NCBI GenBank assembly: GCA_044226625.1
Contig: JBGAGQ010000002.1
Location: 128,001 to 192,000 of the forward strand
From: Thermoanaerobaculia bacterium
GTDB lineage: Bacteria > Acidobacteriota > Thermoanaerobaculia > Multivoradales > UBA5704
DNA: 64,000 nt
Reading direction: 5' to 3'
Shown: in pieces, positions 1 through 64,000 of the stretch
Numbering within the stretch: the stretch's first letter is position 1
How the letters are laid out: each line of letters begins with the position of its first letter
Translations under genes and position numbers: made by a program
The notes under the pieces: generated by a model
What the model was told of the DNA's origin: nothing
Seen by the model: only the letters and a program-made list of their open reading frames with translations
The model's database searches: none

Positions 1-2394
1 GGCTCGGTTCGCCGGCTCGAGGCTTGCCAACGAGGCGACAGCGGCCAGGGCGAAAACCACCGACGGGATCGCTGCGGCCGAGACCGGAACCGCTCCTGGC
101 AGCAATCCGACGAGCGCGCGCCAGGCGAGCCAGACTCCAGGGGCGCCGCTAAGGAGGCCGAGCGCGGTCAAGGCGAGGCCGCGTCGTGCCACGAGAGTGA
201 CGACCTTCCGGCGATCGGCGCCGAGCGCCATCCGGATGCCCAGCTCGCGAGTGCGCCGGACCACCGAATAGGACATCATGCCGTATACCCCGACCGCCGC
301 GAGGAGCAGCGCCACCAACGAGAATCCCCCCATCAGCGCCACGATCACGCTTTCTCCCTCGAATTGTCGATCGACATGCGATCGAAACGATTGGAGGTCG
401 GCGACGACGAGGTCTCCATCGATCTGGCGGATCGCTTCCCGGACCGCCGGACCCAGGGCCGCGGGATCGCCTTCGGTTCGAAGGAGGAAGTGAACCCGGG
501 CCGAAGGGACCTGGGCGAGAGGTAGGTAGGCGAGCGGCGGTGGGCCACCGCGATCGAGGAGGCGCCCCTGCTGAACGTCGGCGGCGATACCCACCACACG
601 AACTGGGTGCCCGGCGATCCGGATGCGACGTTCCGGCACGTCGGTGAGAGGAAGTGAAGCGAACAGCCGGTGCGAGGCCTCGCGGCTGAGCACGGCGGCG
701 GGTTCGGATCCTTGCCGATCTTCGAGGGAGAGATCGCGCCCGGCGAGAAGCGGCACCCCGAGGCTCGCGAAGTAGCCCGGCGGAATCGAGACCACGTTGA
801 CGGTCATTCGGTCGCCTTCCTTTTCGCGGGTGGCTCGTCCCCTCTCGCCGCCGATGGCGACGGGCATCTCGTTTCCCTCGCGGCTTCGCGGCAGGATCGA
901 CGTCGCCGTCGCCCCCTGGACGCCGGGAATCGAGCGAAGGGTGGCGAGCGTCTTTTCGAGCAGCCTCGCCGACTCGCCCGGCGCGCCGTAGCGGGCGGCC
1001 GGAGGGGTGAGGCGGAACGTCAGGAGGCGGTCGGGTTCGAATCCCGGCGAGAGGGTCCGCAGGTCGATCATCCCCTTGAGCAGCAGCGCTGTGCCGGAGA
1101 GCATCGTGAGGGCGAAGGCGAGCTCGCAAACCACCAGGCCGTGGGCGATCCAGCGCCTTTTCCGCTCATGAGTCGCCGAACGAGATCCGGCCGCGAGCCA
1201 CGAGGCGAGGTTGGGATTCGTCGCGGCGAGAGCCGGAACGAGGCCGAACAGGAGGCCAGCTCCGAGCGAAGCGGCCACACCGAAAAGGACGACCCTCCCG
1301 CTTGCCGCCGGGGCGAATCGCGCGGGAAGTTGGTCGGCGAGCAGACGGGTGAGGCAATCGATCGCGCCGCGGGCGATCAACAGCCCCAGGAATCCTCCAG
1401 CCAATGCGAGAAGCATGCTTTCGGTGAGGAGTTGGCGCGCTACCCTCCAGCGCCCTGCACCGAGCGCGGTGCGCACGGCGAGCTCACCTCGACGGTCTTC
1501 CCCCCGGGCGAGGAGCACGTTCGCCACGTTGGCGCACGCGATCAGGAGGACGAGCAGCATGGCCGACTGGAGCAGGGCGTAGAGCCGGCGGTCGCTCTTG
1601 GCGGGAATCTGCTCGCGCAGCGTTTTGGCCTGGGCGGTGTAACCGCGATCCGCTTCCGGGTGCTCCCGTGCGAGAGAGGAAGTGATCGCGCTGAGCTCGA
1701 GGCGCGCGCTCTCGATCGAGACTCCGGGGGCGAGCCGGGCCATCGCGATCAGGTCGCGCCGGTCGCGCGCGGCCTCTTCGCGGTCGAGAACGAGCGGCAC
1801 CCACACCTGGACGTGTGGCTGGAGGAACTCGAAGCTCTCGGGCAGCACGCCGACGACGGCATGCGGCCGACCGTCGAGCCGAATCGTCGATCCGAGGATC
1901 TTCGGGTCACCGCCGAAACGGCGGCGCCAGAGCTCGTGGGAAAGGACGGCGACCGGCGAGTGGCCGGTGACACCGTCGGCCGTCTCGAACGGCCGCCCCC
2001 GCTCCATCGTCACTCCGAGAAGCGGCAGGAGTCCCGGAGTCGCGACGATCGTCGCCAACTCTTCCGGCGCGTAGCCGCCCGCGAGCGTGAGCGTTCCCGG
2101 TCGAAACGCCTCCAGAGCTGAGAAGCTCCGGCTGCGTGCCCGCCAATCGAGGAAGTTGGCGGGTGAAACGAGCGATTCGTCGTCCGGAACGTCGCGTCGA
2201 CTTTCCAGGAGGACGGCCAAGCGATCGACGTCCGGGTAGGGGAGAGGGCGGAACAGCGCGGCTTCGATCAGGCTGAAGACGGTCGTATTGCCGGCGATCG
2301 CCAGCCCGACCGACAGCAACATCACCGCCGTCGTGCCGCGGTATTGACCCAGCATCCGGACTGCATGACGGAGATCGGTCGCAAGCGTGCCCAT
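1..2394 (-). CDS. ADOP-type duplicated ABC permease (MacB/FtsX family), 3' end runs off the window
   Basis: Manual translation from ATG 2394 (GGAGG upstream) gives [55 protein letters not shown]. Contains [16 protein letters not shown] and [25 protein letters not shown]. In frame to base 1; absent from the ORF track because there is no stop. Confidence 0.9.
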
Positions 2395-2523
2395 GGCGGC
2401 CCTCCGGGTCCTGGCATTCGGAGAAGGGTACGGTATGCGGGCGGTGAAGTTTCCGATGCGATAGATTCCGTCGGAATCCTCGCATTACGGTATTCCCCTA
2501 CCAACCATCCGCCTGGAGGGAGC

Positions 2524-4197
2524 ATGGCGTCGGACATCGAAATCGCACAGCAGGCCCGGCTCACGCGCGTCTCGACCATCGCCCAGGAGCGTCTCGGCAT
2601 CGCCGAGGAGCACCTGGAGCCGTACGGCCATTACAAGGCGAAGATCTCGCTCGAATATCTCGCCGGCTTGAGCGACCGGCCGGACGGCAAGTTGATCCTG
2701 GTGACGGCGATGACGCCGACTCCCGCGGGCGAGGGCAAGACGACTACCTCCGTGGGCCTCGGCGACGCGCTCAACAAGATCGGCAAGAAAGCGTTGATCT
2801 GCCTGCGCGAGCCGAGCCTGGGACCGGTGTTCGGAATGAAGGGCGGAGCGGCGGGGGGCGGCTACGCTCAGGTCGTGCCCATGGAGGACATCAACCTCCA
2901 CTTCACCGGCGACTTCAACGCCATCGGCCTTGCCAACAACCTCCTCGCCGCGATGGTCGACAACCACATCCACCACGGCAACGAGCTGGGCATCGACGTC
3001 CGGCGCGTCACCTGGAAGCGCGTGGTCGACATGAACGACCGGGCGCTGCGCGAGATCGTCGTCTCGCTGGGCGGTTTCGGCAACGGCTATCCGCGCCAGG
3101 ACGGCTTCGACATCGTGGTCGCTTCCGAGGTGATGGCGATCTTCTGCCTCTCGACCTCGCTCGCCGATCTGAAGGAGCGCCTGGGCAACATCGTCGTCGG
3201 CTACACCCGCGACCGGAAACCGGTGCGCGCCCGCGACCTCAAAGCTCACGGGGCGATGACCGTCCTCTTGAAGGACGCTCTCCAACCGAACCTCGTGCAG
3301 ACGCTCGAAAACAACCCGGCGATCCTGCACGGCGGGCCGTTCGCCAACATCGCCCACGGCTGCAACTCGGTGATCGCGACCAAGGCGGCGCTGAAGCTCG
3401 CCGATTACGTGGTGACCGAGGCGGGCTTCGGCGCGGACCTGGGAGCGGAGAAGTTCGTCGACATCAAGTGCCGCAAATCGGGGCTCCGCCCGTCGGCCGC
3501 GGTGGTCGTCGCGACGATCCGCGCGCTCAAGTACCACGGTGGCGCCGACTTGAAGACGCTCACCACGGAGAACCTCGACGCGCTCGAAAAGGGGCTGGTC
3601 AACCTCGAGCGCCACGTCGAGAACGTCCAGAACGGTTACGGCTTGCCGGTCGCCGTGGCGATCAACCGCTTCTCCTCCGATACCGACGCCGAGATCGCGC
3701 TCGTCGAGGCGAAGATGGCGAAGCTCGGCGTCAAGGTCGCCCTCGCGACCCACTGGGCGAACGGCGGCGCCGGAGCCACGGACCTCGCGCATCTCGTCGT
3801 CGAGCTGTGCGAACGGCCGTCGACGTTCCGATTCGTCTACGAGGACTCCGACACCCTCTGGGAAAAGCTCGAAAAGATCGCCAAGACCATCTACCGCGCC
3901 GACGGTGTCACGGCCGACTCCAAGGCGAAGACCCAACTCGATCGCCTCCAGGCGGACGGCTACGGCCACTATCCGGTCTGCGTCGCGAAGACCCAATACT
4001 CCTTCTCGACCGACGCCTCGCGCCGCGCGGCGCCCAGCGGATACGAGCTCGACGTCCGGGAGGTCCGCCTCGCGGCCGGCGCCGAGTTCGTGGTGGCGGT
4101 CTGCGGCGAAATCATGACCATGCCCGGGCTCCCGAAGGTCCCCTCCGCCCAGGCGATCGACCTTGACGAGAACGGCAAGGTGGTCGGGTTGTTCTAG
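2524..4197 (+). CDS. fhs: Formate--tetrahydrofolate ligase
   Basis: MASDIEIAQ start; [45 protein letters not shown] and MTMPGLP motifs. Confidence 0.98.
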
Positions 4198-4213
4198 GAG
4201 GGGCCAGGTCCGA

Positions 4214-4245
4214 CCTCGCGGGCTTCCTTTCGGCGGCTCGTGAGG
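4214..4245 (+). terminator. GC-rich hairpin downstream of fhs
   Basis: CCTCGCGGGC...GCTCGTGAGG stem with G-U pairs; no clear U-tract. Confidence 0.4.
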
Positions 4246-4328
4246 CGCGATAGCCGAATGCTGCAGCACCCACCGGGGCTTTGCTATCTTTCTCGGATGC
4301 GGCCCCACGTGCCCAAGGGAAGTGTGCT

Positions 4329-4667
4329 TTGACGGTCAACGTCTCGGATTCCATGTTGGCGCAAATGGCTCAGGTCATCGTGGATGAATGCGAGCCGGAG
4401 AGGATCATCCTCTTCGGTTCGCACGCTCGCGGCGACGCCCGGCCCGATTCGGACGTCGACCTTCTGGTTATCGAGAGGGAGGGATTCAGCAAGGAGCGAA
4501 GCCGGCGCCGCGAAGCGGCGCTTCTCTGGCGCGCTCTCGCACGGTTTCCCGTACCGAAGGACATCCTGGTCTATAGCGCCGAAGAGGCTGCCCAGTGGAA
4601 GAGCCTTCCTGGTCACCTCTTGGCTCAAGCGCTCAGCGAAGGTCGCGTTCTGTATGAGCGAGTATGA
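4329..4667 (+). CDS. Minimal nucleotidyltransferase (MNT) antitoxin-like protein
   Basis: LFGSHARGDARPDSDVDLLVI (GS-x10-DxD); overlaps the downstream HEPN gene. TTG 4329 start is uncertain. Confidence 0.85.
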   Translation: MTVNVSDSMLAQMAQVIVDECEPERIILFGSHARGDARPDSDVDLLVIEREGFSKERSRRREAALLWRALARFPVPKDILVYSAEEAAQWKSLPGHLLAQALSEGRVLYERV

Positions 4668-5097
4668 TCTTCCCTCGAAGCTGATCGAACTGGCGCGGCG
4701 GGACCTCCGCGCCGCCGAAATACTTCGCGATCAGCCGGAAGTTGGAGACGGGATCGTCGGCTTCCATGCTCAGCAGGCCGCCGAGAAGGCGCTCAAAGCC
4801 TGGCTGACGATCCTCGGCATCGATTTTCCGAGGACGCATGATCTCAGCCTTCTGATCCAAAAGTTATCCGGGGCCGGCGTCGAGGTGCTGGCCCTCTGGG
4901 ATCTTCTCGATCTCAATCCTTTTGCGGTCCAACTTCGGTACGAGATTCTCGAAGGCGAGTCGTTCGATCACGCCTCGAGCCTCGAACAGGTGGCGGCACT
5001 TCTCGACGGCGTCGAGATGCTGTTAGCTGCCCCGGGCGCTGGACCTGAAACCCCCGGAGAACCCGAAAAGCCAGAAGGAAGCGGAACTGGCGCCTGA
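4654..5097 (+). CDS. HEPN domain protein (MNT-HEPN pair)
   Basis: ARRDLRAA, GFHAQQAAEKALKA, PRTHDL and AVQLRY motifs; ATG 4654 overlaps the MNT gene end. Confidence 0.85.
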   Translation: MSEYDLPSKLIELARRDLRAAEILRDQPEVGDGIVGFHAQQAAEKALKAWLTILGIDFPRTHDLSLLIQKLSGAGVEVLALWDLLDLNPFAVQLRYEILEGESFDHASSLEQVAALLDGVEMLLAAPGAGPETPGEPEKPEGSGTGA

Positions 5098-5160
5098 CGG
5101 CGGCAACCAGGTTCATCGAGCGGTCAGCACCCGGCCCGACCTATCAGACGCCTGCCCGCG

Positions 5161-7158
5161 CTACTCCTCGCTCAAATCCAGCCGGTACACCCCCAAAGCT
5201 GTTGCGGAATAGAGATGATTGGGGTTCTGCGGGTCTAGCGCGAGATTCCCCCGAGCCCCGAGCGGCAATCCCATGTTTAGGGGCATCCAGCGCTGGGCTG
5301 CCGCGTTCCAAATGAAGACGCCTCGCCCGTCGACTCCGGCATAGAGCTTCGTCGGGTCCTCGGGATCGACGACGATCGCCCCGATCGCGGCGGTTTCGAG
5401 ACCTCGGTTCATCGGCCGGAAAGTCCGTCCGGAGTCGCCACTCGTGAAGACCCCGCGATTCCGGGTCCCGACGTAGAGCTTCGCCGGATCGGCCGGATCG
5501 CGTGTCATCACCGGGAGCGATTCATCGTCGGGGCATAGCGAGTCGGGGAGGCCGCGTCCTTCGCTCAGCCAATGCTCGCCCCCGTCGGTGCTCTTCCGGA
5601 GGCCGTCGCAGGTGATGCCGAGAAGCGTGCCGGCGCGTCGAGGATCGGCCAGCACCGCACCCAGCCGGTGGAGCGGCGCGAGCGTGTCGTAGGTGGCGAA
5701 TCCGTCGTCGCTCTTCAGGAGGAAGTCCCCCATCCCGCTAAGATGGAAGAAGTAGTGCCCTGCGACGTAGACCGCGTCCGGGTTGCGCGGATCCAGGCCG
5801 ACCACGTGCATGTCGACGTCGCAGATCGAGCTGCCGCCATTGCAGTTGAACGGTACCGGAAGGATCGACCAGTCCCGTCCACCGTTCGTGCTGCGGGTCA
5901 GGAACGTCGCGACGCCGTCGAAGCCTGTGGCGTAGAGCGTGGTCGGCGACTCGGGAGGGATCGCCTCGAGGTGGGCTGGGGCTTCGCCGGGTCGCTCGAG
6001 AGCTCGTAGCGTCCAGCTTTGCCCGGAGTCGAGGCTTCGGAACACCGCCCTGTCGGTCGTCGCGTAGATCGCGGAAGGCCCCGTCGGAGCGGCTGCGATC
6101 GAGGCGATCCCCTGCGCGAAGATCCCCTGGTTCGACGCGGTCCAGGCCGCCCCGGCATTCGGAGAGAACCAAAAGCCGGTCGCGCCGGCCGCGAGCACCT
6201 TCTCGGGAACCCGAGACGGCGCGAGCTGCGTCAGCGTATCGCGCGGCTGGGAGGGAACGGTCGGGGCCGTCGGCAGCGGGGGCTGCCAGGAGAGCCCGCC
6301 GTCGAGGCTCCTCGAAGTGCCGAACGGGCCGGCGCCGACCAGCTTCCCCCCGGTCGTCGCGACCAGGTCGACGAGACCGAGGTTCGGCGCGAACGAGGTC
6401 CAGGTGGCGCCGGCATCGCTCGTGCGGAAGATCGGGTCGAGACGCTCGCCGGCCGTGAAGGCTACGTAGAGCGTTCCCGGATGGTCGGGATCGAAGACGA
6501 TCCGCGGGAGCTTGCCTTCGAAGGAGGTTGGCGTGACCTGCAGTCCCGTGTCGGACCAGTTTTGCCCCTCATCGAGACTTTTCCAGACGGTCCAAGACGA
6601 CGGTTCTCCCGGCTTGTAGACGATCGCATAGAGCGTCGACGGCGCGTGCGGATCGATCCCGACGGCGGCCACGAGGCGGCCGGAAAACGCCAAGGGGACG
6701 AAGCTGTCGGCGTGGTCCAACGAGAGGAAGAGCCCTTGTGCGTTTCCGGCGTAGACGACGCCGAAGCGCGCGGGATCGAGCGCCAGGGAGGCGGTGGCCC
6801 CGAGGTCCTTCCAGGTATGGCCGCCGTTGGTCGAACGAAACAGCCTTTGCGAACCCCGCGCGTAGACCCTGAAAAAGTTCTGGGGCGAGACGTAGAGCGC
6901 GTCGACTCCGAGCGGCAGGAGGGCACGACGCAGCCACGTGCTGCCGTTGCTCATGCTGCGGTAGACCCGGCCGTTCTGGGCTACGGCATAGAGCACATTG
7001 GGAGCCGACGGCGCCTCGGCGACGGCGGCCAGCGGTCCACCGGGCGGTGTGGCTCGCTGCCAAACGGGCGCGGCGTGAGCGGAGGGGTTCGAGGAGAAGG
7101 AGACGGCCAGCGCGAAGGCCGCGGCGCAGGCAAGAGATCGGATGGGTCGTTGGGGCAT
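5161..7158 (-). CDS. Secreted BNR/Asp-box beta-propeller protein
   Basis: Signal peptide (AHA-A); many S-x-D/N-G-G-x-T/S-W Asp boxes and DP-x-x-P-x-x-LYA blades; GGAGG before ATG 7158. Confidence 0.85.
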   Translation of the reverse strand: MPQRPIRSLACAAAFALAVSFSSNPSAHAAPVWQRATPPGGPLAAVAEAPSAPNVLYAVAQNGRVYRSMSNGSTWLRRALLPLGVDALYVSPQNFFRVYARGSQRLFRSTNGGHTWKDLGATASLALDPARFGVVYAGNAQGLFLSLDHADSFVPLAFSGRLVAAVGIDPHAPSTLYAIVYKPGEPSSWTVWKSLDEGQNWSDTGLQVTPTSFEGKLPRIVFDPDHPGTLYVAFTAGERLDPIFRTSDAGATWTSFAPNLGLVDLVATTGGKLVGAGPFGTSRSLDGGLSWQPPLPTAPTVPSQPRDTLTQLAPSRVPEKVLAAGATGFWFSPNAGAAWTASNQGIFAQGIASIAAAPTGPSAIYATTDRAVFRSLDSGQSWTLRALERPGEAPAHLEAIPPESPTTLYATGFDGVATFLTRSTNGGRDWSILPVPFNCNGGSSICDVDMHVVGLDPRNPDAVYVAGHYFFHLSGMGDFLLKSDDGFATYDTLAPLHRLGAVLADPRRAGTLLGITCDGLRKSTDGGEHWLSEGRGLPDSLCPDDESLPVMTRDPADPAKLYVGTRNRGVFTSGDSGRTFRPMNRGLETAAIGAIVVDPEDPTKLYAGVDGRGVFIWNAAAQRWMPLNMGLPLGARGNLALDPQNPNHLYSATALGVYRLDLSEE

Positions 7159-7205
7159 GACGGAGCCTCCTGTTTCGGAAAGGCGACGACCGAGGCGAAA
7201 ACCGC

Positions 7206-8666
7206 TCATGCCTCCCTTCCGGCGACGAGGTGATTGAACAGACGTACGTAACCGGCCCCCACCGCGTCCCAGGAGAAGTTCTGGGACATGCCGTTGCGGA
7301 TCAAGAGGTCCCAGGCCGGCCGGTTGTGGAAGAGATCGAGCGCCTGACCGAGCGCCCAGGCGAAACCCTCCGGGGTGAAATGCTCGAAGACGAACCCGTC
7401 ACCCCCGCCCGACGGATCGGAGAACGGGATCACCGTGTCGGCGAGCCCTCCCGTCTTGTGCACGATCGGCGGCGTGCCGTATCGCAGGCTGTACATTTGG
7501 TTCAGCCCGCAGGGCTCGAACTTCGAGGGCATCAGGAAAATGTCGGCGGCGGATTCGATCCGGTGGGCGAGCGGATTGTTGAAGCCACGGTAGAACCAGA
7601 CCTTGCCCGGGAACCGCTCTGCGAGCGCGGAGAAGAACTCTTCGTAACGCGGCTCGCCGCTGCCGAGGGCGACCAGCCGGACTTCGGCGTGGGCGAGGAA
7701 GACGGGCAGGGTCGAAAAGAGGAGATCGAAGCCCTTCTGAGGTGTCAGGCGGGAGACGACGCCGAGGAGCGGCACGTCGAGCCGCGACCCGTCGGGATCG
7801 AGGCCCGTGTCGCGGAGGAGCGCCCGCTTGTTCGCTTCTTTTCCGGCCATGTCCTCGAGCGAGAAATGCGCCGGCAGGTGCGGATCGCTCGCCGGATCCC
7901 ATTCCCCGTAATCGACGCCGTTGACCAGCCCGATCACGCCGCGGGCGCGGAGCCAGGGCTCGAGGCCGTAGCCGAGGTTCTCCTGGATCTCCCGGGCATA
8001 GGTGGGGGAGACCGCGGTCACTGCGTCGGCGTGGAGAATGCCTTGTTTCAGATGGTTCACGTGCCCCGAGAGGAGGTCGTCCTGGTGGAACAGGTAGGCC
8101 CACCGGCCGAGGCCGAGGTCCTCGACCAGACGCCGGTCGACCATCCCCTGATAGCCCGCGTTGTGGATGGTGAGGACCGTCTTGGTCCGAGCGAACAGGC
8201 GGTCCCAGGCGAAATGGCTCTTCAAGAAGATCGGCGCGAGCGAGGTGTGCCAGTCGTGGACGTGGACGAGATCGGGTCCCCATCCCATCCGTTGGCAGGC
8301 TTCGAACGCGGCAAGCGTGAGCACGGCGAAGCGGCGCGCGTCGGCCCAGTCGCCTTGATAGATCCCCTCGGCGCCGAACAGGTCGGGGCAATCGACGAAA
8401 TAGACGTCGACCTCGCTGCCTGGGAGCTTCGCGGTCCGTAGGCCGTAGGTGAAGCGAAGCTCGCCGAGCTGGAGAGGCACGTTCTGGATGAAATCGACGA
8501 GCGGAAATTTCTCGGGAGTCCGCGCGAGACTCGCGTAGTAGGGGACGAAAATCCGAACGTCCGCTCCCTCTCGGGCGAGGAACGCGGAGAGGCCGGAGAC
8601 GACGTCGCCCAGGCCCCCGGTCTTCGCGAACGGCGAGAGCTCGGCCGCGATCTGACAGACCTTCAT
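7206..8666 (-). CDS. glgA: Glycogen synthase
   Basis: MKVCQIAAELSPFAKTGGLGDVV, HVHDWH, TIHN and SKFEPCGLNQM motifs; C-terminal part of the 866-aa ORF. Confidence 0.96.
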   Translation of the reverse strand: MKVCQIAAELSPFAKTGGLGDVVSGLSAFLAREGADVRIFVPYYASLARTPEKFPLVDFIQNVPLQLGELRFTYGLRTAKLPGSEVDVYFVDCPDLFGAEGIYQGDWADARRFAVLTLAAFEACQRMGWGPDLVHVHDWHTSLAPIFLKSHFAWDRLFARTKTVLTIHNAGYQGMVDRRLVEDLGLGRWAYLFHQDDLLSGHVNHLKQGILHADAVTAVSPTYAREIQENLGYGLEPWLRARGVIGLVNGVDYGEWDPASDPHLPAHFSLEDMAGKEANKRALLRDTGLDPDGSRLDVPLLGVVSRLTPQKGFDLLFSTLPVFLAHAEVRLVALGSGEPRYEEFFSALAERFPGKVWFYRGFNNPLAHRIESAADIFLMPSKFEPCGLNQMYSLRYGTPPIVHKTGGLADTVIPFSDPSGGGDGFVFEHFTPEGFAWALGQALDLFHNRPAWDLLIRNGMSQNFSWDAVGAGYVRLFNHLVAGREA

Positions 8667-8668
8667 GC

Positions 8669-9806
8669 TCAAACGTAGGTCCCCGGCGGAATCACCGCGT
8701 TCTTCGGCACGACGATGATGCCGTCGCGAATCGTGTAGTTCGGGGTATCCAGGTTTTGGATCCCGGCCTCGTTCACCAGCTTGCTTCCCTCGCCGATCCG
8801 GGCGTTGAAATCGATGATCGCGTTCTTCACGTGGCAGTCGCGACCGATGCCGAGCGGAAGGTTCCCGCCGTCGGGCTCCGCTTCCCAGAAGTTCGCGCCC
8901 ATCATCACGACGCGTTCGACGACCGATCCCGCCCGGATCACCGAGCGGATGCCGACGATCGAGTCGCTCACCTGACTCCCTTCGAGAATGCTCCCCTCGC
9001 AAAGAACGGAGCAGTGGACGAAGCATTGGTTGATCTTCGTCCCGGTCGTAGGGGTAGGCGCAAACCTTGTAGTTCGAGAGCGCCTGGGGAATGACCTCGC
9101 GACCGAAGTCGATCGTGCCCGTCCCTTCGAGCAGCTCCTTGAGCACCTCGCGGCGGAACATGTAGATGCCCATGTTGGCGAGGTACGAGCCCTGCGGCGC
9201 GGGAAAGCCCAGCGCCCCCTGGGTGACCTCGTCGAGCGCGAGCCCGTCGAGCTGCGACTCCTCTTTGGGCTTCTCGTGGAAGGCGCGGATGCGCCCGGAG
9301 GCGTCGAGCTGGAGGATGCCGAATCCGGGCGCCTCGGCGCGCGTCACGGGCTTGACGGCGATCGTCAGGTCCGCTTCGCGCTCCCGGTGGATCGCCATCA
9401 GCTCGCGAATGTTCATCAGGTACAGTTGGTCGCCCGAAAGGATCAGAATGTCGGTCGGATTGCCCCCGAGAAGGTGGCCGAGGGTCTGGCGGATCGCGTC
9501 CGCCGTCCCTTGGAACCATTCGCGCCGGTCGAGCGTCTGCTCGGCGGCGAGGATGTTGACGAAACCCTGGCTGAACGAGGAGAAGCGGTAGGTCTGGTTG
9601 ATGTGGCGGTGGAGGCTCGCGCTGTTGAACTGGGTGAGGACGTAAATCTTGTCGATCCCGGCGTGGAGGCTGTTGCTGATCGGGATGTCGATCAGCCGAA
9701 ACTTGCCGCCCACGGGAACCGCGGGCTTCGCCCGATCGCGGGTGAGCGGCGACAACCGCGTGCCCTGACCGCCCCCCAGGATGGCCGAAACGATCTTCTC
9801 TTCCAT
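8669..9806 (-). pseudogene. glgC: Glucose-1-phosphate adenylyltransferase with internal deletion/frameshift near 9045 (real or assembly error)
   Basis: N-part: ILGGGQGTRLSPLT-DRAKPAVP, WFQGTADA, ILSGDQLY, DFGREVIP...CAYPYD. It then jumps to GTKINQC...SIVGIRS...DGIIVVPKNAVIP in another frame; the conserved YW-x-DIGT segment is missing. Confidence 0.85.
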
Positions 9807-9896
9807 CGCTGCCCCCTCGCCCTGCCGAGCCCTTGCCGTTTCCTCTTTATCCTAGCCCGAATTGCGCGACGGGTTTCGTCGGAGGAGAATGGCGGG

Positions 9897-10610
9897 ATGA
9901 CGAGCCCGCGGCAAGTCGATTGCGTCCTCATCGACCGCATCCCGTACGCGCGCGCGGTCGAGCTCCAGCTCGCCGCCCGCGAGGGAATCCGTCGCCGGGG
10001 GGAGCGCGAGCGTCTGTTTCTCCTCGAGCACCCCCACGTCTACACGCTCGGACGTAACGCCTCGATCGCCGATCTCTTGGTCGACCCGGGTTGGCTCGCG
10101 GCGCATCAGGTGGAGATCGCCGAGACGGACCGAGGCGGCCAGATGACCTATCACGGTCCGGGGCAGCTGGTGGGCTACCCGATCTTGAACCTCTCGCCCG
10201 ACCGGCGCGACGTGCGCCGCTACGTCCGCGATCTGCAGGAGACGCTGATCCGCACGCTCGCGGTCTTCGACATCTCCGCCGAGCCGCGGGACGGCCAGGC
10301 GTTCGTGGGCGTCTGGGTCGGAGAGGAGAAGATCGCCTCGATCGGGATCCACCTGTCGCGCTGGATCACCACCCACGGCTTCGCGCTCAACGTCACGACC
10401 GATCTCTCGATGTTCGGCGGCATCGTTCCCTGCGGCCTTCGAGGCATCGGGATGACCTCGATCGAGCGCCTGACGGGGGGGAGCCCCGCCGTTCGCGAGG
10501 TGGCGCGGATCTACGCCGGGATCTTCGCCGAGGTGTTCGATCGCGAGCTGATCTCGTCGCCGCCCGAGGGGGCGGAAACACCATGCCCCAGCGTGTCGAT
10601 CTCGGCCTGA
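9897..10610 (+). CDS. lipB: Lipoyl(octanoyl) transferase
   Basis: LLEHPHVYTLGR, DRGGQMTYHGPGQLVGYPI, KIASIG, THGFALNV and IVPCG motifs. Confidence 0.96.
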   Translation: MTSPRQVDCVLIDRIPYARAVELQLAAREGIRRRGERERLFLLEHPHVYTLGRNASIADLLVDPGWLAAHQVEIAETDRGGQMTYHGPGQLVGYPILNLSPDRRDVRRYVRDLQETLIRTLAVFDISAEPRDGQAFVGVWVGEEKIASIGIHLSRWITTHGFALNVTTDLSMFGGIVPCGLRGIGMTSIERLTGGSPAVREVARIYAGIFAEVFDRELISSPPEGAETPCPSVSISA

Positions 10611-11557
10611 ACGCGGTCATCGTCGCGGTGACCGAGGAGGTACCGCGCATCCTCGTCGTCCGCCGCGGGCCCGCGGGGCGGAGCGCCCAAGGGGCCGAGG
10701 ACGCATTGCCGTTCGGCCCGCTCGACCCGGAGAGCGATCCGACCCTCGAACGGGGGCTCAGGCGCTGGGTTCACGAGCAGACCGGGCTCGAGCTGGGGTA
10801 CGTCGAGCAGCTCTACACTTTCGGCAATCGTCTGCGCGACCCCGCGGAGGCGGCGACGGGCGGGCGTTCCATTTCGGTCGCCTATCTCGCCCTGGTTCGG
10901 GAGCGCCAGACTCACGGCAGCGGCTCGGCGCGCTGGGAGGACATCTACGGTTACCTCCCGTGGGAGGACTGGCGCGAGGGTCGGCCGGAGATCATCGAAC
11001 GCGCAATTTTGCCCGGGATCGAGCGCTGGATCCGCAGCGGCGACGTCGGGCATCGGAGCGAGCGCCGCGAGCGTGCCGACATCGCCTTCGGACTCTCCGG
11101 CGTCGCCTGGGACGGCGAGCGAGTTCTCGAGCGCTATGAGCTCCTCTACGAAGCCCACCTGGTCGAGGAGGCTCGCCGGGACGGCCAGGAGCCGGAACCC
11201 GGCGGGCCGCCCGAAACCCCCTGGCTCGGCCGCATCGCCGCCCTCGACCACCGCCGGATCCTCGCGAGCGCGCTCGGCCGGCTTCGGGGCAAGCTCAAAT
11301 ACCGACCCGTGGTCTTCGAGCTCCTGCCGCCGCGTTTCACCCTCTTCCAGCTGCAGCGGGTGGTCGAGGCGCTCGCGGGCGTGCGGCTCCACAAGCAGAA
11401 CTTCCGGCGCCTGGTCGAATCCGGGGGCCTGGTCGAGGGAACGGGCCGGCTGACCGAAAAGACCGGCGGCCGGCCCGCGGAGCTGTTCGTCTTCCGGCGC
11501 GAGGTGCTACGGGAACGCCCCGCGCCGGGGGTGGGACTGCCAGGGGTCCGGCGGTAG
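10583..11557 (+). CDS. nadQ: NadQ-type NAD-biosynthesis regulator (Nudix-like + winged HTH)
   Basis: WVHEQTGLELGYVEQLYTFG, PWEDWR, ERYELLYEA, DHRRILA, KLKYRPVVFEL, LHKQNFRRLV and TGGRPA motifs; matching boxes upstream of nadA. Confidence 0.85.
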   Translation: MPQRVDLGLNAVIVAVTEEVPRILVVRRGPAGRSAQGAEDALPFGPLDPESDPTLERGLRRWVHEQTGLELGYVEQLYTFGNRLRDPAEAATGGRSISVAYLALVRERQTHGSGSARWEDIYGYLPWEDWREGRPEIIERAILPGIERWIRSGDVGHRSERRERADIAFGLSGVAWDGERVLERYELLYEAHLVEEARRDGQEPEPGGPPETPWLGRIAALDHRRILASALGRLRGKLKYRPVVFELLPPRFTLFQLQRVVEALAGVRLHKQNFRRLVESGGLVEGTGRLTEKTGGRPAELFVFRREVLRERPAPGVGLPGVRR

Positions 11558-11576
11558 GCGGCGGGCCCTCGAGCTT

Positions 11577-13628
11577 CTACCTTTCCTCGAAGACGTACTC
11601 GTGCTGTGCGTCGCGCAGGGTGAGAGTCCGCTTGGCACCTGCCCCGACGACGAATTCGAATCCCGAAACACCCGGAGCGGTGGTCAGGAACGAAACCGAT
11701 CCATCCGGGTTCTTGCGGGAGGCGACCTCGCTCTTCCATTCGCCGAAATCGAAGACGGTCGCTGCCCCGTCCTTGGTCACCGCGATCTCGCCGAGGGCGG
11801 CGTTCGCGTAGCCGGAAGCGAGCTTGGCCGACTCCGCCGGATCGGCAGGGACGGTGAGGAGCTTGCGGTCGACGGCGACCTGCTCGTAGAAGGCTTTGGC
11901 CGCCGCGGCGACCGAGGCGTCGGCCTCCGGATGACCGTCGAACAGGACCTCGAGGAGCTTGCGCTGGAAGGAGCCGCGGATCAGCCAGCCGAGGTCGGCG
12001 TTGGTGAGCACCACCGCGCCGACGTTCTGCTCGGGCAGCCAGATCATGTCGCTGTGGTACCCGACCATGTCGCCGCCGTGATGAACGACCGGCACGCCGT
12101 AGGTCGAGTCGACCATCAGGCCCATGCCGTAGACGGCGCTTTCGCCGAGCGGCACCTTCTTCTCGCGCCGCTCGAGCAGCGGCTCTTTGCCGATGTAGCG
12201 CGTACCGTCGGGAAGCGTCCCCTGGCGAAGCTCCATCGCCACGTACTTCAACATGTCGTTGACGCTGCTCCAGCCCGCGCCGGCCGGACGAAGGGGGAGG
12301 ACTGAGTAGTCGATGGCGAACACGGCGCGACTCTGTCGGCCGTCGAGGTCGGGAGCGTGCGCCGTGGCGTGGTTGCCCGCGAGCGCCTTGGCGTAGTCGA
12401 AGGTGGTCGAGCTCATGCCGAGGGGATCGAACACCTGTGTCTGCATCGCCTTGTCGTAGGCCGCGCCGAGCTCCAAATCGGGATAGAGCACGTGACCGCC
12501 GATGAATCCGGCCGCCCCGGCGAGCAGGTTCGAGTACTGGAACATCTCGCCGAACTTGCTGGTCGGTTGGACCGTCGCGAGCGTCGACATCGCCCCTTCG
12601 GGCGTCATCCCACCGTACTGGAGCAGCCACTCCATGTCCTGGCGGGGGAGCCCCGTGCAGGCACAGATCAAATGCTCGACGAGCACGCGGCTCGTCGTGT
12701 CGGCGTCGCCGAGCTTGAAGCTCGGGAGGAGTGAGGTCACCGGCGTCGTCCAGGTGAGCTTTCCCTGTTCGACCAGCTTCGCGAGCAGGAGCGTCGTGAG
12801 CCCTTTGGTGTTCGAGGCGATCATGTACAGCGTGTCGGCGTCGACCTTCGTCGGCGTGCCGAGCTCGCGCACGCCGAAGCCGCCCGCGAAGACGACTTTG
12901 CCTTCCTGGACGATGCCGACCGAAACCCCTGGCACACCGGTCGCCTTCTGACCGTCTTCGACGAACTTCGCGAGCGCCGCGAGTCGGGCGGCGTCGAGCC
13001 GGTTCGCCTTCTTGCCGGCGAACGTCTCACGCGTCACACCTTTGGGCAGCAGTTTGCCGAACATCAAACCGAGCTGCGCGGCCCGCTTTTCCTCGACCGC
13101 CTGGTCCATGTCGACGATCACGACGTTCCACGCGCCACCCGCGAAGCGGACCCGCGCCGCGACGTCCCGCTTCTCGTTCGGCGAGGTCTGGTAGACGAAG
13201 ATCCGCTGCTTCGTCCAACCGTCCCGGTCGGGCGCGTCGTGCGTGGCGAGCAGCGGCCATTTCGGTTCCTTGAAAGCGGCCCACGCCGCGGCGAGCGCCG
13301 CTTCCGCGTCCTTCGCCTCGACGTCGACGATCGCGATCCACGAATCCCCTTCTGGAGCTTCGAGGATCGTCGCCGGCCCGCGCACCGAAACGCTCCATCC
13401 CGCCGGTGCGACGAACGGATTGCCGCGCACGGTCGTTTTCGGGGTGTCGGCTGCGAGCCGCTCGGCCGCGGCGGCCGCGGCAGAAGAGGCCGGGTTGGCT
13501 GGCGCCGCATGCGCCGTCTGGGCGGCAGGACAGCAGGTGAAGAGCAGGAGCGCGACAGCGGAAACGTGGGAGGCTGCGCGCAGGGCCATGAGGAGAGTCG
13601 ATGGGTGGGCAGAACGCGGCATCGCCAT
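11577..13628 (-). CDS. Secreted serine hydrolase (beta-lactamase/AmpC-like)
   Basis: IASNTK (SxxK), FQYSN (YxN) and HHGG motifs; signal-like N-terminus. Confidence 0.9.
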   Translation of the reverse strand: MAMPRSAHPSTLLMALRAASHVSAVALLLFTCCPAAQTAHAAPANPASSAAAAAAERLAADTPKTTVRGNPFVAPAGWSVSVRGPATILEAPEGDSWIAIVDVEAKDAEAALAAAWAAFKEPKWPLLATHDAPDRDGWTKQRIFVYQTSPNEKRDVAARVRFAGGAWNVVIVDMDQAVEEKRAAQLGLMFGKLLPKGVTRETFAGKKANRLDAARLAALAKFVEDGQKATGVPGVSVGIVQEGKVVFAGGFGVRELGTPTKVDADTLYMIASNTKGLTTLLLAKLVEQGKLTWTTPVTSLLPSFKLGDADTTSRVLVEHLICACTGLPRQDMEWLLQYGGMTPEGAMSTLATVQPTSKFGEMFQYSNLLAGAAGFIGGHVLYPDLELGAAYDKAMQTQVFDPLGMSSTTFDYAKALAGNHATAHAPDLDGRQSRAVFAIDYSVLPLRPAGAGWSSVNDMLKYVAMELRQGTLPDGTRYIGKEPLLERREKKVPLGESAVYGMGLMVDSTYGVPVVHHGGDMVGYHSDMIWLPEQNVGAVVLTNADLGWLIRGSFQRKLLEVLFDGHPEADASVAAAAKAFYEQVAVDRKLLTVPADPAESAKLASGYANAALGEIAVTKDGAATVFDFGEWKSEVASRKNPDGSVSFLTTAPGVSGFEFVVGAGAKRTLTLRDAQHEYVFEER

Positions 13629-13793
13629 GGCGTACCCCTATCGTCAAAACTCGGTCCTCTTGAAAAGGACCGGGGAAGGTTTCCGTAAGGATACGAGGAT
13701 GGCGAAGCAGGGTTTTGCGTTTGCTCGAATCTCGGGACGAACGCGCCGCCACCCGGTGCGGCCCCGCGCAGCAGGGTGCGCGAATGCGGCGGG

Positions 13794-14813
13794 TTACGAA
13801 ATCGCGAGCCGGGCCGCCTCGACGAGCGCTGGGATCGCCGAATCGGGAAACGGCGCGACGCTGCTCACGTTGATCTCGCAGAGGGCGTAGCGCTCCTCGT
13901 CGTCCCGCTCCCGCTCGCCGAGCAGGAAATCGGCGTCCCAGAGGAGCGGGAGCTCGCGCGGTGCGAGCCTGAGCCGCTCGCGAATCTGGTCCACCCACTC
14001 CTCGTCGAGCCGACGGCGTAGCTCGGCGAAGCGGAGATCGTCGACACCGCTGTAGAGACGCGGCCCCGGTTCGGGAGCTGGTACTTCGCCTTCCGCGGGA
14101 TAGAGCGCGTTGACCGCCTGATGGCCGAAACCGGCGACCTTGTTGCGCACGAGGTACGCTCGGATCATCCCCTCGCGCAGGCGCGGTTGCCAGCTCTGGT
14201 CGATCATGTGGCCACCGTCGGCGAAGTAGGGGGCCATGGTTTCGAGCAGTTGTTCGAAGGGGACCGTTTGCTCGACCGAACCGCGCTGGGCGTGACGCAA
14301 ACGGACGGTTTCTGAATCGACTCGCTCGACTCTCCAGACTCCGATGCCGCTGTGGCCGCGATGCTGCTTGAGCACGCGGGGCCCCTTGGCGAGTCGAAGC
14401 GGAAGCTCGGATCGCAGCTGGTCTAGGTCGTCGACGCGCTGAGCGTCGCATCCGAACGGAAGGTCGCGGAGCTCGACCAGGGCGTCCTTCGTCCCCATGC
14501 GGAGGATCACCTCGGGATGCGCGCTCACGAACGTCCCGCCCTTCGCCACCCGCCGGAGCATCGCATCCAGCACCTGCCGCGTCCGCCCTTTCTCGATCGG
14601 GTTGTGCCAAACGAGAACGCCCCGCACCTCGCGGAGCTGCGCTTCCACCTCGTCGCAGAATTCGTCGTGATAGATCGCGGGCTCGACGGCGACGCCGGCC
14701 TCCCTAAACGCACGGAAGAGCGCCGCGAACCGACTCGCCGCAGGATCCGACCGGTCTCGGGCGGCGCGATCGCCAGGGTAGAGGAGGGCGAGGCGGGGGG
14801 AGGGGGTGGTCAT
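13794..14813 (-). CDS. Cj0069-family ATP-grasp-like protein
   Basis: LVWHNPIE, VSAHPEVILRMGTK, RVLKQHRG-x-SG-x-GVW, LWDADFL and LCEINVSSV motifs. Confidence 0.75.
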   Translation of the reverse strand: MTTPSPRLALLYPGDRAARDRSDPAASRFAALFRAFREAGVAVEPAIYHDEFCDEVEAQLREVRGVLVWHNPIEKGRTRQVLDAMLRRVAKGGTFVSAHPEVILRMGTKDALVELRDLPFGCDAQRVDDLDQLRSELPLRLAKGPRVLKQHRGHSGIGVWRVERVDSETVRLRHAQRGSVEQTVPFEQLLETMAPYFADGGHMIDQSWQPRLREGMIRAYLVRNKVAGFGHQAVNALYPAEGEVPAPEPGPRLYSGVDDLRFAELRRRLDEEWVDQIRERLRLAPRELPLLWDADFLLGERERDDEERYALCEINVSSVAPFPDSAIPALVEAARLAIS

Positions 14814-15013
14814 GAGTCTTTGGTCCTCAGAGGGATGGTCGGATGCTACTCCGGACCGAGGCGGCGCCGTTGACTCTTCCAACGAATCGTGCGAGGTTTT
14901 TCCCGGGCCCCGGACGAGAATTACAGTGGACTGGCTCCGAAGGCCCTCGCCACGCGAGAGAACGCCGACTGGACCGATGGAAGGCGATCCCAATCGCCGT
15001 GAACCTGCGAGCT

Positions 15014-16102
15014 ATGCCCAAGAACAACTTTTCGATTTTTCCACTCGTTCTGTTCCTACTCCTCTTTGCGGACTTCCCTGCTCTCGCCCTCGAACCGGTG
15101 ATCCTGGCGACCAACTGGAAGGCCGAAGCCGAGCACGGCGGGTTCTACCAGGCCATCGCCAAGGGGATCTACAAAAAGCACGGGCTCGAGGTCACGCTTC
15201 GGATGGGCGGACCCCAGGTCAACAACCCGCAGCTTCTCGCGGCCGGGGTGGTGGATTTCAACGTCGGCTCGAGCTCTTTCTCGGCGTTGAACTACGTCAA
15301 GGCGAAGATCCCGATGGTGACCGTCGCGGCGATCTTCCAGAAGGACCCCCAGGTGCTGCTGGCCCACCCGGGCCAAGGGAACGGCTCCCTCGCGGCGATG
15401 AAGGGGAAGCCGATCCTGATCGCGCCGGCCGCGCGGCTCACGTTCTGGAATTTCCTGAAGATTCGCTTCGGCTATACCGACGATCAGATCCGGACCTACA
15501 CTTTCAACATGGCGCCGTTTCTCGCCGACAAGAAGGCGATCCAGGAGGGGTACCTCACGAGCGAGCCGTTCACCCTCCGGAAGGCGGGCTTGAAGCCGGT
15601 CGTCCACGTGCTGGCGGACCATGGGTTCGACAGCTATTCGACGACGATCGAATGCTCTTGGAGGTTGGTGGAGGAGCATCCCGACCGAGTGCAGCGATTC
15701 GTCGACGCGAGCGTCGAGGGCTGGTACGACTATCTCTACGGCGACCCGGGTCCGGGGAATGCCCTGATCAAAAAGGACAATCCGGAGATGACTGACGATC
15801 TGCTCGCCTACGGCCGAGAGGCGATGAAGACGCATGGGGTGGTCGATTCGGGCGATGCGAAGACCCTTGGCATCGGGGCCATGACGGACGCGCGATGGAA
15901 ACGGTTTGCGACGGACATGATCAAAGCAGGCCTTTATCCGGCGAACCTCGACCTCCAGCGGGCTTACACGCTTCGGTTCGTGAATCGTAGGGTCGGCATG
16001 AAACCGGAGGCGCCTCAGGGAAAACCCGGCGTGAAGGCGGGAGGAGCGAAAGGCTCGGGTAAGGGGGGAACTCATGGCAGGGCCGAGCGCGGCCGGAGCT
16101 GA
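15014..16102 (+). CDS. NitT/TauT (NMT1/THI5-like) ABC substrate-binding protein
   Basis: Signal peptide; TNWKAEAEHGGFYQA, GGPQVN, QKDPQ and GYLTSEPF motifs. Confidence 0.9.
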   Translation: MPKNNFSIFPLVLFLLLFADFPALALEPVILATNWKAEAEHGGFYQAIAKGIYKKHGLEVTLRMGGPQVNNPQLLAAGVVDFNVGSSSFSALNYVKAKIPMVTVAAIFQKDPQVLLAHPGQGNGSLAAMKGKPILIAPAARLTFWNFLKIRFGYTDDQIRTYTFNMAPFLADKKAIQEGYLTSEPFTLRKAGLKPVVHVLADHGFDSYSTTIECSWRLVEEHPDRVQRFVDASVEGWYDYLYGDPGPGNALIKKDNPEMTDDLLAYGREAMKTHGVVDSGDAKTLGIGAMTDARWKRFATDMIKAGLYPANLDLQRAYTLRFVNRRVGMKPEAPQGKPGVKAGGAKGSGKGGTHGRAERGRS

Positions 16103-16856
16103 CGCCGAGCCGGTCGTCCGCCTCTCCGGTGTGTCGCAGCGCTTTCCCGGAGGGGTGACCGCGCTCTCCGGCCTCGATCTCGACGTCCGAGCGGGGGAGT
16201 GGCTGAGCCTGCTCGGGCCCTCCGGGTGCGGCAAGAGCACGGCGCTTCGATCGATCGCTGGGCTGCTCGAGCCGTCGGATGGATCGGTCGAGCGTAACCT
16301 TCCCAAACGCCCCGGAAGTTCTTCGATCGGTTTCGTCTTTCAAGAGCCGACGCTCATGCCTTGGGCGACGGTCGAAGGAAACGTCGCCCTACCGCTTCAG
16401 ATTTTGAAGTGGTCGACGGCGGAGATTCGTGCCCGGGTCGGCGAGCTGATCGAGCGCGTGGGGCTTTCCGGTTTCGAGCGCGCTCGGCCGCGCGAGCTTT
16501 CGGGCGGAATGAAGATGCGCGTCTCGATCGCGCGGGCGCTTGCGGCGACGCCGCGGCTGCTGCTGCTCGACGAGCCGTTCGCCGCGCTCGACGAGATCAC
16601 CCGCACGCGGTTGAACGACGAATTGCTCGCGCTCTTTCGCGGGGAGGGCCTAACGGTCGTCTTCGTCACCCACAGTGTGTGGGAGGCGGTCTATCTCTCC
16701 AGCCGGATCGCGATCTTCTCGAATCGTCCGGGACGGGTGGCCGGGGAGGTGGCGATCGATCCCGCGCTGCCACGCGACGCGACGTTTCGAGAGTCGCCCG
16801 AGTACCTCGCGTTCTGTCGAGAGGTTTCGGCAAAGCTCGCTGAGGCGATGGCATGA
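16074..16856 (+). CDS. NitT/TauT ABC ATP-binding protein
   Basis: GPSGCGKST, LSGGMKMR, LLLLDEPFAALD and VTH motifs. Confidence 0.95.
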   Translation: MAGPSAAGADAEPVVRLSGVSQRFPGGVTALSGLDLDVRAGEWLSLLGPSGCGKSTALRSIAGLLEPSDGSVERNLPKRPGSSSIGFVFQEPTLMPWATVEGNVALPLQILKWSTAEIRARVGELIERVGLSGFERARPRELSGGMKMRVSIARALAATPRLLLLDEPFAALDEITRTRLNDELLALFRGEGLTVVFVTHSVWEAVYLSSRIAIFSNRPGRVAGEVAIDPALPRDATFRESPEYLAFCREVSAKLAEAMA

Positions 16857-17674
16857 GCGAGGTGAAGCGGAGCCGCGACGGACGCGTCGCGATTCGAAGG
16901 ATCCAGGCCCTCGGGCTTCCGCTCCTCGTGATGCTGTCGTTCCTTTCGGCTTGGGAAGGGATCGTGCGCTGGCGTGAGATCCCCGAATACATCCTTCCGG
17001 GGCCGCTCCGGATCGCCACCGCGCTAGGCGAGAGCTGGTCCGTTCTCTATCCCTCGCTCCTCGTCACCCTCGCCGTGACGGGGGAGGCGCTGCTCGCAGC
17101 GGTCGTCCTCGGCGGCGGGCTCGCGGTCCTGCTTGCGCAGTCGCGCTGGATCGAGCGGAGCTTCTATCCTCTCGCGGTCGTCTTGCAGGTGACGCCGATC
17201 GTGGCGATCGCGCCCCTTCTATTGATCTGGATCCACGACGTCCGTACCGCGCTCGTCCTGTGCGCGGCGATCGTCGCGTTTTTCCCCATCGTCGCGAACA
17301 CCACCCTTGGCTTGAATAGCGCGGACCACAACCTACTCGATCTGATGAAGCTCTACGGAGCCTCGCGCTGGCAGACCTTCCGCCGCGTGAGACTGCCGGG
17401 CGCGCTGCCCTATTTTCTCGGTGGCTTGCGGATCAGCGGCGGTCTCGCCCTGGTCGGCGCCGTGGTGGCGGAGTTCGTGGCCGGGAGCGGCGGCGTCGAG
17501 ACGGGCCTCGCCTACCGAATCCTGGAATCTGGATACACGTTGCAGATCCCGCGAATGTTCGCGGCGCTCGGGCTTCTTGCAGGGGCCGGGGTAGCGATTT
17601 GGGCGGCGCTTGCCGGCCTGTCGTCGCTGCTCCTTCGCGGTTGGCACGAGAGCGCGCTCCGGCGAGACGGCTGA
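16853..17674 (+). CDS. NitT/TauT ABC permease
   Basis: Multiple TM segments; QVTPIVAIAPL, FFPIVANTTLG, LPGALPYF and GAVVAEF motifs. Confidence 0.92.
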   Translation: MSEVKRSRDGRVAIRRIQALGLPLLVMLSFLSAWEGIVRWREIPEYILPGPLRIATALGESWSVLYPSLLVTLAVTGEALLAAVVLGGGLAVLLAQSRWIERSFYPLAVVLQVTPIVAIAPLLLIWIHDVRTALVLCAAIVAFFPIVANTTLGLNSADHNLLDLMKLYGASRWQTFRRVRLPGALPYFLGGLRISGGLALVGAVVAEFVAGSGGVETGLAYRILESGYTLQIPRMFAALGLLAGAGVAIWAALAGLSSLLLRGWHESALRRDG

Positions 17675-17734
17675 TTCGGTGCAGGCCCGGGCGTTCTCCA
17701 CTCTTCAAGGCCTGACGCGCAGGGTTTTTCGCGG

Positions 17735-18370
17735 CTTGGCCGAAATTGGACCTTGGCACAGGCCTGGGTGCTTCGGTACGCCGAAATTTCGCCGCCGCGC
17801 TCCGAAATTTGAAGGCGGCACACCGCACCCGAGGGCGGCGCTCCGAAATTCTTGGGCTGCGCCGCGTCATTTCGGCTTGGCATTCCGAATTCTAAGTTCG
17901 CTCTCCGCGTCGCGGCGTTGCGCTGGTGAATTTTTGCTGGGCGGAGCGGTTTACCCGCCTGACTTTGGGGATTGTCACGTCGTGACTGGGCAGTGCAGCG
18001 TGAACTTTTGGGATTTCTGCGTGGTCATCCTGAAATTCCGCGCGACTTTGACCTCTGCCACGCTCCGACGGGGTAGTGGAAGGTAAATTTTTCGGATTCT
18101 CGGGCGGAAATCGGGAAAGCCGCGTGACTCTGGGCGCTGCCGCGCTGTCTCTCCACTGAGGCGACCCGAACTGGGGCCGTGCCCAGGAGCGCTTCCGCGA
18201 GGCAGGCCGACTTTGGGCTCCGCCACGTTCATTTTCCCCGGAGGCAGGCCGAGATGCGGCGGCGAAGAGTTTCTCTTTCGGCGGGCAGGCTTCTCATGCG
18301 CGCCGATTCGCGAAATCTCCTTGGCGCGGAGAGAAATATGCGAGTCCCGAGCCGGTTTGCGAAATGTCCT
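17735..18370. repeat. Degenerate ~21-bp periodic repeat region
   Basis: GAAATT-like tracts at 17742, 17783, 17804, 17845, 17866, 17887, 17928 and GAAAT at 18312, 18333. GCGCTCCGAAATT at 17797 and 17838; GAGGCAGGCCGA at 18199 and 18241. Confidence 0.55.
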
Positions 18371-18527
18371 CAAACAATCCTCCACGGGGAGGTCCGGACT
18401 TGGGCGACGCCGCATACGCCTCGAAACCCGGGGCGGAGAGCGCGTGTGCTGAGGCTCACGGAACGAGCGGAGGAAGAGGGTAGGCTTTTTGCAAGCGACG
18501 ACAGCGTGGCCGCACCGTATCGTTCGC

Positions 18528-18559
18528 TTGACGCGGAGTTATGCTCACGTCTAGGATAT
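18528..18559 (+). promoter_or_regulatory. nadA sigma70-type promoter overlapped by an imperfect NadQ box
   Basis: TTGACG (18528-33), 18 bp spacer, TAGGAT (18552-57); ttATGCTCacgtcTAGGATAt at 18539-18559. Confidence 0.7.
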
Positions 18560-18596
18560 CCATGGGCCGGCGCCGCCGGCTTTTTTCGGGTCGTTA

Positions 18597-18617
18597 ATAT
18601 GCTCACGACGAGCATAA
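18597..18617. promoter_or_regulatory. NadQ operator
   Basis: aTATGCTC-acgac-GAGCATAa palindrome matching the NadQ consensus ttATRCTC-n5-GAGYATaa, ending 10 bp before the nadA ATG. Confidence 0.85.
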
Positions 18618-18627
18618 TGGAGATTCG

Positions 18628-19689
18628 ATGAACCAAGGTCCGCTCGCCCCGAGCAGCGCCGCAGCAAACTCCTCGCCGCAAACTCTCGCCTACACTCCGG
18701 AGGTCGCCGCCGCGACCGCCGAGATCTTCAGCCGGGCTCGCTCCGTCATCCCGGAGATCGAGTGGCCGGTTCACGCGCCGTACGTCGCGGCGATCCAGGA
18801 ATGGAAGAAGCGGCGGAACGCCGTCATCCTGGCCCACAACTATCAGTCACCTGAGGTCTACTTCGGGGTCGCCGATTTCTGCGGCGACTCGCTCGCTTTG
18901 GCCCAAGAAGGGGCGAAAACCGACGCCGACGTGATCGTCCTCGCCGGGGTGCACTTCATGGCCGAGACGGCGAAGATCCTGTCGCCGGAAAAGACCGTGC
19001 TGATCCCCGACATGCGCGCCGGCTGTTCGCTCGCCGAGTCGATCACGGCCGAGGACGTGCGCCTCCTGCGCCAGAAATACCCCGGAGTGCCGGTCGTCAC
19101 CTACGTGAACACGTCGGCGGCGGTGAAAGCCGAGACCGACATCTGCTGCACCTCGGCGAACGCCGTCGCGGTGGTCGAGTCGCTGGGCGTGCCCCGGGTG
19201 ATCTTCCTACCCGACGAATACCTGGGCCAGCACGTCGCGAGTCAGACCGACGTCGAAGTGATCCTTTGGCGCGGCCACTGCGAGGTGCACGAGCGATTCA
19301 CCGGCGGGCAGATCCGCGACTTGAGGTCGCGATACGGCGAAGGGCTCCAGATCCTGGCGCATCCGGAATGTCCGCAGGAGGTCCTCGCGGAGGCTGATTT
19401 CGTCGGCTCGACGGCGGGGATGATTCGCTTCGTCGGTACCGAAAAGCCGAAACGGGTGGTGATGGTGACCGAGTGCTCGATGGCCGATAACGTCTCGGTC
19501 GAGCATCCGGACGTCGAGTTCGTCCGGCCCTGCAACCTGTGCCCGCACATGAAGAGGATCACCTTGCCGAAGATCCTCCACTCGCTCGAGACGATGACCA
19601 CCGCGGTCGAGGTCGATCCCGAGATCGCCGCGAGGGCGCGCCTCGCGGTCGAGCGGATGCTCGCGGTCGGTCGCCGGGAGAGCCGATGA
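18628..19689 (+). CDS. nadA: Quinolinate synthase
   Basis: [41 protein letters not shown] and CPHMK motifs. Confidence 0.98.
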
Positions 19690-21314
19690 GCGCGGCCGGT
19701 GGTTTCGAGGTCCGAGAGACCGACGTCCTCGTGATCGGCACCGGGATCGCGGGTTTGACCGCGGCGCTCGGCTGCTCGCCGTTGCGCGTCGATCTGATCA
19801 CCAAATCGCGCTTCGGTGCGGGCGGTTCGAGCGCCTGGGCGCAGGGGGGCGTGGCGGTCGCCGTCGGCTCGGACGACGCCCCGGCGCTCCACGCCGCGGA
19901 CACGATCGCCGCGGGCGCGGGTCTGAACGATCCCGACGTGGTGGCGATTCTCACCTCCGAAGGCCCGCGGCGGGTCGAGGCGCTGCTCGCTCTCGGCGCG
20001 CGTTTCGATCGCGACGCCGGAGGGCGCCTCAGTCTCGGGCGCGAGGCGGCGCACAGCCGGCGGCGCATTCTCCACGCCCACGGCGACGCGACCGGCGCCG
20101 AGATGGTGCGGACGCTCTCTCAAGCGGTCGATCAGGCGCCCGAGGTCGACGTGTTCGAGCGGACGTTCGCAGTCGACCTGGCGGTGGTCGACGGCGAGGT
20201 CGCTGGAGTGTTCGCCGAGCATCCGGACGGACGCTTCGTGCTTCATGCCGCGCCGGCGATCGTGCTCGCGACCGGCGGGCTCGGGCGAATCTACTCCCGG
20301 ACCACGAACCCGATCGAATCGACCGGCGACGGCCTCGCCATGGCCGCGCGCGCCGGTGCCCGACTGGTCGACGTCGAGTTCGTCCAGTTTCATCCGACGG
20401 CGCTCGCGGCCGGGGCCGATCCCATGCCGCTGTTGACCGAGGCGCTGCGCGGCGAAGGGGCGATCCTGATCGACGACCGCGGGGAGCGTTTCATGCTGGC
20501 CGAGCACCAGGACGCCGAGCTCGCGCCTCGCGACGTGGTGGCACGGGCGATCTGGCGCCAGCTCGCATCCGGCCGCACGGTCTATCTCGATGCGACGAAG
20601 GCGGTAGGGGAGGCGTTTCCCGAGCGATTCCCCACGGTGTACGAGCTCTGTCGCAAACAGGGCCTGGATCCGCGGCGCGAGCCGATCGCGGTCTCGCCGG
20701 CCGCTCACTACCACATGGGTGGAATCGACGTGGACGCGTCGGGCCGAACGTCGCTCTCGGGACTCTGGGCCTGCGGCGAGGTCTCGGCGACGGGCGCGCA
20801 CGGCGCGAACCGCTTGGCGAGCAACTCCCTCCTCGAAGCCCTCGTCTTCGGCGCGCGCGTGGCGGAAGATCTGCGCCGCCCGCGCGTTGCGAGAACCCGT
20901 CGGCATCCTGGGCTCGATGCCCACGCCGCGACGGTCGACATTCCCCCGGGGATCGGCGAGACGCGAACCGCCGAGGTCGTCGCCGAGGTACGTCGCCTGA
21001 TGTGGGAAAAGGTGGGTCTGGTGCGCGACGAGGCTGGCTTGACCGCGGCGCTCGCTCGACTGGACGAGCTCGCCCTCTCGCTGCCGAATCTCGGCGGCGA
21101 GGCGCGAAACCTTCTGGCCGCTGGCCGGCTGGTCGCTGCCGCGGCGCTCGCCCGCCGCGAAAGCCGGGGGGGACACTATCGCAGCGACTATCCGGAGCCG
21201 GATCCGACCTGGCAGGTTCATCTCGCGACGACGCTGACGCTCGATGGGACCGTTCACGTCGAGGTCGAAGGGCCTCCAACCGCCGGCTTGCAAGCCGCGG
21301 GGAGCGTGCGTTGA
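19686..21314 (+). CDS. nadB: L-aspartate oxidase
   Basis: [60 protein letters not shown] and ESRGGH motifs. Confidence 0.97.
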
Positions 21315-22174
21315 GCGGCGACGAGGGGAGGCTAGCCGCCGGTTTGGCGCCGCCCGAGCCCTACTTGCGGGCGCCGCTGCCGCCGCTGCTCTACGAGGGG
21401 CACGTCCGCGCCGCGCTGCTCGAAGACCTCGGACGTGCCGGCGATCTCACCAGCGACGCGGTCCTCCCGGGCGAGGCCCAGGCGGAGGCGCTGCTCGTCG
21501 CCCGCCGCGCGGGCCGGATCGCCGGACTCGCCGTCGGGCTCTCGGCGTTTCGTCTGTTCGACCCGAGCGTTTCGATCGAGATCTCGGGCACCGGCACCTG
21601 GGACGGAGCGGACGCCGAAGCCGGTACGACGCTCGCGATCGTCCGCGGCGCGGGGCGCTCGGTGCTCGCGGCCGAGAGAACCGCGCTCAATTACTTGGGC
21701 CACCTCTCGGGAATCGCGACGGCAACCCGCGATCTCGTGGCGCGGGTGGCGCCCTACGGTGCGCGGATCGCGGTCCGGATGGGGGGCGGAAGCAACCATC
21801 GCTTCGGCCTCGACGACGCGATCTTGATCAAGGACAACCATCGCGCTCTCGCCGGCGGAGTCCGGCCGGCGGTCGAGCGGGCGCGAGCGGCGATTGGCCA
21901 TCTGGTGAAGATCGAGGTCGAGGTGGAGACGCTCGATCAGCTCGACGAAGCGCTCGCCTGCCGAGTGGAAGCGGTGCTGCTCGACAACATGCCTCTACCT
22001 CTGTTGCGAGAGGCGGTCCAGCGCGCGAAGGGGCGTGCGATCACGGAGGCCTCGGGCGGCATCACCCCCGAGACGGCCGCCGAGGTCGCGTCGACCGGCG
22101 TCGATCTCCTGTCGATCGGCTGGATCACCCACAGCGCGCCGAACTTGGACGTCGCTCTCGACGTGACGATGTAG
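21311..22174 (+). CDS. nadC: Quinolinate phosphoribosyltransferase with in-frame deletion of the TRKT segment near 21770
   Basis: EDLG-x-AGDLTS, AERTALN, SGIATAT, NHRFGL, LIKDNH, EVEV, LLDNM and EASGG present; reads ...GARIA|VRMGGG..., lacking TRKTxPGLRxxEKY. Confidence 0.9.
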   Translation: MSGDEGRLAAGLAPPEPYLRAPLPPLLYEGHVRAALLEDLGRAGDLTSDAVLPGEAQAEALLVARRAGRIAGLAVGLSAFRLFDPSVSIEISGTGTWDGADAEAGTTLAIVRGAGRSVLAAERTALNYLGHLSGIATATRDLVARVAPYGARIAVRMGGGSNHRFGLDDAILIKDNHRALAGGVRPAVERARAAIGHLVKIEVEVETLDQLDEALACRVEAVLLDNMPLPLLREAVQRAKGRAITEASGGITPETAAEVASTGVDLLSIGWITHSAPNLDVALDVTM

Positions 22175-22180
22175 AAATCG

Positions 22181-23395
22181 CTACGGGCCGAACTCGCAGA
22201 GATCGTCGGCGCGAATCGCGCGGTGCGCGACCCAGTAGCCCCCGGCGTTCATCCGCACGCCCACCCAGGCCTGGGCGTGGGTGAGGTTGGCATGCCAGAG
22301 GTCGAGCATGGCCCAGCCGGACGGCGCGTCGGTCGGAAGGGACGCGCCGCCGATGGCGACCTTCTGCACGGCGTTCGGAAAGGCATTGCTCGTGCCGATC
22401 GAGAGGGGGTTCTCCTCCTCGTCGAAGAAAGCGATCTGCGCTTCGCCCAGAGGAGACCATCGAGGTGTGGTGCCGCAAGGCCGCGGCGCGGGGGCAGCCT
22501 CCCGCGTATCCCGCCAGACGACGAGCTCCGTACCGCCGCCGAAACGGCCGGCGTCGAGGCTCCGCGCCTGGAACAGTCCGGACAGCGGCGCCCGGTCGTC
22601 GCGGGTGTCGAAACCGACGTAGCGTCCGTAGAACGTGTAATCCCCGGGGCGGAAGAAGGTCGGGTCGGCGACGATCGAAACGGCGTTTTCGCTCGAGGCG
22701 TAACCGTGGGCACGGTCGACCTCGATCGAATCTCCCCAGAGGACGTTGGCGTCGGCCGCGAGCCCGCGTCCGCCCGCGGAGAAGTAGAGCGGATCGACCG
22801 GCGTGTTTTTCGACGCGAGGACAGAGGGTGGGGAGCAGCGGTTCACCACGTCGACGGTCACGTAGCCGATCGCCACGCCGTCCCCAGGGCTCGCCGCGCA
22901 GGTCGGCGGTTCTGTGAGCGGGATCGGGCGGCCGGTGTGTGCAGCGACCAGGCGGGCGACGTCGATCTCACCGAGATTTGCGGCGTCGAGCTCCTGGCAC
23001 CCCTCTCCGAGCGGCGTATCGCGGGAGAACGGTCCCTTGGGGCTCACACCGGGGCCCGTTTGCGGGAGTTGTCCCTGGAAGAGATCGCGCAGGTTGATGG
23101 ACTGTACGTCGAAGCCGGTGAGGTAGATGTCGAAAGCGAGGGTTGGCACCCCCCAATCCGTCCAGAGCACGACCCGCGCCTGCGCAGCGGAGGAGAACGC
23201 GTTGCCGATCGTGAGCAGCGTGGACGCCCCGTCCGGATGGGCGAGATCGACCCGGAAATAGGGGAAGAGGAGGGTTGCGGCCGGCTGGTCGTCCAACCGG
23301 CAATTGCCGGAATCGAGGACGCCGCCGAAGCTCGGCCGGGCGACCGAAACGCCGGTCGCGAAAACGCAGAGCGCGAAAACGCGAAGAGATCTCAT
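22181..23395 (-). CDS. Secreted hypothetical protein of the PAATLL(L/F)PYF family
   Basis: Signal peptide; PAATLLFPYF, LWTDWG, IYLTGFDVQSINLRD, GYVTVDVV, NVLWGD and TFYGRY. Family recalled from Thermoanaerobaculia-like genomes. Confidence 0.75.
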   Translation of the reverse strand: MRSLRVFALCVFATGVSVARPSFGGVLDSGNCRLDDQPAATLLFPYFRVDLAHPDGASTLLTIGNAFSSAAQARVVLWTDWGVPTLAFDIYLTGFDVQSINLRDLFQGQLPQTGPGVSPKGPFSRDTPLGEGCQELDAANLGEIDVARLVAAHTGRPIPLTEPPTCAASPGDGVAIGYVTVDVVNRCSPPSVLASKNTPVDPLYFSAGGRGLAADANVLWGDSIEVDRAHGYASSENAVSIVADPTFFRPGDYTFYGRYVGFDTRDDRAPLSGLFQARSLDAGRFGGGTELVVWRDTREAAPAPRPCGTTPRWSPLGEAQIAFFDEEENPLSIGTSNAFPNAVQKVAIGGASLPTDAPSGWAMLDLWHANLTHAQAWVGVRMNAGGYWVAHRAIRADDLCEFGP

Positions 23396-23449
23396 TCGGG
23401 CTGTCGGGGGCGGGATGGGTCGGGCAAGTCCGGATAGAGTAGAGGACTT

Positions 23450-24248
23450 ATGAGCGAGACTCTAGTTCAAATCGGCGGTTCGCTGCGAACCGGGGTGGAA
23501 TCCCGGGGACGGCAAGGTCGGCCAGAGTGGTTGCGCATCCGCTTGGCGGGGCGACGTATGTACCAGGCGCTGCGGATTCTGCGCCGTTACATCGGGACGC
23601 CCGTCTTCGGGCGTGGACGCAGAAGAGCCGGATCACGTCGCCGAGGCGATCGAGGTCATGGGGCTCCGACACTCCGTAATCACCTCCGTCGACCGGGACG
23701 ACCTTCCGGACGGGGGAGCGAGACATTTTGCCGCGGTCATTACGGCGATCCACCGAAGGACGCCCGGTGTGGCGGTAGAGGTTCTTACCCCCGATTTTCG
23801 CGGTGTGCCGGACGCCTTGGACGTCGTGCTCGCCGGCAAGCCGCAAGTCTTTTCGCACAACATGGAGACGGTACCGCGCCTCTACCGTAAGGCGCGTCCG
23901 GGCAGCCGGTACGACCGCTCGCTTGGGCTGCTCGCCGACGCGGCGGACCGGAAAGCCGCGGGGCGCTTCGGGGGATCGATCAAGACCGGCATCATGCTCG
24001 GACTGGGGGAGGATCGAGCCGAGATCGAGGCGACGCTTCGAGACATCCGCTCGGCCGGCGTCGAGGTCATGACTCTCGGCCAATACCTCCAGCCGACTAC
24101 CAAGCACCTGCCGGTCGACCGGTGGGTGACTCCCGAGGAATTTGCCGAGCACCGCCAATTCGCGCTTTCGCTCGGGTTCGGTCACTGCGAATCGGGGCCC
24201 CTGGTTCGGAGCAGCTACCACGCTCACGAGCACGTCGTCGCCGTCTAG
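23450..24248 (+). pseudogene. lipA: Lipoyl synthase with internal deletion/frameshift near 23549 (real or assembly error)
   Basis: Frame 1 reads RPEWLRIRLA, then another frame reads GDVCTRRCGFC...ITSVDRDDL...HNMETV...GQYLQP...LVRSSYHA; the Cx4Cx5C auxiliary-cluster segment is absent. Confidence 0.85.
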
Positions 24249-24435
24249 ACGTCTCCCGAGAGTCGGTCTCGCCGAGCGCTCAAAACCACGTCCGCCCGGC
24301 GATGTCACGTTCCAAGGGCGGTGCGCACCCAACTAAATGAACTCGCGGTGCGGAGCTTCCTCTCTCCGGTGGGGCCTTCGGGACCCTAGCCGTCTGGGAA
24401 GAGGTGTCGTCTCCGGCGGGTTCCTTGGGGCCGTC

Positions 24436-25398
24436 ATGACGCTTTTACCCATCGAAATCTCTCTTCGAGCTCCACTTCGCCCTCCGGTTCGTCCCTCGTT
24501 GCGCGATGTCGGCGTGCCGACGGATTTTCTCGGTTCGAGCCTCGCGATCCGCCGGCTGGTCGACCACTTGGATCTCGCGAGCCGAGGTCTCGATCCGGTC
24601 TTGATCTGCGGCGAGACCGGTTCGGGAAAGAGCCTTGCGGCGCGCATGCTGTATGAGCTGTGCGGTGCGGATTCCGGTTGGGCCGCGATCTCCGCCGACG
24701 CCTTCGACGAGCGGCTCTGCTCGCGCCTGATGAGCGACCGCCGGGACCTGCCCCCGTCGCTCCTGGCGATCGAGGAGGTGGGCGACCTGTCGGGCGCCGC
24801 GCAACGTCGGTTGCTCCGTCTGCTCTCTTCCCGGGGGCCGCGGGTGATCGCCACGACCAGCCGAGATCTGCATCTCGAGGTACGCCGCGGTCTCTTCCTG
24901 CGCTCCCTCCTCGGCCGCCTGTCGAGCTTCGAGGTCGCCGTGCCGGCCTTGAGGGAGCGGCTGGAGGACCTGCCGGTCTTGGTGGAGCGGATCCTCGTCG
25001 AGCTGTCCACCCGGTATCGCAAAGGGGTTCGGGGGATGAGCGCCGAGGCGATCGACCTACTTCTCGGACACCCCTGGAACGGGAATCTCCGGGAGCTGCG
25101 GCATGAGCTGGCGAGCGCGCTCCTCTTGACGCCCGCCGGAGAGGAGATCCGGCCCTCCGCGCTGTCGCCGGACCTCCACGCCTCGGCGCGCACAGGGCGG
25201 TCGACCTCGAGTCTGCGGCAGCGAGCGCGGGAGATCGAGCGAAGCCTCCTCGCGCGCGTCCTGGACACCAACGGCTGGAATGTCTCGGCCGCGGCGCGAG
25301 AGCTCAAGATCAGCCGAGTGGGGCTCTCGAAGAAACTGCGCGTGCTCGAAATGAAGCGTCCGAAGAGCGCGCCGTCGCTCCCCCTGCGACACGCCTGA
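24436..25398 (+). CDS. Degenerate enhancer-binding-protein-like regulator (AAA+ core + Fis-type HTH), no GAFTGA
   Basis: GETGSGKS Walker A, VIATT, PALRERLEDL, HPWNGNLREL and C-terminal WNVSAAARELKISRVGLSKKL. Start uncertain (24337 or 24436). Confidence 0.85.
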   Translation: MTLLPIEISLRAPLRPPVRPSLRDVGVPTDFLGSSLAIRRLVDHLDLASRGLDPVLICGETGSGKSLAARMLYELCGADSGWAAISADAFDERLCSRLMSDRRDLPPSLLAIEEVGDLSGAAQRRLLRLLSSRGPRVIATTSRDLHLEVRRGLFLRSLLGRLSSFEVAVPALRERLEDLPVLVERILVELSTRYRKGVRGMSAEAIDLLLGHPWNGNLRELRHELASALLLTPAGEEIRPSALSPDLHASARTGRSTSSLRQRAREIERSLLARVLDTNGWNVSAAARELKISRVGLSKKLRVLEMKRPKSAPSLPLRHA

Positions 25399-25461
25399 GC
25401 GGAATGCGAGAGGCCCCGCCGTAGTCGGCGCGGCCCCAAGGGAATACGGGGTTCCGCATCC

Positions 25462-25510
25462 TAGACAGACCTGCGGCACGATGGTACCCTTCGAATAGCT
25501 CATTCGAGGG
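25462..25510 (+). promoter_or_regulatory. Sigma70-type promoter of ECF sigma 1 with an adjacent inverted repeat
   Basis: TAGACA (25462-67), 17 bp spacer, TACCCT (25485-90) with TG extension; TCGAAT-agctc-ATTCGA inverted repeat just downstream. Confidence 0.55.
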
Positions 25511-25521
25511 TCGCGGCAGCA

Positions 25522-26055
25522 ATGACTTACCTCCAACAACCCGAGCTTCAAGACAGCTTGAACCAGCTCCTGCTCGCGTCGCGGCCACGGCTGGAGCGCG
25601 TCCTTCGGCATTTCGAAATCCCGCCCGAGGACGCCGAGGACATCCTTCAAGACGCGCAGCTGACGCTGCTCTACAAGTGGGAGCAGATCCGTAGCCCGGA
25701 GAGTTGGTTGGTCGGTACTCTCAAGAAAAAGTGCATCATGTATTGGCGCAAGCGCCGGTCGAGCCTCTGCGATGCGGTGGACACCGCCATCCTCGACTTG
25801 GTCGCCACGCCGATCTCTCCGGATCAGGAGAAGGCCGAGCTCAGCTTCGACCTCAACCGGGTGCTGGGCAACCTGTCGGCGCGATGCCGGTCGCTGCTCA
25901 AGCTGCGTTACGGTCTTGGATATGGCCCGAGCGAGGTCGCCGAGCAGATGGGGTACCGGCTTTCGAGCATTCGAAAGGTGACCAACCGATGTCTCGCGGC
26001 GCTCACGCGGCAGCTCGTGGCCGTCGGGTTCAGCCAGGAGCAGACCGATGATTGA
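25522..26055 (+). CDS. ECF sigma factor (paralog 1)
   Basis: 177 aa; IPPEDAEDILQD (sigma2) and LRYGLGYGPSEVAEQMGY (sigma4 HTH). Confidence 0.9.
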   Translation: MTYLQQPELQDSLNQLLLASRPRLERVLRHFEIPPEDAEDILQDAQLTLLYKWEQIRSPESWLVGTLKKKCIMYWRKRRSSLCDAVDTAILDLVATPISPDQEKAELSFDLNRVLGNLSARCRSLLKLRYGLGYGPSEVAEQMGYRLSSIRKVTNRCLAALTRQLVAVGFSQEQTDD

Positions 26056-27394
26056 GCGCCACCCTTCGAACGAGCAGCTGGTGAGCTTTGGCCGCGCCAG
26101 GCTCTCGCGCCCTCAGAACCGCGAGGTGGTGCGCCATCTACTGTCCGGTTGTCGCCGCTGTGCCCGCTCTCTTGCGGCCGCATTGCCTCCGGTATTTTCC
26201 GTGGGACGCTCGGAGGTCGCGCCGGCGAATTACGACGGCGCGTTCGACAAGGCGCGCATGGCGTTTCTCGGCGCGCGAGCTGATTTCGAAGTCGAACGAC
26301 GTGAGACTCCGGAGCTCCTGTGTGAGCTCGAGGCGCATCCTTTCGAGCGTCAGCTTCTCCTGCTTACGAACAGCCAGAGATTTTGGACTTGGTCGCTCGC
26401 GTGCGCGCTGCTCGATCGCGCGCAGGACCTCGGGTTCAAGGATCCCGGGCGTAGCCTCGACTTCGCTAAGCTCGGCGTTCGGCTCTCGGAGCACCTGTCC
26501 GTCGGCGCCTATGGTGATGCCCGGGTCGCAGATCTTCGCGCCCGCGCCTGGGGGGTGCTCGCCAATGCTCAGCGGATCGGTTCGGACCTTCGAGCTTCCG
26601 GCCAGAGCTTCCTCCGGGCCGAGCGTTCCCTCAAGAGGGGAACCGGGGATCCCGTCGAGAAGGCGCGTTTACTGCTGTTGAAGGCTTCGCTGTTTGCGGA
26701 CCAGCGCCGTTTTCCCGAAGCGATCAAGACGCTCGATCGTGTCGTCGCGATGGCTCACCGGGTCGAAGACGCGCCGCTGATCGCAAGCGCGGCGGTGAAG
26801 AAGGGAATCGTGCTTGGGACGTCCGGCAGGACGGACGAAGCGATCGAGTGCTTGCGAGAGGGCATCCGCGGGATTGATCCTCGCTCGGATCGGCGGCTTT
26901 TCGTGGCCGCGCACCACAACCTGATCGTATACCTGATCGAAGGGGGGCGGTTGGACGAGGCCGTGGCCCTCCTCGAGGCGACGCGTCCGCTCTACGAGGG
27001 CCTCGGCGATCGCATGAACTTGCTTCGTCTCCGCTGGTTGGAGGCGAAGGTCGCCCAGAATCAGGGTCGACTGACGGAGGCGGAAGCTTTGCTCCGTTCC
27101 GTCGGCGCAGAGCTGGCGGAGCTCGGCCTCGGCTACGACTCTGCTCTGCTCGGATTGGACCTTGCCGGCGTCTACGCGCGCCAAGGGCGAACCGAAGAAA
27201 TGCGTACGCTCGCGGCCGAGATGTTGCCCAGCTTCCAGTCGCGCGAGGTGCATCGCGAGGCGCTCGCCGCGTTGATCGTCTTCCAGAAAGCGGCGAAGAT
27301 GGACCGGGTCACCTTGGGACTGGTGCAGGAGCTTTCTGACTATCTTCGCCAGTGCCGCAAGGATCCCGGGGTCCGCCTCCGCGATTCTCTTTGA
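26048..27394 (+). CDS. Soluble zinc-finger anti-sigma-like domain fused to TPR repeats (paralog 1)
   Basis: N-terminal HPS...HLLSGCRRC; TPR-like helical repeats; no TM segment; overlaps the sigma gene end. Confidence 0.8.
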   Translation: MIERHPSNEQLVSFGRARLSRPQNREVVRHLLSGCRRCARSLAAALPPVFSVGRSEVAPANYDGAFDKARMAFLGARADFEVERRETPELLCELEAHPFERQLLLLTNSQRFWTWSLACALLDRAQDLGFKDPGRSLDFAKLGVRLSEHLSVGAYGDARVADLRARAWGVLANAQRIGSDLRASGQSFLRAERSLKRGTGDPVEKARLLLLKASLFADQRRFPEAIKTLDRVVAMAHRVEDAPLIASAAVKKGIVLGTSGRTDEAIECLREGIRGIDPRSDRRLFVAAHHNLIVYLIEGGRLDEAVALLEATRPLYEGLGDRMNLLRLRWLEAKVAQNQGRLTEAEALLRSVGAELAELGLGYDSALLGLDLAGVYARQGRTEEMRTLAAEMLPSFQSREVHREALAALIVFQKAAKMDRVTLGLVQELSDYLRQCRKDPGVRLRDSL

Positions 27395-27540
27395 TCGACT
27401 CGTCTCGCCAGTTCTTCTCCAAAGTTCCTTCGCGCACTCCCCGGAGAATCGCGGCGCGCCCTTCCGGCCGGAAGATGCGTGGCGGTCCGACGTACGTTTG
27501 AGACTCTCGGGAATCCCCGGGAGAGGCCCGTCCGATCGCC

Positions 27541-27569
27541 TAGACAAAATGCCCCCCTCCTGATAATGT
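27541..27569 (+). promoter_or_regulatory. Sigma70-type promoter of ECF sigma 2
   Basis: TAGACA (27541-46), 17 bp spacer, TAATGT (27564-69) with TG extension. Confidence 0.6.
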
Positions 27570-27598
27570 AACTTTGGTTTACACGCTGTACCTACGCA

Positions 27599-28144
27599 AT
27601 GTCCGGCTCCGAACTCGACTCGCGGTCCGAGGCCGCATTCGAAGAACTCATCGACAAGGTCCGCCCGCGCCTTCGGAAGATTCTCTCCCGCTATCGGATT
27701 CCTCCTCAGGACGCCGATGACCTTATCCAGGAAACCTTCCTGATACTGGTCACCAAATGGGGTAGCGTCTCCAACCCCGAGGCCTGGGTTCTTGCAACTC
27801 TTGCCAACCGTTGCATCATCTACTGGCGCAAGAGTCGGTCTCGCCTTTGGGATCTGGTCGATGGAGTGGTATTGGAGCTCCTGGCAGACGTCCAGCCCTC
27901 CTTACAAGAGGGCATCGACCTGCGCGTCGACCTCCAGGCGCTGGTGGCCAATCTGCCCGACCGGTGCCGAAATCTGCTGCGCCTACGCTACCAGCTCGGA
28001 TGCTCGGCCGCCGAGACCGCCGAACGCACCGGGTATTGTCGCTCGAGCATCCGGAAGGTCACCCGACGTTGTATTTCTGCGCTCGCTTCGCAACTTCTGG
28101 CGCAGCCGCTGGCAGCAACCGTCGAGCTCGGCTCCGAGACCTGA
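27599..28144 (+). CDS. ECF sigma factor (paralog 2)
   Basis: 181 aa; IPPQDADDLIQE and LRYQLGCSAAETAERTGY; aligns end to end with paralogs 1 and 3. Confidence 0.9.
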   Translation: MSGSELDSRSEAAFEELIDKVRPRLRKILSRYRIPPQDADDLIQETFLILVTKWGSVSNPEAWVLATLANRCIIYWRKSRSRLWDLVDGVVLELLADVQPSLQEGIDLRVDLQALVANLPDRCRNLLRLRYQLGCSAAETAERTGYCRSSIRKVTRRCISALASQLLAQPLAATVELGSET

Positions 28145-28268
28145 AGAATCGGTCTTTTCGGACCTTTTCGTCACGATTCGCGGCGAAATGTCCCTCTCGA
28201 GCCCCCGAACGGTAACCTAGGTCTTAGAGATCTTTGCGGGCTAATCCGCATTTCCCAAGGAGAACACC

Positions 28269-28562
28269 ATGTCCCGACGTATCGCCCCCTTCGTCACCGC
28301 GCTGGCCCTCGTCTCGACCCTCGCCGTCCCTGCGGTCTCCCAGGCCCAGGCCGCCGCGGGTGTGCGCGAAATCGCCATCGAGTCGTCCTGGCTTTCCGGC
28401 TTGTGGAACCAGCTGATCGACCGCTTGGCGCCTATCGGTGACGCTCTGGGACTGGGTGGCAGGAGACTTGCTTCGCAAACCGGCATCGAACCGATCGCTC
28501 CGAAATCGGAGGCTGGGATCCAAATCGATGCAGACGGAAGGACGGCTCCAGCGAGCAACTAG
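28269..28562 (+). CDS. Small secreted peptide/precursor (97 aa)
   Basis: AAGGAGA RBS; Sec signal ending AQA; WLSGLWNQL helix; C-terminal EAGIQIDADG; GAAA-loop hairpin at the stop. Confidence 0.75.
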   Translation: MSRRIAPFVTALALVSTLAVPAVSQAQAAAGVREIAIESSWLSGLWNQLIDRLAPIGDALGLGGRRLASQTGIEPIAPKSEAGIQIDADGRTAPASN

Positions 28563-28626
28563 CCGAAAGGCTGGCCTGCCAGCGCCGCGTCGCGCGCGGT
28601 TACGCTCCAAATCCCGGTGTCTCGCC

Positions 28627-28659
28627 TGGACTTTGGCACGGGAAAGGTGTACCTTTCCC
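28627..28659 (+). promoter_or_regulatory. Sigma70-type promoter of ECF sigma 3 overlapped by a perfect inverted repeat
   Basis: TGGACT (28627-32), 17 bp spacer, TACCTT (28650-55); GGGAAAGGT-gt-ACCTTTCCC at 28640-28659. Confidence 0.55.
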
Positions 28660-28688
28660 CAGAGTCAGAAATTTGGTGAGCGCTGTCG

Positions 28689-29216
28689 ATGATCGCACTC
28701 GACGAAATTTTTATCGAAACGTCGCTCGAAACGTTTCTCGAAGAAGCACGTCCACGCCTCAAGGTTATCTTCTGTCGTTATCGGATCCCTCCGGACGACA
28801 CCGAAGACATCGTGCAACAGGCCCTCTTGGCCTTGCTCTATCGCCTGGGCTCCGTCCGAGATCCCCAGGCCTGGCTTATCGGTACCGTCAAGAACAAATG
28901 TCTCCTGTATTGGCGCGACCAACGAAGAAGGCTGTATGACTCGGTCGATTCCACCGTGCTCGAATGGATCGCGCAGCCCGCGTCGCCCGAGCAGGAGGAC
29001 CATGACCTCCGGCGGGATCTCTCGGCCGTGATCGAGACCTTGCCCCGACGCTGCCGCGCCCTGCTGAGCTTGCGTTATGGGCTTGGATATGAGCCCCCCG
29101 AAGTCGCTGCACGTTTGGGTTACCGGACCTCGAGCATGAGCAAAATCACGACGCGCTGTCTTTCGCTGCTTACCCGTCAATTACTCATCGCTGGTTTGGG
29201 TCGGAAAAAAATATGA
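28689..29216 (+). CDS. ECF sigma factor (paralog 3)
   Basis: 175 aa; IPPDDTEDIVQQ and LRYGLGYEPPEVAARLGY. Confidence 0.9.
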   Translation: MIALDEIFIETSLETFLEEARPRLKVIFCRYRIPPDDTEDIVQQALLALLYRLGSVRDPQAWLIGTVKNKCLLYWRDQRRRLYDSVDSTVLEWIAQPASPEQEDHDLRRDLSAVIETLPRRCRALLSLRYGLGYEPPEVAARLGYRTSSMSKITTRCLSLLTRQLLIAGLGRKKI

Positions 29217-30601
29217 ACGAGATTACCGATCATCCGAGCCGAGAGGTTCTGGAGCGGTTCCTCTTGGCGCAGCTTCCAGCCTCCGAAAGCCGTCGTGTTT
29301 TACGGCATCTATTGTCCGGCTGCCTGGAGTGCCAGCGCGAGGCGGGCGCCGCGTGGAAAAACACGCAGCCGAGCACGACCTCGCTGCCCATCGACCCAGC
29401 TCTCGACGCCCGATACGACGAGGTTCTCGATCGAGTCTTTCGGCGGGTGGAGCGGGTGGAGCAGCAGCTTGCCCGCGAGCGAGCGCAAGCGCAGGAGCTG
29501 CTCGCGCAGCTCGAGCCGCATCCCATTCAGCGGCAGCGACTCATGCTGCGCAACAGCTCTAAGTTCAAGAATCGTGCGCTTTGCGAACAGATGATCAAGG
29601 CCAGCCACGACCGAGGCTTCAAGGATCCGGCTCGCTCTCTGGAGCTGGCCGAGCTGGCGATCGAGATTTCGCAGTCGGTGCCCGACGACGCGAAGGACGC
29701 CGACCCCAGGCGCCACCTGGAGAGCCGTGCTTGGGCGCAGGCGGGCAACGCGAACCGAATTCTCGGCAATCACGATGTCGCCGAGCGCTGTTTCGTCAGC
29801 GCCGAAGATCTGCTCGCCGATTCCGCCGGCATTGGCATCTTCGACGAGGCGCGCCTGTTCAGCCTCAAAGCTTCTCTACGCCGCGATCAGCGGAGGTGGA
29901 GCGAGTCGCTGGAGTTGTTCGATCGGTCGATCTCGATCTATCAGAGCCTGGGCCAAAGGCACTTGCTCGGGCGAACCTATGCTCAGAAGGCGACCGTCAT
30001 CTCCGAGGTCGGGGATTTCGTCTCCTCGATCTCCATCTTGCGCCGCGCGCTGGAGCTGCTCGATCCCAAGGAGGAACCGCGCATCTTCCTCGCCGCCCGC
30101 CACAACCTGATCTGGGCGCTCTGCGAAAGCGAGCGCTACCGGGAAGCCTTCGCCTTGCTTTTCCATACCCGCCCGTTCTACCTCCAGGCGGGGGATCGGA
30201 TGAACCTGCTAAGGATGAGGTGGCTCGAGGGGCAGGTTGCCGCGGGCCTTGGCCGTCTGGAGCAAGCCGAGGTAGCGTTTCTCGAAGTTCGCCGCTCGTT
30301 CGCCGAGCTCTCGCTCGACTATGACGGCGCGCTCGTTTCGCTCGATCTAGCCGGCCTGCTCGCGCGCCAGGGCCGCGCGGCCGAAGTCCAGCACATCGCC
30401 GAGGAAGTGCTCACCATCTTCGTCGCTCGGTCGATCCACCGCGAGGCGATCGCGGCCATCGCCTTGCTCAAGCTAGCTGCCGACCAGCAGCGCGCCGAGG
30501 TGGCCTTGGTACGGCAGGTGTCCTCGTTCCTGCGCCGCTCTCGGAGCAACCCCGACTTGGTCTTCGAGGTCGGCGACGAAGCGACGTCCGAGGCGAGCTA
30601 G
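29213..30601 (+). CDS. Soluble zinc-finger anti-sigma-like domain fused to TPR repeats (paralog 2)
   Basis: HPS...HLLSGCLEC; shares GFKDP, HNLI, GDRMNLLR-x-RWLE, LDLA and HREA with paralog 1; ATGA overlap with sigma 3. Confidence 0.8.
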   Translation: MNEITDHPSREVLERFLLAQLPASESRRVLRHLLSGCLECQREAGAAWKNTQPSTTSLPIDPALDARYDEVLDRVFRRVERVEQQLARERAQAQELLAQLEPHPIQRQRLMLRNSSKFKNRALCEQMIKASHDRGFKDPARSLELAELAIEISQSVPDDAKDADPRRHLESRAWAQAGNANRILGNHDVAERCFVSAEDLLADSAGIGIFDEARLFSLKASLRRDQRRWSESLELFDRSISIYQSLGQRHLLGRTYAQKATVISEVGDFVSSISILRRALELLDPKEEPRIFLAARHNLIWALCESERYREAFALLFHTRPFYLQAGDRMNLLRMRWLEGQVAAGLGRLEQAEVAFLEVRRSFAELSLDYDGALVSLDLAGLLARQGRAAEVQHIAEEVLTIFVARSIHREAIAAIALLKLAADQQRAEVALVRQVSSFLRRSRSNPDLVFEVGDEATSEAS

Positions 30602-30682
30602 GACCAGATAGGACCCCGCCCCCCGCGGACATCGCACGGGGGCAAAGCCTGAAGCAGGGTAATCCGGCGTTCGAGCGCCGGA

Positions 30683-33088
30683 TTACGTGCGGACTCCCAG
30701 AAACAGATAGCTCGACAGCAGCGAGAAGAGAGCGCTAGGACTCCAGACCGCGGCGGCAGGCGGGATGGCACCGGCTTCGCCGAGCGTCTTGAAAAAGGCG
30801 AAGACGGCAAGGAAGACGATCCCCAGAACGATGGAGACACCGATCCCATAGAGAGTTCCCTGGCGGCCGATCCGAAAGGCGAAAGGCAGAGCCACGACCG
30901 CCATGATCAAGGAGATCACCGGGAAGGCAAGCTTGTTGTAGAGCTGAACTTCGAGCTCGGGTACGGCTTGGCCACTCCCTTTAAGCTCCCGGATGTACGA
31001 TCGCAGCTCGCCGTAGGTCATCTGCTCGGGCGGCCGAATCTCGGCGTCGAAGTACTCGGGTGTCTCGGGAAAGGCGACGGTCCGCTTGCCCCGGAAGCGG
31101 GTGTAGTTTGCAACGCTGCCGTGCGAGAGGATGCGCGCCCACCCGTTTTCGAAGACCCAATTACCATGGCCGGCGTAGGTCGCGTTCTCGGCATAGAGGC
31201 GCCGGACCATCTCGTGATTCGAGTCGAAGTCGAAGACGTGCAACCGCTGGAGGGTGTGGCTTCGCGGGTCGTAGTAGGAGTAGTTGTAAATGAAGCGCCC
31301 GTGACCGAACAGCCACTGGCGGTCGGCGCGCCGATAGGTTCGCACGGTCTCCTTGCCGTTGATCTTGTCGCGCATTTGGGCCACGCGCTCGTTGGAGGCC
31401 GGAAGGACCTGGGTCTCCAAATAGGCACAAAACGAGGAGATGACCAGCGCCGAGACGATGACCGGCAGGGCCAGCCGATAGAGGCTCACCCCGAGCGCCT
31501 TGGCGGCCGTGACTTCGTTGGTGCGCGACAGGAGGCTGAAGGTCATCAACGTCGTCACCAGGATCACGACGGGTGCGATGTCGTAGAAGATCTGGAGCGA
31601 CATGTACTTGTAGTAGGAGAAGACCAGGCCCTTGGCGATCTTGTTCTTCAGAATCTCGTCGATCCTCTCGGTCAGGTCGGCGATCACGTAGAGCGAGATG
31701 CCGGACGCGGTCACGATCGAGAGCACGATCAGGAAGATTCGGACCACATACCGATCGATCAGGTTTGGGAAGAGCAGGCGAAGGCGGGGAATGCGTAGGA
31801 CCACGCCGCGATCGTCGACGCTCCTCGCGGTGGCCACGCCCGCCCGCCCGCCAAGGGCTTCCTCGGGAAGCAGGGGAGCGGCCGACACCGGGCGCTTTCG
31901 AAGCGAGCGGATACGCAGGATTCCCCCCCAGACGTCACGCCGGATCCAACGATCGAAACGAGAGAACAGCAGGCTCTTGTCGCGGTTCCTGCGGATGAGG
32001 AGAAAAATGCCGACGGCGGTCAGGATCAGGTTCGGGCTCCACATGGCGACCCAGCCCGGGATCCGGCCGTAACGTGCGGCCTCCTCGCCGTTGAACAGCA
32101 GGATGTAATAGAAGGCGAGGACGGCGATCGACATCGCGAAGCCGGAGCCCTTCCCGCCGCGCCGGTTGTTGATCCCCAGCGGCAACGCGATAAAGGCGAA
32201 CGCCAGGCACGCCGCGGGAATCGAGAACTTCTTGTGGGTCTCGACCCGAGCGAGATTCCGCTGTTCGTCCGCGGCGCTCCGATCGCGGGCGAGGCGGGAC
32301 AGCTCTTTGAGCGTCAGCTCCCGGACCCCCTTCGAGACCGCCCATTTGGCCCGCTGGTTGGTCATGAACTGGTCTTCCAGGATCAGCTCGAGCTTCTTGT
32401 TCCGGCTTACCTCGAAGCGGGTAGGGGAGGACAGGTTTACTTTCTGCCGCGTGGCGTTGGTGAGCTCCAGCACGACCCGCTCGCCCTGCTGGTCGACCTT
32501 CACCTCACCCCACTCGGCGGTCGTCACCTGGTTGTCTTCGGAGCCCGAGCCGGCTTCGGCGATGAAGACCCCTTTCCATCTCGATTCGTTCGCCGGAGCC
32601 TCGAAGACATAGAGGACCTTGCCTTGCCAGTCCTCGGAGAAGATCCGCGGCTGCACCTGCTGGGACACGCTCCGGGTCAGGATCTCGAGGCGGATCTGTT
32701 GGAGCGAGTGGTTGCCCCAAGGCAAGGCGTAGATCATCAGCACGATGTTGATTGCCGTGAGCAGGCCCGCGAGCGTGAGAATCGGTCGGTAAAGTCGGGA
32801 CAGGCCGATGCCGCTCGCCCGAATCGCCACGAGCTCGCTGTCCGATGCCAGGCGGCCGACCGCGATCAAGATCCCGAAAAGGAGCGACATCGGGATCGTA
32901 AGCACGACGATGTTCGGCAGGGTCACGAGCAACAGCTCGCCAACCGTCGACCAAGGGAGGCCGCGCCGGATGATCATGTCCGCGGACTGGAACAGGAACC
33001 GGAGCAGAAGGATGAACGTGTAGACTAGAAAACCGAGGACGAGAGGCCCGAGGATTTCCCTCAGAACGTAGCGATCGAGGCGGCGCAC
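30683..33088 (-). CDS. lptFG: Fused LptF-LptG LPS export permease
   Basis: Two YjgP/YjgQ units: LDRYVLRE...DSELVAIRASG and LIDRYVVR...NEVTAAKALG. GTG 33088 lies 7 nt after TATAAT. Confidence 0.92.
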   Translation of the reverse strand: MRRLDRYVLREILGPLVLGFLVYTFILLLRFLFQSADMIIRRGLPWSTVGELLLVTLPNIVVLTIPMSLLFGILIAVGRLASDSELVAIRASGIGLSRLYRPILTLAGLLTAINIVLMIYALPWGNHSLQQIRLEILTRSVSQQVQPRIFSEDWQGKVLYVFEAPANESRWKGVFIAEAGSGSEDNQVTTAEWGEVKVDQQGERVVLELTNATRQKVNLSSPTRFEVSRNKKLELILEDQFMTNQRAKWAVSKGVRELTLKELSRLARDRSAADEQRNLARVETHKKFSIPAACLAFAFIALPLGINNRRGGKGSGFAMSIAVLAFYYILLFNGEEAARYGRIPGWVAMWSPNLILTAVGIFLLIRRNRDKSLLFSRFDRWIRRDVWGGILRIRSLRKRPVSAAPLLPEEALGGRAGVATARSVDDRGVVLRIPRLRLLFPNLIDRYVVRIFLIVLSIVTASGISLYVIADLTERIDEILKNKIAKGLVFSYYKYMSLQIFYDIAPVVILVTTLMTFSLLSRTNEVTAAKALGVSLYRLALPVIVSALVISSFCAYLETQVLPASNERVAQMRDKINGKETVRTYRRADRQWLFGHGRFIYNYSYYDPRSHTLQRLHVFDFDSNHEMVRRLYAENATYAGHGNWVFENGWARILSHGSVANYTRFRGKRTVAFPETPEYFDAEIRPPEQMTYGELRSYIRELKGSGQAVPELEVQLYNKLAFPVISLIMAVVALPFAFRIGRQGTLYGIGVSIVLGIVFLAVFAFFKTLGEAGAIPPAAAVWSPSALFSLLSSYLFLGVRT

Positions 33089-33234
33089 GCCGGGCATTAT
33101 ACGGGCTCGATGGGACCGAAGGTGGCCTCGCGCCGTCTCGCTGTGATGCTCCCGAGACGACCGGGCTCACAGAATCGTTCCCAGCGCGCGCCCTACCGAT
33201 CTCGCCAGCAACCAACAAGGAGGTTCCTCCCGCG

Positions 33235-33654
33235 ATGGCCATCCGTCTCGAACGACGCTTCCGTTTCAGCGCGAGCCACCTTTATCGCCGCCCCGATTGG
33301 TCCGAGGAGGAAAACCGCGAGCGTTTCGGTAAGTGCGCGAACCTCCCGGGACACGGCCACAACTACAAGCTCTACGTCACGGTTGAGGGGCCGGTCGACC
33401 CGCGGTCCGGTTTCGTGCTTGATCTCGGCGCGCTCGACCGGGTCGTCCAGAAGACGGTGGTGGACGTCCTGGACCACCAACACCTGAACTTCGCGCTGCC
33501 GGAGTTCGGCGAAGGAGGGGAGATTCCTTCCAGTGAGAACTTGCTCTTGTGGATCTCACGGAGACTCGAGGTCGAGATTCCGTCGGGAGCGATTCTCGCG
33601 AGACTACGTCTGGAGGAAGACGAGGATCTCGCCGCGGAATGGGAACCCTCCTGA
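33235..33654 (+). CDS. queD: 6-carboxytetrahydropterin synthase / PTPS family
   Basis: FSASH, CANLPGHGHNY, LDHQHLN and SSENL motifs. Confidence 0.9.
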   Translation: MAIRLERRFRFSASHLYRRPDWSEEENRERFGKCANLPGHGHNYKLYVTVEGPVDPRSGFVLDLGALDRVVQKTVVDVLDHQHLNFALPEFGEGGEIPSSENLLLWISRRLEVEIPSGAILARLRLEEDEDLAAEWEPS

Positions 33655-33720
33655 GCCAACCAACGCGCAGAGACAATCATCCGGATCCGATTCGGGCCAG
33701 CGATCACTTACCGCGATGCA

Positions 33721-33748
33721 GGTTCACATAATCGATCTTATCGGGATA
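33721..33748 (-). other. dif: dif-like XerC/XerD recombination site
   Basis: Minus strand TATCCCGATAA-GATCGA-TTATGTGAACC has the 11-6-11 dif layout; intergenic; gene orientation converges on it. Confidence 0.75.
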
Positions 33749-33967
33749 AATACTGCGGGTGATTGCCGGCCGCTAGGCGACGCGTCTTCGGGTCTAGCCG
33801 AAGGTCGCCCAACGTTCAGTCCACTGAGTCCACGCGCTGCCGTTCTAGGATTCGGAACTCGGCGAATACCGTCCTGCCCACTTCGCCTCTGCCGGCCGGC
33901 CATCTGACAGCCGATCGGGGCCGGCCCTTAGCTGGGTACCTTGCCGGGCCCCGGAGTGGACAAACCG

Positions 33968-33990
33968 CCGACGCTCCTTGCGGAGCGCCG
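33968..33990 (-). terminator. Hairpin after parB
   Basis: CGGCGCTCC-GCAA-GGAGCGTCG immediately after the stop codon. Confidence 0.55.
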
Positions 33991-34869
33991 CTAACTTTTC
34001 TTCTGGGTGTTTCGAAGATCGACCAGGATCTGTTCCAGAGCCCGAATCAGATCCCCGCGTTCGACTTCGGACTGGCGGAACGTCAAGGCGAGACTGAACG
34101 TCTTGTCCGGCGCGCGGAACTTGAAGATGTATGGCTTTCTCCGAGATGGCCGCCCTTTTTCCTTCCGCAGGCGCCGACGCAGGTCGTCACGGCTGAGACC
34201 CTGCCGAGAGACCTGCTCGAGCATCTGGATCATCTCGGCCTCATCGCCGGCCTTCAGCACTTCGAGCAGGAGCGACTTTGACTGAATCCCAAGGGCTTGG
34301 ACGGTATCGCGGACGCTCGCCGGCATTTGGAGGAGCGAGAGACTCTCTGTGATTACCGTTCGAGACTTCCCGACCGCCTCCGAGATCTCTTCGTGGGTGT
34401 AGTCGTGCAGCTCGGCCAAGGCCCGATAGCCTTCGGCTTCTTCAAACGGCGTGAGGTCCTTCCGCTGGAGATTCTCGATGAGGGCGATCTCGAGAGCCTC
34501 ATCCTCGGAGACGTCCATCTCGATAATCGGGACCTCGTAGAGGCCGGCCTGTTGGGCCGCGCGGTAGCGCCGTTCCCCCGAAATGATCCGGTACAGCGGA
34601 CCGTTCGGTGCATCGAGTGCCGCGCTCCGGCGAGGACGGACGAGGATCGGCTCGAGGACCCCTTTTTCCCGGATCGAAGCCGCCAAGTCATCGAGATCGC
34701 CCATGACCGAGCGGGGCTGTTTCGGATCCGTCTCGATCGCAGACAAGGGGGCCATCTTCCCCACCGGCGTTTCGTGACGAACCGCGAGCTCCTCCACGAA
34801 GTGGGTGTCGTGGCGCATCTTCACCCGCAGAGGTAGGCCGCGTTTCCGATCGGTTACAGGCTCAGACAC
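33991..34869 (-). CDS. parB: ParB/Spo0J family protein
   Basis: QPR, GVLEPILVR, ISGERRYRAA, ALIENLQRKDL motifs and an HTH. Confidence 0.93.
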   Translation of the reverse strand: MSEPVTDRKRGLPLRVKMRHDTHFVEELAVRHETPVGKMAPLSAIETDPKQPRSVMGDLDDLAASIREKGVLEPILVRPRRSAALDAPNGPLYRIISGERRYRAAQQAGLYEVPIIEMDVSEDEALEIALIENLQRKDLTPFEEAEGYRALAELHDYTHEEISEAVGKSRTVITESLSLLQMPASVRDTVQALGIQSKSLLLEVLKAGDEAEMIQMLEQVSRQGLSRDDLRRRLRKEKGRPSRRKPYIFKFRAPDKTFSLALTFRQSEVERGDLIRALEQILVDLRNTQKKS

Positions 34870-35620
34870 GACTCAAGACCTCCTCGGAAAGGCGGTAGTA
34901 CTCGTAGGCCCCCGTCGACTTGGGAGCGAACGTGAAGATCGATTCGCGGTAGGCGGGACTCTCCTCCAGCCTTACGCTTTTGGTGATGACGGTCTCGAAC
35001 ACCTTGAGACCGAACACTCGCTGGATCTGCTCGTGGATGTCCTTTGCGAGCAGGGTTCGCTTGTCGTAGAGCGTGATGAGCGCTCCTAGGATCTGCAGCT
35101 CCGGGTTCGCCCGTTGCTTGATCTTGTCGATCGTTTCGAGCAAGTCATCCGTTCCCTCGAGGGCGAAGTAGCTCGCTTGGATCGGCACCAGTACGTGCGT
35201 TGCGGCCACCAACGCGTTGACAGTGATGATGCCTAGGGTGGGCGGCGTGTCGATGATCATGTACTCGTATTGGTCCTGCACCTTCTGCAGCTTGTCTTTC
35301 AGCCGGTAGTGCCCGTCAATCTCGCCGATCAGCTTCGCTTCGATCTTCGCGAGAGAGATCGCCGATGGAGCCAGCATCAGGTTCGGAATTCGGTCCGCCG
35401 GGCGGACGATGTCCTGAATTTCCCGGTTCGGCTCGGTGAGGACGTCGTAGATCGTTCCCTCGAGGCCATGGACATCGAGGAAGGACATCGAGCTGTTCGC
35501 TTGGGGATCGAGGTCGACGAGCAGGGTGCGCAAGCCCTTGGATGCCAAGGCCGCGGCGAGATTGATGGCGGTGGTCGTCTTTCCGACGCCACCCTTCTGA
35601 TTGGTTATAGCTAGGATCAT
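34862..35620 (-). CDS. parA: ParA/Soj family ATPase
   Basis: NQKGGVGKTTT, DLDPQAN, IDTPP and VRLEESP motifs. Confidence 0.95.
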   Translation of the reverse strand: MILAITNQKGGVGKTTTAINLAAALASKGLRTLLVDLDPQANSSMSFLDVHGLEGTIYDVLTEPNREIQDIVRPADRIPNLMLAPSAISLAKIEAKLIGEIDGHYRLKDKLQKVQDQYEYMIIDTPPTLGIITVNALVAATHVLVPIQASYFALEGTDDLLETIDKIKQRANPELQILGALITLYDKRTLLAKDIHEQIQRVFGLKVFETVITKSVRLEESPAYRESIFTFAPKSTGAYEYYRLSEEVLSRV

Positions 35621-35628
35621 CGCGGCGC

Positions 35629-35657
35629 AGTGTATGGGCTGGGATAGACAGGGTCAA
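35629..35657 (-). promoter_or_regulatory. Near-leaderless sigma70 promoter of parA
   Basis: TTGACC, 17 bp spacer, TACACT; 8 nt before ATG; no SD. Confidence 0.7.
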
Positions 35658-35742
35658 GCTCTCCTCCCGTCTCCCCCACTGCTCCATGTCGGCGCGCCGA
35701 CAATCCATCTAAACGATTGAAAATCAGTGGGTTGGCCGCAGT

Positions 35743-36258
35743 TTACATGGTGTAGCGACCGGGCTCGTTCGGGTTCATCTCCTCAAGGATTCGTCGTATC
35801 CGTTCGGCGTCCTCTTCGGGGTTCTGACTGGCTGCCACCACCTGGGCTTGGTCGAGGACGGATTGCCGCACGAAGATGGGTGCCTCAGCCCGAAGTGCCA
35901 GGGCGATGGCATCGCTCGGACGGGCGTCGACGATTCGGGGGGACTCCGCCGAGCCGATGTGAATCTCCGCGATGAACGTCCCTTCGCGTAGGTCGCTCAC
36001 GACGATGCGGTTCACTTTCGCTCCGAGCTGCTCGCAAACCCTTAGGAGGAGATCGTGCGTCAGAGGACGCGGCGTTTCCATTCCCTCCAACCGCAAAGCG
36101 ATCGCTTGCGCTTCCGCGGCACCGATCCAGATCGGCAGGAAGAGCGTGCGATCGAGATCGCGAAGGATGACGATGGGCACGTTCGAGGAAGCATCGAGCA
36201 TCAGCCCCGTGACGATCATCGGAACGGGATCGGGCCGGGCGTCGTCGTTCTCGCTCAT
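35743..36258 (-). CDS. Bifunctional nuclease domain protein (DUF151)
   Basis: LPIWIG-x-x-EA, PRPLTHDL and DARPSDAIALA motifs. Confidence 0.92.
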   Translation of the reverse strand: MSENDDARPDPVPMIVTGLMLDASSNVPIVILRDLDRTLFLPIWIGAAEAQAIALRLEGMETPRPLTHDLLLRVCEQLGAKVNRIVVSDLREGTFIAEIHIGSAESPRIVDARPSDAIALALRAEAPIFVRQSVLDQAQVVAASQNPEEDAERIRRILEEMNPNEPGRYTM

Positions 36259-36264
36259 GATTCG

Positions 36265-36293
36265 ATTGTGGGCGCGTCGAAAGAGCAGGTCAA
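36265..36293 (-). promoter_or_regulatory. Leaderless sigma70 promoter of the DUF151 gene
   Basis: TTGACC, 17 bp spacer, CACAAT; 6 nt before ATG. Confidence 0.65.
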
Positions 36294-36360
36294 GCCCGGG
36301 CCTGGGAAGGCCCGGTGCTCTTTATCCACGGAAGAATGAAGGAATGGGAAGCGCGGAAAA

Positions 36361-37701
36361 CTACGCGGCGGCGTCGACGAGGCGGCGCGCGGTCAGGCTG
36401 TGGGGAAAGGCGGTTTCGATCTCGACCCAGGTCGTCTGGCCGAGCGGTACCGGAGAGCTCGCGGTCGGAAAGTGGACGATCCGATGGCACGAGGTTCGGC
36501 CCGTCTGCGTGCCCGGCGTCTTTCCCCAGCCGGTCACCAGGATTTCGAATCGGCGGCCGACGAGCTCCTGGTTGAGCTCCCGCTGGATGCGATCCTGTAC
36601 TGCGAAGAGGCGCTGCAAGCGCTCGTTCGCGACGGCGGGATCGACCTTGCCGTCGAGGCGCGGCGCCGCCGTTCCGGGACGCTCCGAGTAGCAGAACGCG
36701 AACACCACGGCAAAGCGGACCTCCTCGACGAGCCGGACGGTCTCAGCGAAGTCTTCCTCGGTCTCTCCGGGAAACCCGACGATGATGTCGGTGGAAAGCG
36801 CGAGATCCTCGCGTGCCGCGCGGAGCTGGCGAACCAGGCCCATGTAGTCCGCGCGGGTATAGCCCCTTCCCATGCGCTTGAGCAGGCGGTCGCTCCCCGA
36901 TTGCACGGGCAGGTGGAGATAGGGACAGATGTTCGGATGGCGCCCGATCTGCTCGACCATCCGCGGTGAGAAATCGCGCGGGTACGAGGTCACGAACCGC
37001 AAGCGCTCCACGCCTGGTTCGGTTGCCACGGCGCCAAGTAGATCCGCGAAATCCTGGCCGCTCTCCGGATCGCGCCAGTGATTTACCGTCTGGCCGAGCA
37101 ACTCGATCTCCCGAAAGCCGAAGTCGATCAGATGGCGAACCTCGGCGAGGATCTCCGGTATGCGCCGGCTGCGTTCGGGCCCTCGCGTTTTCGGGACGAC
37201 GCAGAAAGTGCAGGTCTTGTTACATCCCTCGATGATCGTCACCATCCCTTTGTACTCACCCTGGCGAGAGATGGCATCGAACTCATACGGACGGTCCGCC
37301 GGGAATCCCGTGGCGACCGTCCGCTCCCCCGACCGCGCGGCGGAGACGAGCGCGTTGATCTCGGAGACGCGAGCGGGGCCCATGACGAAATCGAGATCCG
37401 CAACCCGCTTGAGCGCCCGCTCGCCCTCCTGCTGAGCGACGCAGCCACACAAACCGATCACCAGCTCGGATCGCTCCTTCTTGAGCAGCCGATACTCGCC
37501 AAGCCGGGAGTACACCTTCTGCTCCGCCTTCTCACGTACGCTGCACGAGTTGAGAAGGATGACGTCGGCGTCTTCCGGCCGGCGCGTCGGGAGCACACCT
37601 TGTTGCATCAATTGTCCGACCATGCGTTGGCTGTCCAGCTCGTTCATCTGACAACCCCAGGTCTCAACGAAGACCCGTCGCGGCGATCCTTCACTCATCA
37701 C
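36361..37701 (-). CDS. miaB: tRNA-2-methylthio-N6-dimethylallyladenosine synthase
   Basis: TWGCQMN-x-x-DS, NSCSVREKAE, GCVAQ, GCNKTCTFCVVP, HLPVQSG, DIIVGFPGET and a TRAM domain. Confidence 0.96.
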   Translation of the reverse strand: MMSEGSPRRVFVETWGCQMNELDSQRMVGQLMQQGVLPTRRPEDADVILLNSCSVREKAEQKVYSRLGEYRLLKKERSELVIGLCGCVAQQEGERALKRVADLDFVMGPARVSEINALVSAARSGERTVATGFPADRPYEFDAISRQGEYKGMVTIIEGCNKTCTFCVVPKTRGPERSRRIPEILAEVRHLIDFGFREIELLGQTVNHWRDPESGQDFADLLGAVATEPGVERLRFVTSYPRDFSPRMVEQIGRHPNICPYLHLPVQSGSDRLLKRMGRGYTRADYMGLVRQLRAAREDLALSTDIIVGFPGETEEDFAETVRLVEEVRFAVVFAFCYSERPGTAAPRLDGKVDPAVANERLQRLFAVQDRIQRELNQELVGRRFEILVTGWGKTPGTQTGRTSCHRIVHFPTASSPVPLGQTTWVEIETAFPHSLTARRLVDAAA

Positions 37702-38549
37702 ATCTCATCCTTTGGTTTAAGTTCCGGCGGTTCGATCGCCTCGGCGGTGGTCTTCGGCGGAGCGGGCGGTTCTGGCTCAAGCTCTGCGCCCTCGCGCAAC
37801 CAACCGGGCAAGGCCCCTGCACGGCGCCCTTCTTCGAGGAGGTCGTCGAGCTCTTTCTTCGCCGCGTCCGCCCGTTCTTTTGTGAGCCGCAACCGGTCGA
37901 GCGTCCGGTCCCAGCTCGGCTTGATCTCGCCATCCCGGCGGAAGGGATCGGCCTCGGCGTAGAATTTCCTCCGTAGGTCGGCCGCCTGCCGCTCCAAGGT
38001 CACACCTTCGTCGAGCGCATCACGCCACCGCTGGCGAATCGTGCGGGCTCGCCCGCGCCAGTAGCGCTCCTGTTCGAGGGTGGTTGCGTCCGGCGTTTCG
38101 GTCTTCTCCGCCGTTTTCAACTTCGACAAGTCGGCAAAAGTGATCTGCCCCTTCTTCGCAAGGCGGGGCAGATTCTCGTCGGTGATGACCGCCACCGGTT
38201 TGCCGGCTTGGGCTTTCCTCTCTTTCTCCCGCTTCGAGGCTTCGACCAGAGAGGGAGGTCGGTCGGAGTCCGGCTCCCCGGGGTCGATGACGATCAGGGT
38301 CCCATTCCCCGCGGGAGTCGGCGGTTGTGCCGCTTCAGGCGCCTGAGTTTGGTTTGCCGAACCGGGGGGCGCCGGTTCGGCGGTCGATGTCTCCGGGCTG
38401 TTCGGCTTCTTTGCAGCAGTTTGTGGCGGGGGGAGCTTCGGGGTACAAGCGGCGGTCCCTACGAGGGCGAGACCGACCCAACCGAGGACGAGCGAGGCGC
38501 GGGGCGTCGTGCCGAATCGACGTCGTAGGGAGCGGTCAAGTGCGGCCAT
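37698..38549 (-). CDS. Hypothetical lipoprotein with coiled coil
   Basis: Hydrophobic stretch plus TAAC lipobox; VITDENL, E-x-YWR and GRRAGALPGWLR. Confidence 0.7.
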   Translation of the reverse strand: MAALDRSLRRRFGTTPRASLVLGWVGLALVGTAACTPKLPPPQTAAKKPNSPETSTAEPAPPGSANQTQAPEAAQPPTPAGNGTLIVIDPGEPDSDRPPSLVEASKREKERKAQAGKPVAVITDENLPRLAKKGQITFADLSKLKTAEKTETPDATTLEQERYWRGRARTIRQRWRDALDEGVTLERQAADLRRKFYAEADPFRRDGEIKPSWDRTLDRLRLTKERADAAKKELDDLLEEGRRAGALPGWLREGAELEPEPPAPPKTTAEAIEPPELKPKDEM

Positions 38550-38889
38550 AGCGATCTTCGAGGCGGATGACATCGTCGAGCTCCGGCGAGGAGACCTCGA
38601 TGATGTCGCACCCGGAAGCACCCGCCACCATCCGATGCTTGGTAAAGGGCGTGATCCGGTACGAGTCACCGGCGCGCAGGATCACCGAGACCATCTCGCC
38701 GTTTTCTTCAACCTGGAGCTCCACCTCACCGTCGCGGAGGAATAGCGTCTCGTCCTTCTTCTCGTGGTACTGGAGCGAGAGGGCATGCCCGGCGTCGACG
38801 TGCAGGATCTTGCCCACGTAGCGGTCGGTATGCGCGAAGATCAACTCGTAACCCCAGGGTTTATCGACACGGCGAATGGACTGTTGCAT
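38536..38889 (-). CDS. Cupin (type II mannose-6-phosphate isomerase C-terminal-like)
   Basis: KPWGYE, LSLQYH-x-x-K-x-ET, HRM, EVS and DDVIRLED motifs. Confidence 0.85.
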   Translation of the reverse strand: MQQSIRRVDKPWGYELIFAHTDRYVGKILHVDAGHALSLQYHEKKDETLFLRDGEVELQVEENGEMVSVILRAGDSYRITPFTKHRMVAGASGCDIIEVSSPELDDVIRLEDRYGRT

Positions 38890-38915
38890 GAGAACTCCAG
38901 TTTCAGTTTCGGAAG

Positions 38916-40694
38916 TTAGCCGTTCCGTTCCACGGCAGCGGCGATTTCGACGAGGGAGCGGTCGACCCGTTCATCGATCTCCCTCGCGGTGCGTAGGTCG
39001 AGGCAACCCAAAGCTACCTCGCTGAGCTGGCGGGAGTCGAGCGCTCGGATCCAGGTTTTGATCTTGGGGACCAGCCGCGGGCTCACCGAGAGCCGTCTCA
39101 GGCCAAGACCCACGAGGACCGAGGCGAACCGAGGATCGGCGCCCATCTCACCGCAAAGGCTGACCTCGATCCCCGCCTTGGCGGCGTTCGCGATGACGAA
39201 GCGTAGCATGCGCAAGATCGCGGGATGGAGGGGCTGGTAGAGAGGCGCCACGTGCTCGTTGTTGCGATCGACGGCGAGCGAGTACTGGATCAGGTCGTTC
39301 GTGCCGATCGAGAAGAAATCCACCTCGGTGGCGAGAGCGTCCGAAATCATGGCGGCGGCGGGAACCTCGATCATCGAGCCCAGCTTGACGTCACGTCGGA
39401 AAGGCACGCCGTCGCGCTCGAGCTCCGCCATCACCTCGGCGGAGTACGCGCGGAACTCGCGAATCTCCTCTAGGGTCGAAACCATCGGAAGCATGATCCA
39501 GAGCTCGCCGTGAAGTGCCGCGCGGAACAAGCCGCGAAGCTGGGGCCGGAACACCTCGCGCCGGGCGAGCGTCAAGCGAATACCTCGCAGGCCGAGCACC
39601 GGATTCTCTTCGCGAGTGTCCATCATTTCCCGCGCCAGCTTCCGGCCTCCCAGGTCGTACGTCCGGATGATCGCCGGATGAGGCGCCGCGGTCTCGACGA
39701 TCCTCCGATAGAGCTCGAAGTGCTCTTCCTCGGTCGGCTGTTCCGGACTCTTCTCGATGTAGAGGAACTCACTGCGATACAGGCCCACCCCTTCGGCACC
39801 GAAACGAACCGCTTCGTCGACCTCTTCGGGGAGGTCGATGTTCGCCATCAGATGGACGCGCACGTTGTCCCGCGTGACCGTCGCGAGGTCGCGCGTCTTG
39901 AGGAGCGACTCCTCTTTCCGTTCGAGCTCGCCCCGGCGGCGGCGGTACTCCACCAGCACTTCGGGAGTCGGATGAGCGATCAGGACGCCGGCGTCGCCGT
40001 CGAGGATGACCTGCGCGGCGTCGGTGATCCGTTCGCCGAGTCCTTCGAGGCCGACGATCGCCGGCAGGTGCAGCGAGCGGGCGATGATCGTCGTATGCGA
40101 AGTCCGCCCACCGGTCTCGATGGCGAACCCCATCACGCGTTTGCGCCCAAGTCGGACGGCGTCGGAGGGAGTGAGGTCGTCGGCGATGATGATCAGATCG
40201 TCCTCGATCTCGGACAGCTCGTGATGCGAGATTCCTTGAAGCGCCCGCAGCACGTGCCGGGAAACGTCGGTGACGTCCTCGCTCCGTTCCCGCAGATAGC
40301 TGTCGTCCAGATGAGCGAATTGTTCGTCGATCTCCTCGGCGATCTTCGAAACCGCCCATTCGGCGTTGACGTGCCGGTCGCGGATCCGGTCGACCACTCG
40401 GCCCAAGAAGCCGGAATCGTTGAGCAGGAGGACGTGGGCGTCAAAGATCGCCGCCAGCTCATCCCCGACCTTCTCGCTCGCCCGAGCGCGAGTCTTCTCG
40501 AGGTCCGCCTGAGCTTGCCGCACCGCGGCGTGAAAGCGTTCGACTTCCGCCTCGATTTCGTCCGGCGGGATCGGCAACCGAAATACTTCACCCACGCGAG
40601 TCGAGATCGACACCGCGCGACCGATCGCGATCCCAGCCGAAACGCCCATCCCGCGGACCTCGATCATCTCCATCTTTTCAACGACTTCTTCCAC
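38916..40694 (-). CDS. ptsI: PTS enzyme I
   Basis: GGRTSHTTIIAR, GVGLYRSEF, ENPVLGLRGIR, MIEVP, SIGTNDL and CGEM motifs. Confidence 0.97.
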   Translation of the reverse strand: MEEVVEKMEMIEVRGMGVSAGIAIGRAVSISTRVGEVFRLPIPPDEIEAEVERFHAAVRQAQADLEKTRARASEKVGDELAAIFDAHVLLLNDSGFLGRVVDRIRDRHVNAEWAVSKIAEEIDEQFAHLDDSYLRERSEDVTDVSRHVLRALQGISHHELSEIEDDLIIIADDLTPSDAVRLGRKRVMGFAIETGGRTSHTTIIARSLHLPAIVGLEGLGERITDAAQVILDGDAGVLIAHPTPEVLVEYRRRRGELERKEESLLKTRDLATVTRDNVRVHLMANIDLPEEVDEAVRFGAEGVGLYRSEFLYIEKSPEQPTEEEHFELYRRIVETAAPHPAIIRTYDLGGRKLAREMMDTREENPVLGLRGIRLTLARREVFRPQLRGLFRAALHGELWIMLPMVSTLEEIREFRAYSAEVMAELERDGVPFRRDVKLGSMIEVPAAAMISDALATEVDFFSIGTNDLIQYSLAVDRNNEHVAPLYQPLHPAILRMLRFVIANAAKAGIEVSLCGEMGADPRFASVLVGLGLRRLSVSPRLVPKIKTWIRALDSRQLSEVALGCLDLRTAREIDERVDRSLVEIAAAVERNG

Positions 40695-40963
40695 TAAGAC
40701 TCCTCGCCGAAACGGGCCGCGAACAGATGCGCGACCGCCTTCAGGGCTTCAATTTCGTCTTCTCCTTCCGTCCGCACGGTCAAGGTCGACCCCTGTGCGG
40801 CCGCGAGCAGGAGGATTCCCAAGATGCTCTTGCCGTCGATCTCCTCACCCTCACGGATCAGGGTCACCCGGCTCTTGTAGCCGCTCGTGGTCTGCACCAG
40901 CTTGGCGGCAGCCCGGGCATGTAGCCCCAGGCGGTTTATGATCTCAAGGGTTTGCTCAATCAT
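40694..40963 (-). CDS. ptsH: Phosphocarrier HPr
   Basis: GLHARAA (His15) and GKSILG (Ser46). Confidence 0.95.
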   Translation of the reverse strand: MIEQTLEIINRLGLHARAAAKLVQTTSGYKSRVTLIREGEEIDGKSILGILLLAAAQGSTLTVRTEGEDEIEALKAVAHLFAARFGEES

Positions 40964-41423
40964 CCGAACAGATGCTCCCCCGCCCACGGTTCCCTCCCGC
41001 CATTCCACACTCTCCGCCGGACGACTTGGGGACGCAATCGCTTCCCAGCCGAACGCTCTCTACCACCTTGCTCTTGAGCCAACGCGCGAGATCGCCGAGC
41101 GTCATCGCTTCCGTACCCGGACAACCGAGCCGGACGATCATCGGGAGGTTGAGCCCGCTCAGGACCTCGACCCGGTCGGGCGCTAGCTGGGACATGGCGA
41201 TCCGCGCGGGCGTGCCACCGAAGAGGTCGGTGAGGACGAGAACGCCGTCGCCTCGATCGGCTCCCGCGATCGCGGAACGCAACCGGTCGGAAGAGCGAAC
41301 GGGATCCTCGTCCCATCCGAGCGCGACTTCCTCGACGTCCGCCGGGTGGCCCAGGATTTTCTCGGCGGCAACCAGGAGCGCGCGCGCCCACTCCCCTTGC
41401 GTGACGATCAATCTTCCTACCAT
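40956..41423 (-). CDS. Mannose-type PTS EIIA, phospho-His replaced by Gln
   Basis: IVTQG (canonical VTHG), LTDLFGGTP and GLNLPM motifs. Confidence 0.88.
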   Translation of the reverse strand: MVGRLIVTQGEWARALLVAAEKILGHPADVEEVALGWDEDPVRSSDRLRSAIAGADRGDGVLVLTDLFGGTPARIAMSQLAPDRVEVLSGLNLPMIVRLGCPGTEAMTLGDLARWLKSKVVESVRLGSDCVPKSSGGECGMAGGNRGRGSICSDD

Positions 41424-41538
41424 GGGAAGGCCTCTATCTGCCAGCGTCTCGCCTCCGGTCCGCCGGTTCTTTCACTGAGGTCCGGCGCCGCGGCCGACTG
41501 GGAACGCTTCGATCGGGCCGGCGATTCGCCGGCTCGCG

Positions 41539-42444
41539 TCACTTCGCGATGTCGCGATGAATCACGCGGGCCGGAAATCCGACCTCGTCGAGCTTTCCGC
41601 GAAGCTTCTCACAGACCGCGACCGAACGGTGTCTGCCGCCCGTACATCCGACGGCTATCGAGAGGTAACTGCGGTTCTCCCCGCGAAATTTCGGCAGGAG
41701 GAAGCCGAGCAAGTCGGCCAGCCGGTCGACCAGCTCGCCGTAGTCGGGAAGCGCTTCAAGGTAGGTGACGACCTCCTCGTCCTGTCCGGTCTTTTCCCGT
41801 AGGCCCGGGACGAAATGAGGGTTGGGCAGGTAACGGACGTCGAACAGCAGGTCCGTTCCGTAAGGGATGCCCCGTTTGAAGCCGAAGCTGGTCAGGCTCA
41901 CCGCCATGCCCGGTTCGACGCCGTGGGAAAACTCGCGAAAGACCTGGCTTCGAATCTCGTGGATCGTCAGCTCGCTCGAGTCGAGCACCCGATCGGCGAG
42001 GGCACGCAATTCGGTGAGCAGGTCCCTTTCATGACGGATCCCCTCGATCGCGGAGCCGTCGCCGGCGAGAGGGTGCGGCCGGCGTGTCTCGGAGAACCGC
42101 CGGATCAAGACCTCGTTCGAGGCTTCGAGGAACAGGAGCGTCGGCTCGATCCGCGCGCGGTCGATCTCGCGAAAGAGCCGCGGCAGCTCGTCGGCGAACC
42201 CCGGCGCGCGCACGTCGGTGACCACCGCGATGCGGTCGTGCCCGGGAACGTGCCGCGCTGGATCTTCGAGGAACTGCCGCAACAGGGGAAGTGGCAGGTT
42301 GTCGACCGTGTAGTAATCGAGATCTTCGAATCCTCGTGCGACCACGCTCTTGCCGGAACCGGACATTCCGGTGATTAGGACCAGCTTCACCCGCCCGGCG
42401 CGATCGCCGGGTTCTTGAGTGGGCTCTTCAGGTGCGGCGCACAC
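41539..42444 (-). CDS. rapZ: RNase adapter RapZ
   Basis: TGMSGSGKS, VDNLP, RRFSETRRPHP, SFGFK-x-G, DVRYLPNP and GCTGGRHRSV motifs. Confidence 0.95.
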   Translation of the reverse strand: MCAAPEEPTQEPGDRAGRVKLVLITGMSGSGKSVVARGFEDLDYYTVDNLPLPLLRQFLEDPARHVPGHDRIAVVTDVRAPGFADELPRLFREIDRARIEPTLLFLEASNEVLIRRFSETRRPHPLAGDGSAIEGIRHERDLLTELRALADRVLDSSELTIHEIRSQVFREFSHGVEPGMAVSLTSFGFKRGIPYGTDLLFDVRYLPNPHFVPGLREKTGQDEEVVTYLEALPDYGELVDRLADLLGFLLPKFRGENRSYLSIAVGCTGGRHRSVAVCEKLRGKLDEVGFPARVIHRDIAK

Positions 42445-43399
42445 GATTCCGTTCGATCTCCGCTTCCAACTTGCGCACGAATTCCCGGGCGGAATGATGT
42501 CCCTGCAGCTTGAGCACGTGATTGCGGGCGGCGATTTCCACCAGGACGCTCACGTTGCGGCCGAGCGCGACCGGCATCCGGATGTAAGGACAGGGGGTGT
42601 CGAGGATGTGGTAGACGGTCTCGTCCAGACCCAGGCGATCGTATGCGCGCCCGTCGACCCAAGGCTCCAACTCGATCACGAGATCGATGTTCGCCCGCTC
42701 CCGCACCGAGGAGAGCCCGAACATGTCATGGACGTTGATGATCCCCAGCCCGCGCAGCTCCATGTGGTGGCGCACGGGGCCGGTCGAGAACCCGGCGAGG
42801 TCGCCGTTGGGAAACCGCTTGACGGTTACCCGGTCGTCGGCCACCAGGCTGTGGCCGCGGGTGATCAGGTCGAGGGCCGACTCGCTCTTGCCCACGCCGC
42901 TCTCGCCGATCAGGAGCACACCGAGTCCGTAAATCGACAGGAGGACTCCGTGAAGGGTGGTCGAGGGGACGAGGTGCTCTTCGAGGAAGTAGCTGATCCC
43001 CTTGATCACCGTCGAGGACAACGCCGTCGACGAGAGGACCGGAACCTCGCGCGCCTGGCAGTAGGAGAGGAAGCCGGGAAGAGGCGAGATGCCCTTGGTG
43101 AGCACGAAGACCGGCACCGGAAGCGCCGTGATGTTCTCGAACCGCTCGCGGCGCTCGTCCTCGGAAAGGGTCGACAGGTATTCGGTTTCGCTCTCCCCTA
43201 CGATCTGCACCCGCCCCGGCTTGATGTAGGCGTAGTAGCCGGCGAACGCGAGTCCGGGCTTCTGTACGCGCGGATGGGTGATCTTGTTGTCCAAATGGGA
43301 CTGGCCTGACAGGACGCGCAGGTGGAGGTCGAGCAGCTCTTCGCCGAGAAGCTCGCGAACCTCGACCGTGCCCGACGTGGCGATCGAACCGGTTTCCAT
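42428..43399 (-). CDS. hprK: HPr kinase/phosphorylase
   Basis: LHGVL, GESGVGKSE, LVADD, ELRGLGII and GRN motifs. Confidence 0.96.
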   Translation of the reverse strand: METGSIATSGTVEVRELLGEELLDLHLRVLSGQSHLDNKITHPRVQKPGLAFAGYYAYIKPGRVQIVGESETEYLSTLSEDERRERFENITALPVPVFVLTKGISPLPGFLSYCQAREVPVLSSTALSSTVIKGISYFLEEHLVPSTTLHGVLLSIYGLGVLLIGESGVGKSESALDLITRGHSLVADDRVTVKRFPNGDLAGFSTGPVRHHMELRGLGIINVHDMFGLSSVRERANIDLVIELEPWVDGRAYDRLGLDETVYHILDTPCPYIRMPVALGRNVSVLVEIAARNHVLKLQGHHSAREFVRKLEAEIERNRVRRT

Positions 43400-43848
43400 C
43401 AGCTCTCGGTCTCCAGGAGGGCGTAGATGGCGGCGGGCGACTCCGCCTCGAGCACCGCGGCGATCCGGCCCGGCGCGCGCACCCACCGCGAGATCGCCGC
43501 GAGTACCTGGAGATGCTCGGCCGGGGACTGGACCGGCGACATGACCAGGAAAAACAGCTTGACGGGAAGGCCGTCGACGGCGCGGAACTCGATTCCGTCC
43601 GGGGCGATCCCGATTGCGAGGACCGCGCGATCGATCCCTCGGAGCTTACAGTGCGGAATCGCGACCCCACCGCCGACACCAGTCGAACCGAGCGCCTCCC
43701 GCTCGGCGAGCCGGGTCTCGAGCTCGCGCGCGTCGGGTACGCCGCCCGCGACGGCGATCCGGTTCGAGAGCTCTTCGAGCACGTCCTTCCCGGACGATCC
43801 CAGGTCCGGGAAGATCAGCTCCGGGCGGGTCAGGGCGGCGAGGCGCAT
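43399..43848 (-). CDS. ptsN: PTS EIIA (Ntr/fructose type)
   Basis: REALGSTGVGGGVAIPH and HLQVLAAISR motifs; rpoN operon context. Confidence 0.9.
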   Translation of the reverse strand: MRLAALTRPELIFPDLGSSGKDVLEELSNRIAVAGGVPDARELETRLAEREALGSTGVGGGVAIPHCKLRGIDRAVLAIGIAPDGIEFRAVDGLPVKLFFLVMSPVQSPAEHLQVLAAISRWVRAPGRIAAVLEAESPAAIYALLETES

Positions 43849-43861
43849 TCCCCTCCCGCCT

Positions 43862-44404
43862 CTAGAACTCGGGGGCGATCAGGCCGAAGTTCTGGTCCTT
43901 GCGCTTGTAGAGGACCGAAACGCGCTCGTTCGCCGCGTCGAGGAAGACGACGAACTCGCTTCGTCCTGCGCCGAGCTTCTGGACGGCTTCCTCGATTGTC
44001 ATCGGTTTGATCTCGAGCCGGCTCGACTTGATAACCCGCGGGCCGCCGTCGTTCGCCAGGCTCTCGCCATCGAGCACGTCCACCGGCCAGTGGTTCGCGG
44101 TCGACTCGCGCCGACGCCGCGCGACACGCCGGGTCTTTTCGCGATCCGCCTGTCGTTCGGCCTTGCTCGCCGCGGCGCCGATCGCCTCGAACATGTTCTC
44201 GTCGCTGCTTTCCTCGGCCTGGATGGTTCCGTGGCGGTGATGGATATGGAGGTCCGCGACGTATTTTCTCTTCTCGGCCGAGAGCGTGACCCGTACGTCG
44301 ATCGGATCGTCGAGCAGCTTTTCGAGCTTTTTGAGCTTCTCGGAGACCTGATCGCGGACGCGGTCGTCGATCGTGTAGTTGCGCCCGTTGTACTCGATGT
44401 TCAT
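43862..44404 (-). CDS. hpf: Ribosome hibernation promoting factor (long HPF)
   Basis: MNIEYNGRN, KPMTIEEA and VLYKRKD-x-x-FGLI; directly follows rpoN. Confidence 0.92.
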   Translation of the reverse strand: MNIEYNGRNYTIDDRVRDQVSEKLKKLEKLLDDPIDVRVTLSAEKRKYVADLHIHHRHGTIQAEESSDENMFEAIGAAASKAERQADREKTRRVARRRRESTANHWPVDVLDGESLANDGGPRVIKSSRLEIKPMTIEEAVQKLGAGRSEFVVFLDAANERVSVLYKRKDQNFGLIAPEF

Positions 44405-44437
44405 CGCATTCCCCTTGCCGTCCCTGGCGTACCTTGG

Positions 44438-45937
44438 CTAGAAAATCTGTTTGCGGTCGTTCGAGGATGGAATGTGCAGCTCGTCGCGATATTTGGCCAC
44501 CGTCCGGCGCGCGATCTGGATCCCCTCGCGGTTCAGGATGCGCATCAGCTCGCTATCCGAAAGCGGCTGACGAGGATCCTCGGCGCTGATCATCTGCTCG
44601 ATCTTCCGTTTCACCGTGAGCGACGAGATGTTTTCACCGTAGTCGCGGTCGATGCCGCTATGGAAGAAGAACTTGAGCGGAAACAGGCCCCGCGGCGTAT
44701 GGATGTACTTGTTCGACACGACGCGAGACACCGTCGACTCGTGCATCGAGATGTCCTCGGCCACGTCGCGCAGGACCATCGGCCGCAGGTAGTCGATTCC
44801 CTGGTCGAGGAAGTCCTGCTGCTGGCGCACGATCGAAGCGGCCACCTTGTAGATGGTCCGCTGGCGCTGGTCGAGGCTCTTGATCAGCCAGACCGCCGAC
44901 CGCATCTTGTCCTTGATGAAGCTCTGCGCCTCGGCCTGCTGCCCCTCGCTGCGCATCTTCGCGAGCATGCGCCGGTAGGCGCGCGAAACGCGCAAGCGCG
45001 GCAAGCCGTCGTCGTTCAATTGGATCACGTACTCGCTGCCGACACGGCGCACGAAAACGTCGGGCTCGATGTAGTGGACGCGTTCGTTCGAGAACTGGCG
45101 CCCCGGACAGGTCTCGAGGGTCCGAATCAGCTCGATCGCCGGCTCGAGCTCGGCAAGCTCGATGCCGAGCTTCTTGGCCACCAGGGGAAACTGGCGCCGT
45201 AGGAAGAGGTCCCAGGCCTCGGCGATCACCCGCCGGGCGAGCGCCTCGTCGGCTTCCGTCTCGGCGTCCGGGTCGTCCCCGGCGCGCCGACGGTGAAGAT
45301 GGTCGAGCTGTAGCTCCAGGCTCTCACGCAGGTTCGCGCAGGCGATGCCGGGCGGATCGAAGCTGCGCACCAGCGCGAGCGCTTTCTCGACATCTTCCAA
45401 AGTGTATCGATTCTCGTCCTCGAGATCCCCCATCGCGCGGATCTCTTCCGCGGTCGCGACCAGGAAGCCGTCGGCGTCCAAGTTTCCGATGATCAGCTCG
45501 CCGATCTCGCGCTCGATCGGTGTGCATTCCCCCATGTGGAGCTGCCACAGCAGATGGTCGTAGAGGTCCCCTTCGCGCGAGAGGCTGTTTTCGAGCGGTG
45601 AAGCTTCGCGCGTCTCGATCATCGAAGGCTCGTAGGACGAGTCCCACTCATCGCCGAAATAGGCGTCGAGATCGATGTTGTCCATCGACTCCCGATGGTC
45701 GATGACGTCGCCGTTGGGAAGCGGGGGCTCCTCCTTCGGGGAGACGCTCTCGTCGTCCTCTTCGATCTCGGCGTTCTCGCTCGCCTCTTCGAGCACCGGA
45801 TTCTCGACCAGCTCTTGAGCCAGGACGGACTCGAGCTCCATTCGGGTCATTTGCAGAAGCTTGATCGCCTGCTGCAGCGAAGGCGTCATCACCAGCTTCT
45901 GGGACAGCTTGAGCGAAAGTCGTTGCTCGAGGGCCAT
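44438..45937 (-). CDS. rpoN: RNA polymerase sigma-54
   Basis: MTPSLQQAIKLLQ, MHESTVSR and RpoN box ARRTVAKYR. Confidence 0.98.
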   Translation of the reverse strand: MALEQRLSLKLSQKLVMTPSLQQAIKLLQMTRMELESVLAQELVENPVLEEASENAEIEEDDESVSPKEEPPLPNGDVIDHRESMDNIDLDAYFGDEWDSSYEPSMIETREASPLENSLSREGDLYDHLLWQLHMGECTPIEREIGELIIGNLDADGFLVATAEEIRAMGDLEDENRYTLEDVEKALALVRSFDPPGIACANLRESLELQLDHLHRRRAGDDPDAETEADEALARRVIAEAWDLFLRRQFPLVAKKLGIELAELEPAIELIRTLETCPGRQFSNERVHYIEPDVFVRRVGSEYVIQLNDDGLPRLRVSRAYRRMLAKMRSEGQQAEAQSFIKDKMRSAVWLIKSLDQRQRTIYKVAASIVRQQQDFLDQGIDYLRPMVLRDVAEDISMHESTVSRVVSNKYIHTPRGLFPLKFFFHSGIDRDYGENISSLTVKRKIEQMISAEDPRQPLSDSELMRILNREGIQIARRTVAKYRDELHIPSSNDRKQIF

Positions 45938-45954
45938 GAAGTGTCTCCCCCCGC

Positions 45955-46725
45955 TTAGAGAGAAAAGTCCTCTCCCAGATAGATCTTGCGCACCTGGGGG
46001 TCGGAGGCGAGCTCCTTGGGTGTACCCGATTTCAGGATAGAGCCGTTGTTGATGATGTACGCCCGGTCGGTGATCTTCAGGGTCTCCCGAACGTTGTGGT
46101 CGGTGATCAGCACGCCGATGCCCATCTTCTTCAAATGCCGGACGATCCTCTGGATGTCGATGACCGCGATCGGATCGATGCCGGCGAACGGTTCGTCGAG
46201 CAGGATATACCAGGGGCTGATGACCAAAGCCCGCGCGATTTCGACTCGCCGCCGCTCGCCGCCGGACAGGGTGTAGCCTCGGCTCTTGCGCACCTTGCCG
46301 AGGCCGAAGTCGGCGATCAACTGGTCGATCCTCCGCTCCTGCTCGGCATGGGAGAGGTCGAGCGTCTCGAACACCGAGCGCAGATTGTTCTCGACCGTCA
46401 TCTTGCGGAAGATCGATGGTTCCTGCGGCAGGTAGCTGATGCCGCGTTGCGCGCGCAGGTACATCGGCAGCTCCGTGATGTCGTCCTCGCCGAGGAATAC
46501 CGACCCCTCGTCGGGTGGAGTCAAGCCGACCACCATGTAGAAGGTGGTGGTCTTGCCCGCGCCGTTCGGCCCGAGCAGCCCGACGATCTCGCCCGGGCCC
46601 ACTTCGATCGAGACCCCTCCGACGACCGCGCGCCCGCGATAGACCTTCCGCAGATTGGCCGTCGAGAGCGTCTGCGGCGCCTCGCCGTTCGGCTCCCGCT
46701 GGAGATCCCGACCGTTTTCGTTCAC
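45955..46725 (-). CDS. lptB: LPS export ABC ATPase
   Basis: [34 protein letters not shown] and [10 protein letters not shown] motifs. Confidence 0.97.
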
Positions 46726-48770
46726 CGATGTCCCTCCTGTCCGATCGGATTGGCCGGCTTGGCGGCGGGGCTTTGGACGCCCGCCTTGCCTTTGATCTCG
46801 ACCTTGCCGCCGTCCACGAAATAGACCACCTGCCCACCCTGGATCTGGTTGCCGTCTTTGTCGCGCATCTTGACCGGCGCGCCAGAGGTGCCCGAAAAGT
46901 CGATCTGTCGAGCATCGACCGAGTAGATCGCGCGCTCGCCCGTGATCGTCTTGCCGCTCTGGGGATCGTTGAGACGGGCGTCGCCCGTGCAGGTCATCTT
47001 CTCCGCTTTCTTGTCTTCCTTGAGATCGACGTCAAGCGCCTTGCAGGACAGGGTTCGGGCGGTCTGGGTCACCCGCACCCCTCCGCTGTAGGAGACCTTG
47101 CGCCCGCTCTGGCTGTAGACCATCTCCGGGGCGATCACCTCGATCGGCTCCTGCGGCTTACCCGTCGATCGGTCCTCATCCTCCGGAACCCAGAGCGATT
47201 TGACGCTCCCCTTGGCGTAGAGACGATCCTCCGCCTTGTCGCCTCGAAGCTCCTCGGCGAGCAGCAGATCTTTGCCGCGCCAGGCTCGGACCGCGCCACG
47301 GAAGAGGAACGATTGCGGGTTCGATCGGTAGTACGCCTCTCGGGCGTCGACCCAGACCGGCCCCTTACCCGAGCCGAGCGCCGAGCCTGCGAGCCCCGCC
47401 TCGTCCGCTCGCGTGAGCAGGGCGCGCACGCCGCCGTCGGCTCGGAGCAGACCGGTCTTCTTCTCCCACACGACGTGAGGCCCGGTCATACGGCCACGAT
47501 CGCTCTCCGCCTCGACCGGGGCGCCGAAGAACTCTCCCTGCCCCGAATCGAGCTGTAAGACGGCCCGGTCGCCGCGTGCCTTGGTCCGACCGTCCGTGAA
47601 GCGGACGTCCTGGCGCAGGATCGCCTCGGCGAGCTGGCCGCTCGGTCCGAAGTTGGCGAGCGCGCCGAGCGCGTGGGCGGTGCGAGGTAGAACCGGGGGC
47701 TGCCCCTTCTTGGGCGCGACGGTTTCGATCAAGTCGACGCCGGTGACGCCGCGAGCGGTCTTCATTACGCCGTCGATCATCCGACCCTCGAGGCGGCGTG
47801 AGGTCAGCTTTCGAGTCAACCCCGAGCCGGTCGCCACGAGGGTCGCCGGATCGATAGGCGTTCCTTCGAGCTCGATCTCGCGCGCGGACGCCTCCTGCGG
47901 CGGCGTCAACATGCCGAACGTTTTGCCAGAGAAGGTGACGCGCGCGGCGCCCGGCTGATCGCTGTGGCCCGCGAGCGATCCCGAGACGTTCAGGACGGCG
48001 CGAACGAACACGGCGCTCCGTTCATCGGGGCCGAGGAACGTATTGATGATCTGCGCCGTCATGCGGTCCCCGCCGCGCTGGAGCTGGACCTGGCCTTCCG
48101 ATCGGAGCCGGCGGCTCTTCCGCTCGTAGACGACGCGGTCGGCGCGGAGCGCCACCGCGGGGACGACCCCGGGAAGGCTGTGCAACTCGACGTTTCCGAC
48201 CAGGATGTACATCTCGCGGTCGAGGTGAATGCGCAGCAGGTCGGAGCGCACGCGGTATTGCGCCCCACCGGCCTCGCCGTAGCCGATGTCGACCGGCTGG
48301 ACGCTCGCGAGGATCTTGCCCTGATCCTGCAGGAGGAGTACGGGCGTCTGAAGCGTGAGACCTTCCGGCCCGCGGAGGCGAACCTGGCCTTCGAGGCGAC
48401 CTTCGTTCTGGAGACGGTTGAAGCTCGCGGTGCGGCTTTCGACCTCGTAGGACCTACCCTGCGCGTCGTACAGCGTGAGGCCGACCTTGTCGAGGTAGAT
48501 CGTTTCCTGCCGGTCGGCTTTGACGCTCTCCCCGCGAATCCGGAAGAGCGGCTTTTCGCCTTCCGTGAAGGTGTAGTCGAAATCCTGGCCGATCAGTGCG
48601 AGGTTCTCGGTCTTGTCCGGTAGGTCCGTACCGGTTCGCGGGCGTGGCTTCGCCGTCTCCCGACCCGATCGGCCGAACCAGAACAAACCTCCGAGCGCGG
48701 CCAGGCCGAGGACGAAAGCGACCAACAGGACCCGGCGGATCCAGGCGACAGGGGAACGAAGCTTCGCCAT
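46722..48770 (-). CDS. Long LptC/LptA (OstA-like multi-jellyroll) protein
   Basis: N-terminal TM anchor; repeated beta-jellyroll segments; overlaps the lptB start. Confidence 0.8.
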
Positions 48771-48865
48771 GCAAGAGGCATTCTACGTGTTGGCACAACG
48801 ATTGAAAGGGCTTGACAAGGACACCGACATCTGGCCGCGCCGGCCGAGCCGCCGCTCGGGCTCGA

Positions 48866-50584
48866 TCACGAGGCGACCGCACGCGCGTCGATCAGGCGAA
48901 GGGACGGCTCGCCGAGATAGCGGTCGTACTCCAGGATGGCGAGGACCTCGAAACGGCCGTCCAGCTGCTCGGCGCGCGATTGCCAGCCCCATCCGACCAA
49001 ATTCACGCCCCGACCGTCGTCTCCTCTCGCGCGCGCGGACAGGTGGTCCGCGCCGAACCGCCTCGGCGTTCGGTCGAGCGTTAGGGGTCCGACCCGGATC
49101 ACCGGCTCGGGGTTGCCCTGACCGAACGGGGCAAGGGCCGCCAGCTTCTCGTAGAACCGGAGGTCGATCTCGGACGGTGAGGCCTCGATCTCATAGGAAT
49201 ACCGGCGCTCGAGCAGGTCGGGCGAAAACCCCGCGGCGGCCGCTTCCTCCCATTCTTCTCGGAGGATCGGCAGCGACTCGAGCGACGCCGAGAGGCCGAG
49301 CGCCTGGGCGTGGCCGCCGAACCGATGCAGTCTCTCTTTCCAGGGCGAGAGGAAACCGTGCAGGGCGATCCCAGGGATGCTGCGGCCCGAACCGGTGGCC
49401 GACTCCCCTTCCACCGCCAGCAACAAAGTGGGCCGATTCCACGCCCGAGCGAGCCGGCCGGCGGCGATCCCCACCACGCCGCGATGCCAGTCCAGGCTCC
49501 AGAAAACGAGGATCGCCGGCGTTTGGCCGAGTTGCTCCGCCCGCTGGTCGGCCAGCGCAAGCGCCTGCTCGACCACCGCCGCTTCCTCGGACTGGCGGTC
49601 CCGGTTCCACTCGTCGAGCTGCGCGGCGAGCGCGGCGGCCCGCTCCGCGTCGCGCGAGAGGAGGATTTCGAGCGCCGGATCCGCCTCGGCCAATCGCCCG
49701 GCAGCGTTCAACCGAGGCCCGATCCGGAAGCCGATGTCGGAGGCCGAGTAGGGGGGCTTCATCCCCGCCTGGCGAATTAGAGCCTTCAACCCGACCGACC
49801 GCGAGCCTTCCAGTGCTTTCAAGCCGAGCGCTGCGATGACGCGGTTCTCCCCGCGCAAGGGAACGAGGTCCGCGATGGTCCCGAGGCAAGCGATCCGGAG
49901 CAGCGCCTCCTCGGAGATCGGCTTGCCGATCCGCCGGGCGAGGGCGAGCGAAAGCTTGAACGCGATCCCCGCCGCCGCGAGGTCCGGAAAGGGATAGGTG
50001 CAGCCGGGCTGGTGAGGATTGATCTGGATCGCGCCGTCGGGCAAGGTCTCGCCGGCGATATGGTGGTCGGTGACCACGACGTCCACGCCCGATTCCCCCG
50101 CGGCTTCGATCGCCGCGCGCGACGAGCTGCCGCAGTCGGCGGTGACGATCAAGCGACAGCCCGCCGCGATCGCCCGTTCGACGTGGCATGCCTGAAACCC
50201 GTATCCGTCGCGCATCCGGTGGGGCAGGATCGCCTGGGCCTCGAGCCCGAGAGAAGAGAACACCGCAAGCAGCTGCGCCGTCGCGCTGATGCCGTCGACG
50301 TCGTAGTCGCCGACGATCGCGATCTTCTGCTTGGCTTCCCTCGCGGCGACCAGTCTCTCCACAGCGGGCGCCATCCCGGCCAACAGCGACGGATCGTGGA
50401 GATGCTCGAGACGGGGAGCGAGGAACCGCTCGGCGGATTCCGGATCGACCGCTCCCCGCCGGGCGAGCAGCGCCGCGAATCGCGGCGAATGCCCGGCCGC
50501 GATCAGCGCGTCGAGGTCGATGGGTGCGGGCTCGGCGATCCAGCTCGCCGCCCGCTCCCTACGACTCGTAGACCCCCATGGCAC
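48866..50584 (-). CDS. recJ: ssDNA exonuclease RecJ (start uncertain)
   Basis: GDYDVDG, TADCG, TDHH, GTIADLVPL, PRLNAAGR, GSGRS, GGH and PFGQGNPEP motifs. Confidence 0.95.
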   Translation of the reverse strand: MPWGSTSRRERAASWIAEPAPIDLDALIAAGHSPRFAALLARRGAVDPESAERFLAPRLEHLHDPSLLAGMAPAVERLVAAREAKQKIAIVGDYDVDGISATAQLLAVFSSLGLEAQAILPHRMRDGYGFQACHVERAIAAGCRLIVTADCGSSSRAAIEAAGESGVDVVVTDHHIAGETLPDGAIQINPHQPGCTYPFPDLAAAGIAFKLSLALARRIGKPISEEALLRIACLGTIADLVPLRGENRVIAALGLKALEGSRSVGLKALIRQAGMKPPYSASDIGFRIGPRLNAAGRLAEADPALEILLSRDAERAAALAAQLDEWNRDRQSEEAAVVEQALALADQRAEQLGQTPAILVFWSLDWHRGVVGIAAGRLARAWNRPTLLLAVEGESATGSGRSIPGIALHGFLSPWKERLHRFGGHAQALGLSASLESLPILREEWEEAAAAGFSPDLLERRYSYEIEASPSEIDLRFYEKLAALAPFGQGNPEPVIRVGPLTLDRTPRRFGADHLSARARGDDGRGVNLVGWGWQSRAEQLDGRFEVLAILEYDRYLGEPSLRLIDARAVAS

Positions 50585-51509
50585 GGAACTTCGCGTACCG
50601 CCGCGAAAGAAGCTTGTCGATCGGCTCCTTCGCGAGCTCGGCGACCGCGCGTTCGATGGCGTCGCCGACCCGTCGGGCGGTCTCGCCTGGATCGGTATGG
50701 GCGCCACCGATCGGCTCCGGAACGATCGCGTCGACCACCTTGAGCTCGATCAGGTCCGGAGCGGTGAGGCGGAGCGCTTCGGCCGCTTCGGCCTTCTTGT
50801 TCTGGTCTTTCCAGAGGATCGCGGCGCACCCCTCGGGGGAGATCACCGAGTAGGTGCCGTATTCGAGGATCAGGATTCGGTCGCCCACCCCGAGCGCAAG
50901 AGCTCCCCCGCTCCCCCCCTCGCCGGTCACCGTGACGACGATCGGCGTGCGCAGCACCGCCATCTCGAGGAGATTTCTCGCGATCGCCTCGGCCTGACCG
51001 CGCTCCTCGGCGTCGAGGCCTGGAAAAGCCCCCGCGGTGTCGATGAAAGTGAGCACCGGGAGACCGAACCGCTCGGCGAGCTTCATGATCCGCAGCGCCT
51101 TGCGATATCCCTCGGGGCGCGCCTGGCCGAAGTTGCGGCGAATGCGCTCCTTGGTGTCGCGCCCCTTCTGGTGGCCGATCACCGCGACGCTCCGGCCGCG
51201 GAACGAAGCGAGGCCCGACACGATCGCCGCGTCGTCGCCGAACGCTCGGTCGCCGTGAAGCTCCACCCAGTCGTCCATCAGCATCTCGACGTAGTCGAGC
51301 GTGTATGGGCGATCGGGATGGCGCGCGACGAGCGTGCGCTGCCAACGGTTGAGGTTACCGTAGACCTCCTGCGCGGCCTTGCGCAGGGCGACCTTCAATC
51401 GCTCGGCTTCTTTCGCCTGACTGCTGCCGGCGGGAAAGCCCGAAAGCTCGGAAATCCGCTCGCGCAGGTCGGCCAGCGGTTCGTCGAAGGAGGATTCGTT
51501 GGCCTGCAT
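50559..51509 (-). CDS. accA: Acetyl-CoA carboxylase carboxyltransferase alpha subunit
   Basis: ARHPDRP, ELHGDR, PEGYRKA, AEERGQ, GEGGSGGAL and SVISPEGC motifs. Confidence 0.97.
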   Translation of the reverse strand: MQANESSFDEPLADLRERISELSGFPAGSSQAKEAERLKVALRKAAQEVYGNLNRWQRTLVARHPDRPYTLDYVEMLMDDWVELHGDRAFGDDAAIVSGLASFRGRSVAVIGHQKGRDTKERIRRNFGQARPEGYRKALRIMKLAERFGLPVLTFIDTAGAFPGLDAEERGQAEAIARNLLEMAVLRTPIVVTVTGEGGSGGALALGVGDRILILEYGTYSVISPEGCAAILWKDQNKKAEAAEALRLTAPDLIELKVVDAIVPEPIGGAHTDPGETARRVGDAIERAVAELAKEPIDKLLSRRYAKFRAMGVYES

Positions 51510-51765
51510 AGGGGGCGCAAGCTAACAGACCGGTCCGAAGGGGGTCAAACCGATCTGGCATCTCGTCGCAAACCAGAGTTTTCAGTTCTTGACACTTGCG
51601 GCATAGCGCATACGATCAACCAGGAGATCCGCTCGATCGAGCCCTCGCGTTCCCTGGTCCGTCGCCCTGGCTGGCGACCGCGGAGCGAGATGGCGCGACC
51701 GAGGCGAAAGGAAGGAGATTCGAAAAACGGCGGCCCGTTCGCCAAGACACGAGAGGAGACTCACC

Positions 51766-54642
51766 ATGGGTCCGCACCCGTCCCGCCGCGGCTTCCTGCG
51801 GTTGCTCGCCGCCCTCGGCGCGTTCGCAATCACCACGGCGTTCGCGATGGCTCCCGATCGCTCGTCCCCGTCGCTCCGGCCCCCTTCTCGCTCGGCTTCG
51901 CCCCCCTCCTATACCCTGTTCGAAAGCGGCCAGGTCCGTCCGCTCGCGATCTCCCCGGACCGGCGACACCTCTTCGCCACGAACACCCCCGACAATCGCC
52001 TCGAGATTTTCCGCATCCGAGCCGGCGGATTGCTCCACGTCGCCTCGATTCCCGTCGGCCTCGAACCGGTCGCCGTCGCTGTCCGCTCGAACCGCGAGGT
52101 GTGGGTGGTGAACCATCTCTCTGACAGTGTGAGTGTCGTCGAGCTCGAAGAGCAAGGCGGCGAGATTTCCGGCGAGGTCGAGCGCACGCTGCTGGTTGGC
52201 GACGAGCCGCGCGATCTCGTTTTCGCCGGACCCGGGCGGAAGCGAGCTTTCATCACCGCCGCTCACCGCGGGCAGAACCTGCCGTTCGATCCTCAACTGA
52301 CAACGCCGGGCGTCGGACGGGCCGACGTCTGGGTATTCGACGCCGAGAACCTTGGCTCCTCGGTCGGCGGAAGCCCGCTCACCATCGTGACCCTCTTTAC
52401 CGATACCCCGCGCGCCCTGGCTGTGACCCCCGACGGGTCGCGCGTCTACGCCGCGGGATTCCACAGCGGCAATCGAACCACCATCGTTGCCGAGGCGACG
52501 CTGCCCGACGGGTTCGGTCCCGACGGCGCCGCCGGACCGACGACCAACTTCGAAGGGCGCCCCGCGCCCGAGATTGGAGCCATCGTCCGTTGGAACGGCT
52601 CCCATTGGGTGGACACCTTGGGGCGTCCGCGCGATGCCTACGTTCGGTTCTCGCTACCGGACAAGGACGTTTTCGCGATCGACGCCATGAGCCATCCGCC
52701 GCGGCAGCTCTCCGGTCCGGCCGGTTCTTTCCAGGGCGTCGGCACGATCCTGTACACGATGGCCGTCAACCCCGCGAGCGGCAAGATCTACGTGGCCAAC
52801 ACCGAGGCGAACAACCTCGACCGGTTCGAGGGGCCCGGAACCTTCGCCGGCCATAGCCTTCGCGGCCACCTCCACGAGAGCCGGATCACCGTGCTCACCC
52901 CCGGGGCGGGCGGCGCAGCCGTCGCTCCCCGGCACCTCAACAAACACCTCGACTTCAGCCATTGCTGCGCGCCGAGCCCGAACGCCGAAAGCGCGAAGTC
53001 TCTCGCCTTCCCGCAAGGCATGGCGGTGACCGCGAACGGTAAGACCCTCTACGTCGCCGCACTCGGCTCCGACGAGGTCGGCGTCTTCTCGACCGCGGAG
53101 CTCGAGAACGACACCTTCGTTCCCAGCGCGGCCAGTCACATCGCGGTGAGCGGCGGCGGACCGACCGGCCTGGTTCTCGACGAGGAGCGCGGCCAGCTCT
53201 ATGTCCTCACCCGGTTCGACGACGGCATCTCCGTCCTCGACACTCGGTCGCGCGTCGAGACCGCGCACGTTCTGATGCACAACCCCGAGCCCTCGACGGT
53301 CGTCGCGGGCCGGAGATTCCTCTACGACGCGCGGCTCTCATCCAGCCACGGCGACTCGGCCTGCGCGAGCTGCCACGTTTTCGGCGACTTCGACAGCTTG
53401 GCGTGGGATCTCGGCAATCCGGACGAGCGGGTGACCGACAACCCGGGGCCTTTCATCAGCGAGTTGCTCAACCTCGTCACCGGCCAGCCGATGGAACCGA
53501 TTTTCCATCCGATGAAGGGACCCATGGCCACCCAGAGCCTGCGCGGCATGGCGAACCACGGTTCGATGCATTGGCGCGGCGACCGCACCGGGGGCAACGA
53601 CGCCCCGAGCACGCAGCCGGACGGTGGCACGTTCGACGAGCGCGCGGCGTTCGCACGGTTCAACGGCGCGTTCCCCGATCTGCTCGGGCGAAGCTCGGTC
53701 CTCACCCAGGCGGAGATCAAGGCGTTCACCGACTTCGTCCTCCAGATCAGCTACCCACCGAATCCCAACCGGCGCATCGACAACGTGCTGACGCCGGACC
53801 AGGATGTCGGACGGCAGCTTTTCGACACCGTCAATTGCGGCATTCCCTCGGCTCCCGAGCTCAACGGCGCCGTCCTCACCTGCGCGAGCTGTCACACGAT
53901 CGACCCGAACGCAAATCCCAGCTCTTCGGCGCCCGGGCTGTTCGGGAGCTCCGGTCTCACGAGCTTCGATTTCAGCCCACAGCTGTTCAAAGCGCCCCAC
54001 CTGCGGAATCTCTACCAAAAGGTCGGAATGTTCGGGAACCCGGAGAATCCCGGCTTTTTAGGCGGCGACAACGGTTTCAAGGGAGATCAGGTGCGCGGCT
54101 TCGGATTCTTGAACGACGGCAACGTCGACACAGTCTTCCGTTTCGTCCACGGGATCAGCTTCTCCGAGGTCGCGAACGGACCGGGCAGCAACAGCATCCC
54201 GGAGGGTCCCGCGGGCGAGATCCAAAGACGACAGCTCGAGGCGTTCATCCTCGCGTTCCCAACCAACCTCGCGCCCGCCGTCGGTCAGCAGGTGACGCTC
54301 CGTGGCTCGGGCTCCCAGGCGTCTGCGCTCGCCCGGATCGAGACTCTCCGCCAGCGGGCGGAGGCGGGAGAATGCGAGCTGATCGCCAAGGCGACGCTCG
54401 ACGACGAGCTCGGCTTCCTCTACGTAGGATCGGGCCGGTACGCCACCGACCGGCGCGCCTTGCCGCCGCTTCCCGGTTCCGCCCTGAGAGCGTTGGCGGA
54501 GACCGGCCGGGCGGTGACCTACACCTGCGTGCCGCCCGGCTCCGGTACGCGCCTTGGGGTCGACCGTGACGGCGACGGCGCCTGGGACGGCGACGAGCGC
54601 CGCGCCCATTCCGATCCCGAAGATCCGAGCAGCCGTCCGTAA
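51766..54642 (+). CDS. Secreted YVTN/YncE beta-propeller fused to a di-heme cytochrome c region
   Basis: SRRGFL N-terminus; NTPDNRL, VGLEPVAV and VVNHLSDSVS blades; two CASCH motifs; C-terminal DRDGDG-x-x-DGDE loop. Confidence 0.8.
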   Translation: MGPHPSRRGFLRLLAALGAFAITTAFAMAPDRSSPSLRPPSRSASPPSYTLFESGQVRPLAISPDRRHLFATNTPDNRLEIFRIRAGGLLHVASIPVGLEPVAVAVRSNREVWVVNHLSDSVSVVELEEQGGEISGEVERTLLVGDEPRDLVFAGPGRKRAFITAAHRGQNLPFDPQLTTPGVGRADVWVFDAENLGSSVGGSPLTIVTLFTDTPRALAVTPDGSRVYAAGFHSGNRTTIVAEATLPDGFGPDGAAGPTTNFEGRPAPEIGAIVRWNGSHWVDTLGRPRDAYVRFSLPDKDVFAIDAMSHPPRQLSGPAGSFQGVGTILYTMAVNPASGKIYVANTEANNLDRFEGPGTFAGHSLRGHLHESRITVLTPGAGGAAVAPRHLNKHLDFSHCCAPSPNAESAKSLAFPQGMAVTANGKTLYVAALGSDEVGVFSTAELENDTFVPSAASHIAVSGGGPTGLVLDEERGQLYVLTRFDDGISVLDTRSRVETAHVLMHNPEPSTVVAGRRFLYDARLSSSHGDSACASCHVFGDFDSLAWDLGNPDERVTDNPGPFISELLNLVTGQPMEPIFHPMKGPMATQSLRGMANHGSMHWRGDRTGGNDAPSTQPDGGTFDERAAFARFNGAFPDLLGRSSVLTQAEIKAFTDFVLQISYPPNPNRRIDNVLTPDQDVGRQLFDTVNCGIPSAPELNGAVLTCASCHTIDPNANPSSSAPGLFGSSGLTSFDFSPQLFKAPHLRNLYQKVGMFGNPENPGFLGGDNGFKGDQVRGFGFLNDGNVDTVFRFVHGISFSEVANGPGSNSIPEGPAGEIQRRQLEAFILAFPTNLAPAVGQQVTLRGSGSQASALARIETLRQRAEAGECELIAKATLDDELGFLYVGSGRYATDRRALPPLPGSALRALAETGRAVTYTCVPPGSGTRLGVDRDGDGAWDGDERRAHSDPEDPSSRP

Positions 54643-54716
54643 GAGAGCGTCCCGACGAGGAGATCCCGGCTCACACCTGCCGGGTTCTCCTCGCCTTCCT
54701 GTCTAGCTCGAATCCC

Positions 54717-56417
54717 CTACTTCAACGCCTGCGAAAGCACCCGGCCTTCGCAGCCGCTCGGCTGCAGGATGCCGAGCAGATCCGAAAGCGTCGGCGCGAT
54801 GTCGAGCGTCGAGACGCGCTCGGTGTAGCGACCCGCCTTGATCCCCGCGCCCGCGAGCAGGAGCGGCACCGAGGTGTCGTAGGCATACGGCGTGCCGTGC
54901 GTCGCGCCGGTCGATCGACCGGGGACCCAATAGGGATCGGAGACCATCACCAGCTCGCCGCTCACCTTCGGGTGGAAGCTTCGCGCGATGCGACGCGAGA
55001 TGTCGTTGTCGAGCATCTGGCCGTCGAGTAGCTGACTGCGGGTGAAGACGGCGTAGATACCGGGCTGCTGGCGCAGGTAATCCGCCGCGACGTCTTCTGC
55101 GCGGGTGTAGCTCACCTTCTTGCCAGTGATGGTCTGCAGGTTGAGATAGACGTTGTCGTCGACGATCGCTTGGACCCAATCGCCAGGGCCGAGCTCCGTC
55201 GTCATCGCCTTCTCCAATCCGTCCTCGGCGATCTGCGTCGTACCGGCACCAAACCCGGCTTTCTGGAGCTCGGCGACGATCGGCGCGACGCCGTGATCGG
55301 CGGTGACCACGATCGTCACGTTCGCGAGCCCCCCCGGGACCATCTTGCCGAGAGCGTTGAAGAAGCGGCTGAGCGCCGCGTCGGTTTGCACCGTGATGTC
55401 CAGCACCTCGGCGCTGTCAGGGCCGAAGCTATGGCCGACGTAATCGTTGCTGGACAGGTTGATCGCCAGGAGGTCGGATGCCCCGTCCTGCCCGAGCTTC
55501 TCTTGCCGCACGATTTCCGTCGCCGTGTCGAGGGTGTAGCCATTGGCGAACGGCGTGCTCGTAAAGGCGCTGTAAAAGGCCGGACCCGGTTGTTCCAGCC
55601 CTCCCGTCACGGGATGAGGGAACGTCGCGCCGAGGCCGGGGCGCGGTCCCACCGAGCCGTTGGCCGGCGTCCAGAGCCGCTTCAGCTTCTCCGGAGCGAC
55701 CGACAGCTCCCAGTTCTTGCCAAAGAAGGCGTCGACCTTCTTCGCCTCGTTCCAGGTGGTGACCCAGGCGGGCAGGGTGCCGTCCGGCCGGTAGTAACGG
55801 CTGGAGATCCAGGCCCCCGTCTTGTCGTCGAACCAGAGGACGCCGTCGGCGAGATGTCCCGCCATCAACACGGCGGCGCGGTCCTTGAGGGCGACCGCCC
55901 AGACCTTCGACGCCGCGACGGGATCTCGGCCGTTCGCCATCTTAAGCTCGTCCCCGACCGTGCTCACCCGCAAGGTTGCCGGCGAGACGCCGTTGGTTCC
56001 GTTCGGATCGTCGGCCCCGACGAGAGGGCTCGTCGTGTCCCGTACGCAATACCGCTCGCCAGGGGTCTTGAGGCCGCGATCGAACCAATCGTTCGCAATG
56101 ATCCCCGACTTATAGGGCGGGGCGCCGGTCAAATGCACCGAATGCCCCACGCCGGTCACGAGCGGGAAATGATCGTGGTGGGCGTCGGTGTGGTACGCGC
56201 CCTTTTCCATCAGATAGCGGAAGCCCCCTACCGTTCCGCCCTTCGCGGCGACCGCCGGCAGGAAGAGATCGTCGAACCGCATCAGGTAGTCGGCCCGGAA
56301 CTGGTCGATCGAGAGGACCACCACCAGCTTCGGACGAACCGGCGCGGCCGAAGCGGCCGTGACGAAGACGAGGAAACTAAAGACCGCGAGCGCGATCGGG
56401 CGAAGCGTGCGAGTCAT
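54717..56417 (-). CDS. Alkaline phosphatase superfamily protein (PafA-like)
   Basis: SIDQFRADY, T-G-V-GH nucleophile region, KDRAA, DYVGHSFGP, TADHG and THG-x-PY-x-YD motifs. Confidence 0.88.
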   Translation of the reverse strand: MTRTLRPIALAVFSFLVFVTAASAAPVRPKLVVVLSIDQFRADYLMRFDDLFLPAVAAKGGTVGGFRYLMEKGAYHTDAHHDHFPLVTGVGHSVHLTGAPPYKSGIIANDWFDRGLKTPGERYCVRDTTSPLVGADDPNGTNGVSPATLRVSTVGDELKMANGRDPVAASKVWAVALKDRAAVLMAGHLADGVLWFDDKTGAWISSRYYRPDGTLPAWVTTWNEAKKVDAFFGKNWELSVAPEKLKRLWTPANGSVGPRPGLGATFPHPVTGGLEQPGPAFYSAFTSTPFANGYTLDTATEIVRQEKLGQDGASDLLAINLSSNDYVGHSFGPDSAEVLDITVQTDAALSRFFNALGKMVPGGLANVTIVVTADHGVAPIVAELQKAGFGAGTTQIAEDGLEKAMTTELGPGDWVQAIVDDNVYLNLQTITGKKVSYTRAEDVAADYLRQQPGIYAVFTRSQLLDGQMLDNDISRRIARSFHPKVSGELVMVSDPYWVPGRSTGATHGTPYAYDTSVPLLLAGAGIKAGRYTERVSTLDIAPTLSDLLGILQPSGCEGRVLSQALK

Positions 56418-56503
56418 GGAACCCTCCAGAGGTAGGAAACGACCCCGAAAGGCTAGCATGCGAGACGGCACCCTTCGAGAGCCGGACCCGCGTAAGGTAG
56501 CCG

Positions 56504-56537
56504 GTCCGGCACCCTCCAAACGGGAGAGGTGCCGGAC
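56504..56537. terminator. Stem-loop between the DHOR and phosphatase genes
   Basis: GTCCGGCACC-CTCC...GGAG-A-GGTGCCGGAC stem. Confidence 0.5.
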
Positions 56538-56544
56538 TCCTTTT

Positions 56545-57765
56545 TCAGAGCGAGCTCAGGAACGCCATCAACTGGTTCTTCTGCAGAATCGGCAGCGTCC
56601 GATACCGCGCAGCTGCGGCCGAAGCTTGGCCGGCGTGGCGGAGGATCGCGTCGTTCCGGGTAAAGGAGAGGCCGTCGTGCATCAGGCGGTCGCGCGTCCG
56701 CAAGCCCCAGAGCGGCGCGGTCCGGACCATGTTGCGCGTCTGCGGCCCTCCGTTCTGAACGATCCCGTCGCCGGTGCCGACATCGTGGAGAAGGAAATCG
56801 CCGAAGGGATGAAAGACCTTGTCGCCCAAGGCGGGCGGAATCACGAAGGTTCCGCCATTGATCGGCGTTCCCGCTGGGGCCGTGGTGAGGTCCGGACGAT
56901 GGCAGCCGGCGCAGCCGATCGCCGCGAAGACCCCCCGGCCGGCGATCGCATCCGGTCGGGAGGCGAGCGCCGCGTCGCGCGGCGGCACCTTCGTCGCCCG
57001 CATGAAGCGGGTGAAGATCTCGACGTCCTCCCCGAACGGCTCGTCGGGCGTCGCCGCCTCTTCCGGATCGGGAACGCTGTCGAATTCCGCGAGCGAGCGG
57101 CCGCCGGAGGTGTTCTCGGTGGGTTGGAGCGGACTGGTGATCCCCATCTCGTTCAAGTAGGCGTCGGAAGAGAACGACAGCAGGCTCGCGTGCTGGTTCT
57201 TCCAACCGAAGCGACCGACTCGGACGACACCGGGCGCTTCGAGCACCGGCACGCGGAGGACGGTGCCGCGCTGCTGCGGCGGCTGGCTCGCCCGGATCGC
57301 CTCGAAGGTCGAGTCCGCCACCGCTTCGACGAATCCGTCACCGAGCGTCGAGAGCGAGGTGCGGAACGTCCGAACGTTGTCCTCCCCCGCCGCCCGTTCC
57401 TGGATGCTCGCGTCGATCGCCCGATCGTTGATCAACGAGCCACCCGGAGGATCGCTGTAAACCGAGCCGTTGTAGCGGCCGACTCGAAGCTCGGTGATCT
57501 GGCTTCCCGAACCGGACACCGGGCTCTGATGGCACTCCGAACAGGCCTGGGCGTTGTAGACCGGCCCGAGGCCGTCGGCGATGACCTCGCGCGCTTCGAA
57601 CACCTGCCGGTCGAGGTCGAACTGCGTCTGCGAGACCAGACCGTTGGTCTGATCGTCAAAGCCCGCCGGGGCCTCGACGAAGACCCGCGTGGCGGCGAAC
57701 AGGATCGGCGACGAGAGCACCAGCGACCATAGAGCACCTCGGACGACGCGGCTCTTTCTCGGCAT
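56545..57765 (-). CDS. Di-heme oxidoreductase (DHOR) family protein
   Basis: GLGPVYNA-x-x-CSECH, GRFGWK, CAGCH, DFLLHD, RTAPLWG, HDG and AILRH motifs. Confidence 0.88.
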   Translation of the reverse strand: MPRKSRVVRGALWSLVLSSPILFAATRVFVEAPAGFDDQTNGLVSQTQFDLDRQVFEAREVIADGLGPVYNAQACSECHQSPVSGSGSQITELRVGRYNGSVYSDPPGGSLINDRAIDASIQERAAGEDNVRTFRTSLSTLGDGFVEAVADSTFEAIRASQPPQQRGTVLRVPVLEAPGVVRVGRFGWKNQHASLLSFSSDAYLNEMGITSPLQPTENTSGGRSLAEFDSVPDPEEAATPDEPFGEDVEIFTRFMRATKVPPRDAALASRPDAIAGRGVFAAIGCAGCHRPDLTTAPAGTPINGGTFVIPPALGDKVFHPFGDFLLHDVGTGDGIVQNGGPQTRNMVRTAPLWGLRTRDRLMHDGLSFTRNDAILRHAGQASAAAARYRTLPILQKNQLMAFLSSL

Positions 57766-57771
57766 CGAGAT

Positions 57772-57820
57772 CTCCTCAAAATACGAAGGGCGAGCGACGA
57801 AGCTCGCGGATTTTGAGGAG
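57772..57820 (-). promoter_or_regulatory. 5'-UTR hairpin sequestering the SD of the DHOR gene
   Basis: mRNA CUCCUCAAAAU...AUUUUGAGGAG perfect 11-bp stem with an inner GCGAGC/GCUCGC stem; SD 6 nt before AUG. Confidence 0.6.
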
Positions 57821-57905
57821 GAACACCCGACGAGAGGAGTTCCTGCGGAGGAATTCTTGAATTTGGTCAGGGAAGAATGGAGCCCTTCCAAGCCCAGCCT
57901 TGCCC

Positions 57906-60368
57906 TCACAAGAGCTGCTGGGGATCGACGTCGACGATCAGATCCCCGGCGAACGCGATCTGGCCGAGGACGTCCGCAAGCACCGTATGCAGATCGCGCA
58001 GCGACGCAGAGCGCAGGAGGAGCTGGAAGCGCCACTCCCCGCGTAGGCGTTCGAACGGCGCGGGAGCCGGGCCGGTGCGGCGGATCGAAGCCGCCTTCGC
58101 GTGGTTGCTCACCCGGTTGGAGAGCTCGGCGAGGCGGTCGTGGGCGCGCTCCCGGTTGCGGTCCTCGGCAAGGATCTGTACCAGTCGCGAATACGGCGGA
58201 TAGCGAAAGGCGCGACGAAAGCGGAGCTCCTCGCGCACGAACCCTTCGTCATCCCCACGAAGAGCGGCCTGGATCGCGTAGTGCTCGGGATGGTACGTCT
58301 GGTAGATCACCTTGCCCGGGCGGTCGCCCCGTCCTGCGCGTCCAGCGAGCTGGACCAGCAGGTTGTAGGTCCGCTCCACCGCGCGAAAATCGGGGAAACC
58401 GAGATAGCTGTCGGCGGCGAGCACCGCGGTTAAAGAGACGTTCGGGAAATGGTGCCCTTTGGAGACCATTTGCGTCCCGATCAGAACCTGTGATTCGCCG
58501 CGCGAGAACCGCTCGAGCAGCGCGGCCGGTCCTCCCGGACGGCGCGCGGTATCGCGGTCGAGCACGGCGACCTCGACGCCGGGGAAGAGATCGGAAAACA
58601 TCTCTTCGACCCTCTCGGTGCCGGCACCGATCGGTTCGAGCGCGGCCTCGGAGCAGATCGGACAGGTCGCGGGCACCGGCCGCATCGAACCGCAGTAGTG
58701 GCAGATCAGCTCGCGGTCGCGCAGGTGGAGCGTCCGCGGCAGACCGCAGTCGTCGCAACGGAAGTCCTCGCCGCAGGCCCGACAGAGGAGCATCGGCGAG
58801 TAGCCGCGACGGTTGCGCAGGAGGATCGCCTGCTCGCCGCGCCCGAGCGCCTCGGCGATCTCGGTTTTCAGGCGCTCCGAGAAATGGATCTCGCCCGGCA
58901 CGCGTCGCGGCGCCTCCGTGCGGAGGTCGACCAGGATTCCCTCCGGCAGGCTCCCCTGCCCCGCGCGCGCCGAGAGCCGGAGCGGCGTGAGCTTGCCCTG
59001 CTCGGCGTTCCACCGGCTCTCGAGGCTCGGCGTCGCCGAGACCAGGAGCGCCGTCGCGCCCGCCGCGCGCGCCCGGACCAGCGCGAGATCGCGCCCCTGA
59101 TAGCGCGGCGCGAGCTCCTGCTTGTAGGCGGGATCCTGCTCTTCGTCGACGACGATCAGCCCCAGGCGCGCAACCGGCGCGAACAGCGCCGACCGGGGTC
59201 CGAGCACTACCCGCGCTTCGCCGCGCCGCACGCGCTCCCATTCCTGATGGCGCTCGCCCGGGCCGAGCCCCGAATGCAGGATCGCGAGATCCGCGCCGAA
59301 TCGGCGTTCGACCTCGCGCGCGAGCGCAGGAACCAACGCGATCTCCGGGACGAGAAGGATCGCCGACCTGCCGGCGGCGAGCGCCGCCTCGGCCGCCCGC
59401 AGATAAACCTCGGTCTTCCCCGCGCCGGTCATACCGACCAGGAGAAAGGGCGCGTATCCGCCGGCCGAGATCGCTCCTTCGAGTGCCGCCACCGCCGTGG
59501 CTTGGTCCGTACGCAGCTCGAAGGGAGCCGTTTCCCGCTCGCCCAGCATGTGCCGGTCGAGCGCCAGCCGCTCGACCTGTGTGAACTTGCGCACCAGCCC
59601 TAGATCGGCCAGCCGCTTCAGGACCGCCGGGCTCGCCTCGGCGAGCGCCGCCAGCTCGGCCGTGGTCGCCGGCCGGCCGATCGCCGCGAGATACTCGATC
59701 GCCGCCTTGCCCGGCGCCGACCGCCCGCATGCCTTGAGCTGGTCTTCTTTCGAGCCAGGGGCGAGCTCGTAGGCCGTCACGTAGCGGGCTCCACGGGCCG
59801 CACGCTCCTCCGTGGCGATCCAGCCGCGCTCTTCAAGGTCGAGAAGCACGCGGCCGATCGGACGCGCCGGCTCGGGGGGCATCGATCCCGGCGGCCTCAA
59901 CGCCTCCGGATCCGCGAGGCTCGCCGCGAGCTCGCCGGCGTTCGCCCGGCCGAGATCGCGCAGCGCGTCGAGGAGCCGGCGCTCGTCGGGATCCCGAGGT
60001 GTCGCCAGGGCTCCGGCATCGGTCAGCCAGACCTTCCGGTTGCCCTGCGGGGGAAGGTCACCCGGCACCATTGCGCGGACCACTTCGCCGATCGGCGCGA
60101 AGTAATAGTCGGCAGCGAAGCGAGCGAGGTCGAGCAGATCGGCGGGGACTACCGGCTCGAGATCGACGATCTCTTCGAGGGGCCGGACCTCGAACCCTTC
60201 GGGCCGCCGGTCGTGGACGCCGAGCACCAAGCCGGTCAAACGGCGCTTGCCGACCCGGACCTTGGCGCGGACGCCGGGCTGCGCGACCGGCGCGATCCCG
60301 GAAGGAACTTCGTAGGTGAGGGGGGCCGGCAGCGGGAGCGGAACCGCGATCTCGGCGTACGTCGGCAT
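57906..60368 (-). CDS. priA: Primosomal protein N'
   Basis: GMTGAGKTEVY, LVPEIAL, VDEEQD, SATPS, four CxxC, GTQMVSKG, QLAGRAGR and VDVDP motifs. Confidence 0.97.
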   Translation of the reverse strand: MPTYAEIAVPLPLPAPLTYEVPSGIAPVAQPGVRAKVRVGKRRLTGLVLGVHDRRPEGFEVRPLEEIVDLEPVVPADLLDLARFAADYYFAPIGEVVRAMVPGDLPPQGNRKVWLTDAGALATPRDPDERRLLDALRDLGRANAGELAASLADPEALRPPGSMPPEPARPIGRVLLDLEERGWIATEERAARGARYVTAYELAPGSKEDQLKACGRSAPGKAAIEYLAAIGRPATTAELAALAEASPAVLKRLADLGLVRKFTQVERLALDRHMLGERETAPFELRTDQATAVAALEGAISAGGYAPFLLVGMTGAGKTEVYLRAAEAALAAGRSAILLVPEIALVPALAREVERRFGADLAILHSGLGPGERHQEWERVRRGEARVVLGPRSALFAPVARLGLIVVDEEQDPAYKQELAPRYQGRDLALVRARAAGATALLVSATPSLESRWNAEQGKLTPLRLSARAGQGSLPEGILVDLRTEAPRRVPGEIHFSERLKTEIAEALGRGEQAILLRNRRGYSPMLLCRACGEDFRCDDCGLPRTLHLRDRELICHYCGSMRPVPATCPICSEAALEPIGAGTERVEEMFSDLFPGVEVAVLDRDTARRPGGPAALLERFSRGESQVLIGTQMVSKGHHFPNVSLTAVLAADSYLGFPDFRAVERTYNLLVQLAGRAGRGDRPGKVIYQTYHPEHYAIQAALRGDDEGFVREELRFRRAFRYPPYSRLVQILAEDRNRERAHDRLAELSNRVSNHAKAASIRRTGPAPAPFERLRGEWRFQLLLRSASLRDLHTVLADVLGQIAFAGDLIVDVDPQQLL

Positions 60369-60374
60369 CCGGCC

Positions 60375-60635
60375 CTAGCTCTCTCCTCCCGGCCGCGGGC
60401 GGCAGACCTCGGAGCAATACGCCCGACCCTCCACGTCGATCACCGCGGCGCGACCGATCGGCACGTGGGTGCCGCACGTGGCGCACCGGATCAAGGTCAT
60501 CGCGGTTGGAGGTCCCGGAGTGCCGGTGGGTTGGCGCGGGGAAGAACGCGGGCTAGGCACCGGCGCGAGCGCGCGCTGGATCCAGGTCCAGACGATCCAA
60601 CCGAGGATCGCAAGCTCGAGCAGCCGCCAGATCAA
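60375..60635 (-). CDS. Small membrane-anchored Zn-binding protein (PP0621-like)
   Basis: N-terminal TM; CATCGTHVP...YCSEVC; TTG start overlaps the upstream TGA. Confidence 0.65.
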   Translation of the reverse strand: MIWRLLELAILGWIVWTWIQRALAPVPSPRSSPRQPTGTPGPPTAMTLIRCATCGTHVPIGRAAVIDVEGRAYCSEVCRPRPGGES

Positions 60636-61306
60636 GCCGCGGCCTTTCGGCGTTTCTCGATCTCGCCGCGCAGCCGGTCGATCTCGGGATTCTGCGGCTG
60701 GGCCGCCTTGAGCTGGTCGAGGACCCGCACCGCCTCGTCGTAACGGCCGAGGTCGAGCCCGAGGACGATCGCCTGGTTGAAACGCGACTGCCAATGGTCG
60801 GGCGCCATCTTCTCCGCTTCGCGGAATCGGGTGAGAGCCTGCTCCGATTCGCCGAGCTCGCGGTGGGTGATGCCGAGATCGGTGAGGAGGTCCGCGTCGG
60901 GTTTGGCGAGCTTGGCGAATTGGAGGTAGAGATCCCGCGCCCGGGTCCAGTTGCCGATGTCGAAATTCAGATTCGCGAGCTTGCGCACCGCGTCGGCGTC
61001 GTCGGGATGCTGATCGACGTACTCCTTGAGCTTCCGGATCTCCTCCATCCCGGGGCCGCCGCTACCGGGCGCGCCCGGAGGCATGCCACCGGCCGTGGGC
61101 GCCGCGGCCGCCGTCTCGGCCGATCCACCGGCGCCGGCTGGGGCAGACAGCGGGGCGGTGGAATCGCCCGAGCCGGTGCTTTCGACCGGCATGCCGGCGA
61201 TTCGGCGCGGCGGCTGCTTGGCGGCGATCGCCTCGAATGCGAGGTAGGCACCGACGAATCCGAGGAGGAAGCCGAACAGCAGAAAGAGCAGATTGTCGCG
61301 ATTCAC
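60632..61306 (-). CDS. Membrane-anchored TPR protein
   Basis: TM LLFLLFGFLLGFVGAY, Pro/Gly linker, TPRs (LANLNFD, LTDLG, FNQAIV). Confidence 0.8.
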   Translation of the reverse strand: MNRDNLLFLLFGFLLGFVGAYLAFEAIAAKQPPRRIAGMPVESTGSGDSTAPLSAPAGAGGSAETAAAAPTAGGMPPGAPGSGGPGMEEIRKLKEYVDQHPDDADAVRKLANLNFDIGNWTRARDLYLQFAKLAKPDADLLTDLGITHRELGESEQALTRFREAEKMAPDHWQSRFNQAIVLGLDLGRYDEAVRVLDQLKAAQPQNPEIDRLRGEIEKRRKAAA

Positions 61307-62103
61307 TCGATGTCCTCTTGTTGGATCGTTTCGGTCTCGTCGGCCGGAACCCGCGTACCGGTCCAAGTTCCCGCACCTGTACCTCGCCCGGTCGCGGGGT
61401 CGATCGCCTGCCAGCTGCCTTGCAGTTGACCGCTCGCCCGATCGAAGCCGCCGGACAGCGAGCGCGTCGGCGAGCCGACGATCGCGACCGGCTCGAGCTG
61501 GAGATCGTTGCCCTGGTGGCTGCCGCGGATCGCGACTCTCGTGCCGTCCGGCAAGGTCAGCGTTCCGAACACCACCGCGTCGGCGATCTCAAGCTCGGCC
61601 GTGCCCAGAGGTCCGACGGAGTCGAGCACCAGCCGCCAACGGCCGGCGAGCCCCTCTTCGGTCTTGACCGCCTCGGGGACCCCGAAGGCCGCGGGCGCCA
61701 TGCGCGCCAGCCCCGCGATGCGCCGCAGCCGGTCCAAGACCGCGTCGAGCGCGCGCGTGGTCCGCGCCGCCGCGCGGTCGAGATCCTCCCTCGCCTCGGC
61801 CGCTTCGCGCGCCGCGCGGACGGGTGGTGTCGCTCCCCCCTGTGCGAGCTGGTCGTCGAGACGGGCGGAGAGCTCGTCGACCCGGAGCCGCGCGCCGACC
61901 TCTTGCGTGCGTGCCTCGCGATATGCCGTGAGATCGCCCTCGAGCAGCCGCCTTTCCAGGACGAGTTCGACCTCGATCCTCGCGCGGTCGAAAGTGGGCT
62001 CTGCTCCCTCTTCGGCCCGCGCCACCGAAGGCGCGAAGGCGGGCACGGCGAGGGCGACGATCAGGGCGCTGACCGCGGATCGGACGAGGCGTCGAGTGGG
62101 CAT
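61303..62103 (-). CDS. Secreted hypothetical protein
   Basis: Signal peptide, coiled coil and C-terminal beta-rich domain (LQGSW...GTWTG). Confidence 0.65.
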   Translation of the reverse strand: MPTRRLVRSAVSALIVALAVPAFAPSVARAEEGAEPTFDRARIEVELVLERRLLEGDLTAYREARTQEVGARLRVDELSARLDDQLAQGGATPPVRAAREAAEAREDLDRAAARTTRALDAVLDRLRRIAGLARMAPAAFGVPEAVKTEEGLAGRWRLVLDSVGPLGTAELEIADAVVFGTLTLPDGTRVAIRGSHQGNDLQLEPVAIVGSPTRSLSGGFDRASGQLQGSWQAIDPATGRGTGAGTWTGTRVPADETETIQQEDIE

Positions 62104-62140
62104 GCCGGATGGATTCTAACGGCAGAACCGGCCGAAACGT

Positions 62141-62171
62141 CGAAGGCCGCTCGAAACTCGAGCGGCCTTCG
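62141..62171 (-). terminator. Perfect 14-bp stem-loop downstream of carD
   Basis: CGAAGGCCGCTCGA-AAC-TCGAGCGGCCTTCG. Confidence 0.65.
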
Positions 62172-62202
62172 GGTGAGACGGAGACGATGCGATCTCGGAA
62201 GG

Positions 62203-62727
62203 TCAGCTCGCCGCCTTGGCGGAGGTCCCTTGCCGCTTCATCAGGCTCGAGGTGAGCGAGCGCTCGACGAGCTCTTCCGCATCCCGCTCGCCGATGTTCT
62301 TGACATGGGCGACCTCGCTGACGATGAAGTACTTCGCCCGCTCGTACATCTTCTTCTCGCGGAACGAGAGGCTCTTGCGCTGCGACACGAGGCGAAGGTT
62401 CTTGAGCACCTCGGCCACCTCGGTGAGGCGCCCCGTCTTCATCTTGTCGAGGTTCTGCTTGTAGCGGCCCTTCCAGTCTTTGTAGGTATCGATGTTGCCG
62501 TCTTCCAAGATCTCGAACAGGGCGCGGATGTCGCGCGTGGCACAGAGGGGCCGCAAGCCGACGAGCTCGAGATTCGACTTCGGCACCATGACCTTCGAGT
62601 TGTTCGACAGCAGCTTCAGGTGATAGAAGGTCTGGTCCATCCCGGCGATCTGGCTCGCTTCGATTTTCTCGACGAGGCTGACCCCGTGGTTGGGGTAAAC
62701 CACCTTCTGACCGACTTTGAATGTCAC
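62203..62727 (-). CDS. carD: CarD/CdnL family transcription factor
   Basis: FKVGQKVVYPNHGV, VMVP, VGLR, WKGRY and LSFREKKM motifs. Confidence 0.93.
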   Translation of the reverse strand: MTFKVGQKVVYPNHGVSLVEKIEASQIAGMDQTFYHLKLLSNNSKVMVPKSNLELVGLRPLCATRDIRALFEILEDGNIDTYKDWKGRYKQNLDKMKTGRLTEVAEVLKNLRLVSQRKSLSFREKKMYERAKYFIVSEVAHVKNIGERDAEELVERSLTSSLMKRQGTSAKAAS

Positions 62728-62805
62728 GATCCGGGCTCCCGTGGAGGTTGGAGAAAACGAGGAGTGAAGAGTAAGTCTCTGGGAGACTTACGCTTACGCC
62801 GATAT

Positions 62806-62834
62806 CTTATACACCAGGCGCGCCGTTTCGTCAA
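62806..62834 (-). promoter_or_regulatory. carD sigma70 promoter
   Basis: TTGACG, 17 bp spacer, TATAAG. Confidence 0.6.
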
Positions 62835-62916
62835 GCGCCTCGGCACCGAAACGACCCGTTTCGCCCCGGAATTCCCGCCCAAGTTACGCCCGTTTCGCAC
62901 AAGGCGATGTTCCGAT

Positions 62917-62945
62917 TTGACACCCCGCCGGCCAGGTCCTACGAT
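62917..62945 (+). promoter_or_regulatory. tRNA promoter
   Basis: TTGACA, 17 bp spacer, TACGAT, followed by a C-rich discriminator. Confidence 0.75.
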
Positions 62946-62955
62946 CCCCCTCCCG

Positions 62956-63041
62956 GCCGAAGTGGCGGAATGGCAGACGCAGTGGACTCAAAATCCACCG
63001 ACCGCAAGGTCGTAGGGGTTCGACTCCCCTCTTCGGCACCA
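62956..63041 (+). tRNA. tRNA-Leu (CAA)
   Basis: GCCGAAG/CTTCGGC acceptor stem, GTGGA-CTCAAAA-TCCAC anticodon arm, long variable arm, GTTCGA T-loop, encoded CCA. Confidence 0.97.
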
Positions 63042-63076
63042 AGAAACCTTCTCAGGACGACCTCGACGACCGCTCG

Positions 63077-63697
63077 ATGCTCGCGGCCCACGACGCCCTC
63101 GCCCGCCTCCGTGAAGGAAATCTCCGTTTCGTCTCCGACGTTCGGAGCAATCTGACCTCGCCCACCCGGTCGCGCCGCCAGGAGCTGGCCGCCGGGCAGG
63201 AACCGTTCGCCATCATCCTCGGCTGCTCGGATTCCCGGGTACCTGCCGAAATCGTCTTCGACCAGGGGCTCGGCGACCTGTTCGTGATCCGCGTGGCGGG
63301 CAACATCGTCTCCCCGTCCCAGATCGGCAGCGTCGAGTTTGCCGCCGCGCGGTTCGGAACACCCCTGGTGGTGGTTCTAGGGCACTCGAGCTGCGGCGCC
63401 ATCCTGGCGACCCTGGAAGAGATCGGCCGGCCGTCCGAAGCCCAGTCGCGCGGTCTCCAGTCGATCGTGAGCCGCGTCCGCCCGGCGGTCGAGCCCCTGC
63501 TCGGCACCGAGCTGGCCAAAGACCCGGAGCGGCTGGTCGAAGAAGCCGTGCGGGCGAACATCCGCGCCTCGGCCGATACGCTACGCAACGGCTCTGAGAT
63601 CCTGGTCCAGCTGATCCAGAACGACGGTCTGCTGGTCGTGGGCGCCGAGTACTCTCTGAAGACGGGAGTCGTCGACTTCTTCGACGGCGTCCCCTAG
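63077..63697 (+). CDS. Beta-class carbonic anhydrase
   Basis: GCSDSRVP, RVAGN and GHSSCGA motifs. Confidence 0.95.
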   Translation: MLAAHDALARLREGNLRFVSDVRSNLTSPTRSRRQELAAGQEPFAIILGCSDSRVPAEIVFDQGLGDLFVIRVAGNIVSPSQIGSVEFAAARFGTPLVVVLGHSSCGAILATLEEIGRPSEAQSRGLQSIVSRVRPAVEPLLGTELAKDPERLVEEAVRANIRASADTLRNGSEILVQLIQNDGLLVVGAEYSLKTGVVDFFDGVP

Positions 63698-63719
63698 CGC
63701 CCCGGTCCCTTCCCCACGA

Positions 63720-63998
63720 TCAACCCGCGCAGCACCCTCCGACCTCGAGCGCCGGTAGGAGCGTCGCCGGGGGCACCGCGCCCACGATCGTCGGGATCCC
63801 CTCGTCGTCGCCGGCGCCGGAGTCGAGCACCAGCTGCTTGAACCGGGTCCAAGGAAACCGGGGCCCCGGGTCGGAGCGGCGAGTCGGATCGAGCTTGGCG
63901 TGCGATACCACGTGCTTCAGGTTCGGATATTTCGACCAGCAGCGGCGGACGATCCGAGCGGTCGCCTCGACCTGCCAATCGGAGAATGCGTCCGACGA
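63720..63998 (-). CDS. C-terminal part of an AmpD-like N-acetylmuramoyl-L-alanine amidase (5' end outside the window)
   Basis: FSDWQVEATARIV...VVSHAKLDPTRRSDPGPRFPW. Confidence 0.7.
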   Translation of the reverse strand, partial: SSDAFSDWQVEATARIVRRCWSKYPNLKHVVSHAKLDPTRRSDPGPRFPWTRFKQLVLDSGAGDDEGIPTIVGAVPPATLLPALEVGGCCAG

Positions 63999-64000
63999 CG

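Follow-up and report, generated by a model that had tools for sequence, protein, structure and literature searches.

An ECF sigma, zinc-domain/TPR protein and small-peptide locus as a candidate peptide-signalling module of Thermoanaerobaculia

The window analyzed here, a 64,000-nucleotide stretch of contig JBGAGQ010000002.1 from a Thermoanaerobaculia bacterium, contains on its + strand an EBP-like gene, three paralogous ECF sigma genes, two genes for soluble ZAS-like/TPR proteins, and a 97-aa ORF with a signal peptide. The best explanation of this locus is a signalling module of three parts, present twice and typical of the class Thermoanaerobaculia; its parts would be an ECF sigma, a cytoplasmic zinc-domain/TPR anti-sigma, and a small Sec-exported precursor. 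In the reading that we favor, and to which we give about an even chance on the strength of the sequences, the exported peptide, or its C-terminal unit, would be the ligand of the TPR domain and would control release of the sigma factor. We found no description of such a sigma/ZAS-TPR/peptide system in the literature.

Genes and promoter-like sites of the locus

All seven ORFs that an earlier note on this DNA had placed in the same-strand order were found (Table 1), as were both of its sigma–TPR gene overlaps: read directly from the sequence, the sigma1 stop and the TPR1 start overlap by 8 nt, and the sigma3 stop and the TPR2 start share an ATGA. The start that the note had assigned to the EBP-like gene is instead an internal ATG, at Met34 of a longer ORF. 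The note's three paralogous ECF sigmas are borne out by domain scans, in which sigma1, sigma2, and sigma3 scored 41.5, 47.1, and 34.6 bits against Pfam Sigma70_r2 (cut-off 24) and 61.2, 69.7, and 63.0 bits against TIGR02937 sigma70-ECF (cut-off 42.9); the other two are 43% and 47% identical to sigma1. The sigmas are minimal in length (175–181 aa) and remote from all solved ECF sigmas, the closest being CnrH (E 1.5e-6).

The peptide gene is separated from TPR2 by sigma3 (gap 651 nt). Its position in the locus is the same in other genera, and sigma2 lies upstream of it in orthologous loci as well. The layout is best explained if sigma1–TPR1 is a second pair, without its own peptide in this genus, and sigma2 is an unpaired paralog. 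The EBP-like protein matched Pfam Sigma54_activ_2 (71 bits), AAA_lid_14 (63 bits), and HTH_8 (40.5 bits), and no GAFTGA-like loop was seen on reading its translation. It is doubtful that this gene belongs to the module, as it was present in only 4 of 14 orthologous loci, all from the same genus (L058-L061).

Each sigma gene is preceded by a housekeeping-type promoter-like site, and that of sigma3 falls within a conserved block holding the palindrome AAAGGTGTACCTTT. By eye, the pattern [CT]T[AG]GAC[AT]-N14/15-TGnTAnnnT precedes 18/18 sigma genes of the orthologous locus in seven genomes; it was not seen before two unlinked sigma paralogs. A different promoter-like block, invariant across five same-genus genomes, precedes the peptide gene. 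The corresponding pattern, TGTC[CT][CT]-N16/17-G[ACT][AT]AC[CT], precedes 10 of 33 peptide genes, among them all nine orthologs of the window peptide in the set, under a rule derived post hoc (shuffle mean 0.03). The best explanation of this promoter-like sequence is a conserved promoter belonging to the peptide gene, and this gene lies directly upstream of sigma3–TPR2. The terminator-like hairpin 3′ of sigma2 is weak on its own, because the region holds six such sites and 4.1 are expected.

Table 1. Coordinates of genes, peptide segments and putative regulatory sites in the window
Feature	Coordinates	Strand	Description
EBP-like regulator	24337..25398	+	truncated AAA+ domain, lid domain, Fis-type HTH; alternative start 24436
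Housekeeping-type promoter-like site before sigma1	25462..25490	+	TAGACA, 17 nt, TG-n-TACCCT
ECF sigma factor 1 (sigma1)	25522..26055	+	Pfam and TIGR02937 domain scans
Soluble anti-sigma candidate TPR1	26048..27394	+	N-terminal ZAS-like domain (H5, H29, C34, C37), C-terminal TPR superhelix
Housekeeping-type promoter-like site before sigma2	27541..27569	+	TAGACA, 17 nt, TG-a-TAATGT
ECF sigma factor 2 (sigma2)	27599..28144	+	domain scans; without adjacent anti-sigma gene
Terminator-like hairpin and T-run, just 3′ of sigma2	28151..28164	+	weak candidate
Conserved promoter-like motif of the peptide gene	28189..28229	+	TGTCCC, 17 nt, GTAACC, then TCTTAGAG
Pre-pro-peptide, 97 aa	28269..28562	+	signal peptide, Trp-rich amphipathic helix, C-terminal unit GIQIDADG
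Signal peptide of the pre-pro-peptide	28269..28352	+	residues 1-28
C-terminal unit of the pre-pro-peptide	28515..28538	+	residues 83-90
Housekeeping-type promoter-like site before sigma3	28627..28655	+	TGGACT, 17 nt including TG, TACCTT
ECF sigma factor 3 (sigma3)	28689..29216	+	Pfam and TIGR02937 domain scans
Soluble anti-sigma candidate TPR2	29213..30601	+	ZAS-like domain (H7, H32, C37, C40) and TPR superhelix

Zinc domain and TPR superhelix of the soluble proteins

TPR1 and TPR2 are 40% identical across 450 residues (E 1e-91). A profile built from 24 N-termini matched ChrR as its best PDB sequence (E 1.7e-4, positions 3–90), followed by DdvA (8.8e-4) and RslA (0.014); by this profile comparison, the N-terminus is a homolog of their anti-sigma domains. 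The putative zinc ligands (listed for TPR2 in Table 1) are nearly invariant among 62 homologs. The ZAS-type zinc motif claimed in the earlier note stands as regards homology but not as regards spacing: in both proteins, RHLLSGCxxC reads H-x4-C-x2-C, one residue longer than the canonical H-x3-C-x2-C. Pfam zf-HC2 did not match TPR1 or TPR2; it matched 7 of 24 N-termini at E<=0.1, one paralog above cut-off, and a 916-aa relative at 29.6 bits. The lack of a transmembrane segment, also claimed in the note, agrees with the hydropathy profiles, whose maximum 19-residue Kyte–Doolittle (KD) means are 1.09 and 1.31, with no hydrophobic segment in either protein. The first 55 to 100 residues are best explained as a ChrR/RslA-type anti-sigma domain that binds zinc.

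Both proteins scored above cut-off against Pfam TPR_12 (58.9 bits for TPR1, 49.7 bits for TPR2). A predicted model of TPR2 (pLDDT 91.8) places the helices of the ZAS-like domain at residues 10–17, 23–34, 38–51, and 62–100, and those of a TPR superhelix from 105 to 445. When this model was searched against 48,161 chains, the Rap-type peptide receptor RapI ranked third (Z 22.3, 311 residues aligned), NprR–NprX fourth (Z 20.7), phi105 Rap with its peptide sixth (Z 19.8), and RapH tenth (Z 19.1). The top of the list was taken by LGN and Pins (Z 24.9 and 23.8), APC/C TPR subunits scored 19–20, and the fold match of the predicted model is not specific to RRNPP receptors. Pfam and NCBIfam scans likewise gave no sequence-family link to those receptors. 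The superhelix, about 350 residues that follow the zinc domain, is best explained as a candidate sensor.

The peptide family and its linkage to TPR genes

The window peptide begins with a hydrophobic stretch (residues 5–23, KD 2.06) preceded by Arg-Arg and followed by A-Q-A, continues into a Trp-rich amphipathic helix (about residues 39–56), and carries its C-terminal unit at residues 83–90. It is a member of the peptide family found beside TPR paralogs, in which a signal peptide and a Trp-rich amphipathic helix are joined through a variable linker to a C-terminal unit G-x-x-[ILMV]-D-x-[ND]-G. Glycine at −7, a residue that is not in the search rule, occurs in 79 of 88 units, and 25 of 32 precursors have 0 to 2 residues after the unit. 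Two or three tandem units are present in 10 of 32 precursors, with unit sequences that differ between lineages, and paralogous peptides with two or three units also occur; tandemly duplicated propeptides are also described for RRNPPA systems (PMC11343458). The window peptide retains a single near-consensus unit, with DADG replacing DGNG, and its two upstream units are decayed relative to same-genus relatives. It is 40–47% identical to its same-genus orthologs; TPR2 identity is 77–83% in six of seven same-genus genomes and 65% in the seventh. The decayed units speak against it, but by the other features the peptide has the look of a pro-pheromone.

The TPR family is confined to one class, Thermoanaerobaculia, with 24 paralogs in this genome and 14 to 40 or more in relatives. 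As the reading in the earlier note presupposed, peptide genes are found together with TPR genes: 12 distinct peptide genes adjoin the 24 paralogs, 12 of which lack a peptide by the rule used, and genome-wide 10 of 18 rule-based candidates are at most 1 kb away from a paralog versus 0.13 expected, an enrichment that is inflated because the rules for recognizing peptides were framed once examples had been seen. Sigma–TPR synteny, which the note had proposed to check across relatives, is kept far beyond the genus. A sigma gene directly precedes the TPR gene in 60 of 78 orthologous loci taken from different species and in 12 of 14 distant-family loci, where the zinc motif takes the canonical form. 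A peptide gene lies upstream of sigma in 32 of the 58 orthologous loci with enough flank (the other 26 have none by the rule), and in 10 of the 14 distant loci a member of a second peptide family lies next to the sigma/ZAS-TPR pair; the distant families of the class thus keep all three parts, sigma, ZAS-TPR, and a small secreted peptide, but the peptide is of another family. Within this genome, 21 of 24 paralogs have no adjacent sigma gene, and an XRE HTH replaces the zinc finger in 4 of 24. The core conserved pair of the family is the TPR receptor and the peptide. The interpretation offered in the note, that a peptide bound by the TPR part releases the cognate sigma, is therefore supported in part: anti-sigma homology and the sigma–TPR and TPR–peptide linkages speak for it, and the absence of an adjacent sigma from most paralogs speaks against it.

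That this adjacency has no functional meaning, or that the 97-aa ORF is not a gene, strikes us as very improbable. Such a view could point to the modest GC3–GC2 contrast of the ORF (codon-position GC 0.65, 0.57, 0.74), to the lack of any matching family in Pfam, NCBIfam, or PADLOC, and to a peptide profile that finds only 12 database proteins at E<=0.001. It is countered by a strong Shine–Dalgarno sequence (AAGGAG, 7 nt before the ATG; a Shine–Dalgarno and start precede 29 of 33 peptide genes), by a reading frame, signal peptide, helix, and end motif that are kept across genera while the linker varies, by the enrichment beside paralogs and, weakly, by RNA-library contigs spanning the 3′ half of the ORF.

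A rather unlikely but more serious alternative is that the secreted protein is the output of the system, a membrane-active or surface peptide (for example an amphipathic one of bacteriocin-like or surfactant type) under sigma/anti-sigma control, with the TPR domain sensing another ligand or protein. Regulators and their targets are often neighbors; all precursors contain an amphipathic helix, Trp-rich here and strongly basic in the distant family (KIIKKIIKKI type), and the promoter-like motif of the peptide gene, unlike the housekeeping-type sigma sites, would fit a regulon member. However, tandem duplication affects the short C-terminal unit and not the helix, peptide genes also lie beside TPR paralogs without a neighboring sigma and beside an HTH-type paralog, and across the class the peptide family changes along with the receptor clade, which is what cognate pairs should show. 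An output role would be compatible with a peptide ligand, because RRNPP peptides are both ligand and target.

Proposed mechanism and comparison with known systems

If the peptide is the TPR ligand, as we favor, the precursor would be exported and then cut, and its C-terminal unit, or several units from duplicated precursors, would return to the cytoplasm. There it would bind the TPR groove and change the hold of the zinc domain on the sigma, and the freed sigma would join RNA polymerase. We infer the binding, the direction of its effect, the re-import, and any sharing of the signal between cells. The one Opp-type binding protein gene that turned up in the genome is a candidate import route, but a single such gene also counts against the scheme. 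The host is presumably diderm, as assumed from its phylum, so an exported peptide would cross two membranes to act between cells.

The same parts could also form a sensor by which a cell monitors its own export or envelope, much as in FlgM export or with TPR-class type III chaperone-regulators: the TPR domain would bind unexported precursor in the cytoplasm, or the released unit would signal how active the periplasmic proteases of that cell are; secretion or envelope state, not cell density, would then be read. Some envelope messenger would be needed, because the anti-sigma is soluble though the sigma is of the "extracytoplasmic function" type, and both the Sec signal peptide and a diderm host, which would favor periplasmic retention, fit this scheme. 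We nevertheless hold it to be distinctly unlikely: dozens of divergent receptor–peptide pairs per genome are hard to fit to one housekeeping signal, and the rapid divergence of the C-terminal unit, together with its duplication, resembles specificity evolution.

Among known systems, ChrR–sigmaE of Rhodobacter sphaeroides (ECF11) and soluble ZAS proteins such as RsrA likewise join an N-terminal zinc anti-sigma domain to a C-terminal sensor in a soluble protein, and in ChrR–sigmaE, as here, the anti-sigma is co-transcribed with its ECF sigma. The supplement of PMC7826278 presents ChrR as a soluble anti-sigma of the zinc-finger type whose C-terminal sensor is cupin-like. The proteins described here differ in having a TPR superhelix instead of the cupin, the H-x4-C-x2-C motif and, presumably, a genetically encoded peptide as signal rather than singlet oxygen or thiol oxidation. 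In ECF42, according to passages of PMC7826278, a fused C-terminal TPR extension regulates the ECF sigma without a membrane anti-sigma; TPR control of an ECF sigma would be common to both, whereas in the present locus the TPR part belongs to a protein of its own, together with an anti-sigma domain, the sigmas are of minimal size, and there is a linked peptide gene. MalT/AfsR-type TPR sensors gave weak, sub-cut-off sequence matches (TPR_MalT and AfsR) and a Z of 17.4 for MalT domain III, but TPR1 and TPR2 have no STAND NTPase domain and differ from them in N-terminal domain and gene context.

The closest parallels lie with RRNPP(A) systems of Bacillota (Rap/Phr, NprR/NprX, PlcR/PapR, AimR/AimP), whose signature criteria were taken from portions of PMC10075063. 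Shared features are a cytoplasmic TPR receptor of 250–500 aa, an adjoining gene for a small Sec-type propeptide whose C-terminal part is the conserved one, repetition in tandem of what is presumably the mature unit, as in Phr-type propeptides, and many paralogous receptor–peptide pairs per genome. Some paralogs carry an XRE HTH ahead of the TPR part, as do PlcR and NprR, and Rap and NprR rank high among the structural matches of the TPR2 model. In contrast to RRNPP(A), the candidate output would come from a zinc anti-sigma domain that targets an ECF sigma, the precursors have a greater length and a conserved amphipathic helix, and a sigma gene lies between peptide and receptor in the window. 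The two share no sequence family, and the host is an acidobacterium, presumably diderm. In its layout the locus looks like the peptide quorum sensing of Gram-positive bacteria with sigma factors as the targets, and this layout recurs many times in the genome.

Gene content and conservation of the sigma–TPR locus

The earlier note described seven same-strand ORFs and their overlaps. Gene identities and overlaps are as it read them, and the description is therefore correct with one change: TPR1 and TPR2, the TPR proteins paired with sigma1 and sigma3, both carry H-x4-C-x2-C and not the H-x3-C-x2-C zinc motif that it cited for ZAS anti-sigmas. The three sigma factors contain regions 2 and 4 only and fall in the ~170 to 200 aa range of ECF (group 4) sigma-70 proteins. 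Sigma70_r2 (Pfam) and the ECF superfamily model TIGR02937 are above cut-off in all three; a Pfam region 4 match is present in all three and above cut-off in sigma2 only. The sigmas are 43 to 47% identical (compared with sigma1), and all NCBIfam sigma subfamily models remained below cut-off, the best being TIGR02983 and TIGR02989.

Features of the window and of related loci in the source genome. C-numbers are contigs of the source genome and L-numbers are loci; unprefixed positions refer to the window.
Feature	Position	Strand	Description
404-aa ORF	22181-23395	-	N-terminal hydrophobic stretch; kept beside lipoyl-synthase-like gene in same-genus loci
EBP-like gene	24337-25398	+	Sigma54_activ_2, AAA lid, HTH_8
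sigma1	25522-26055	+	177 aa, ECF sigma
TPR1	26048-27394	+	448 aa, overlaps sigma1 by 8 nt
sigma2	27599-28144	+	181 aa, ECF sigma
Peptide promoter-like motif	28189-28229	+	upstream of window peptide gene
Window peptide gene	28269-28562	+	97 aa, signal-peptide-like N-terminus, strong Shine–Dalgarno
Conserved block	28625-28656		CCTGGACTTTGG-n3-GGGAAAGGTGTACCTTT, invariant in five same-genus genomes
sigma3	28689-29216	+	175 aa, ECF sigma
TPR2	29213-30601	+	462 aa, ATGA overlap with sigma3
Multi-pass membrane ORF	30683-33097	-	804 aa, locus neighbour kept across genera; labelled LptF/LptG-like from reading of the ORF
XRE HTH paralog (L021)	C5:43431-44906		family peptide gene on the opposite strand ends 14 nt from the paralog's stop
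XRE HTH paralog (L012)	C13:8835-10514
XRE HTH paralog (L020)	C46:17494-19389
XRE HTH paralog (L017)	C57:597-2168
Second EBP-like gene	L003:67-1011	+	adjoins another TPR–peptide pair of the source genome
Family-like peptide gene	C60:15875-16171	+	no TPR family member nearby, neighbours unrelated
Two tandem small ORFs	C107:11880-12684	+	signal peptides, Cys-rich, ~60% of positions alike by eye

A receiver domain is missing from the EBP-like protein, and no GAFTGA-type loop was seen on reading its translation. Action via sigma-54 is therefore improbable. Nor did reading reveal a -12 element to go with the GGCACG that precedes sigma1 and sigma3, and the idea of sigma-54 control was rejected. The EBP-like gene lies upstream of sigma1 solely in four same-genus loci, and its AAA/HTH part gave the sole PADLOC match, with none in the module itself. 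Rfam returned no match at E<=0.1 across 24000-31000.

The synteny of sigma and TPR genes, which the earlier note proposed checking, is conserved. A rule-based count covered 78 TPR2-type loci of different species, with organism names that all read Thermoanaerobaculia, Acidobacteriota or similar MAGs, and gave 60 in which a sigma gene comes directly before the TPR gene. The same arrangement is seen in 12 of 14 loci from distant families of the class, where the TPR proteins have the canonical H-x3-C-x2-C motif. The orthologous order is (peptide A)-sigma1-TPR1-sigma2-peptide B-sigma3-TPR2, at times followed by a third TPR gene. This locus adjoins the 804-aa membrane-protein gene in 12 of 14 relatives' loci; the other two stopped short of it. 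Judged from gene order, the sigma–TPR pair is old and conserved. The TPR family is present in 11 of 301 sampled genomes of the phylum, all of the same class.

The family is expanded in its hosts. The source genome encodes 24 members, and a clear score gap sets them apart from generic TPR proteins (>200 versus <=86 bits). Relatives hold from 14 to at least 40 matches each, and those of the same taxonomic family from 15 to at least 40; 4,849 cluster representatives (50% identity) were retrieved at E<=1e-30 from a library of 1.84 billion. Eighteen of the 24 have H-x(3-4)-C-x2-C, four have an XRE-type HTH instead and two are truncated. The four HTH forms constitute one clade in a tree of the TPR parts (support 100/100). 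A sigma gene adjoins only three of the 24. Apart from small XRE genes at three loci and the second EBP-like gene at one, the neighbors of the other paralogs showed no common third component. Long forms occur among the database proteins P0143, P0133, P0156 and P0186: zf-HC2 followed by two TPR modules (916 aa), and two TPR modules in a 723-aa protein. In family proteins of ~1,100 aa, two TPR modules flank an XRE HTH, and fusion or joining during gene calling may account for these. A family of this size points to a major, so far unstudied layer of regulation in a lineage that is common, mostly uncultured, and found in soil and sediment.

Homology to anti-sigma domains and TPR fold

Both window TPR proteins carry the zinc motif as H-LLSG-C-xx-C, the x4 spacing found in 16 paralogs of the source genome (x3 in two), in place of the H-x3-C-x2-C of ZAS proteins. 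In an alignment of 62 homologs, H7, H32, C37 and C40 are nearly invariant. H7 is the candidate fourth ligand, corresponding to the His or Cys that ZAS domains have ~25 residues upstream, and aligns with the N-terminal His of ChrR. A profile of the 24 N-termini, searched against all PDB sequences, found ChrR best (E 1.7e-4, positions 3-90, an alignment that takes in the N-terminal His and the Cys pair), followed by DdvA (E 8.8e-4) and Mycobacterium tuberculosis RslA (3hug_B, E 0.014). Pfam zf-HC2 matches seven of the 24 N-termini at E<=0.1, with no match in TPR1 or TPR2 at that threshold; it is above cut-off in one paralog with canonical spacing and in the 916-aa relative. The N-terminal model of TPR2 has four helices (pLDDT 89.4). 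When the 100 N-terminal residues were used for a fold search, the best 50 matches were all coiled coils to the helix at ~58-100 (best Z 5.7), and residues 1-57 were barely covered.

On profile and motif, the N-terminal domain of the window TPR proteins is a homolog of anti-sigma domains. Like ZAS proteins, they are encoded beside ECF sigmas, with start/stop overlaps in the window and linkage in orthologous and distant loci. Because the pair is conserved across both sets of loci, an anti-sigma role is likely. The C-terminal sensor of ChrR (ECF11) is cupin-like, whereas that of the window proteins is TPR. The ECF classification of Casas-Pastor 2021 and its supplement, in the parts available to us, contain no soluble ZAS–TPR anti-sigma; remaining parts of the supplement may describe a matching group.

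TPR1 and TPR2 are 40% identical, both score above the Pfam cut-off for TPR_12, and neither contains a hydrophobic segment by hydropathy. The AlphaFold model of TPR2 (pLDDT 91.8, pTM 0.80) is a TPR superhelix in which short helices (10-17, 23-34, 38-51) precede a long one (62-100) and 17 more follow to residue 445. We compared this model with 48,161 representative PDB chains. LGN and Pins ranked first and second (Z 24.9 and 23.8), ahead of RapI (rank 3, Z 22.3, 311 of 359 residues aligned) and NprR with NprX (rank 4, Z 20.7). Further down were phi105 Rap with peptide (rank 6, Z 19.8), RapH (rank 10, Z 19.1), pLS20 Rap (rank 13, Z 18.8), MalT domain III (rank 20, Z 17.4) and PlcR (rank 33, Z 16.2), and APC/C TPR subunits (Z 19-20) were level with the Rap-type matches. 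Since LGN and Pins stand above RapI and NprR and APC/C subunits score alike, the fold is compatible with RRNPP receptors and not specific to them; the TPR2 model fits a peptide-binding TPR receptor of RRNPP size without singling out that family. Among PDB sequences, a profile match to Rap105 (E 1.7e-5) is placed among generic TPR matches. No RRNPP receptor family in Pfam or NCBIfam matched TPR1 or TPR2, and matches in the ESM Atlas were acidobacterial TPR clusters only.

Peptide genes and promoter-like sequences

The earlier reading depended on peptide genes occurring together with TPR homologs, and a small ORF does adjoin 12 of the 24 paralogs of the source genome. These ORFs share a signal peptide and an amphipathic helix in which one Trp is nearly invariant; their linker varies and is often rich in Pro, Gly or Thr, and their C-terminal unit reads G-x-x-[ILMV]-D-[PGD]-[ND]-G. 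The window peptide, whose C terminus is ...GIQIDADGRTAPASN, fits this family; its ORF matches no family in Pfam, NCBIfam or PADLOC. Its signal peptide was judged by hydropathy, n-region and an A-x-A site, a pattern also seen in 33 aligned precursors, and a Shine–Dalgarno sequence with a start codon was found for 29 of 33 precursor genes. A peptide profile found 12 database proteins at E<=0.001, none named and none with a Pfam domain.

A fixed rule found 18 such ORFs genome-wide, 10 of them within 1 kb of a family member versus 0.13 expected, a contrast that is overstated because the rule was written after examples had been seen. Six of the other eight pass a coding filter, and only one (on contig C60) is family-like. 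The tandem ORFs on contig C107 were rejected as family members, being unrelated and having passed the loose rule by chance. Although the search rule does not ask for it, 79 of the 88 units in 68 distinct precursors have Gly at position -7.

Same-genus genomes keep the gene between sigma2 and sigma3, which evolves fast: peptide orthologs are 40 to 47% identical versus 77 to 83% for TPR2 in six of seven genomes (65% in the seventh). Five genomes have three GIQIDGNG units, one has two GIQIDGDG units and one has a single diverged unit; the window copy retains one near-consensus unit, the two before it being decayed. Other genera have a shorter precursor that often ends right at the unit (e.g., ...G-A-R-I-D-G-N-G then stop). 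Among orthologous loci with sufficient flank, 32 of 58 contain a peptide gene; no more than two residues follow the last unit in 25 of these 32 precursors, and 10 have two or three units. Unit sequences differ between lineages, which points to independent duplications as the probable origin of the tandem units.

In the distant families, 10 of 14 loci have a 56- to 125-aa ORF that lies immediately downstream of the TPR gene or in convergent orientation to it. Its product combines a signal peptide with a basic amphipathic helix and a C-terminal end of the form L-[ED]-D...P-x-P, with both Pro residues invariant in 11 sequences. Because a different peptide family thus accompanies the sigma/ZAS–TPR pair, linkage of the pair to a peptide predates the G-x-x-I-D-x-N-G family. 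This second family spans loci L080-L101, with two tandem genes at L080 and a repeated end unit in the L095 peptide.

Upstream of each of the 18 sigma genes at the orthologous locus (seven genomes) we noted by eye [CT]T[AG]GAC[AT], 14 to 15 nt and TG-n-TAnnnT, a pattern that is a putative housekeeping-type promoter with an extended -10. An automated sigma-70 scan returned 0 sites; the promoter-like sites reported here come from comparison. A terminator-like hairpin directly follows sigma2. Within the conserved block before sigma3, a palindrome, AAAGGTGTACCTTT, covers the -10 region of the promoter-like site, and this position makes it a possible operator.

The window peptide gene has a different upstream sequence, TGTC[CT][CT]-N16/17-G[ACT][AT]AC[CT], found by a rule derived post hoc in nine of nine orthologs of the test set and one further paralog (shuffle mean 0.03). 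It is absent before the 11 other peptide genes of the source genome, and 14 occurrences genome-wide versus 17 in a reversed-sequence control mean that there is no overall enrichment; three of the 14 have a family member within 1.5 kb. A common ECF-type promoter for all peptide genes was rejected on these two grounds. Transcription from the peptide promoter by one of the window sigmas would make the module auto-inducing.

RNA-library contigs of one study (runs X2 and X7) cover parts of sigma1 and TPR1, the region upstream of the peptide gene, the stretch from the gene's 3' half to sigma3, and the start of TPR2. Metatranscriptome contigs of run X2 at 25400-30700 are 95 to 99% alike and overlap five of the six module genes in part, and one (28400-28758) spans the peptide stop and the sigma3 start. 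Such contigs cannot show transcription, strand or level, and gaps in their cover carry no meaning; they give a weak hint that the module is expressed.

Proposed mechanism and comparison with RRNPP signaling

Support is good for the gene-level statements. The reading with the best support is a module of three parts, whose exported peptide would control a soluble TPR anti-sigma and, through it, an ECF sigma. Linkage and propeptide-like anatomy suggest the peptide as the ligand, for which the chances are about even. The source genome has one Opp-type binding protein gene. A peptide that is the module's output only is an unlikely alternative, and a module serving private export or envelope sensing is less probable still. 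A role of the peptide between cells is less certain than its role as ligand. Equally tentative is the broadest version, in which each cell of Thermoanaerobaculia would run dozens of peptide-pheromone channels, each with a Sec-exported propeptide and its own cytoplasmic TPR receptor, that arose from a zinc-finger anti-sigma independently of Bacillota RRNPP systems; in some, such as the window pairs, the peptide would directly free the ECF sigma.

If true, peptide quorum sensing with cytoplasmic receptors would gain its first example in a diderm phylum, and pheromone control of an anti-sigma factor its first example overall; a genetically encoded peptide would join redox and singlet oxygen as signals for soluble anti-sigmas. 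The parts are defined (sigma, anti-sigma, 8- to 11-residue peptide and candidate target promoter), which makes a heterologous reporter test possible and would offer orthogonal sigma/anti-sigma/peptide switches to synthetic biology. Among the papers listed by targeted literature searches, none describes a sigma/ZAS–TPR/peptide architecture.

RRNPP systems are delimited by a propeptide of 10 to 100 aa with a Sec signal peptide and a receptor of 250 to 500 aa with TPRs, the genes being direct neighbors at -60 to 400 bp (PMC10075063). The 97-aa window peptide has this length and such a signal (hydropathy, n-region, A-x-A); the longest ORFs beside some paralogs reach ~157 aa. TPR1 and TPR2 have the receptor size, with TPR_12 above cut-off. 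In the window sigma3 intervenes between peptide and TPR2 (gap 651 nt), whereas 11 other pairs of the source genome are direct neighbors with gaps of 14 to 362 nt. Phr-type propeptides are described as small, with a Sec signal, a conserved C-terminal unit, tandem unit duplication and fast divergence (PMC10075063, PMC11343458, PMC9765709), traits that recur in the orthologs of the window peptide. In four paralogs, an XRE HTH before the TPR part gives the architecture of PlcR and NprR. Peptide signaling through cytoplasmic TPR receptors is regarded as characteristic of Bacillota and the mobile elements they carry (PMC10075063); the known range of such quorum sensing would grow if Acidobacteriota had evolved a convergent version.

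Follow-up and report, generated by a model that had tools for sequence, protein, structure and literature searches.

Introduction

What does a short open reading frame between two ECF sigma factor genes encode, and does its product act on its neighbours? The question arises in a 64,000-nucleotide stretch of a Thermoanaerobaculia genome (the window), where a small gene lies among sigma factor genes and genes for proteins with TPR repeats (Table 1). The original prediction, made from the letters alone, read it as the precursor of a signalling peptide. The features on which it drew are all present: a ribosome-binding site, a signal ending in AQA, a WLSGLWNQL helix, a GGRR (residues 63–66), the C-terminal stretch SEAGIQIDADGR (residues 80–91) and a GAAA-loop hairpin.

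We find that the ORF is real, conserved and under purifying selection. Profile comparisons identify it as a divergent member of a large undescribed family of predicted exported proteins, found in one family of Thermoanaerobaculia. Genes of this family lie next to genes for TPR proteins far more often than random placement gives. We propose that the product is a peptide precursor whose C-terminal unit may regulate an anti-sigma factor, and we weigh this proposal against its alternatives.

Table 1. Features of the small gene and its neighbourhood (window positions)
Feature	Position	Strand	Remarks
Small gene for a predicted exported precursor	28269..28562	+	97 aa ORF; divergent member of the DPNG-unit family by sequence
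Predicted Sec-type signal peptide, residues 1–28	28269..28352	+	MSRR, hydrophobic core, AQA at 26–28
Trp-rich helix of the putative pro-region, residues 36–59, WLSGLWNQLIDRL	28374..28445	+	Helix in the AlphaFold model
Decayed repeat unit 1, ALGLGGRR	28443..28466	+	Aligns with the orthologs' GIQIDGNG
Decayed repeat unit 2, GIEPIA	28482..28499	+	Aligns with the orthologs' second GIQIDGNG
Intact C-terminal unit GIQIDADG, residues 83–90	28515..28538	+	Flanked by SEA and R; G83, D87 and G90 invariant
Ribosome-binding site AAGGAG	28257..28262	+	6 nt before the ATG
GAAA-loop hairpin over the stop codon	28559..28574	+	CUAGCC-GAAA-GGCUGG, 6 bp; probably not functional
Bipartite upstream motif TGTCCCT-N14-CGGTAAC, then near-palindrome CTAGGTCTTAG	28189..28227	+	Putative promoter
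ECF sigma factor 3 (ECF3), first gene after the small gene	28689..29216	+	Sigma70_r2, r4_2, TIGR02937
ZAS-TPR3 (TPR3), proposed receptor	29213..30601	+	Zinc-finger anti-sigma-like N-terminus and TPR superhelix; 4-nt overlap with ECF3
ECF sigma factor 2 (ECF2), upstream neighbour	27599..28144	+	Pfam and NCBIfam matches; not a constant part of the cassette
ECF1 and ZAS-TPR1 (TPR1) operon	25522..27394	+	Paralogous putative sigma/anti-sigma pair, 8-nt overlap

The gene and its product

The N-terminus of the protein has the features of an export signal. Kyte-Doolittle hydropathy over 19-residue segments reaches its maximum, 2.06, at residue 5, and the AlphaFold model places a helix at residues 5–19, within the signal peptide. 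By the AxA rule, cleavage would follow AQA. WLSGLWNQL lies inside the second modelled helix, with a pLDDT of about 81 for residues 41–50. Its W41 is invariant, and W46 and L45 are nearly so, in the wide family alignment (A1). The hydrophobic moment of this helix is moderate (0.43–0.53), and its best value was reached by 318 of 10 000 shuffles. The rest of the precursor is modelled as mostly disordered, with a small hairpin at residues 85–93 (pLDDT about 66). Pfam and NCBIfam searches with the protein returned no family.

The ribosome-binding site is shared, as CAAGGAG, by all seven same-genus loci. The GAAA-loop hairpin does span the stop codon as predicted, but it is neither significant (z −1.27) nor conserved among the same-genus loci, and no T run follows it. 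A scan for intrinsic terminators called none at this stop codon.

Conservation and selection

Single-sequence searches differed in reach. A word-index protein search with the small protein found only the protein itself, and an exhaustive HMMER search with the same query found eight proteins, including an unrelated 663-aa repeat protein (P0007). A homolog search had been suggested with the original prediction. Searching whole genomes, we found full-length matches with a conserved C-terminal motif in six of the seven same-genus genomes (E-values 2e-17 to 2e-10, 41–48% identity); the seventh genome, which is 85% complete, gave only E 0.004. At all six ortholog loci the small gene sits between the same two ECF sigma genes.

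The neighbouring genes are much better conserved. Across same-genus loci, identity to the window is 93–97% for ECF1, 68–75% for TPR1, 76–82% for ECF2, 86–94% for ECF3 and 77–83% for TPR3, and only 40–47% for the small gene. Despite this low identity, GIQIDGNG itself is kept within the genus. dN/dS ranges from 0.19 to 0.46 in all 21 ortholog pairs, and from 0.29 to 0.46 when the window copy is compared to each of the six orthologs. These ratios, taken with the 40–47% identity, indicate that the small gene evolves fast yet is under selection as a protein. In a near-identical strain represented in an RNA library, three of four changes in the ORF are silent and one replaces Ile with Val (codons read by eye).

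GIQIDGNG occurs two or three times in tandem in the orthologs (GILIDGNG in one); of the window protein's copies, the last alone is intact. Since ALGLGGRR and GIEPIA align with the first and second ortholog copies, GGRR is a decayed repeat. It aligns with D-G-N-G of the orthologs, and the earlier suggestion that it marks a processing site is not borne out. Three further proteins from the exhaustive search (P0002, P0003 and P0006) likewise have decayed inner copies and a preserved last one. The last unit is retained in every ortholog and in every positional ortholog described below.

The DPNG-unit family

The original prediction mentioned small proteins ending in G-x-x-(I/L)-D-P-(N/D)-G beside TPR genes in Thermoanaerobaculia. 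Profile searches show that such a family exists. Its members share a plan of signal peptide, Trp-rich helix and one to four units of the form [DEKN]-x-G-x-x-[ILM]-D-P-[NDS]-G at or near the C-terminus. Among 26 aligned members, the residues corresponding to G83, D87 and G90 are invariant and the signal-peptide layout is common to all. Within the same taxonomic family, a profile built from 12 sequences had matches in 85 of 92 genomes (E ≤ 1e-3), and one built from 26 sequences found 25–60 copies in each of five genomes. A phylum-wide profile search (E ≤ 1e-6) that scored only 16 candidates per genome matched 2 of 301 genomes, both of them in the window's own family; at this depth, members elsewhere in the phylum may have been missed.

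The family has so far gone without a name. Searching Pfam and NCBIfam with the 26 members gave no credible match; each library yielded four unrelated single-member hits at E ≤ 0.1, with best E-values of 0.024 and 0.034. Sixty database relatives are all labelled ‘hypothetical protein’ or unnamed, and in the ESM Atlas the closest clusters are likewise unnamed ones from Acidobacteriota.

The window protein matches the family in its signal, in a helix of the W-x-x-x-L-W type (WLSGLW) and in a unit of the form G-x-x-[ILM]-D-x-[ND]-G. It lacks the Pro that follows the unit Asp in D-P-N-G: the unit reads D-A-D-G in the window and D-G-N-G in the same-genus orthologs, and the positional orthologs in genomes G086 and G089 carry D-P. 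By their aligned sequences, the window copy and its same-genus orthologs are thus a divergent subgroup of the family. A weak paralog elsewhere in the window's own genome has the same layout, with a signal, SWLIGLW and GITIDPSG.

The units themselves are informative. Of the 36 rows examined, in which one protein appears twice, twelve stop precisely at the last unit, and many others run two or three residues past it, often with G-R-x. At the five variable positions, units within one protein are 0.46 identical vs 0.15 for units of different proteins. This likeness within a precursor fits channel specificity, in which each precursor would carry its own version of a signal; recent tandem duplication would also yield it. 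Some paralogs have Cys pairs flanking the unit, which fits an oxidising, exported location.

Genomic context

Overlapping genes are the usual layout of sigma/anti-sigma operons. The ECF1/TPR1 and ECF3/TPR3 overlaps are both conserved in related loci, and the cluster as a whole is also found in other genera. The small gene lies directly upstream of ECF3–TPR3 in five genera. Its positional orthologs before ECF3 each have one C-terminal unit: GVRIDPDG in G086, GIRIDPNG in G089, GARIDGNG in G013 and GVRIDDNG in G022. Together with the window's genus, the units of all five genera fit G-[VIA]-[RQ]-I-D-x-[ND]-G. The other genes of the cluster come and go. We found no ECF2 homolog at the G022 locus, which keeps the small gene, ECF3 and TPR3; TPR1 is missing at the G013 locus; and G088 has no small gene and broken copies of ECF2 and TPR1. 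Because G022 keeps the trio without ECF2 and G013 keeps it without TPR1, the constant unit consists of the small gene, ECF3 and TPR3. The small gene had originally been thought to occupy, after the second sigma gene, the slot that a TPR gene fills after the other two. The stable trio, which G022 retains in the absence of ECF2, speaks against this view.

For the complete genome G086 we compared three lists: family genes (31), paralogs of the window's TPR3 (59) and ECF2-like sigma genes (8). All but two of the family genes (29/31) have a TPR paralog no more than 1 kb away; random placement gave a mean of 0.78 adjacent genes and a maximum of 5 in 2000 trials. Conversely, a small gene is found at this distance from 36 of the 59 TPR paralogs. 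The adjacent small genes are directly upstream on the same strand in 18 cases, convergent in 9 and divergent in 2. In the window's own genome, which has 24 TPR paralog loci, 11 of 13 family HMM matches lie within 700 nt of one. For the window's small gene, TPR3 begins 654 nt downstream, beyond ECF3. A sigma gene adjoins only a minority of ZAS-TPR paralogs, as the 8 ECF2-like genes vs 59 TPR paralogs of G086 illustrate. The adjacency fits a receptor–ligand pair and a module of regulator and target equally well.

None of the seven neighbours scanned (sigma factors, TPR proteins and an AAA+/HTH regulator) is a modifying enzyme of the kind encoded beside multi-core RiPP precursors. Beyond these lie what we take, from their sequences read by eye, to be an LptF/G-like permease and ParA/ParB. 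The window's genome has one gene for an OppA-type binding protein.

Upstream motif and transcription

The region upstream of the homologs, for which motif discovery had been suggested with the original prediction, contains the conserved bipartite motif of Table 1. It is present at all seven same-genus loci; outside the genus, both half-sites recur upstream of the positional orthologs in three genera. Within the genome, the extended block occurs only once. A loosened form of the bipartite pattern has eight genome sites, compared to 0–3 in shuffled sequences. We considered whether it defines a regulon and rejected this: the sites are too few, and the motif is absent upstream of the other nine of the ten G086 cassettes inspected.

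The ECF genes have a different kind of upstream sequence. ECF1, ECF2 and ECF3 are each preceded by a conserved sigma-70-like element, TGGACA/TAGACA-N17-TAnnnT, read by eye; a consensus scan called none. The small gene's motif, unlike these putative promoters, is compatible with recognition by an alternative sigma factor. A sigma-54 reading was set aside: inspection by eye revealed no TGGCAC-N5-TTGC in front of the small gene, and GAFTGA is missing from the neighbouring AAA+ protein. The hairpin at 28151–28164, after ECF2, is within chance expectation (2 found, 1.8 expected).

One metatranscriptome library contains contigs, 98–99% identical to the window, over 28061–28266 and 28400–28758, and a second RNA library covers parts of ECF3; in both cases this indicates presence in an RNA library only. 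In RNA library X2, no contig covers 27400–28060 or 28296–28359.

The TPR partner proteins

The partners fall into types that go with gene orientation. All nine convergent partners scanned match an XRE HTH, eight of them above the Pfam cut-off. Eight match named TPR families and the ninth matches only ARM_TT21. Among ten same-strand partners, nine have TPR repeats, and an N-terminal His/Cys motif is characteristic of the group; one of the ten reaches Pfam zf-HC2. In an alignment of 18 such proteins with TPR3 as the first sequence, H7, H32, C37 and C40 are invariant.

TPR3 and its relatives appear to be cytoplasmic. A hydropathy scan of proteins of TPR-paralog size adjacent to small genes found no N-terminal signal peptide or membrane anchor. 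It gave weak internal hits (1.64–1.71), one each in L064 (591 aa) and L068 (488 aa) and two in L069 (450 aa). The Kyte-Doolittle maxima of TPR1 (1.09) and TPR3 (1.31) are below the scan threshold of 1.6, which means no membrane segment by this measure.

The AlphaFold model of TPR3 (pLDDT 86.5, pTM 0.72) is all-helical, with three short N-terminal helices, a long helix and about eight TPR pairs, and the Pfam matches of the protein, TPR_12 among them, are to generic TPR families. Foldseek with this model found LGN/Pins TPR domains first (E about 1e-7) and then designed TPRs. Rap proteins, including the Rap of phage phi3T with its pheromone, appear at ranks 30–45 along with kinesin light chain. 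The best 60 matches of a PDB profile search are all generic TPR proteins, with no RRNPP protein among them, and sequence searches of the PDB returned generic TPR or HTH matches only. Judged from the model, the fold is a generic peptide-binding TPR superhelix, with no evidence of RRNPP ancestry.

The classical ZAS zinc motif has the spacing H-x3-C-x2-C. TPR3 resembles ZAS proteins such as RsrA, ChrR and RslA in having an N-terminal helical domain with invariant His/His/Cys/Cys, in the overlap of its gene with the preceding ECF gene and in being soluble, with no membrane segment. It differs in its spacing, H-x4-C-x2-C, and in its sensor part, a TPR superhelix of roughly 350 aa; TPR1 and TPR3 have no zf-HC2 match in Pfam at E ≤ 0.1. 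The many TPR paralogs with no adjoining sigma gene are a further difference from ZAS systems.

A proposed mechanism and its alternatives

A signal, a pro-helix and repeated units at the C-terminus, encoded beside a cytoplasmic TPR protein, make up a layout that fits the signalling precursor originally predicted. Our preferred reading is that the small gene encodes a pro-peptide of the Rap-Phr/RRNPP kind, whose C-terminal unit, once re-imported, would gate a cytoplasmic anti-sigma factor. We give this a probability of about 0.5. The precursor would be exported by Sec, with the Trp-rich helix serving as a pro-region. The C-terminal unit (approximately SEA-GIQIDADG-R here, and the two or three GIQIDGNG units of the orthologs) would then be released outside the cell and taken up again. 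Inside, the peptide would dock on the TPR superhelix of TPR3, a putative zinc anti-sigma factor whose gene is the second one downstream, and so alter the hold of TPR3 on ECF3. From the features described above we infer export, processing, import and binding, as well as the direction in which ECF3 would be affected. A more tentative extension, for which we would give lower odds, is a peptide-gated ECF sigma switch in a diderm phylum: binding of the octapeptide would free (or lock) ECF3, and the dozens of peptide/ZAS-TPR cassettes per genome with no sigma gene might converge in trans on a few ECF sigma factors, forming a network of many channels.

Several observations sit uneasily with the pro-peptide reading. 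An outer membrane lies between an exported peptide and its re-import. The receptors have no sequence or profile relation to RRNPP families. Two of the three units are lost in the window copy, and the remaining one has Ala at the position of the wider family's Pro. The zinc-motif spacing of TPR3, the missing zf-HC2 matches and the scarcity of sigma genes beside ZAS-TPR paralogs also count against it.

The main competing explanation turns the relationship around: the TPR protein, here with ECF3, would sense something else and control the small gene next to it, and the exported product would serve not as a ligand of that protein but as an effector, e.g. a surface or matrix peptide, a bacteriocin-like peptide or a competition factor. 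Tight adjacency is as natural for such a pair as for receptor and ligand, the conserved motif upstream of the small gene is not of the sigma-70 type, and the product is predicted to be exported and partly disordered. We nevertheless consider this arrangement rather unlikely, both for the control of the small gene by its neighbour and for the effector role of its product. It does not say what each of the dozens of paralogous cytoplasmic TPR sensors in a genome would respond to. Units that are alike within a precursor, differ between paralogs and stand at the C-terminus form the pattern expected of cognate signal peptides. The other nine of the ten inspected G086 cassettes also do not share the upstream motif.

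Alternatively, the small protein could act whole, in the periplasm or at the surface, with the units as turn-forming or metal-binding (e.g. Ca2+) loops. The units are rich in Asp, Asn and Gly, AlphaFold folds residues 85–93 into the hairpin noted above, and the Cys-bracketed variants suggest a displayed loop. Calcium-binding repeats of Pfam and NCBIfam do not match them, however, and the window protein and its positional orthologs are left with a single unit. The pairing with cytoplasmic TPR proteins would also go unexplained, and we hold this explanation to be improbable. We give even less credence to the idea that the window copy is a decaying, non-functional paralog. Two of its three units are degenerate, the canonical Pro is absent and G088 has dispensed with the gene altogether. 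Against this, the window copy has dN/dS values of 0.29–0.46 with all six orthologs, its reading frame, ribosome-binding site, signal, W helix and last unit are intact, and the changes in the near-identical strain of the RNA library are mostly silent. Positional orthologs in four other genomes are single-unit as well.

Comparison with known systems

Abstracts on RRNPP systems describe them as Gram-positive (PMC10075063; PMC7430634; 10.1101/2025.10.09.681396), and signalling by peptide pheromones through cytoplasmic TPR receptors is regarded as a feature of Bacillota with their phages, plasmids and other mobile elements (PMC10075063; 10.1101/2025.10.09.681396). The cassettes described here resemble Rap-Phr and the other RRNPP(A) systems (PlcR-PapR, NprR-NprX, PrgX, Rgg-SHP and AimR-AimP) in placing a gene for a predicted Sec-exported pro-peptide beside a gene for a cytoplasmic TPR receptor candidate. 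The active part is again at the C-terminus of the precursor (predicted here), and there are many paralogous cassettes per genome. Some putative receptors combine XRE-HTH and TPR, as PlcR, NprR and PrgX do. The differences are also substantial. The host is a diderm of the Acidobacteriota, and the receptors show a generic TPR fold match with no RRNPP homology. The precursors are longer (about 90–120 aa) and contain a Trp helix followed by units repeated in tandem, and the peptide gene is upstream of, or convergent to, the receptor gene. At the window locus, a putative zinc anti-sigma domain and the ECF sigma factor encoded with it would form the output.

TPR domains are already linked to ECF regulation in passages of the ECF classification paper (PMC7826278), as a C-terminal extension of the sigma factor in ECF42 and on a FecR-like anti-sigma factor in ECF267. 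The coupling of TPR and ECF is alike here, but the TPR domain is on a separate soluble protein of ZAS type and a gene for a putatively secreted repeat peptide is added. The tetratricopeptide passages of the same paper contain no such arrangement of ZAS-TPR and peptide. Our literature searches found no description of RRNPP systems in Acidobacteria, nor of a Thermoanaerobaculia sigma factor together with a tetratricopeptide protein.

If the more tentative switch exists, the locus would extend RRNPP-like pheromone signalling beyond Bacillota for the first time and would give the first case of a peptide pheromone controlling an anti-sigma factor. If the pro-peptide reading is correct, a self-made peptide would be a new type of input for ECF sigma regulation, and soil and sludge Acidobacteria would have dozens of private peptide channels. 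The window locus would have the clearest output among the cassettes, namely a co-encoded, probably translationally coupled ECF sigma factor. This makes the idea directly testable with the peptide, TPR3, ECF3 and one candidate promoter.

The prepro-protein of yeast alpha-factor consists of a signal peptide, a pro-region and near-identical units separated by short spacers; it is processed by Kex2, and its product acts through a membrane receptor. The multi-unit precursors of the DPNG-unit family are predicted to have the same layout as this eukaryotic precursor, with no homology between the two.

Candidate regulatory sequences around the sigma genes

Each of the three ECF sigma genes is preceded by a pattern of the form TGGACA or TAGACA, 17 nt, TAnnnT, present in all same-genus loci. 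Judged from sequence, transcription of the ECF genes looks constitutive or housekeeping, without autoregulation through an ECF-type promoter. The gene immediately 5' of ECF1 encodes an AAA+ protein and is kept in six of six same-genus loci (74–80% identity). The protein has neither a receiver domain nor a GAFTGA-like motif; it is possibly part of the ECF cluster, as a regulator that works independently of sigma-54.

The hairpin that follows ECF2 shows no conservation among orthologs. Two such hairpins were found against 1.8 expected, a count that chance accounts for. Upstream of the small gene, which encodes the exported repeat-peptide precursor, lies a bipartite motif; its loosened form, TGTC[CT][CT]T-N11-15-CGGnAAC, occurs at eight sites in the genome compared with 0–3 in five shuffles. 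Several family members have in common an element recognized by eye, GG[CT]A[AC]C[C], 6–8 nt, TGGAG(A), located about 50–90 nt 5' of the start codon.

Locations of the features discussed (G000, genome containing the window; G086, complete genome with many cassettes; G088, genome from another genus; L, extracted loci)
Feature	Location	Strand	Remarks
AAA+ protein, 353 aa	window 24337-25398	+	Sigma54_activ_2, AAA_lid_14, Fis-type HTH_8
Sigma-70-like promoter patterns	window 25440-25521, 27520-27598, 28627-28655		One per ECF gene; kept in same-genus loci
Terminator-like hairpin and T run	window 28151-28164	+	Directly 3' of ECF2 stop codon
GG[CT]A[AC]C[C]/TGGAG(A)-type element	window 28211-28233; upstream regions of L058, L059, L068, L074, L078, L081
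Further loosened bipartite sites (seven)	G000 C5:86812, C13:53441, C21:67475, C36:20275, C38:40311, C76:96735, C81:93796
Cysteine-bracketed sub-type	G000 C69:32290-33198, C57:2-559; L064 4472-4771; L068 4618-4914; L048
ECF2-ECF3 gap, locus L079	G088:C1:1322000-1333000		Without small gene
Recurrent ~147-aa and ~324-aa proteins	L063, L065, L067, L071, L073 (G086)

Variation within the family

In one sub-type of the family, each unit is flanked by cysteines (G-C-x-[IL]-D-P-x-G-x-C). This arrangement suggests disulfide-closed loops and an oxidizing, exported location.

At the related cluster in G088, ECF2 and ECF3 lie about 100 nt apart and the gap lacks the small gene, and the ECF2 and TPR1 matches are fragmentary, in pieces only. 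In this genome, decay of the peptide gene appears to go hand in hand with that of the genes beside it.

Cassette genes of G086 (small gene and TPR paralog; L058–L077) have a third-position GC of 0.73–0.85, based on rough gene calls, below that of most of their neighbours (0.9 or more). Proteins of about 147 and 324 aa, also from rough gene calls, recur beside several of the XRE-TPR cassettes in G086 and may be additional components of them.
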